A program made the translations under genes and the position numbers. A DNA stretch of 27,266 nt from Armatimonadota bacterium (GTDB lineage: Bacteria; Sysuimicrobiota; Sysuimicrobiia; Sysuimicrobiales; Humicultoraceae): contig JBBIOM010000005.1 of NCBI GenBank assembly GCA_037443365.1, positions 73,545 through 100,810 on the forward strand, read 5' to 3'. The notes below the pieces were generated by a model. That model searched no databases, was not told the DNA's origin, and saw only the letters and a list, made by a program, of their open reading frames with translations. Below are positions 1 to 27,266 of this stretch, one piece after another (positions within the stretch are counted from its first letter, which is position 1; each line of letters starts with the position of its first letter).

Positions 1-293
1 TCGCCTCGGCGCTCGCGTCGAGCGCGACGCGCGCATCGGGGGCGGTGCAAAGAGCCCCAAGCCCGCTCGACCTGGCGTTGACCGGCGGCGAGGATTACGA
101 GCTGCTCTTCGCGGTGGCGCCGCACGACGCCGAGGGTGTGCTCCGTCGCCTGGCCGAGGAGACCGGCACGCCCGCCACGCTGATCGGCGAGTTCACCGAG
201 CACTCCGCCGGCCGCGCCGTTATCGAGGAAGACGGCCAGGCGGTGCCGCTTGATCCCGGCGGCTGGACACACTTCGGGAGGGGCAACGCATGA
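1..293 (+). CDS. thiL: Thiamine-monophosphate kinase, C-terminal part (runs off the left edge)
   Basis: ALTGGEDYELLF and terminal GWTHF motifs typical of ThiL. The frame stays open to the window edge, and its stop overlaps the thiD start (ATGA). Confidence 0.88.
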   Translation, partial: ASALASSATRASGAVQRAPSPLDLALTGGEDYELLFAVAPHDAEGVLRRLAEETGTPATLIGEFTEHSAGRAVIEEDGQAVPLDPGGWTHFGRGNA

Positions 294-1087
294 CCATCCC
301 TCGCGCCATGACCATCGCAGGTTCCGACTCGGGCGGCGGCGCGGGCATCCAGGCCGACCTCAAGACCTTCACCTCGCTGGGAGTCTTCGGGACGTCGGCG
401 ATCACCGCGCTGACCGCGCAGAACACGACCGGTGTCACCGCGGTCGTCGAGCTGGCGCCGGAGTTCGTGGTCGCGCAGATAGATGCGATCATGAGCGACA
501 TAGGTACCGATGCCGCCAAGACGGGTATGCTGTCCAGCGCTCCCATTATCGAGGCGGTGGCGGAGGCGGTGCGCCGATGGGATCTCACCCGCCTTGTGGT
601 GGACCCTGTCATGATCGCAAAGAGCGGCGCTCCCCTGCTGCGGCCCGAAGCGACCGACGCCCTGCGCCGGCTGCTGCTTCCGCTGGCGCTCGTGGTGACG
701 CCCAACCTGCACGAGGCGGGCGTGCTGGCCGGCGGTCCTGTCCGGGCCCTCGCAGAGATGGAGGAGGCGGCCCGCACGATCGGCGCTATGGGACCGCGGT
801 ACGTCGTCGTGAAGGGCGGGCACCTGGAGGACAGCGAGCAATCGGTGGACCTGCTCTTCGACGGCGCCGGGTTCCGCCTGTTCGCGGCGCCGAGGGCGGC
901 GACGCGCCACACCCACGGCACCGGGTGCGTGTTCTCCGCGGCCATCGCCGCGGGCCTGGCGAGAGGATTGGCCGTGCCCGACGCGGTGGCCCGGGCCAAG
1001 GAGCTAATCACCGCGGCGATCTCGGCCGGCCTGCCGATCGGAAAGGGACACGGTCCGGCCGATCCAGCCGCGGTGCTGCGCCGGTGA
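290..1087 (+). CDS. thiD: Hydroxymethylpyrimidine/phosphomethylpyrimidine kinase
   Basis: TIAGSDSGGGAGIQADLKT, TAQNT, VVDPVM, TPNLHEA, KGGHL and THGTGC motifs; adjacent to thiL. Confidence 0.95.
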   Translation: MTIPRAMTIAGSDSGGGAGIQADLKTFTSLGVFGTSAITALTAQNTTGVTAVVELAPEFVVAQIDAIMSDIGTDAAKTGMLSSAPIIEAVAEAVRRWDLTRLVVDPVMIAKSGAPLLRPEATDALRRLLLPLALVVTPNLHEAGVLAGGPVRALAEMEEAARTIGAMGPRYVVVKGGHLEDSEQSVDLLFDGAGFRLFAAPRAATRHTHGTGCVFSAAIAAGLARGLAVPDAVARAKELITAAISAGLPIGKGHGPADPAAVLRR

Positions 1088-1189
1088 TCCCGGGCACGGG
1101 GCACCGCTTCCCGTGCAACATGATCTCAGCCCGGGCCTCAATCCGAACGAGTCCCTCAACCAGGCTGTCAAGACCAACTGCGCGCCCGA

Positions 1190-1783
1190 TTACTCCGCGA
1201 GTCGCGCGTGGGCGCTGTCTGCCACCTTGTCGAGTGCCTGGCCCTTCTGCCAGGGCGTGCCCAGCATCGGGAGCAGGTAGTAGTCCAGCCCGTAGTACCC
1301 TGCCACCTTCCAGGCCAGAATCACGAGAATCGTCAGCGGGAACATCACAGGGCTTACACTCACGGTTCCGGCCATGAGGAAGTTCCAGTTCATGAACGCG
1401 GCGAAGAACGCGGCAATGCCGGTGAATGCGCCCAGGACTAGCGCCACCCCGACCAGCAGCTCGCCGTAGGCAATGAGCTTGCCGAACCAGGCGTAGCTTC
1501 CGGTGTCCAGCAGGTACTGAATGAACCCACGATACCAGTCAAACGTGATGGGAGGCCGCCCCTGCTGCGGGATCGCCACGGCGCGCTCCCAGAACCCCTT
1601 GACGGCAATCCCGGTCTGGACCCAGTCGGCGCTACCGACTTTGCGCAGCGCCGACGTCAGCCAGACGTATCCCAGCCAGCCCCGGATGATCAGCCACACC
1701 CAGGCGATCGACGTGCTTCCGAACAGCAGATCCGCCAGCCGCGGATCCCTGATGGTCGTGTGGCGCTGCTTGAAGGACGCCAT
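1190..1783 (-). CDS. DoxX/DoxD-family membrane protein (thiosulfate:quinone oxidoreductase small-subunit-like)
   Basis: WLIIRGWLGYVWL, WYRGFI, GELLVGVALVLG, FMNWNFLMAGT and AGYYGLD motifs with several hydrophobic helices. Start set at ATG 1783, which has GGAGAGGTGA upstream on the minus strand. Confidence 0.85.
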   Translation of the reverse strand: MASFKQRHTTIRDPRLADLLFGSTSIAWVWLIIRGWLGYVWLTSALRKVGSADWVQTGIAVKGFWERAVAIPQQGRPPITFDWYRGFIQYLLDTGSYAWFGKLIAYGELLVGVALVLGAFTGIAAFFAAFMNWNFLMAGTVSVSPVMFPLTILVILAWKVAGYYGLDYYLLPMLGTPWQKGQALDKVADSAHARLAE

Positions 1784-2085
1784 GATCTTCACCTCTCCGT
1801 TCGCGACGTGTAGGCTCGCAAGGTGCGGACTCATCCGGCGATGCGCCTGCGGCCGACGCCTAACGCAACGCTACTGTGTGAATAGGCATTCCCGGTGTTT
1901 CGCAATGCGGCGCTCCGTCGGCTCGAGCGCCGGTCGCGCGCGACGCGGAGAACAGCAGCATCGTCGCGGCGGGCTTGCCGATGGGGAATGGCCAAGGACC
2001 TTCGGATCCCGCGGCGGTGCAGGCGATTGTGCTCGACCCGCGAAACCGAGAAGGAGTCTGGGAAGCCAGGGACGGGGCAGACACC

Positions 2086-2664
2086 ATGAAGCCGAAACCG
2101 CACTTGACGCACGCCGTGCACGAGTTGATCCATAAGCGCTGGAGCCCCCGCGCGTTCTCTGGGCGGCCGGTCGAGCAAGAGAAGATACTGTCGCTCTTCG
2201 AGGCGGCGCGCTGGGCCGCCTCGTCCGGTAATGAACAGCCGTGGCGCTTCATCTGGGCCACCAAGGAGCAGCCCGAGCGCTACGGCCGGTTGTTCGAGTG
2301 CCTGAGCGAGCGCAACCGGGTGTGGGCAGGTGGCGCGCCGCTGTTGATCATGACGCTGGTTGCGACGCTGCTCCGGCGCAACAACAAGCCGAACCGATGG
2401 GCCTTCCACGATCTGGGGCTGGCTGTCGGCAACCTCACGACGCAGGCGTCATCGCTCGATCTCTACGTCCACAGCATGGGCGGGTTCTCGGTTGAGAAGG
2501 CGCGGCGGCTGTTCAATGTCCCCCCTGATTTCGAGCCGGTCACCATGATCGCGGTCGGCTACCTGGGCGACGCGGAGCAACTGCCGGAGGAACTCAGGGA
2601 GCGCGAAACGGCCCAACAGCAGCGGAAGACGCTCGACGAGCTGATGATGGAGGATCCTGGCTAG
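2086..2664 (+). CDS. Nitroreductase-family flavoprotein
   Basis: IHKRWSPRAF, EAARWAASSGNEQPWRF, HDLG, HSMGGF and IAVGY motifs. Start placed at ATG 2086; the 1975 TTG extension does not look like nitroreductase. Confidence 0.9.
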   Translation: MKPKPHLTHAVHELIHKRWSPRAFSGRPVEQEKILSLFEAARWAASSGNEQPWRFIWATKEQPERYGRLFECLSERNRVWAGGAPLLIMTLVATLLRRNNKPNRWAFHDLGLAVGNLTTQASSLDLYVHSMGGFSVEKARRLFNVPPDFEPVTMIAVGYLGDAEQLPEELRERETAQQQRKTLDELMMEDPG

Positions 2665-3560
2665 ACGCGGGCAGCAAGGCTCCGGGGCCAGAGCCCCGCA
2701 ATGGTCCAGCCCTCGCTGTTGCCGACATGCGCGGGCGCGAGCCCGCATCGGGCTGCGGCGCGCGCCACAGCCCGGGTTGTCATCCTGGGGCTCCATCCGA
2801 ACATCGTCGCGACCTCATCATGAGAAGCGGCCCCGACGATCCTGATGTACCTCTCCAGCACCGCGGCGGCCGCGTCCTCGGATGCGATCCTACCCGCCGC
2901 CTCCACTGTTTCGGGGGACCACCGGTGGAAGGTGTCCCAGATGAAGGAGTACCCGCCCCGGCCCTCCACCTCGGCCGTCTTCGCGACCAGAAGGCGCTCC
3001 TGGAGATCGTCGAGGGCCCGGTGAAAGCGGGCACCGCTTTCGCCATGCGCGACGAACCGGCGGCGCAGCACCCAGGTGGAGACCGGGCCCTCTGCCGCGA
3101 TTGCCTCGTACAGGATCCTGGCCAGCAGGCCGAGCCGGCCCTCCCGATATGCCTGCAGGTGGTCATCGGGCTCGCCTGTGTTGCCCGAGAGGGCGTAGAA
3201 CGCCGGCAGCAGCGCCATGGCGATGTACGAGGGTTTCCGACGAATGGCCTTGCCGTAGTAGGCCCTCTTGCCGGTGGCAAGCTCGTCCTTCCAGCGCCAG
3301 GCCCAGGACCACATGCGGTCGGTGCTGCGCGTGGCCAGAACGTCGAACAGCCCGGGCAGGCCTCCCGGCCCGCCGGTGAAGGCGAAGCAGAAGCCCAGCG
3401 TGTTGATGAAGCGCAGCGCACCCCGACGATCGCGCACGCGATGGCGGCGCAGGACTGCGCGCCGGTGGCGCGCGATGGCAGCGGGGGTGAGGACGAGCAT
3501 CTCCTGCGGGATACGCTGTCTTGCCTGCCGGCTCCTGGTGTGCAGGGGAGCGCGCGCCAT
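2661..3560 (-). CDS. AlkZ/YcaQ-related winged-helix DNA-binding protein (putative DNA glycosylase-like)
   Basis: FINTLGFC, WRWKDEL...YYGK..RRKPSYI, EGPVST..LRR, ALDDLQERLLV and MFGW resemble AlkZ-related proteins as I recall them. Start uncertain (3560 or 3500); 3560 has a TACCTT -10-like hexamer 6 nt upstream. Confidence 0.6.
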   Translation of the reverse strand: MARAPLHTRSRQARQRIPQEMLVLTPAAIARHRRAVLRRHRVRDRRGALRFINTLGFCFAFTGGPGGLPGLFDVLATRSTDRMWSWAWRWKDELATGKRAYYGKAIRRKPSYIAMALLPAFYALSGNTGEPDDHLQAYREGRLGLLARILYEAIAAEGPVSTWVLRRRFVAHGESGARFHRALDDLQERLLVAKTAEVEGRGGYSFIWDTFHRWSPETVEAAGRIASEDAAAAVLERYIRIVGAASHDEVATMFGWSPRMTTRAVARAAARCGLAPAHVGNSEGWTIAGLWPRSLAARV

Positions 3561-3566
3561 CGGGCG

Positions 3567-3572
3567 AAGGTA
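3567..3572 (-). promoter_or_regulatory. Putative -10 element (TACCTT) of a leaderless transcript
   Basis: TANNNT hexamer 6 nt upstream of ATG 3560, with no Shine-Dalgarno sequence. Confidence 0.35.
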
Positions 3573-3627
3573 GGACGGCCCCGCGCCCACGGTTCGCCCC
3601 GGGCCACCGATAGCGAGGAGCCGCAGG

Positions 3628-4926
3628 ATGCAGGAAGTGCTGGAAACGACGCTGCCCAACGGGCTGCAGGTGCTCACCTTGGAGTCGCGCGCGGCCGCGG
3701 TGGCCACGTTTTGGGTCTGGTATCGGGTGGGCAGCCGCAACGAGCCTGCGGGCCGCACCGGCATCTCGCACTGGGTTGAGCACATGCTCTTCAAGGGAAC
3801 GCCGACGCACCCATCGGGCACGCTGACGCGGCTCATCGACCGCCTGGGAGGGCGCTGGAACGCCTTCACCTGGAAGGACTACACCGCGTACTTCGAGGTG
3901 TTGCCCGCCGAGCACATCGAGGTTGCCGTGCGCCTGGAAGCCGATCGTATGCAGAACACGATCTTCGATCCCGAGGTCGTCGCCAGCGAGCGGACCGTGA
4001 TCATCTCGGAACGGGAAGGCGCCGAGAACTACCCGGCCTACTACCTGCGCGAGGAGGTCGAGGCGCTGGCGTTCAAGGTGCACCCGTACCGGCAGCCGGT
4101 CATCGGCTGGAAGGGCGATCTGCGCGCCATCACGCGGGACGATCTCCTCCGTCACTACCGCACCTACTATCACCCGTCGAACGCCATCGTTGTGGCGGTC
4201 GGGGACTTCGACTCCGCGGGCATGGCCGCGCTGATTAGTGACGCCTTCGGTCCGATCCAGGCAGGCGGCACGGTCCCGGACGTGCGCGTCGAGGAGCCTG
4301 AGCAGGAGGGCGAGCGCCGCGTGGTCCTGCGGCGCCCGGGAGGGGCCACGGCCCTGCTGCAGATGGCATTCCACGCTCCCGGCGCAGGGCACCCCGACCT
4401 GCCCGCGCTGCTGGTCCTGGACGGCGTACTCTCGGGCTTCAAGGGCGTGGTTACCTTTGATGGAGCCGCCGGAGGCCGCAGCAGCCGGCTCTACCGCGCC
4501 CTGGTAGACCGCGGCCTGGCCACGGAGGTCGGATCAGGGCTCACGCTGAGCCGGGATCCAACGCTCCTGCGCATAAGCGCCACGGCGCAGAGCGGGATTG
4601 GAGCAGACGCGCTTGAAGCGGCGGTGGACCGGGAGATCGCGCGCCTGCACGACGAGCCTCCTGATAACGACGAGCTTGCCAGGGTCAAGAAGCAGGCGCA
4701 GGCCCAGTTCGTGTATCTTCGCGATGGCGTTTCACGCCGTGCCATGGCGCTGGGCGCGTCTGCGGCGGTGGGTTGGCCAGCCGCTCTTGGCGTCTTGCCT
4801 GAGGCGGTGGCGCGGGTTGCATCCGACGACGTTCTCCGGGTCGCGCGCGCCTGTCTGGCCGACCGCCGGCGCACCGTGGGATGGTACCTGCCCGAGGACG
4901 CCCGGGCGCGCGAGGCTGTGGCGTGA
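3628..4926 (+). CDS. M16 (pitrilysin/insulinase) family zinc peptidase, catalytic subunit
   Basis: LPNGL start, VGSRNE, inverted zinc motif HWVEH (3769-3783), NAFT, ERTVIISE and HPY; AGGAG RBS upstream. Confidence 0.93.
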   Translation: MQEVLETTLPNGLQVLTLESRAAAVATFWVWYRVGSRNEPAGRTGISHWVEHMLFKGTPTHPSGTLTRLIDRLGGRWNAFTWKDYTAYFEVLPAEHIEVAVRLEADRMQNTIFDPEVVASERTVIISEREGAENYPAYYLREEVEALAFKVHPYRQPVIGWKGDLRAITRDDLLRHYRTYYHPSNAIVVAVGDFDSAGMAALISDAFGPIQAGGTVPDVRVEEPEQEGERRVVLRRPGGATALLQMAFHAPGAGHPDLPALLVLDGVLSGFKGVVTFDGAAGGRSSRLYRALVDRGLATEVGSGLTLSRDPTLLRISATAQSGIGADALEAAVDREIARLHDEPPDNDELARVKKQAQAQFVYLRDGVSRRAMALGASAAVGWPAALGVLPEAVARVASDDVLRVARACLADRRRTVGWYLPEDARAREAVA

Positions 4927-6191
4927 CCGCGCCCATCACTGCGCGGCAGGTGGTCCGGTCAGTGCTGCCCAACGGCCTGGTCTGCTTGGCCATGCCTTCC
5001 CCCGAACCGGACACCGTGGCGATCCACGCGCACGTGAAGGCCGGCGCCTTCCTCGACGGCGAGCGCCCGGGGCTCGCGAAGCTCGTTGGCTCAACGTTGA
5101 TGCGCGGGACCGCCCGGCGCAGCGGGCCGCGGCTTGCCGAGGATCTCGACGCGCTCGGAGCAGGCCTGGCGGTTACTCCTGGCATCGAGACGGTGGTCGT
5201 CTCGGGTAGGGCCCTGGCCGGCGATGCCCCCGCGCTCCTTGACGCCGTCGCCGAGGTCCTGTGCGAACCCGCCTTCGCTCCCGATGAGGTCGAGCGGGTG
5301 CGAGGGGAACTGGTCACCTCGGCGAGGGTGAACGCCCTGGATACGCGGCACGCCTCCGAGCGCCTCTTTCGCCGCACAGCCTACCCTGCAGGGCACCCCC
5401 ACGCCCACGATCCCGACGGTGACGAGGCGGTTCTGGCGTCACTGCAGCCCGACGATCTCCGCGCCTTTCACGCGGAGCACCTGCGCCCGGAGGCCACAGC
5501 CGTCGCGGTGGTCGGCAACCTGGACGCGGCGCGCGCGATCGATCTCGCGGCCGCCTCGTTCGGGCGATGGCCAGGGCGCGGACGGTGGACCCTGCCTCGT
5601 GCTCCGGCGCCACCTGCCTTGGATCGAATCCGGCGCGCGGAGATCGTGTTGCCGGGCAAGAGCCAGGCCGACCTCGTGCTGGGAACGCACGGGATCGCGC
5701 GCACCGATCCCGACTACTATGCCGTGATGATGGCCAACCTGCTGCTGGGTCAGCTGGGCATGATGGGGCGTATCGGTGAGAGCGTGCGCGAGCGGCAGGG
5801 GATGGCCTACTACGCCTACAGCGATCTGCGCGCCGGCCTGCTGGCAGGGCCCTGGTGGGTGCGGGCAGGCGTGCACCCATCCAACCTGGAGCGCGCAATC
5901 GAGGCGATAACGCGCGAGATCGTGTGCCTTCAGCGCGACGGCCCGGGCGACGAAGAGCTTTCCGATGCCAGGACGTACCTTGTTGGCTCCCTGGCCGTCC
6001 GCCTCGAGACAAGCGGGGGAATCGCTCAGACGCTGGCGGATGTCGAACTGTTCGATCTAGGCCTGGACTACCTCGAGCGGTATCCTCAGATCATACGGGG
6101 CGTCAGCCGGGAGAGCATCGTGGAGGCGATCCGGCGTTTCCCCGCAGAGGGTTACGCGCTGGCGATCGCCGAACCGCAGCGAGAGGGGTGA
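4923..6191 (+). CDS. M16 family peptidase, non-catalytic partner subunit
   Basis: LPNGL start and M16 fold motifs, but no HXXEH. Carries the R/Y pair (VRERQGMAY, about 5787-5810). GTG start overlaps the upstream stop (GTGA). Confidence 0.9.
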   Translation: MTAPITARQVVRSVLPNGLVCLAMPSPEPDTVAIHAHVKAGAFLDGERPGLAKLVGSTLMRGTARRSGPRLAEDLDALGAGLAVTPGIETVVVSGRALAGDAPALLDAVAEVLCEPAFAPDEVERVRGELVTSARVNALDTRHASERLFRRTAYPAGHPHAHDPDGDEAVLASLQPDDLRAFHAEHLRPEATAVAVVGNLDAARAIDLAAASFGRWPGRGRWTLPRAPAPPALDRIRRAEIVLPGKSQADLVLGTHGIARTDPDYYAVMMANLLLGQLGMMGRIGESVRERQGMAYYAYSDLRAGLLAGPWWVRAGVHPSNLERAIEAITREIVCLQRDGPGDEELSDARTYLVGSLAVRLETSGGIAQTLADVELFDLGLDYLERYPQIIRGVSRESIVEAIRRFPAEGYALAIAEPQREG

Positions 6192-6850
6192 GCAGAACTT
6201 TGGGACCCGTAGCCATCCTGGGTGGTACAGGCGATCTCGGCCGCGGCCTTGCCGCGCGCCTGGGCGCGGCCGGAGTGGAGGTAGTCATCGGATCGCGGGA
6301 CGCCCTGCGCGCGGCCGAGGCGGCTGCGCGGCTCGGGCTTTCCCGTGTGCGCGGGGCGGCGAACGCCGACGCCGCAAGCGCCGCGGAGATCGTCGTGCTG
6401 GCGATTCCCCATGAGGGTCACGCGGCGTTCGTCGAGGGGCTCGCCAGCAGCCTGGCAGGCAAGATCGTCGTGGACGCCACGGTGCCGCTTGGCCCCGGTC
6501 TTGTCTTCTCACCACCTGCCGCGGGATCGGCCGCGCGCGAGACCCAGACCCTGGCGCCCGGCGCGCGCGTGGTGGCGGCGTTCCACACGCTGTCGGCGCG
6601 CCTGCTCGCGGACCTGGCCCGTCCGTTGGATCAGGATGTGCTGGTGTGCGGGGACGACCCCGACGCCCGGGCCAGGGTGCTCGACCTGGCCGGGACAATC
6701 GGTGCCCGAGGGGTGGACGCAGGAGGGCTCGCCGCCGCCGCTACGCTCGAGGGCCTGGCCGTGCTGCTCGTTGGGCTCAACGTGCGCTACCGGCGGCGCC
6801 ACCTGGGCGTCCGCATAGCGCACCTGCCGATTGACGCCCGACCGCGATGA
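6188..6850 (+). CDS. npdG: NADPH-dependent F420 reductase (F420H2:NADP+ oxidoreductase)
   Basis: ILGGTGDLGRGLA Rossmann motif, IGSRD, VVDATVPL, GSAA, VVAAFH and DVLVCGDD. GTG start overlaps the upstream stop; cofE is adjacent. Confidence 0.9.
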   Translation: MSRTLGPVAILGGTGDLGRGLAARLGAAGVEVVIGSRDALRAAEAAARLGLSRVRGAANADAASAAEIVVLAIPHEGHAAFVEGLASSLAGKIVVDATVPLGPGLVFSPPAAGSAARETQTLAPGARVVAAFHTLSARLLADLARPLDQDVLVCGDDPDARARVLDLAGTIGARGVDAGGLAAAATLEGLAVLLVGLNVRYRRRHLGVRIAHLPIDARPR

Positions 6851-7602
6851 AGACGCTGCTGGCCTGGGCGCCAGAACCGTTTCCCGAGATCCGTCCGGGC
6901 GACGATCTCGCGGGAGCGATCATCACGGTGCTGCGCGGGGCAGGCCTGGCCCTCCGGCGCGGGGACATCGTCGTCGTGGCCCACAAGGTCGTCTCTAAGG
7001 CCGAGGGCAGTGTCGTGGACCTGCGCAACGTGACACCAACCGCAGCCGCGCTGGCCCTGGCAGAGGAATCCGGCAAGGACCCGCGCATGGTCGAGGTCAT
7101 CCTGCGCGAGAGCAGGGGGATCCGCCGGGTCCGCCCAGGGCTGATCATCGCCGAGCACCGTCTGGGCTTCGTCTGCGCCAACGCGGGCGTGGACCACTCG
7201 AACGTGGGTATGGGAGATGACGTGGTGGCCGTCCTGCCTGCCGACCCTGATGCCTCGGCCGAAGGACTCCGCGCCCGACTCTGCGAGGCATTCGGCGCCG
7301 AGGTGGGCGTGCTCATAAACGACAGTCACGGGCGTCCGTTCAGGCAGGGGACCACCGGCGCCGCGATCGGCGCGGCAGGACTGCGGGTGCTCCGTTCGTA
7401 CATTGGAGAGGAAGACCGTTACGGCTACGTGCTGCGCGTGTCGGTCGAGGCCGTTGCCGACGAGGTCGCGGCGATGGCGAACCTCCTCCAGGGTCAGGCC
7501 GCGGAGGGCACGCCGGTGGTGCTCGTGCGCGGCCTACAGCACTCGGGGAGCGAGCGCGCGGCGGACCTCGTGCGCGGCGCGGCGGACGATCTCTTCAGGT
7601 AG
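6847..7602 (+). CDS. cofE: Coenzyme F420-0:L-glutamate ligase (stand-alone CofE, no nitroreductase domain)
   Basis: PEIRPGDDL, KVVSKAEG, CANAGVDHSN, DSHGRPFRQG, AVADEVA, PVVLVRG and C-terminal DLFR motifs. Confidence 0.93.
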   Translation: MKTLLAWAPEPFPEIRPGDDLAGAIITVLRGAGLALRRGDIVVVAHKVVSKAEGSVVDLRNVTPTAAALALAEESGKDPRMVEVILRESRGIRRVRPGLIIAEHRLGFVCANAGVDHSNVGMGDDVVAVLPADPDASAEGLRARLCEAFGAEVGVLINDSHGRPFRQGTTGAAIGAAGLRVLRSYIGEEDRYGYVLRVSVEAVADEVAAMANLLQGQAAEGTPVVLVRGLQHSGSERAADLVRGAADDLFR

Positions 7603-7614
7603 CGGGGTGCGGCG

Positions 7615-8931
7615 ATGATAGTGATCACGACCGGCATCTCAGGCAGCGGGAGGCTCTCCGAGGCGGGCGGTTGCCCCGGGCACATCGTGCGCATGGTCGA
7701 GGAGGGTGGGGCGCGCATCGAGCAAGCCCAGCGCGAGGGCAGGTGGACATCTCCCATCAAGCGGCTGCGCTACGTTGACGTGGGGCGGTTGATGCTGGAG
7801 CGGGCCAGCGATCTCGGAATGGACGTGCGCACCGAGACGATCCTCGACATGTCGCCCGCCTCACTCAACGAGCTGCGCGCCATCGCGTTTACCGAGGTCG
7901 TCAACGACCCGGCGCTGTGGGAGCCGGACCTCTGCACCGTTCTGGTCACGCACGCCTGCTTCTGGTGGAAGGGCCGCCTGATCCCGGGGCTTGACACGCA
8001 CTACCTCAAGCTGCTGTTCGACGAGACGCGCCGCCGCGCGCCCAGCACGGAGGCGGCGGCCGTGCAGGAGCCGCTGCCAGGGCTGCGCCTGGCCCCGCCC
8101 GTGCATCCCGAAGGGATCTTCTATGCCACGATGGTGGACAGCGTCTACCAGATTCAACGTCGGCTCGAGGCCAGCGAGCAATGGCGCGGGCGCCTCCGGC
8201 CCGGGGAGATCATAGCCTGGCAGGAGCAGGAGGTCTTCATCTCCAAGATGCTGGCGGCGTACGAGCGGGTGCCGCACTACCTGATCGCGCACGGCGAGCC
8301 GGTGACGACCTTCTTCGATCTCATCTGCTTTAAAAGACCCAGGATCTACCTGGGCTATCCGATAACCAACCTGCGCCGCGATGGACAGGCGCAGTTGATC
8401 GAGATGGCGCGCGAGTTCGGCAGGCGGCTGCGCGAGCACTTCGTCGTCTTTGATCCCCTCTCGGTCAAGGACGAGGATGCCGCCGCTTTCTCTGCGATCG
8501 GCGATGAGGAGTTCGAGAGGCAGTTCTCGGCCGAACAGCGCGCCGAGATCCTGGCCTGGGCCGGGTCTCTGGACGCGGTGCGCGCGTGGGGGAGGGGGCT
8601 GGACGATCACACGCGCCTTCAACTCGCGCGGGCGACCGTGGTTCGGGACCTGCGCCTGATCGACCAGTCGGACATGAACGTGGTGTTCTACCCCACCAGC
8701 CAGATGTCGTTTGGCGTGCTCTCGGAGATGATCCACGCGCACACGACCGGCAAGAAGGTCTACATCGTCTACCCCCACAAGAGCATGTCCCCGTTCATGG
8801 AGTTCTACGCCACCGGGGTCCGGACGCCATCCCCCGGAGAGGCCGATCCCGCAACGCCGGCCGAGGTGGCGGCGTTCATGCGGAGCGCCTGCGACGCGCT
8901 TCTCGAGGAACTGACGGCGGAGAGGGAGTAG
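7615..8931 (+). CDS. Uncharacterised two-domain protein: archaeal-type adenylate-kinase-like N-domain plus nucleoside 2-deoxyribosyltransferase-like C-domain
   Basis: N-terminal part: IVITTGISGSGR P-loop, DVGRLMLERA, VLVTHA and LIPGL. C-terminal part: IYLGYP, VFDP, RDLRLIDQSD and SFGVLSEMIHAHTTGKKVY. Fills the gap between cofE and the GTPase with typical high-GC codon usage. Confidence 0.75.
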   Translation: MIVITTGISGSGRLSEAGGCPGHIVRMVEEGGARIEQAQREGRWTSPIKRLRYVDVGRLMLERASDLGMDVRTETILDMSPASLNELRAIAFTEVVNDPALWEPDLCTVLVTHACFWWKGRLIPGLDTHYLKLLFDETRRRAPSTEAAAVQEPLPGLRLAPPVHPEGIFYATMVDSVYQIQRRLEASEQWRGRLRPGEIIAWQEQEVFISKMLAAYERVPHYLIAHGEPVTTFFDLICFKRPRIYLGYPITNLRRDGQAQLIEMAREFGRRLREHFVVFDPLSVKDEDAAAFSAIGDEEFERQFSAEQRAEILAWAGSLDAVRAWGRGLDDHTRLQLARATVVRDLRLIDQSDMNVVFYPTSQMSFGVLSEMIHAHTTGKKVYIVYPHKSMSPFMEFYATGVRTPSPGEADPATPAEVAAFMRSACDALLEELTAERE

Positions 8932-8959
8932 GGGCCGCGGTCCCAGACCAGGTGCGATC

Positions 8960-9937
8960 ATGCCAGCCAACCTCACGCCCGAGTATCTAGCGGCCGACCG
9001 GAAGTTCAAGGAGGCCACGACTCCTCAACAGAAGCTGGCCGCGCTCGAGGAGATGCTCTCGACGATCCCCAAGCACAAGGGAACCGAGAAGATGCAGGCC
9101 GATCTCAAGCGCCGCATCGCCAAGTTGCGCAGCGAGACCCAGCGCAGGAAGGGAGCCGCCCGCAGCCGCCCGTTCTATCAGATCGAGCGCGAGGGCATCG
9201 GGCAGATCGTGCTGGTGGGCGCGCCCAACTCCGGCAAGTCCTCGCTCCTGGCGGCGCTGACAAACGCCGTACCGGAGATAGCCGCCTACCCGTTCACGAC
9301 CCGTGTTCCGCAGGCAGGCATGGCTGCCTTCGAGAACGTACAGGTGCAGCTCGTGGACCTGCCGCCGGTGAGCGAGGAGTTCTCGGAGGGTTGGCTCTAC
9401 GGTCTCATACGCGGAGCGGATGCCGCGCTGGTGGTGGTGGATCTGTCCGATCAGGACATGCTGGCCTCAACCGAGCAGGTCCTGGGGCTGCTCGCAGCAG
9501 CGAACATCACACTGGTCCCGCCCGGCGCCCCTCGCGCCCCCAGCTGCGTGTCGGCCTCCTTCGTGGCCGCCAAGCTCGACGCGCCCGGAGCGGCCGAGGT
9601 ACTCGAGCTCTTCCGGGAGTTCTACGGCGACAGGCTCCCGGTGCTGCCGGTATCGGCCGAGCAGGACGTCAACCTGAGCGAGCTGCGCAGGACGATGTTT
9701 CGCATGCTGGGCGTCATCCGGGTGTACAGCAAGAAGCCGGGCAAGAAGCCCGACCTCGAGGTCCCCTACACCCTGCGGCGCCGCACGACGGTCATAGAGG
9801 CCGCGGCAGTGGTGCACAAGGACTTCGTCCAGGGCCTGCGCTACGCGCGCCTCTGGCGCCGGGACCAGCTCGACGGACAGATGGTCGGGCGCGACCACCC
9901 CCTGGAGGATGGCGACATCCTGGAACTGCACGCCTAG
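8960..9937 (+). CDS. OBG/DRG-like GTPase with C-terminal TGS domain
   Basis: MPANLTPEY...PKHKGTEK N-terminus, G1 GAPNSGKS, G2 YPFTT, G3 DLPP, G4 AKLD, G5 VSA, and TGS motifs (IRVYSK, VHKDF, VGRDHPLEDGDILE). Confidence 0.9.
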   Translation: MPANLTPEYLAADRKFKEATTPQQKLAALEEMLSTIPKHKGTEKMQADLKRRIAKLRSETQRRKGAARSRPFYQIEREGIGQIVLVGAPNSGKSSLLAALTNAVPEIAAYPFTTRVPQAGMAAFENVQVQLVDLPPVSEEFSEGWLYGLIRGADAALVVVDLSDQDMLASTEQVLGLLAAANITLVPPGAPRAPSCVSASFVAAKLDAPGAAEVLELFREFYGDRLPVLPVSAEQDVNLSELRRTMFRMLGVIRVYSKKPGKKPDLEVPYTLRRRTTVIEAAAVVHKDFVQGLRYARLWRRDQLDGQMVGRDHPLEDGDILELHA

Positions 9938-9950
9938 CGCCGCTGGCGGA

Positions 9951-10577
9951 TCAGGGAATCGCGGAGCGGATTCGCTGGATGAGCGTCACGATCACTCCGG
10001 CGGAAATGCCTATCATCGCCAGCGAGATCCCGCCTGCCGTCATCCCCGCGGCCATGAACACCGCGTCCCGGTTAAGGAGCCCCATTCCTATGAGCATCAC
10101 GGAGACGGCAGGCGCCGTGTTGAGGAAGGGGAGCGGGCTCAGCAGCAGCAACCCCATCAGGAACACCATCGCCCCGGCCATGCGCAAGACCACACCCTCG
10201 CGCAGCCACAGGCCCCTGGGTCTGGAGAGCCGCTCAGCGGTGCGTATCAACGGGACCCCCCTGCGGAGCAGAGTCGCCACCACATGCTGGCCAAGCGTGT
10301 GTTCCCGCAGGCGCTGCGGCAGCCACGGGTGACGGGAGCCCGAGATCATCTGGACGGCGAACGCCGCGTATATGGGCCCGACAATCGTGGACGACCCCGG
10401 AGGCAGGATGGGGATCAGCATGGGCAGGCCGAGCACGAGCAGCAGGAGCCCGAAGCCGCGCTCGGCGGTCCGGTCCACCAGTTCGCCCAGGCGCAGGGGG
10501 TGGTTCCGGGCTTCTTCTAGTATGGTTTCGAGAACCGCCGAGAGCGGGGTCTCTGCGTCGCCTGTAGCCAATCCCAT
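9951..10577 (-). CDS. exoD: ExoD-family exopolysaccharide biosynthesis membrane protein
   Basis: LGELVD...ERGFGLLLL, P.PPG.ST, PWLP, ERLSRPR, PLPFLNTAP and RD motifs of ExoD. Start ATG 10577 (alternative GTG 10586). Confidence 0.85.
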   Translation of the reverse strand: MGLATGDAETPLSAVLETILEEARNHPLRLGELVDRTAERGFGLLLLVLGLPMLIPILPPGSSTIVGPIYAAFAVQMISGSRHPWLPQRLREHTLGQHVVATLLRRGVPLIRTAERLSRPRGLWLREGVVLRMAGAMVFLMGLLLLSPLPFLNTAPAVSVMLIGMGLLNRDAVFMAAGMTAGGISLAMIGISAGVIVTLIQRIRSAIP

Positions 10578-10584
10578 AGCATCC

Positions 10585-10590
10585 ACTATA
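10585..10590 (-). promoter_or_regulatory. Putative -10 element (TATAGT) for a leaderless exoD transcript
   Basis: Near-consensus -10 hexamer in GC-rich DNA, 7 nt upstream of ATG 10577, with no Shine-Dalgarno sequence. Confidence 0.5.
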
Positions 10591-10710
10591 CCGGATCTTC
10601 CCTAGATAGTACGGCGCTCCCCGGAGGTTCCCTCCAGGGTGCGGGTCTCCTGGCGTCGAACTCGGTCTCTCCAGGCCTGTCGGCCGCGCCCCGCGCGGCG
10701 CCATACTCGC

Positions 10711-10716
10711 TATAAT
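10711..10716 (+). promoter_or_regulatory. Putative sigma70-type -10 box (TATAAT) for the GAF gene
   Basis: Perfect TATAAT in GC-rich intergenic DNA, followed by AGGAGG (10732-10737) and ATG 10745. Confidence 0.6.
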
Positions 10717-10744
10717 GGCGGAGATCGCCGCAGGAGGGAAGACC

Positions 10745-11188
10745 ATGGACTTTACGCGTCTCTTGGACGAAGCACGCCGTCTCGCCCAGGCAGGGAATGC
10801 CGGCGGCATCGTGGACCTGCTGCACGATGCCGTGCCGCACTATTCATGGGTGGGGATCTACTGGGTTGACGGGGGTGACCTGGTGCTAGGCCCCTGGCGG
10901 GGCCCGCAGGCGACGGAACACACGCGCATCCCGATCGGGACCGGCGTGTGCGGCGCCGCGGCGCGGTCGGGGCGCACCGAGATCGTGCCCGACGTGAGCA
11001 AGGACCCGCGCTACCTGGCCTGCTTCGCGCACACCCGCTCGGAGATCGTGGTGCCGATCTTCGCGGCCGGGCGGGTCGTCGGCGAGATCGACATCGACGG
11101 CGATCAGCTCGACGCCTTCTCGGTCGAAGACCAGAGGTTCCTGGAGGCGGTGGCCGGGTTGCTTGCGCCGCTGGCGCCCGCCGGCTAG
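10745..11188 (+). CDS. msrC: GAF-domain protein, free methionine-R-sulfoxide reductase-like (2-Cys type)
   Basis: YSWVGIY, LVLGP, RIPIGTGVCG, VPDV, YLACF, SEIVVP and GEIDID motifs; strong RBS before ATG 10745. Confidence 0.75.
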   Translation: MDFTRLLDEARRLAQAGNAGGIVDLLHDAVPHYSWVGIYWVDGGDLVLGPWRGPQATEHTRIPIGTGVCGAAARSGRTEIVPDVSKDPRYLACFAHTRSEIVVPIFAAGRVVGEIDIDGDQLDAFSVEDQRFLEAVAGLLAPLAPAG

Positions 11189-12654
11189 ACCTGCGAGAAG
11201 TGGCGCGCTTCCAGCGCGGCCGCGCGGGGCGCATCGTAGCCGAACCGGACATGCTCCACCAGGCCGGGGTGGACCGCGCGCACCGCCTCGTAGATCAACA
11301 GCGCCACGCGGCGATAGGAGAAGTGACCGGACTCGCGGGCACGCAGCGGCACGAGGCTGTAGAGCTCACGCAGGTTCATCGTCGCAAGAAAGCGCCGGTT
11401 GTGGGCGTTGGTCACCAGGTACGCCGCATCGTGTGGGAAGGCGCGCGCGATCCGCCGGCAGGCATCGGTTGCCTGCTCGATGGCATCTCGGTAGCGCCGC
11501 CCACACCCGGCCTCGTCAATGGCGCGCGGGACCGCGTATCCCAGCTCGACCGTGGGCGCCTGCGGGCTCTGTGTCATCATGCGGTGACGCTTGAGATCGA
11601 AGTACGCGCCCTGGTCGCAGGTTATGTCGAACGTGTATGTCGTGTGCTCGAGCTCGCGTATCGGCGTGTCATGGCGGCCCAGGCGCCCGAGCGCCTGCTC
11701 GATCACCGCGCGCCGCTCCTGGGTGTCCATCGCCCCTGCCCTGGCCCAGGCGTCGGCGTACGCGGAACTGCCGTGGCGGTAAAGGCATGCGGCCACAACC
11801 CTCGCCTCGGCGTCGCGGTCATAGTGCACCAGGCGGACGCCGGCGCGCGGTTCCGGACGCCCTGGAGCGCCCTGTGACGTCCGGTCCGCGGCGGCGACCT
11901 CAAGCGCGGCGGCCGTCCCGGTGAGGTAGGCGCTGGCCCCCGCGTACTTGACCAGCGTCGGCACCTCGGCACACGCGACCTGCTTGATCTCGGCGCCAAT
12001 GCCGCGAACCTCTTCGAGCGGGTGCGACAGCATCTTGGTGATCGCGTGCTCGAGCGCCCTGGCGTTGGCGGTCATGCCGACGTTCGCCAGGGTGGCGCAG
12101 GGCAGCAGGAACCGGCAGACATCGATGTACCTGGAGCGAATGCGCGCCTCGTAGGCGGAAGAGGGCTCGTCCGGCCCGCGCGGGCTGTCCGCCGCCACGA
12201 TCTGCCGGGCCGGCTCGATGCATTCCTGATAGACGCCAAAGAGGTTGCGGCAGGTCGCCTCGTACAGGTCCGCGTGCCGGGACTCCGCTATCGCCCGGGG
12301 GAAGTAGAATGCGTCGAAGACCTGGTACCGCGTGGACTTCTCCGTGTACGAGCAGAGGCGGTTGCTCTCCAGGCTCTCGATCGCGAGCCGCGAAAGGCTC
12401 TCCAGCGCCAGATGCAGGACCGCGTGCTCGGCCACCGAGCCGTGGCCGTAGCCGACCACCCACTTCTCGTGGAAATCCCGGGAGCGCTCCTCGGTCAGCT
12501 CCTGCGCGATCTCGCGGAACGGCCTGGGGCTACGCGAGGTCTTGGCGAAGGCAACCGCAATGACCTCGGGGGGAAGGAGCCTTGGGCTGAGGAGGTAGAT
12601 GTCGCGTCGGCGCTGCGATGGAGAGCCATCTGCGGAGGCGAACGGTGTATGCAC
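11185..12654 (-). CDS. thyX: FAD-dependent thymidylate synthase with two tandem ThyX domains
   Basis: Domain 1: AFAKTSRS, GYGHGSVAEHA, EKSTRY and RFLLP. Domain 2: RELEH, DLKRHR and NLREL. GTG start at 12654 preceded by GGGGGGAAGG. Confidence 0.88.
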   Translation of the reverse strand: MHTPFASADGSPSQRRRDIYLLSPRLLPPEVIAVAFAKTSRSPRPFREIAQELTEERSRDFHEKWVVGYGHGSVAEHAVLHLALESLSRLAIESLESNRLCSYTEKSTRYQVFDAFYFPRAIAESRHADLYEATCRNLFGVYQECIEPARQIVAADSPRGPDEPSSAYEARIRSRYIDVCRFLLPCATLANVGMTANARALEHAITKMLSHPLEEVRGIGAEIKQVACAEVPTLVKYAGASAYLTGTAAALEVAAADRTSQGAPGRPEPRAGVRLVHYDRDAEARVVAACLYRHGSSAYADAWARAGAMDTQERRAVIEQALGRLGRHDTPIRELEHTTYTFDITCDQGAYFDLKRHRMMTQSPQAPTVELGYAVPRAIDEAGCGRRYRDAIEQATDACRRIARAFPHDAAYLVTNAHNRRFLATMNLRELYSLVPLRARESGHFSYRRVALLIYEAVRAVHPGLVEHVRFGYDAPRAAALEARHFSQV

Positions 12655-12714
12655 GGCCTTCCCCCCGGGGATCTCCGTGGCTATTCCCTGCACCCGGTCG
12701 AACTTCCTGCTACC

Positions 12715-12730
12715 CCACAACATGTCGTAA
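12715..12730. promoter_or_regulatory. Putative NrdR box 1 (CCACAACATGTCGTAA)
   Basis: Matches C4, A6, A8, T9, T11 and G13 of the acaCwAtATaTwGtgt consensus; lies upstream of thyX, 31 bp from box 2. Confidence 0.65.
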
Positions 12731-12745
12731 GTGTCTTGATACCCG

Positions 12746-12761
12746 GCCCCATATCTTGGGC
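12746..12761. promoter_or_regulatory. Putative NrdR box 2 (GCCCCATATCTTGGGC)
   Basis: Imperfect palindrome matching all core NrdR consensus positions; the 31-bp tandem spacing is typical of NrdR sites. Confidence 0.7.
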
Positions 12762-12811
12762 CGCCCTGGGAACAGGAAGGAGAGCACGTCACGCGCGTCC
12801 AACAGCACGAT

Positions 12812-13387
12812 GTGGGCCACCTGGAGTTGCTTAGGTCTCGCCTTGCGGACACGACCCCGCGCGATCTGCCGCAGAGTGCGTCCCGCCGCGCCGCGGTGCT
12901 GGTGCCTCTCTTCGAGTCGAGGGGAGTGCCGCATCTCCTGCTGACCAGGCGGACCGATAAGGTCGAGTATCACAAGGGCCAGATCTCGTTTCCGGGCGGC
13001 CGCCACGACGCCGGCGACGCCGACCTGCTCGCCACAGCGCTGCGCGAGACGCACGAGGAGATTGGCCTTGCGCCTTCACTGGTCGAGGTATGGGGACGCC
13101 TGGATGAGATCGAGACTTTCGTTACGGGATTCGCGATAACCCCTTTTGTGGGCCTGATCCCGCCGCCTGCGAACCCGAAGCCGAATCCCGATGAGATCGC
13201 CGAGATCCTAACCGTGCCGCTTGCCGCATTCCTCGATCCCGCCAACCTTCGGGTCGAGCACGTCGTGCGTGAAGGCATCTCGCTCGAGCTGGTCTACTAT
13301 GAGAATCTCTCTCATCTCGTTTGGGGGGCGACCGCGCGGATCATCAGGGGGCTCGTGGAGCTGCTTGAGCCGCGGGAGGTGCCGTGA
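12812..13387 (+). CDS. Nudix hydrolase, CoA-pyrophosphatase (NudL/Pcd1-like) subfamily
   Basis: AAVLVPL, the NuCoA motif LLTRR....[10 protein letters not shown], Nudix box [11 protein letters not shown], and VWGATARI. Start uncertain. Confidence 0.88.
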
Positions 13388-13740
13388 TGCTAGACTACAT
13401 CCCCGTCTTCGTGCACCTGGCTATCGTGGTCGTCTTGACCGCTGCGCTGCCGGTTATCCACGCCCTCGTGGGCGGCAGCCGCCCCACGCCTGCCAAGGTC
13501 GAGCCGTACGAGTCCGGCGTCTGGACGATTGGTTCCACCCGCGAGCGCGTACCCATACGCTACTACCTGATAGTGATGCTCTTCATCCTGTTCGATATCG
13601 AGATTGTCTTCCTGCTCCCTTGGGCGGTCGTCTATCGCCGCCTCGGGACCTTCGGCCTGGTCGAGATGCTGGTGTTTGCAAGCGTGCTGGGCGCCGGGCT
13701 GATCTACGCGTGGAAGCGCGGGGCCCTGGACTGGGAGTGA
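13387..13740 (+). CDS. nuoA: NADH-quinone oxidoreductase subunit A
   Basis: [23 protein letters not shown] and WKRGALDWE motifs; GGAGG RBS. Alternative GTG start at 13384. Confidence 0.95.
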
Positions 13741-14237
13741 GGGTGCGCACGGGTCCTGCCGACACCGCGCGCGCGGTGGCCGAGGTCGAGCGGGGCGTGC
13801 TGACCACGACCGTTGACCGAATGGTCGCCTGGGCACGCCGGGGAAGTGTGTGGCCGGCGTCGTTTGGGCTGGCGTGCTGCGCGATCGAGATGATGTGCAC
13901 GGCGGCCGCGCGGTTCGACCTGGCGCGTTTCGGCAGCGAGATCTTCCGCGCCTCGCCCCGCCAGGCCGATCTCATGATCGTCTCGGGCCGCGTCTCCCAG
14001 AAGATGGCCCCTGTCCTTCGGCACATCTACGACCAAATGCTCGAGCCCAAGTGGGTCATCGCGATGGGCGACTGCGCCTCGTGCGGCGGCGTGTTCAACA
14101 ACTATGCGCTGGTGCAGGGCGTGGACAAGGTCGTGCCCGTGGACGTGTACGTGGCAGGTTGTCCGCCCCGCCCCGAGGCGCTCATGCACGGGTTCATCAT
14201 GCTGCAAGAGAAGATCGCCACCGGAGGCCGACGTTGA
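13737..14237 (+). CDS. nuoB: NADH-quinone oxidoreductase subunit B
   Basis: [28 protein letters not shown] and [14 protein letters not shown] motifs. Start is approximate (GTGA overlap with nuoA). Confidence 0.95.
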
Positions 14238-14761
14238 CCGACACTACGGCGCTTGTTGGCCTGCTTCGGAAACGACTCCCGGATCTGGATCTGGAGGTTG
14301 CGGAGTTCCGAGGCGAGGTGACCGTGATGGTGCCCGCGGGGAGGGCCTTCGAGGCGCTGAGCGCCCTGCGAGAGGTCCCCATGTGGCTACCTGCCCTGAC
14401 CGACTTGACCGCGGTTGACCGGCACCCGGCCGAGCCGCGCTTCGAGGTGGTCTACCTGCTGACCGGATACGAGCCCCCGGTGCGCCTGAGGGTCAAGGCG
14501 CGCCTTCAGGGCGAGACGCCGGTGATAGGCAGCGTGACGACACTCTGGCCAGGGGCGAACTGGCTGGAACGGGAGGTCTACGATCTCTTTGGTATCCGGT
14601 TCGTGGGGCACCCGGATCTTGCGCGCATCCTGATGCCCGACGACTGGGAGGGGCATCCGCTGCGCAAAGACTACTCTCTCACCGAGGAGCCGGTGCAGTT
14701 CGCGGGTCACACGCCGAAGGTGCCCGGCAGGATCATTCCCAAGTCGCCGCCGCGGCGGTAG
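14234..14761 (+). CDS. nuoC: NADH-quinone oxidoreductase subunit C
   Basis: [30 protein letters not shown] and GHPLRKDY motifs; TTG start with GGAGG RBS, overlapping the nuoB stop. Confidence 0.93.
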
Positions 14762-14776
14762 GTCGGAGAGCGCACG

Positions 14777-15955
14777 ATGCCCGAGCCGCGAGCCGAGACC
14801 CTGACGATCAACATGGGCCCGCAGCATCCCGCCACCCACGGCGTGCTGCGCCTGGTGCTCGAGCTCGAGGGCGAGGTGATCGTCGGGGCGAGGCCGATCA
14901 TCGGATATCTCCACACCGGGTTCGAGAAGGAGATGGAGAACCGCACCTACCACCAGAACATCGTCTTCCCGGCCCGGATCGAGTACCTGGCGACCTTCAG
15001 CGAGGAGATGGCGTACGTCCTCGCCGTGGAGAAACTTCTGGGCATAACGCCGCCCCCTCGGGCGCAGGTGGCGCGCATCATCCTGGCCGAACTCTCGCGG
15101 ATCGCCAGTCACCTGGTGTTTCTGGGATCGAGCGCAATTGATGTCAACGTGACCAGCGGGTTCATGTACTGCCTCCAGGATCGCGAGGAGGTCCTCGACA
15201 TCTTCGAGACGGTCTCGGGCCAGCGCATGATGCACGGGTACTACCGGATAGGAGGGCTCCATTGCGATCTGCCCGATGGGTTCGAGGCACGCGTTCGGCG
15301 ACTTACCGAGGGGCTGGCCGCTCGCATAGACGAGTACGACGCTTTGCTGACCGACAACCTCATATGGCGCAAGCGCCTCGAAGGAGTGGCAGTGCTCACC
15401 CCGCAGACGGCGCTGGCCTACGGATGCACCGGGCCGGTGCTGCGCGGCTCGGGCGTGAACTACGACGTGCGCAAGGCGTTCCCGTACAGCGGGTATGAGC
15501 AGTTCGAGTTCGACGTTCCGCTTGGGAGCAACGGGGATGCCTTCGATCGGTATCTGGTTCGGATGGAGGAGATGCGGCAGAGTCGACGCATTATCCTGCA
15601 GGCGCTCGACCGCCTGCCCGGCGGGCCCGTATGCTTGGACGACCGCAAGATAGCGCTGCCGCCCCGCAGCGAGCTCGTCCGTGGCATGGAGGCGGTCATA
15701 CACCACTTCAAGCTGGTGAGCGAGGGCATGCACCCCCCGGTGGGCGAGGTGTACGCCGCTGTGGAGTCCCCGCGCGGAGAGAAGGGCTACTACCTCGTAA
15801 GCGATGGGAGCAACCGGCCCTCCAGGGTCCGGGTGCGGGCCGCGACCTTCAACAACCTGCAGGCGCTGCCCGCCATGGTCTTCAAGGGATCCGTCGCGGA
15901 CGTGGTGGTCGCGATCGCGAGCATTGACGTCGTGCTCGGAGACGTGGACAGGTGA
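14777..15955 (+). CDS. nuoD: NADH-quinone oxidoreductase subunit D
   Basis: NMGPQHPATHGVLRL, GYLHTGFEK, ELSRIASHL, ESPRGE and C-terminal GDVDR motifs. Confidence 0.96.
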   Translation: MPEPRAETLTINMGPQHPATHGVLRLVLELEGEVIVGARPIIGYLHTGFEKEMENRTYHQNIVFPARIEYLATFSEEMAYVLAVEKLLGITPPPRAQVARIILAELSRIASHLVFLGSSAIDVNVTSGFMYCLQDREEVLDIFETVSGQRMMHGYYRIGGLHCDLPDGFEARVRRLTEGLAARIDEYDALLTDNLIWRKRLEGVAVLTPQTALAYGCTGPVLRGSGVNYDVRKAFPYSGYEQFEFDVPLGSNGDAFDRYLVRMEEMRQSRRIILQALDRLPGGPVCLDDRKIALPPRSELVRGMEAVIHHFKLVSEGMHPPVGEVYAAVESPRGEKGYYLVSDGSNRPSRVRVRAATFNNLQALPAMVFKGSVADVVVAIASIDVVLGDVDR

Positions 15956-16413
15956 CGCAGGCCGCGCGCGATGAGATCCGTCGCCTGATCGGTCTCTACG
16001 AGCACCGCCAGTCCGCCCTGCTTCCCGCGCTGTTCGTGGCCCAGCAGGAGGAAGGATGCTTGAGCCCGGCGGCGCTGGGGCTCGTGGCCGAGACGCTCGA
16101 TCTCCCGGTCACAGAGGTCACGTCGGTAGCCTCGTTCTACGGCCTGTTCTTCCTCGAGCCCGCGGGCAGGCACGTGGTGCACGTGTGCACCAACCTGTCG
16201 TGCATGCTCAACGGCTGCCAGCGGGTGCTGGGCCGCATGCAGGAGGTCCTGGGCATCCGCCCAGGAGAGACCACACCGGACGGGCGATTCTCGCTGCGGA
16301 CGGCGGAGTGCCTTGGGGCGTGCGACGAAGCCCCCTCGGTGCTCATCGATGAGGACCGGTGGGCCGCGGTGAAGCCCGAGGACGTCGAGCCGATGCTGGA
16401 CAGGTACGGGTAG
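15952..16413 (+). CDS. nuoE: NADH-quinone oxidoreductase subunit E
   Basis: SALLPAL, VASFY, and the [2Fe-2S] N1a motif CTNLSC...CLGAC. Confidence 0.95.
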   Translation: MTQAARDEIRRLIGLYEHRQSALLPALFVAQQEEGCLSPAALGLVAETLDLPVTEVTSVASFYGLFFLEPAGRHVVHVCTNLSCMLNGCQRVLGRMQEVLGIRPGETTPDGRFSLRTAECLGACDEAPSVLIDEDRWAAVKPEDVEPMLDRYG

Positions 16414-16417
16414 GACG

Positions 16418-17683
16418 ATGACGATCGAGGCGGCCGTGCCGGAATCGGTGCTGCTCAGGTGGGCCAGGGCCGAGGGCATGGCGCAGATCGAGCAGTACCG
16501 TCGCGCCGGCGGCTATGATGCCGCGCGCCGCGCGGCCACGGAGATGACCGCTGACCAGGTCATCGAAATCGTGGCCGCCTCCGGGCTGCGCGGGAAGGGC
16601 GGCGCAGGGTTTCCCACGGCGCAGAAGTGGAAGTTCATCCCCAGGGCGGGACCCGTGAAGTACGTCGTGGTAAACGGAGACGAGGGTGAGCCCGGCACCT
16701 TCAAGGATCGAACCCTGATCGAGGGATGCCCGCACCTGCTCGTGGAAGGCACCCTGATAGCGGCGGTGACGATCGGTGCGCGCAGGGCCTACATCTACCT
16801 GCGCCGCGAGTACCACCGCGCACGCCGGCTGCTCGAGGCGGCGATCGCGCAGGCCCGCCAGGCCGGATTTGTGGGAGAGCGCATCTTCGGGAGCGAGCAC
16901 ACGGTCGAGATCGTGGTGCATACGGGCGCGGGCGCCTACATCGCCGGGGAAGAGACGGCCCTGCTGGAGTCGCTGGAGGGCCGCCGCGCGATGCCCCGAC
17001 AGCGCCCTCCGTTCCCCGCGCAAGCCGGTCTGTACCAGCGGCCGACCCTGGTGCAGAACGTGGAGACGCTCTGTCACCTACCGGTGATCATTAGCCTGGG
17101 TCCCGACAGGTACAAGGCACTGGGTCCACCGGCGCTGTTCTCGGTGAGCGGGGCGGTCAACCGTCCCGGGGTGTACGAGGCGCCGCTGGGGATCTCGCTC
17201 CGGTCGCTGATCTTCGGGCACGCAGGGGGCATGCCACCCGGAAGGCGGTTCAAGGCCGCGTTCCCGGGCGGCATCTCTTCTGTCTTCCTGACGGAGGCGG
17301 ACCTGGACGTGAAGATGGACCATGACAGCCTGCGCCAGGCCGGCACGATGCTGGGGTCGGCCGCGGTGATCGTGGTAGACGATTCGCTGGATATGGTCGA
17401 GGTGATGGCGCGCGCGGTCGAATTCTACCGCGACGAGTCGTGCGGCAAGTGCACGCCGTGCCGCGAAGGGACCGCCTGGATCGCGCAGGTGCTTGAGCGC
17501 ATCCTGTGTGGCCGCGGCCGCGTGGAGGACCTGGCGCTGATCGAGAGCATCGCCGCCGGGATGACCGGCACGTGCTTCTGCCCGCTGGGGGAGAGCGTGC
17601 CGCCCGGCCTAGTGGCCTCGCTGCGACTCTTCCGCGGCGAGTATGAGCGCCGCATCGCGCAGGGAGAGGCACGTGCCGTCTGA
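16418..17683 (+). CDS. nuoF: NADH-quinone oxidoreductase subunit F
   Basis: GLRGKGGAGFPT, NGDEGEPGTFKDR, GAYIAGEETAL, and the N3 motif ESCGKCTPCREG...CFCPLG. Confidence 0.95.
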   Translation: MTIEAAVPESVLLRWARAEGMAQIEQYRRAGGYDAARRAATEMTADQVIEIVAASGLRGKGGAGFPTAQKWKFIPRAGPVKYVVVNGDEGEPGTFKDRTLIEGCPHLLVEGTLIAAVTIGARRAYIYLRREYHRARRLLEAAIAQARQAGFVGERIFGSEHTVEIVVHTGAGAYIAGEETALLESLEGRRAMPRQRPPFPAQAGLYQRPTLVQNVETLCHLPVIISLGPDRYKALGPPALFSVSGAVNRPGVYEAPLGISLRSLIFGHAGGMPPGRRFKAAFPGGISSVFLTEADLDVKMDHDSLRQAGTMLGSAAVIVVDDSLDMVEVMARAVEFYRDESCGKCTPCREGTAWIAQVLERILCGRGRVEDLALIESIAAGMTGTCFCPLGESVPPGLVASLRLFRGEYERRIAQGEARAV

Positions 17684-20033
17684 GGCTGTGCGCGCGACGG
17701 TGACGCTCGTGATCGACGGGCGGGAGGTAACCGCGCCCAGGGGCACGACCGTCTACCAGGCGGCCCGAGCGGCCGGCGTGGACATTCCCATCTTCTGCTA
17801 TCACGACCGCATGCCGCCGCTGGGCGCGTGCCGCATGTGCCTGGTCGAGGTGGAGAAGATGCCCAAGCTGCAGACCGCCTGCACGCTGGAGGCGGCCGAC
17901 GGCATGGTGGTCAGCACGACCAGCCCGGCGGTGGCGGCGGCCCAGGCGAGCATCCTGGAGCTTCTTCTGTCCAACCACCCGCTCGACTGCCCGATCTGCG
18001 ACAAGGGCGGCGAGTGCCCGCTCCAGGACCAAGCGTTCAGGTACGGTGAGGGCCGCAGCCGTTTCGTCGAGACCAAGCGCGACTACGCCAAACCGATCTC
18101 TCTGGGCCCGGTGCTGGTCCTCGACCGCGAGCGGTGCATCCTGTGCTGGCGCTGCGTGCGCTTCGGCGAGATCATCGCCGGTGACGACGCGCTCAAGGGC
18201 TTCGAACGCGGATTCGCCAGCGCGATCGGCACCCCGTTCGGGCTGCCGGTTGAGTCCAAGTTCATCGGCAACGCCATCGCGATCTGCCCTGTGGGTGCCC
18301 TGACCAGCCGCACCTACCGGTTTCGGGCCCGGCCCTGGGACATCGAGCCCGTCGCCTCATCGTGCGCCCACTGCGGCCTGGGCTGCGCGGTGTGGCTCGA
18401 CGTGCGAGGCGGCGAGATCCTCCGCACGCGGGCCCGCGAGGACCCGGGGATCAACGATGTGTGGCTGTGCGACCTGGGGTTCTTCGGGCACGCCTACGTG
18501 GCCGCGAGAGATCGCCTGACCACGCCGCTCGTGCGGCGGGAGGGCCGACTGCAGCGGGCCTCCTGGGAAGACGCGCTGGGAGTTGTGGCCGAACGGCTGC
18601 GCGCCTCGCTCGCGCGAGGCCCCGGCCGGGTGGCGTTCCTGGGCGGCAGGCGGCTGTCGAACGCCGATGCCGCCGCGGCCGCTTGGTTCTTCCGCGCGGT
18701 GGCACGCACGCCTCACCTCGATCACCGCGTGGACGCTTCGCCCGACGGTGCGAGCCTGCGGGTCGGCTGGGGGTTGCGCTCCTCTCTCGAAGACCTGGCC
18801 CGGGGCGACGTCTTCGTGCTGGTGGGCTGCGATCTCACCGAGGAGTACCCGGTCCTGTGGCTGCGCATCAAGGCGGCCATTGACCGGGGCGCGCGCCTCG
18901 TGATCGTCCACTCCAAGCGACTGGAGATCCGGGCTCACGCCAGGTGCGAGATTATCTGCCGTCACGATCAACTTGCCCAGTTGACAGCCGAGTTGGCCGC
19001 GGCCGTAGCACAACATGGTGGCGCGGGATGCGGCGCATCCCGCATCGACTTGGCCGCGAACATCATGGCCACCGGCTCTCGTGTCCACTTGCTGCTTGGG
19101 CGCTTCGCTCTGGACGGACCGGGCGGGTGCGATCTGCTGCGATCCGCGCAGGCCCTCTCCCAGCGCGCAGGAGTCACCCTGCACATCGCGCGCGGGCGGG
19201 GGAACGACATCGGGGCGGCGCGGCTGGGCCTTCTCCCAGGAGAGGGTGGGATGCACGCGCCGGGCATTCTTCGGGGCGCGGCAGCGGACGGCTTCGATCT
19301 TCTCTACGTCGCCGGGAGCGATCCTGCCACGACGGTGGATGACCGGGCGGCGTGGGATGCGGCCCGCATGGGCGTGGGGTTCCTGGTGGTGCACGAGGCG
19401 TTTCTATCAGCCACGGCGCAGGCGGCCGATGTTGTGCTGCCGGCCCTGGTCGCGCCCGAGAAGGACGGCACGATAACGAACCTGGAGGGCCGGACTCTGC
19501 CTCTGCGAGCGGTTGTCGCAGGTCCTGGCCGCGCCCGCGCCGATCAGGAGATCTTCGAGTTGTTGGCGGCCCGCCTGGGGGTTGTGCGCGGGCACGTCGC
19601 GGCCGCGCCGGTGGGCTCGGTTGTACCTACCCCGGTCGAGACTGCGCATGCCGCGGGAGCGGCGCAGGAGCCGGCCGCTGCAGGAGGCGCGGCGCCGCCA
19701 CTCGTGCTGGCTGTATCGGAGCACCTCTTCACGCGTGGCAGCATGACCGGACGATGCCCAGGCCTTGCCGAACTGGTCGGGACCGCGCACTGCCTGATCC
19801 ACCCCAGTGACGCGGCACGCGCCGATGTCGCCCACCTCGATCTGGTGGAGCTGGCCACTGAGCACGCCGCGCTGGTCGTGCAGGCCCGGGTGAGCGAAGA
19901 CGTGCCTCCTGGACAGGTGCTGTTGCCCCGCGGCCACGACACCGCTCCGGCAGGTGCGCTGGTGCGGTGGTCTCCTGCGCCGGTCGGCGTCCAGATACGG
20001 CCGATCGCGCCGTCGGGCGGAGCGGAACCATGA
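17673..20033 (+). CDS. nuoG: NADH-quinone oxidoreductase subunit G
   Basis: N1b (FCYH...GACRMC...TAC), N5 (HPLDCPICDKGGEC), N4 (CILCWRC...ICPVGAL) and N7 (CAHCGLGC...LC) motifs; GTG start with GGAGAGG RBS. Confidence 0.94.
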   Translation: MPSEAVRATVTLVIDGREVTAPRGTTVYQAARAAGVDIPIFCYHDRMPPLGACRMCLVEVEKMPKLQTACTLEAADGMVVSTTSPAVAAAQASILELLLSNHPLDCPICDKGGECPLQDQAFRYGEGRSRFVETKRDYAKPISLGPVLVLDRERCILCWRCVRFGEIIAGDDALKGFERGFASAIGTPFGLPVESKFIGNAIAICPVGALTSRTYRFRARPWDIEPVASSCAHCGLGCAVWLDVRGGEILRTRAREDPGINDVWLCDLGFFGHAYVAARDRLTTPLVRREGRLQRASWEDALGVVAERLRASLARGPGRVAFLGGRRLSNADAAAAAWFFRAVARTPHLDHRVDASPDGASLRVGWGLRSSLEDLARGDVFVLVGCDLTEEYPVLWLRIKAAIDRGARLVIVHSKRLEIRAHARCEIICRHDQLAQLTAELAAAVAQHGGAGCGASRIDLAANIMATGSRVHLLLGRFALDGPGGCDLLRSAQALSQRAGVTLHIARGRGNDIGAARLGLLPGEGGMHAPGILRGAAADGFDLLYVAGSDPATTVDDRAAWDAARMGVGFLVVHEAFLSATAQAADVVLPALVAPEKDGTITNLEGRTLPLRAVVAGPGRARADQEIFELLAARLGVVRGHVAAAPVGSVVPTPVETAHAAGAAQEPAAAGGAAPPLVLAVSEHLFTRGSMTGRCPGLAELVGTAHCLIHPSDAARADVAHLDLVELATEHAALVVQARVSEDVPPGQVLLPRGHDTAPAGALVRWSPAPVGVQIRPIAPSGGAEP

Positions 20034-21016
20034 CCTCGATCATTCTGGTCGCCGCGATCAAGAGCATCTTCGTCACGATCATGGTGCTGGTTGGATTCGC
20101 CTACACGACCCTACTGGAAAGGCGGTTGCTGGCCCGCTTCCAGATGCGCCGCGGCCCCAACCGCGTCGGCCCGTTCGGCCTGCTCCAGCCCATCGCCGAC
20201 GGTGTCAAGCTGATCTTCAAGGAGAGCTTCGTGCCGGCGGGCGTGGACCCGCTCATCTACTGGATCGCGCCGGGCATAACCGTGGTGAGCGCGCTGTTCG
20301 TCTATGCGGTGATCCCCTTCGGCCCGGAGTTGCGCATCTTCGGGGCGACCGTGCCGCTCTACATCGCCGATGTCAACGTGGGCATCCTGCTGGTGCTGGG
20401 CGCCTCCTCGATAGGCGTGTACGGCATCATCCTTGGCGGCTGGTCGTCCAACAACAAGTACGCGCTGTTGGGCTGCCTCCGCTCGAGCGCCCAGATGATC
20501 AGCTATGAGCTGGCCATCGGCCTAGCCGTGGTCTCGGTGGTCCTGACCGCGGGATCGCTGAGCCTGGTGGACATCGTGAACGCGCAGCAGCACCTCTGGT
20601 TTGTTGCCCTGCAGCCGGTGGGGTTCCTGTTGTTCTTCATCGGCGCCCTCGCCGAGACGAACCGCGCCCCGTTCGACCTGCCGGAGGCAGAGCAGGAACT
20701 GATCGCCGGTTTTCTTACAGAGTACGGCGGCTTCAAGTTCGCGATGTTCTACGTTGGCGAGTACGTGGGCATCATAACGATGAGCCTGCTGGTGACCACG
20801 CTGTTCCTGGGCGGGTGGCACGGCCCGGTGCTGCCCGGCCCCCACTGGGTGGCAGCCAAGACCTTCGCGATCTGCTTCATATTCATCTGGATTCGGGCAA
20901 CGCTGCCAAGGGTGCGGCACGACCAGTTGATGGCCTTTGGCTGGAAGGTGCTCGTCCCAGTCGGTCTTCTGAACGTTGTCGCCACGGCCCTGATCGTTGC
21001 GCTGGTGGGAGGATAG
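20030..21016 (+). CDS. nuoH: NADH-quinone oxidoreductase subunit H
   Basis: ERR...[43 protein letters not shown] and RATLPR motifs. Confidence 0.96.
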
Positions 21017-21019
21017 CCG

Positions 21020-21493
21020 GTGCCCGGCCTGTTCAGGCAGACGGTTGCCCTGCTGCGGGGGCTGCTGATAACCGGCAGGTACCTGTTCCGGCCTCCGGTC
21101 ACCATCCTGTATCCGGAGGTCAAGACGCGGGTGGCGCCGCGGTTCAAGGGACGGCACTGGCTGACGCTCTACGCCAGCGGCCTCGAGCGGTGCGTGGGGT
21201 GCGAACTCTGCGTGATAGTCTGCCCGTCCCAGGCGATCTATGTGAGCGCTGCGGAGAATGCGCCCGAGCGGCAGGTCAGCAAGGGCGAGCGCTGTGCCGA
21301 GCAGTTCCAGATCAACATGCTGCGGTGCATCTTCTGCGGCTTCTGCGAAGAGGCCTGTCCCACAGGGGCGATCGTGCTCGGGGGGGATTACGAGCTGGCC
21401 GGCTACTCACGTGCCTCGCTCATCTACACGAAGCCGATGCTGACCGAACCCTTCCCCGGGGCATCGGGGCGCGATCCGGGGCGGGAGGTGTAG
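21020..21493 (+). CDS. nuoI: NADH-quinone oxidoreductase subunit I
   Basis: Two CxxCxxCxxxCP motifs (CVGCELCVIVCP, CIFCGFCEEACP) plus T.LYP and PRFKG. Confidence 0.95.
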   Translation: MPGLFRQTVALLRGLLITGRYLFRPPVTILYPEVKTRVAPRFKGRHWLTLYASGLERCVGCELCVIVCPSQAIYVSAAENAPERQVSKGERCAEQFQINMLRCIFCGFCEEACPTGAIVLGGDYELAGYSRASLIYTKPMLTEPFPGASGRDPGREV

Positions 21494-21500
21494 AGGACAG

Positions 21501-22013
21501 ATGGAGTGGGCCGTCTTCGTCCCTGCCGGGGTGCTGGCAATCGCCGGGGGCGTGTGCGTGATCGCCGCACGCCAGCCCGTGCACAGCGCGATCGCACTGC
21601 TGGTGGTCTTAGCGTCCCTGGCGGTCAACTACCTGCTCCTTGCCGCGCAGTTCATCGCCGTGCTGCAGGTAATTGTCTACGCCGGCGCCATCGTCGTGCT
21701 GTTCCTCTTCGTGATCATGCTATTGCACGCACGATCGGGCGAGGGGCCTATTCAGAAATTGCCACGTCAGCAGGGCGCGGCGATAGTCCTGGCAGGGATC
21801 TTTCTGGCGGCGCTGCTTGCCGGCAGCCTGGCCGCGGCCAGGCCTCTTACGCCCGCGCCCGAGGGATTCGGTACGGCCCAGCAGGTGGGTGAGGCACTGT
21901 TCGTCACCTTCCTGCTCCCCTTCGAGATGGCGTCCGTGATCCTGCTGGTGGGAATCGTGGCCGCGGTGGTCCTGGCCAAGCGCGGACCACCCGTCCGAAG
22001 GGAGGGACGGTAG
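21501..22013 (+). CDS. nuoJ: NADH-quinone oxidoreductase subunit J
   Basis: PVHSA, QVIVYAGAIVVLFLFVIML and LPFEMAS motifs. Confidence 0.95.
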   Translation: MEWAVFVPAGVLAIAGGVCVIAARQPVHSAIALLVVLASLAVNYLLLAAQFIAVLQVIVYAGAIVVLFLFVIMLLHARSGEGPIQKLPRQQGAAIVLAGIFLAALLAGSLAAARPLTPAPEGFGTAQQVGEALFVTFLLPFEMASVILLVGIVAAVVLAKRGPPVRREGR

Positions 22014-22016
22014 CCC

Positions 22017-22319
22017 GTGGTACCGGTCGCGGCGTATCTGGCGCTTGCCGCGGTGCTCTTCACCATGGGCGTCGTGGGCGTGCTGGTCCGCCGCAACGCG
22101 CTGATCGTGTTCATGTCGATCGAGTTGATGCTGAACTCGGTGAACCTGGCTTTCGTCGCCTTTGCCAGGCAGCACCTCGGGATTGACGGGCAGGTGATCG
22201 TGTTCTTCGTGTTGGTTGTCGTGGCGGTGGAGGTTGTTGTAGGGCTGGCGCTGATCGTGGACATCTTCCGGTCGCGGTCCACGGTGGACATTGACGATGT
22301 GGATCTGCTGCGGGGATAG
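22017..22319 (+). CDS. nuoK: NADH-quinone oxidoreductase subunit K
   Basis: [22 protein letters not shown] and AVEVVVGLA motifs; 100 aa. Confidence 0.95.
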
Positions 22320-22322
22320 CCG

Positions 22323-24209
<1,887 letters not shown>

Positions 24210-24210
24210 C

Positions 24211-25761
24211 ATGATGCTGACGACGCTGATCTTCCTTCCACTGGCCGGAGCGCTGGGTATCGCGCTGCTTCCGCGCGAGCGGGACGGCGCCGTGCGCTGG
24301 GCCGGGCTGGGCGTCAGCCTCCTGGTGCTGGTCGCGGCGGTCCGGGTGTTCCAGGCGTTTGACGCCTCCAGCGGCGCGATGCAGATGGTGGAGCAGGCGG
24401 CGTGGGTGCCGGCGCTGGGGATCAGCTACCGCGTGGGCGTGGACGGGATCTCCCTGCTGCTGGTCGGGTTGACCGCGGTCATCTTCCCGATAGCCCTGCT
24501 CAGTTCTTGGTTGGCGATCACCGAGCGCGTCAAGGCGTTCACGCTGTCGATCCTGGCGCTCGAGACCGCGGTGCTCGGCACCTTCCTCAGTCTCGATCTC
24601 ATCCTATTCTACGTCTTCTGGGAGGCAGTGCTCATCCCGATGGCGTTCCTCATAGCGCTCTGGGGTGGGCCGGCCCGCCGCTACGCGGCGATCAAGTTCT
24701 TCCTGTACACGATGTCGGCCAGCGTGCTGATGCTCGTCGCGATAATCGCGACCCACATGCTGGGCGCCGTGCTGCTGGGGGAGCGCACCTTTGACATCGA
24801 GCGCCTGTCCGCGATGGCGCTGCCCGCCCGTACGCAGGGATTGCTCTTCGCCGCCTTCGCCCTGGCCTTCGCGGTGAAGGTGCCGGTCTGGCCCCTGCAC
24901 ACGTGGCTTCCGGACGCGCACACCGAGGCCCCGACCGCGGGCAGCGTGATCCTGGCGGCGATTCTTCTGAAGATGGGCACCTACGGGTTCGTGCGCTTCG
25001 GTCCGGCGCTGTTCCCTGACGCCCTGGTGGCCTCGGCGCCGCTGCTGGCCGGTCTGGCAATCGTCGGGATCCTCTACGGCGCCGCGGTCTCGTGGGCGCA
25101 GACCGACCTGAAGCGGTTGATCGCGTTCAGCAGCGTGAGCCACCTGGGGTTCGTGATGCTGGGGATAGCGGCGATGAACGAGCAGGGGTACCAGGGCGCG
25201 CTCATCCAGATGGTCAACCACGGCGTCAGCACTGGCGCGCTGTTCCTTATCGTCGGCGTGCTCTACGAGCGCACCCACTCGCGCGAGATCGCCGACTACG
25301 GCGGCGTGGCCGCGCGCATGCCCCGGTTCGCCGCGATCTTTACGATCGTGCTCCTCTCCTCGGCGGCGCTGCCCGGGACCAACGGGTTCGTGGGCGAGTT
25401 CCTGATACTGCTCGGTGCCTTCCGCACCTCGACCTGGTGGGCGGCGCTGGCGGTCGGCGGGGTGATCCTGTCCGCGGTCTACCTCCTGTGGGCCTACCAG
25501 CAGGTCATGCACGGGCCGCTCGTGGCGAAGCATCCCGAGCGGTTCGCAGAACTCACCCGGCGGGAGGTGCTCGTGTTCGCACCGCTGGTAGCCCTCATCT
25601 TCGCCATCGGCGTCTATCCCAGGCCGCTGCTGGACCGGTCGGAGGCAGCGGTAGCGGCGGCGCTTGAGCGGCTGAACCGGAAAGCGGCAGTGACGCTTCC
25701 GGCGCGCGGCGCCGCGGCGGACGTCCTTGTGCGCTACGCGCACGTGAGGGAACGGCGATGA
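24211..25761 (+). CDS. nuoM: NADH-quinone oxidoreductase subunit M
   Basis: VDGISL, FYVFWE, KVPVWPLHTWLPDAHTEAPT, LKMGTYG, QMVNHG and LPGTNGFVGEF motifs. Confidence 0.96.
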   Translation: MMLTTLIFLPLAGALGIALLPRERDGAVRWAGLGVSLLVLVAAVRVFQAFDASSGAMQMVEQAAWVPALGISYRVGVDGISLLLVGLTAVIFPIALLSSWLAITERVKAFTLSILALETAVLGTFLSLDLILFYVFWEAVLIPMAFLIALWGGPARRYAAIKFFLYTMSASVLMLVAIIATHMLGAVLLGERTFDIERLSAMALPARTQGLLFAAFALAFAVKVPVWPLHTWLPDAHTEAPTAGSVILAAILLKMGTYGFVRFGPALFPDALVASAPLLAGLAIVGILYGAAVSWAQTDLKRLIAFSSVSHLGFVMLGIAAMNEQGYQGALIQMVNHGVSTGALFLIVGVLYERTHSREIADYGGVAARMPRFAAIFTIVLLSSAALPGTNGFVGEFLILLGAFRTSTWWAALAVGGVILSAVYLLWAYQQVMHGPLVAKHPERFAELTRREVLVFAPLVALIFAIGVYPRPLLDRSEAAVAAALERLNRKAAVTLPARGAAADVLVRYAHVRERR

Positions 25762-27260
25762 TCGCTCCTCCGGCCGCTGATCTGACCCTCATCCTGCCCG
25801 AGATCATCGTGCTGGGCGCGGCGCTCCTGGTGCTGATGGCGGATCTGTGGCTGGCGAGCGAGCGCCGCGGGCTCCTGGTTGCGGTGGGCGCAGCAGGCGT
25901 GATCTGGGCCGCCTGGGTTGCCTCGGGGACAGCCGAGGGGGTTTCATTTGCCGGCATGTACGTGCGCGACGCCCTTACACGCGTCGGTCAGATGATCGCG
26001 CTGGCCGCGACCGGGCTGGGTCTGTTGGTTGCCCCCGAGTACCTGCGGCGCTGCAACCTGGATCGCGGGGAGTACTACGTGCTCGTGCTGACCGCGGGCG
26101 CCGGCGCGATGCTGATGGCGGCCAGCCGCGACCTGCTCGTGCTGTTCCTGGCGCTGGAGACGCTGTCCATACCGCTCTACGTGCTGGCGGCATGGGCGCG
26201 CGAGGAGGCCCGGAGCCAGGAAGCCGGCATGAAGTACTTCCTGCTCGGCGCGTTTGCCAGCGCCTTCTTCCTGTACGGAATAGCGCTGCTCTACGGCGCA
26301 GCCGGCACGACCCGTCTCCCGGACCTCGGGGCCGCGCTGGCGGCGCGGCCCGCCGACATCTCTGCCGCGGCCGGCGTGGGGCTGCTGACCATCGGCTTGG
26401 GCTTCAAGGCCGCGCTGGTGCCGTTCCACACCTGGGCGCCCGACGTCTATCAGGGCGCGCCCTTTCCCGCGGTCGCGTTCATGTCGGTTGTCGCCAAGAT
26501 CGGCGCGTTCGTGGCGCTCCTGCGCGTGTTCCCGCTGGCGTTGGGCGCGCTGGCCGCCCAGTGGACGCTGACCCTTGGGGTGCTGGCCGCCTTGACCATG
26601 ATCGTCGGAAACCTGGCCGCGCTGGCGCAGTCCAGCTACAAGCGCATGCTGGCGTACTCGAGCATCGCCCACGCCGGCTACCTGCTGGTCGGCGTGGCCA
26701 CCGCGACGCCTTCTGCGGCGTCGGCGGTTGTGACCTACCTGGCGATCTACACGGCGATGGGTGTGGGCGCCTTTGCGGTGGGGGTCGCGCTGGAGCGCGC
26801 CGGGGGCGAGGCCGACCGGATCGAGGACTACGCGGGGCTGGCAGGCCGCGCGCCCCTGCTGGCCGCAGCGGGTGCGCTGTTCCTGGTCGCGCTTGTAGGC
26901 CTCCCGCCTACAGGCGGTTTCATCGCGAAGTTAGGCATCTTCGCCGCCGCGATAGAGTCGGGCACGCCGGGCGGCCTGGCGCTGGCTGTGATAGGCGTCC
27001 TGACCAGCGTCATCTCGGCGTACTACTACATGCGCGTGGCGTACGTGATGTACGCCGGAGAGCCCGCATCTTCCGCCGCCGGCGCAGGCACGGGGAACGC
27101 GGGCGCGTCCGATCCCCCCGGTGATCTGCGCCTGCACCCAAGCCCCCTGCTGAACGTCGCCCTGCTTATCGCCGCGGCCGCGGTCATCTACACGGGCATC
27201 CTGCCCGGGACGATTACCTCGTTTGCGCAACAGGTGGGTGCGCTTCTCTCCGGGCTCTAG
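25758..27260 (+). CDS. nuoN: NADH-quinone oxidoreductase subunit N
   Basis: LPEI, GEYY, EAGMKYFLLG, FKAALVPFHTWAPDVYQGAP, KRMLAYSSIAHAGY and SAYYYMR motifs. Confidence 0.96.
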   Translation: MIAPPAADLTLILPEIIVLGAALLVLMADLWLASERRGLLVAVGAAGVIWAAWVASGTAEGVSFAGMYVRDALTRVGQMIALAATGLGLLVAPEYLRRCNLDRGEYYVLVLTAGAGAMLMAASRDLLVLFLALETLSIPLYVLAAWAREEARSQEAGMKYFLLGAFASAFFLYGIALLYGAAGTTRLPDLGAALAARPADISAAAGVGLLTIGLGFKAALVPFHTWAPDVYQGAPFPAVAFMSVVAKIGAFVALLRVFPLALGALAAQWTLTLGVLAALTMIVGNLAALAQSSYKRMLAYSSIAHAGYLLVGVATATPSAASAVVTYLAIYTAMGVGAFAVGVALERAGGEADRIEDYAGLAGRAPLLAAAGALFLVALVGLPPTGGFIAKLGIFAAAIESGTPGGLALAVIGVLTSVISAYYYMRVAYVMYAGEPASSAAGAGTGNAGASDPPGDLRLHPSPLLNVALLIAAAAVIYTGILPGTITSFAQQVGALLSGL

Positions 27261-27266
27261 ACGGCA

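Follow-up and report, generated by a model that had tools for sequence, protein, structure and literature searches.

The window, a 27,266-nucleotide stretch of DNA from an Armatimonadota bacterium, encodes a 438-residue protein in which a domain resembling archaeal adenylate kinase (AdkA) is fused to a domain of the nucleoside 2-deoxyribosyltransferase (NDT)/DNPH1 type. Judged from its conserved residues and by analogy with characterised relatives, we consider it, with a probability of roughly 55%, to be a 2'-deoxynucleoside 5'-monophosphate (dNMP) N-glycosidase or phosphodeoxyribosyl-transferase that carries a nucleotide-binding, dimer-forming AdkA-like module. Many of its homologues bear the automated JGI name "adenylate kinase", a widespread mis-annotation that the present analysis corrects.

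A conserved family of fusion proteins

The reading frame proposed in an earlier note was confirmed, beginning with its ATG 12 nt past the stop codon of an upstream cofE gene (Table 1). All motifs quoted there were recovered in the translation at the residue numbers given, both in the N-terminal half (G7-ISGSG-R13, DVGRLMLERA..LG, VLVTH113 and LIPGL) and in the C-terminal half (IY245LGYP, FDP, RD345LRLIDQSD, S365FG367VLSE371, GKKV and SPF). A first homologue search with the fusion protein returned 72 homologues, and the family comprises 469 representative clusters at E ≤ 1e-3, of which 200 remain at E ≤ 1e-10. Residue conservation was counted in a 108-row homologue alignment; a second search with this alignment added only two proteins longer than 200 aa and no fusions beyond the known set. 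Because of these cluster numbers and the near-invariance of the quoted catalytic residues, conservation of the fusion lies far above chance, and it is confirmed as a real, conserved and widespread two-part protein.

The family, carried by 183 genomes, ranges over Thermoproteota, Armatimonadota/Sysuimicrobiota, Bacillota and Chloroflexota, a patchy distribution across distant phyla. In a quick tree, which is unrooted and from which no donor is claimed, every phylum forms one clan. The gene is single-copy in the host genome. Among the homologues, one has an added NUDIX domain, and another (P0170) carries an HHH_3 module where the Armatimonadota members have a helical insert. Searched alone, the window protein matched nothing in NCBIfam at E ≤ 10 and nothing in the PDB with phmmer, and its match to Pfam PF05014 (E = 0.0021, 18.6 bits) fell below the 28.8-bit gathering cut-off. 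The phmmer matches of one archaeal homologue (P0066) to PelA, FtsZ and viral nucleoproteins in the PDB, all at E ≥ 0.022, were dismissed as noise. Full-text literature searches found no paper on a family that fuses AdkA-like and NDT/DNPH1-like domains, in keeping with the earlier statement that no characterised protein with this architecture was known.

Table 1. Features of the fusion gene in positions of the window; counts refer to the 108-row homologue alignment
Feature	Position	Strand	Description and basis
Whole gene	7615..8931	+	438 aa, ATG start; AdkA-like domain fused to NDT/DNPH1-like domain (ORF list, translation)
N-terminal archaeal-adenylate-kinase-like domain	7615..8328	+	Residues 1-238; VIA-align, Foldseek, profile A4
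Degenerate P-loop T6-G-I-S-G-S-G-R13	7630..7653	+	Conservation counted out of 108
L77-D78	7843..7848	+	Aligned to the Arg of the AdkA I-R-M-L motif (against genuine AdkA paralogues)
T112-H113 motif and beta-hairpin C115-P124 (THACFWWKGRLIPG)	7948..7989	+	Conservation, AdkA motifs, dimer prediction
Armatimonadota-specific insert, residues 135-167	8017..8115	+	pLDDT 63-74; missing from archaeal homologues (alignment)
LID remnant W190-R191-G192-R193 and helix 196-216 (W202, E206)	8182..8262	+	Conservation, dimer prediction
C-terminal NDT/DNPH1-like domain	8329..8928	+	Residues 239-438; VIA-align, hhalign
Y245	8347..8349	+	Catalytic-triad Tyr, predicted deoxyribose discriminator; 108/108, aligns with NDT Tyr
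D280-P281, end of strand beta-2 (VVFDP)	8452..8457	+	P281 108/108
Helical insert in NDT domain, residues 285-335	8467..8619	+	Enlarged in Armatimonadota; short or absent in archaeal members
R344-D345	8644..8649	+	D345 = catalytic-triad Asp; R344 101/108, D345 106/108
S365-F-G367-V-L-S-E371	8707..8727	+	Predicted phosphate-contact Ser and Gly, nucleophilic Glu
S392-P393-F394 motif	8788..8796	+	S392 88/108, P393 104/108, F394 101/108

Folds of the two domains

An AlphaFold2 model of the complete fusion reached a mean pLDDT of 93.3 and a pTM of 0.92. Its first half matched archaeal adenylate kinase and its second half NDT, MilB and Rcl, as the earlier note had anticipated. With VIA-align, residues 1-240 superposed on the archaeal adenylate kinase 6ln3 at Z 20.3 (rmsd 2.2 A, 188 residues aligned of a 202-residue chain) and on OdinAK (7owe) at Z 17.0, and Foldseek returned AdkA at E = 9.6e-8. 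Profile searches against the PDB led to the same fold: profile A1 matched 6ln3 (E = 1.7e-12), 6pjw (2.9e-10), 1ki9 (5.1e-10) and 1nks (2.4e-9), and profile A4, built on the N-terminal domain, matched 6ln3 at E = 1.6e-14. In these searches the N-terminal motifs align residue-for-residue with those of the solved archaeal adenylate kinases.

For residues 239-438, the best VIA-align match was the NDT 7o62 (Z 16.1, rmsd 2.3 A, 129 residues aligned), followed by 7m5h (Z 14.8), 6evs (14.1), MilB 4ohr (13.8), PTD 1s2d (12.7), and Rcl 2khz and 1f8x (both 12.1), while TIR domains scored Z 10-11. Foldseek agreed on the fold, with DNPH1 8rpt at E = 4.1e-4. Sequence profiles were compared by hhalign with genuine PF05014 domains (an alignment of nine rows, from which L102 was dropped), giving a probability of 93% and E = 5e-8 over 122 columns. 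Searched against the PDB, the C-domain profile A3 matched 4hx9 at E = 0.65 and the full-length profile at 0.016; since the C-domain-only profile did worse against the PDB, residue equivalences were taken from the hhalign comparison with PF05014. Of nine archaeal homologues, seven matched this Pfam family at E ≤ 0.1 and one, P0066, scored above its cut-off (31.3 bits).

A conserved active site in the NDT-like domain

The Tyr/Asp/Glu set that the earlier note had read as catalytic is nearly invariant: Y245 occurs in 108/108 homologues, and D345 and E371 in 106/108 each. Its further suggestion of a serine contacting the substrate phosphate also held, as S365 is present in 96/108 (with Thr in 4 and Ala in 7 more) at the spacing seen in MilB, and G367 in 107/108. 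By hhalign, D345 aligns with the Asp/Asn of NDTs and with the Asp of a DNPH1-like protein (L104), and S365 faces an Asp in nucleoside-type NDTs and a Ser in L104. At the end of strand beta-2, position 280 is Asp in 85 and Asn in 19 of the 108, and the invariant P281 aligns with the Pro of "FSP" or "YVP" in nucleoside-type NDTs. The direct alignment with L104 alone was of low confidence, with probabilities of 25% (global) and 61% (local) and beta-2 misaligned; S392 was placed opposite the Ser of "QLSAIL" in L104 at that same 25-61%. Within the insert that follows beta-2, the model contains helices at residues 286-292, 297-303, 306-316 and 319-327.

Predicted substrate and chemistry

The characterised relatives supply rules by which these residues can be read. 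In the relevant passages of PMC12884076, the NDT superfamily is defined by a Tyr/Asp(Asn)/Glu triad, members that accept a 5'-phosphate are without the Asp/Asn that binds the 5'-OH, and a Pro after beta-2 is described as conserved in all known transferases. The portions of PMC10603095 and PMC4081090 that concern substrate choice report that DNPH1 Y24 corresponds to MilB F17, that this position sets the preference for deoxyribo- or ribonucleotides, that the MilB F17Y substitution flips the preference to dCMP, and that DNPH1 S98 and MilB S97 bind the phosphate. Since the invariant Y245 matches the position of DNPH1 Y24 and MilB F17, the fusion would favour deoxyribo- over ribonucleotides. The earlier note had proposed substrates across the NMP/dNMP class; its dNMP part is favoured by the Tyr rule, which makes substrates of the NMN or CMP type less likely. 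Taken together, the rules from DNPH1, MilB and DmtZ, relatives at 13-25% identity, predict a 2'-deoxynucleoside 5'-phosphate as substrate. Because P281 is invariant and aligned with the Pro of transferase-type NDTs, base exchange should be considered besides hydrolysis. We infer both the hydrolase-versus-transferase outcome and the ribo/deoxy preference from residue rules of such distant relatives (13-25% identity).

In the mechanism that we propose, the C-terminal NDT-superfamily domain would form the catalytic centre of an enzyme of deoxynucleotide metabolism. A dNMP would bind, and its C1' would be attacked by Glu371. Departure of the base would leave a covalent deoxyribosyl-5-phosphate-enzyme intermediate, which water could resolve, yielding base and deoxyribose 5-phosphate overall in a DNPH1-like hydrolysis, or which an incoming base could resolve by a DmtZ-like phosphodeoxyribosyl transfer. 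The AdkA-like module would bind nucleotide, regulate or present the substrate, and dimerise. Three observations place the fusion in the setting of nucleotide metabolism: a dTMP kinase gene sits immediately upstream of it in 12/12 Chloroflexota loci, one homologue has gained a NUDIX domain, and the host genome encodes a DeoC-family aldolase (143 bits), an enzyme that could consume deoxyribose 5-phosphate.

An adenylate kinase fold with relaxed phosphotransfer residues

The AdkA-like domain keeps its fold and several motifs of its relatives, and its phosphotransfer residues have been relaxed. In the P-loop, T6 (88/108), G7 (94/108), S9 (80/108) and G10 (94/108) are well kept, G12 is found in 55/108, and position 13 is Arg in 48/108 and Lys in 39/108; the Ser/Thr that should follow is absent, so that the AdkA "GKST" has become G[RK]xx. 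Both arginines of the AdkA "R-D-x-M-R" stretch, which we take to bind the AMP phosphate, align with T73 and L77 in the fusion; L77 is present in 102/108, and position 78 is Asp in 69 and Asn in 27. Basic residues of the LID occur in 53/108 at position 191 and in 44/108 at position 193. The window protein has R191 and R193 opposite the "RNR" of the AdkA LID, in an uncertain alignment register; the literature on M. igneus AdkA describes its R138 and R140 as essential LID arginines. The "G..M" motif, whose Met (Met43) is given as an adenine contact in the same literature, is retained (G57 83/108, M60 70/108). Other positions are also well kept, namely a Walker-B-like Asp175 (91/108), H113 (97/108), F116 (96/108), W118 (94/108), W190 (86/108), W202 (105/108) and E206 (103/108); the conservation of D175, H113, W202 and E206 suggests a functional site.

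G12 and K/R13 occur together in 46/108 homologues, and all four classical positions (G12, basic 13, basic 191 and basic 193) in 16/108, among them the window protein. Across the 108 homologues, the NDT site is under far stronger constraint than the residues of phosphotransfer. As read from these alignments, the kinase half is decayed across the family, and it probably still binds nucleotide. An unusual P-loop is evidently tolerated in the AdkA fold, because Methanococcus AdkAs are active with Gly at the Walker Lys position; for the same reason, R13 by itself proves nothing. With the AdkA phosphoryl-transfer residues lost or relaxed in the family, the N-terminal domain is most likely a nucleotide-binding regulatory or substrate-presenting module and not a housekeeping kinase. 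The window protein retains G12, R13, R191 and R193, so that residual kinase activity is possible there, and the label "non-catalytic" may be wrong for the N-terminal domain of this copy. Between the two options of the earlier note, a bifunctional switch or a glycosidase gated by a nucleotide-sensing pseudo-kinase, the evidence thus leans towards the latter, given the 46/108, the 16/108 and the invariant L77.

It is somewhat unlikely, in our judgement, that the protein is truly bifunctional, with its AdkA-like and NDT-like domains working one after the other and the former being an active (d)NMP kinase. The NDT-like domain might swap the base of a dNMP and the kinase trap the new dNMP as dNDP; in reverse, the kinase might turn a dNDP into a dNMP, which would then be hydrolysed. 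Retention of G12, R13, R191, R193 and D175 in the window protein, the active Methanococcus AdkAs without a Walker Lys and the transferase-like Pro281 would suit this arrangement. So would the recurrence of kinase-NDT fusions, of which PfkB+NDT was verified in L101 and dNK+NDT, Tmk+NDT and KTI12/AAA_33+NDT clusters in the Atlas (scores 0.81-0.86) are leads only, and a dTMP kinase gene that lies directly upstream of the fusion gene, translationally coupled to it, in 12/12 Chloroflexota loci. Across the family, however, just 16/108 members have the four classical positions and 46/108 the G12 with K/R13, both "R-D-x-M-R" arginines and the Ser/Thr after the P-loop Lys are gone, and selection has guarded the NDT site far more closely than the phosphotransfer positions.

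The fusion is not a housekeeping adenylate kinase. The AdkA fold and motifs of the N-terminal domain agree with the automated name, but the window protein does not reach the NCBIfam equivalog NF003122 (cut-off 155 bits) and has no NCBIfam match, whereas a genuine archaeal AdkA paralogue (L088) passes it with 167.6 bits. A canonical Adk is encoded elsewhere in the host genome (PF00406, 160 bits), and a separate AdkA lies beside secY in two of five archaeal genomes carrying the fusion. The AdkA arginines are replaced, the automated name takes no account of a 200-residue NDT domain with a conserved active site, and we give the reading of a plain adenylate kinase almost no credence.

Domain packing and a predicted dimer

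A homodimer of the fusion, predicted on an alignment that we built ourselves, gave an ipSAE of 0.43, with the best control at 0.00; this value only just reaches the mark of 0.42, a level attained by 20 of 30 proteins whose solved structure is a pair and by 1 of 23 whose solved structure is a single chain. Three runs shared at least 85% of their contacts, and the pLDDT of the partner was at least 83. The predicted interface is formed by residues 115-129 and 198-216 of the AdkA-like domain and includes residues 115, 119-122 and 124 of its beta-hairpin. Contacts across the dimer are predicted from residues 119/121 to 339/343, adjacent to the catalytic R344-D345. On the strength of this model, the AdkA-like domain most likely mediates dimerisation.

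The pTM of 0.92 implies that the two domains pack in a fixed arrangement, which counts towards a further possibility, namely a composite site of both domains for a larger ligand such as a dinucleotide (NAD-like or ApnA-like) or a nucleoside di- or triphosphate. The P-loop would then grip the phosphate or adenosine end and the NDT-like domain cleave the glycosidic bond, in the manner of TIR-type NADases or ATP nucleosidases. The TIR-like character of the NDT domain, the retained "G..M" motif, and P-loop glycines that are kept where catalytic residues have relaxed would all accommodate such a ligand. We nevertheless regard it as improbable, because the matches to NDT, MilB and DNPH1 (Z 12-16) exceed those to TIR domains and because a simple dNMP suits both the Ser-x-Gly pocket for the phosphate and the Tyr.

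Gene context

Within a phylum, the fusion gene keeps a stable synteny with housekeeping genes. Its surroundings change from one phylum to another and are for the most part uninformative; at the loci compared, no partner gene was shared across the phyla. The tandem thyX genes that the earlier note had tied to a nucleotide-pool theme proved to be a local feature, near the fusion gene in 1/29 Armatimonadota loci and in 0/51 other loci. A cofE gene lies near the fusion gene in 24/29 Armatimonadota loci, where intervening genes often separate the two by over 1 kb, and in 0/51 loci elsewhere; a link to F420 through cofE and npdG neighbours was rejected, as their conservation is confined to Armatimonadota and extends to 0/51 other loci. 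Archaeal neighbours (ABCE1, TIM, a 6PGL-like gene, glutaredoxin, GH3, radical SAM, an AA-kinase-family gene and AsnC) followed no pattern, and a MiaB-like gene, no more than 5 kb away at nine loci, was too loose a signal of context.

NDT, TIR and PNP-like nucleotide-cleaving domains are known in defence systems, and the patchy spread of the family over distant phyla would be compatible with an anti-phage effector that depletes nucleotides. Such a role is very unlikely. The PADLOC-DB defence models, run on five family members, matched none of them save for one weak, generic P-loop match (PtuA in P0064, the short homologue from the archaeon Thermofilum pendens, E = 0.0039), and the single clan per phylum, the stable housekeeping synteny, the single gene copy and the lack of a partner conserved across the phyla compared speak against it.

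Implications

In animals, DNPH1-type enzymes sanitise the nucleotide pool; in Streptomyces they take part in antibiotic pathways, and very recently they were recognised as base-swapping enzymes of Z-genome phages. If our preferred reading of a dNMP N-glycosidase or phosphodeoxyribosyl-transferase holds, the fusion family would extend this chemistry to the core metabolism of many archaea and several deep bacterial lineages, together with an in-built nucleotide-binding module derived from AdkA. To our knowledge, base swapping on dNMPs has so far been known only from engineered NDTs and phage DmtZ. A bolder proposal, which we hold to be rather unlikely, is that of a cellular phosphodeoxyribosyl-transferase that swaps dNMP bases and shares its polypeptide with a module descended from AdkA, which would either phosphorylate the new dNMP or make the reaction depend on nucleotide levels. 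If true, many Thermoproteota and several thermophilic or anaerobic bacterial lineages would have a ribonucleotide-reductase-independent means of rebalancing or salvaging their deoxynucleotides. The fusion is also a candidate natural thermostable phosphodeoxyribosyl-transferase for use in nucleotide-analogue synthesis. The substrate class predicted from the Tyr and Ser-x-Gly rules, dNMP, is clear and testable, and the family would be an example of a regulatory or scaffolding domain recruited from an essential kinase fold.

Comparison with known systems

The N-terminal domain shares with AdkA (NF003122; 6ln3, 1nks, 1ki9, 6pjw) its whole-domain fold and the "TG.(P/S)G.G", "G..M", "THA" and "PGL" motifs. 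It differs from AdkA in falling short of the equivalog, in having no Ser/Thr after the P-loop Lys, in L77 replacing the Arg of "IRML" and in carrying the putative LID arginines in only about half of its members. AdkA is trimeric; the fusion, modelled as a homodimer, is predicted to pair through its AdkA-like domain.

The best structural matches of the C-terminal domain are the NDTs (PF05014; 7o62, 6evs, 1f8x, 1s2d), with which it shares both the triad and a Pro that follows beta-2. NDTs differ in the Asp that holds the 5'-OH at the position of S365, and the window protein remains under their Pfam cut-off. MilB and BlsM, N-glycosidases of CMP or hmCMP, resemble it in fold (4ohr, Z 13.8), and the S97/G99/E103 spacing of MilB equals that of S365/G367/E371. 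MilB has Phe17 where the fusion family has an invariant Tyr, and it prefers ribose because of this Phe. The linkage of MilB-type genes to MilA/ThyA-like genes has no parallel here, as the thyX near the fusion gene is not a conserved neighbour.

DNPH1/Rcl (8rpt, 9da4, 2khz) shares the fold, the Tyr/Asp/Glu triad and the deoxyribose-type Tyr, and the fusion has a Ser six residues ahead of the Glu, like the phosphate-binding S98 of DNPH1. DNPH1 is described as a single-domain dimer of ~150 aa with "LTEHV" after beta-2 and with E55 freeing the intermediate; the fusion has "VVFDP" with its invariant Pro, where D280 may be the counterpart of E55, as well as a helical insert, and 238 residues of AdkA-like domain precede its NDT-like part. 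DNPH1 and MilB are without the transferase-type Pro after beta-2, a trait from which the fusion departs in 108/108 members (P281).

DmtZ combines a pocket that accepts the 5'-phosphate with the transferase-type Pro, in the pertinent passages of PMC12884076, and both are found in the fusion family, the Pro as P281 and the uncharged pocket as S365/G367. The same passages present it as a dAMP hydrolase and phosphodeoxyribosyl-transferase of the NDT family from Z-genome phages, also found fused to a Dut-like domain. Compared with the fusion by description only, DmtZ is a phage protein of ~145 aa with Asn in its triad; the fusion has Asp in the triad, is cellular, occurring in archaea and bacteria, and has an AdkA-like partner.

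The fusion gene and its two folds

Translation reproduced the gene described in the earlier note at identical coordinates, with all of the motifs quoted there at the residue numbers assigned to them. The window protein by itself is almost invisible to sequence libraries: its sole Pfam match was PF05014 (nucleoside 2-deoxyribosyltransferase, NDT; residues 333-389, E=0.0021, 18.6 bits vs a cut-off of 28.8), and zero matches were returned by NCBIfam at E<=10 or by phmmer against PDB sequences.

Coordinates of the fusion gene, its window neighbours and a second kinase-NDT fusion
Feature	Location	Position (strand)	Product	Evidence
Fusion gene	window	7615-8931 (+)	438 aa; ATG 12 nt past the stop of the upstream gene	
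npdG-cofE pair	window, directly upstream of fusion gene	6200-7602 (+)	NADPH-dependent F420 reductase; F420-0:L-glutamate ligase	189.8 bits vs cut-off 149.8; 275.5 bits vs cut-off 180.65
GTPase gene	window, just downstream of fusion gene	8960-9937 (+)	325 aa	MMR_HSR1 + TGS domains
Tandem thyX	window	11185-12852 (-)	555 aa, two Thy1 (ThyX) stretches	PF02511, E=4e-50
PfkB-kinase + NDT fusion	L101, a Bacillota locus	1423-2661 (-)	412 aa	PfkB 51.1 bits; PF05014 66.8 bits

An AlphaFold2 model built from a 108-row alignment of homologues reached a mean pLDDT of 93.3 and a pTM of 0.92, with residues ~141-170 as its sole weak stretch. In a VIA-align comparison over 48,161 chains, model residues 1-240 matched the adenylate kinase of Aeropyrum pernix (6ln3; Z 20.3, rmsd 2.2 Å, 188 aligned, chain of 202 residues) and Odinarchaeota AK (7owe; Z 17.0, rmsd 2.4 Å, 167 aligned). 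Residues 239-438 matched NDT 7o62 (Z 16.1, rmsd 2.3 Å, 129 aligned), 7m5h (Z 14.8), 6evs (14.1), MilB 4ohr (13.8), PTD 1s2d (12.7), Rcl 2khz (12.1) and YtoQ 8of6 (12.0); further P-loop kinases, together with TIR domains, came next in the ranking (Z 10-12). Foldseek agreed, with AdkA entries at E ~1e-7, DNPH1 8rpt at 4.1e-4 and NDT 9ezk at 1.3e-3. Profile searches of PDB sequences supported the N-domain strongly (6ln3 at 1.7e-12 with the full-length family profile and 1.6e-14 with the N-domain profile) and the C-domain weakly (4hx9 at 0.016). The model, fold matches and profile searches therefore bear out the proposed fusion of an archaeal adenylate kinase (AdkA)-like domain with an NDT-like domain.

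The NDT-like active site

The C-domain alignment was compared by hhalign with nine genuine PF05014 domains taken from Bacillota genomes, in which a match at E<=1e-10 occurred in 5 of 201; 122 columns were aligned at 93% probability and E=5e-8.

Conserved residues of the NDT-like domain (window protein numbering)
Residue	Conservation (108-row alignment)	Equivalent in NDT domains (hhalign)
Y245	108/108	NDT Tyr
D280	D 85, N 19 of 108	
P281	108/108	Pro of 'FSP'/'YVP' after beta-2
R344	101/108	
D345	106/108	catalytic Asp/Asn
S365	96/108, plus T 4, A 7	Asp six residues N-terminal to Glu
G367	107/108	
E371	106/108	nucleophilic Glu
K380	100/108	
S392 / P393 / F394	88 / 104 / 101 of 108	

PMC12884076 presents the Tyr/Asp(Asn)/Glu triad as the hallmark of the NDT superfamily, states that members accepting 5'-phosphates lack the Asp/Asn that holds the 5'-OH, and describes the Pro as conserved in all known transferases, where it keeps water off the site. 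According to PMC10603095, MilB F17 corresponds to DNPH1 Y24, the F17Y change turns MilB back towards deoxyribose, and the phosphate is bound by DNPH1 S98 and MilB S97. As described in PMC4081090, MilB contacts the phosphate through Ser97 and Gly99 and uses E103 as its catalytic Glu; S365, G367 and E371 of the family share this S-x-G-x3-E spacing. DNPH1 E55 is described as freeing the intermediate, a role for which D280 is a candidate in the family. A DNPH1-like protein (L104) from the same Bacillota set carries Ser at the S365-equivalent position, six residues before Glu, but lacks the Pro after beta-2. Read through these residue equivalences and the published NDT, DNPH1 and MilB rules, the site would suit a 2'-deoxy, 5'-phosphate substrate, and catalysis would be covalent, through E371.

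Our preferred reading, to which we assign a probability of roughly 0.55, is a dNMP-directed N-glycosidase or phosphodeoxyribosyl-transferase. The NDT-like domain would cleave the N-glycosidic bond of a dNMP or carry out phosphodeoxyribosyl transfer, while the AdkA-derived domain would bind nucleotide, form a dimer and act as a regulator or substrate-presenting module. The data establish the gene and its conservation, the two folds, the equivalent residues and the pattern of kinase decay; substrate class, covalent chemistry, the choice between hydrolysis and transfer, and N-domain function are inferred.

Decay and conservation in the kinase-like half

Compared with genuine AdkA, the kinase-like half keeps the fold and the motifs 'TG.(S/P)G.G', 'G..M', 'THA' and 'PGL'. 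M60 is the counterpart of Met43 of M. igneus adenylate kinase, which the literature on that enzyme places near the AMP adenine. However, the Ser/Thr that follows the P-loop Lys in the AdkA 'GKST' is missing after position 13 of the family, and T73 and L77 occupy the places of both arginines in the AdkA 'R-D-x-M-R' stretch, L77 being conserved in 102/108 rows and followed by D/N78 in 96/108. G12 is retained in 55/108 rows; at position 13, R occurs in 48, K in 39 and another residue in 21. The LID arginines R138/R140, called essential in the M. igneus adenylate kinase paper, probably match family positions that are basic in just 53 and 44 of 108. The phosphotransfer apparatus of the family is relaxed. 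R13 alone is not diagnostic, because active Methanococcus AdkAs carry Gly in place of the Walker Lys. G12 and K/R13 occur together in 46/108, and all four kinase positions in 16/108, the window protein among them; beside these counts, a truly bifunctional protein combining a kinase with a transferase or glycosidase is unlikely, if worth keeping in mind. Strong conservation at D175 (Walker-B-like; 91 of 108), H113 (97), R88 (91), W202 (105) and E206 (103) argues that the AdkA-like domain surely does something functional.

A two-copy prediction, run on an alignment built for this analysis, gave an ipSAE of 0.43 (runs 0.43, 0.46 and 0.41; best control 0.00), passing a mark reached by 20/30 proteins solved as pairs and 1/23 solved as single chains. 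The runs had at least 85% of contacts in common, with a partner pLDDT of at least 83. The predicted interface is symmetric and lies on the AdkA-like domain (hairpin 115-124, residues 128-129 and helix 198-216), and residues 119/121 of one copy are predicted to contact 339/343 of the other, adjoining R344-D345. This marginal pass offers support rather than proof for a homodimer through the AdkA-like domain. A composite site for a dinucleotide or an NDP/NTP seems improbable next to the dNMP-directed site preferred here.

Distribution and architectural variants

A word-indexed search (8000 candidates scored) identified 72 homologues at E<=1e-3. Sixty-one of them, the query counted, are ~438 aa long and 67-100% identical, and come from Armatimonadota-type metagenome bins under the names 'hypothetical protein' or 'adenylate kinase' (JGI pipeline). 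The latter name would imply a plain adenylate kinase, which is scarcely credible. The source genome (2.2 Mb, 97.7% complete) encodes a canonical Adk (PF00406 at 160 bits) and one copy of the fusion, and two of five archaeal genomes with the fusion have a 196-aa AdkA beside secY, one of which passes the NCBIfam AdkA equivalog (167.6 bits vs a cut-off of 155). The fusion protein is not the housekeeping adenylate kinase.

The other 11 homologues (319-389 aa, 25-35% identity across 81-92% of the query) belong to Thermoprotei, including Thermofilum pendens ('AAA family ATPase'). Archaeal-type members matched AAA_17 at the N terminus in 9/9 scanned and PF05014 at the C terminus in 7/9, above the cut-off in one of these seven (P0066, 31.3 bits). 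Searching 1.84 billion representatives exhaustively yielded 469, 200 and 42 family clusters at E<=1e-3, 1e-10 and 1e-30, respectively. Across 185,579 species, each represented by a single genome, 183 of 310 pattern-matching stretches encoded relatives; the best 80 of the 183 came from Armatimonadota/Ca. Sysuimicrobiota (Fervidifonticultor, Geohabitans), Bacillota and Chloroflexota (Anaerolineae) among bacteria, and from Thermofilaceae, Brockarchaeota, Bathyarchaeota, Nitrososphaerota and a Korarchaeota-labelled bin among Thermoproteota lineages. A quick tree (75 rows, root not fixed) resolved four groups, one clan each, with SH-aLRT of 100 for the three bacterial groups and 73 for Archaea; the Armatimonadota clade sat on a long stem. 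The fusion gene on a contig labelled 'Betaproteobacteria bacterium' (L038) nested within the Bacillota clan, a placement likely due to misbinning or mislabelling, not to gene transfer.

Among individual members, P0204 (491 aa) is a triple fusion with a C-terminal NUDIX domain (PF00293, E=1.2e-12, residues 353-471), and in ~600-aa members, P0114 among them, the kinase-like domain is duplicated. In P0170 (453 aa), a helix-hairpin-helix module of ComEA-like type (HHH_3, E=9e-14, residues 273-327) interrupts the NDT domain at the point taken up by the helical insert in Armatimonadota, which hints that some family members might contact nucleic acid. The PfkB-NDT protein of L101, in which the nucleoside-type Asp lies six positions ahead of Glu, is an independent kinase-NDT fusion with a different kinase fold. 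Atlas clusters pairing dNK, Tmk or KTI12/AAA_33 with NDT (scores 0.81-0.86) serve as leads only. Separately, ~329-aa proteins at L095/L097 and L105/L106 (G006 C38, G172 C210) contain two tandem PF05014 domains, and at L090 and L100 a single-domain NDT gene lies beside such proteins in the same contig region.

Gene neighbourhoods and host context

The recurring order in Armatimonadota is M16-M16-npdG-cofE-target-DRG-like GTPase, with CofE upstream in 24/29 loci and the GTPase downstream in 17/29, often with other genes in between; these neighbours were present in 0/51 other loci. The npdG-cofE pair suggests that this Armatimonadota/Sysuimicrobiota lineage uses F420. The window GTPase fell far under every cut-off of the bacterial Obg/YchF/Era equivalogs (best 70.9 bits vs 406), and its layout resembles that of archaeal/eukaryotic DRG-type GTPases. 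The tandem ThyX reported earlier is indeed encoded nearby; its association with the fusion gene did not hold, as tandem thyX was near in just 1/29 Armatimonadota loci.

In all 12 Chloroflexota loci (L043, L046, L050, L052, L054, L059, L061, L062, L064-L066 and L068), the fusion gene overlaps the end of a dTMP kinase gene (TIGR00041 at 170.8 bits vs a cut-off of 83.25) and a c-di-AMP receptor gene (DarA-type, PF06153) is next, an order that resembles the Bacillus tmk-darA cluster. Bacillota flanks comprise an M20 peptidase and a GGDEF protein, and archaeal loci had neighbours without any pattern. The host also encodes ribonucleotide reductase (354 bits) and a DeoC-family aldolase (143 bits). 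A role as a defence effector is very improbable: in five members scanned, PADLOC gave no defence match apart from one weak generic P-loop match.

Comparison with known systems

No published AdkA-NDT or kinase-NDT fusion was found in the full-text literature searched, a collection with most subscription journals outside its coverage. The new points are the count of how kinase residues co-vary, the prediction that the protein dimerises via its AdkA-like domain, the coupling to tmk seen in Chloroflexota, the triple fusion that includes NUDIX, and the transferase-type Pro, in which the family parallels DmtZ. In the literature consulted, this phage enzyme is the only other one to pair such a Pro with a phosphate pocket.
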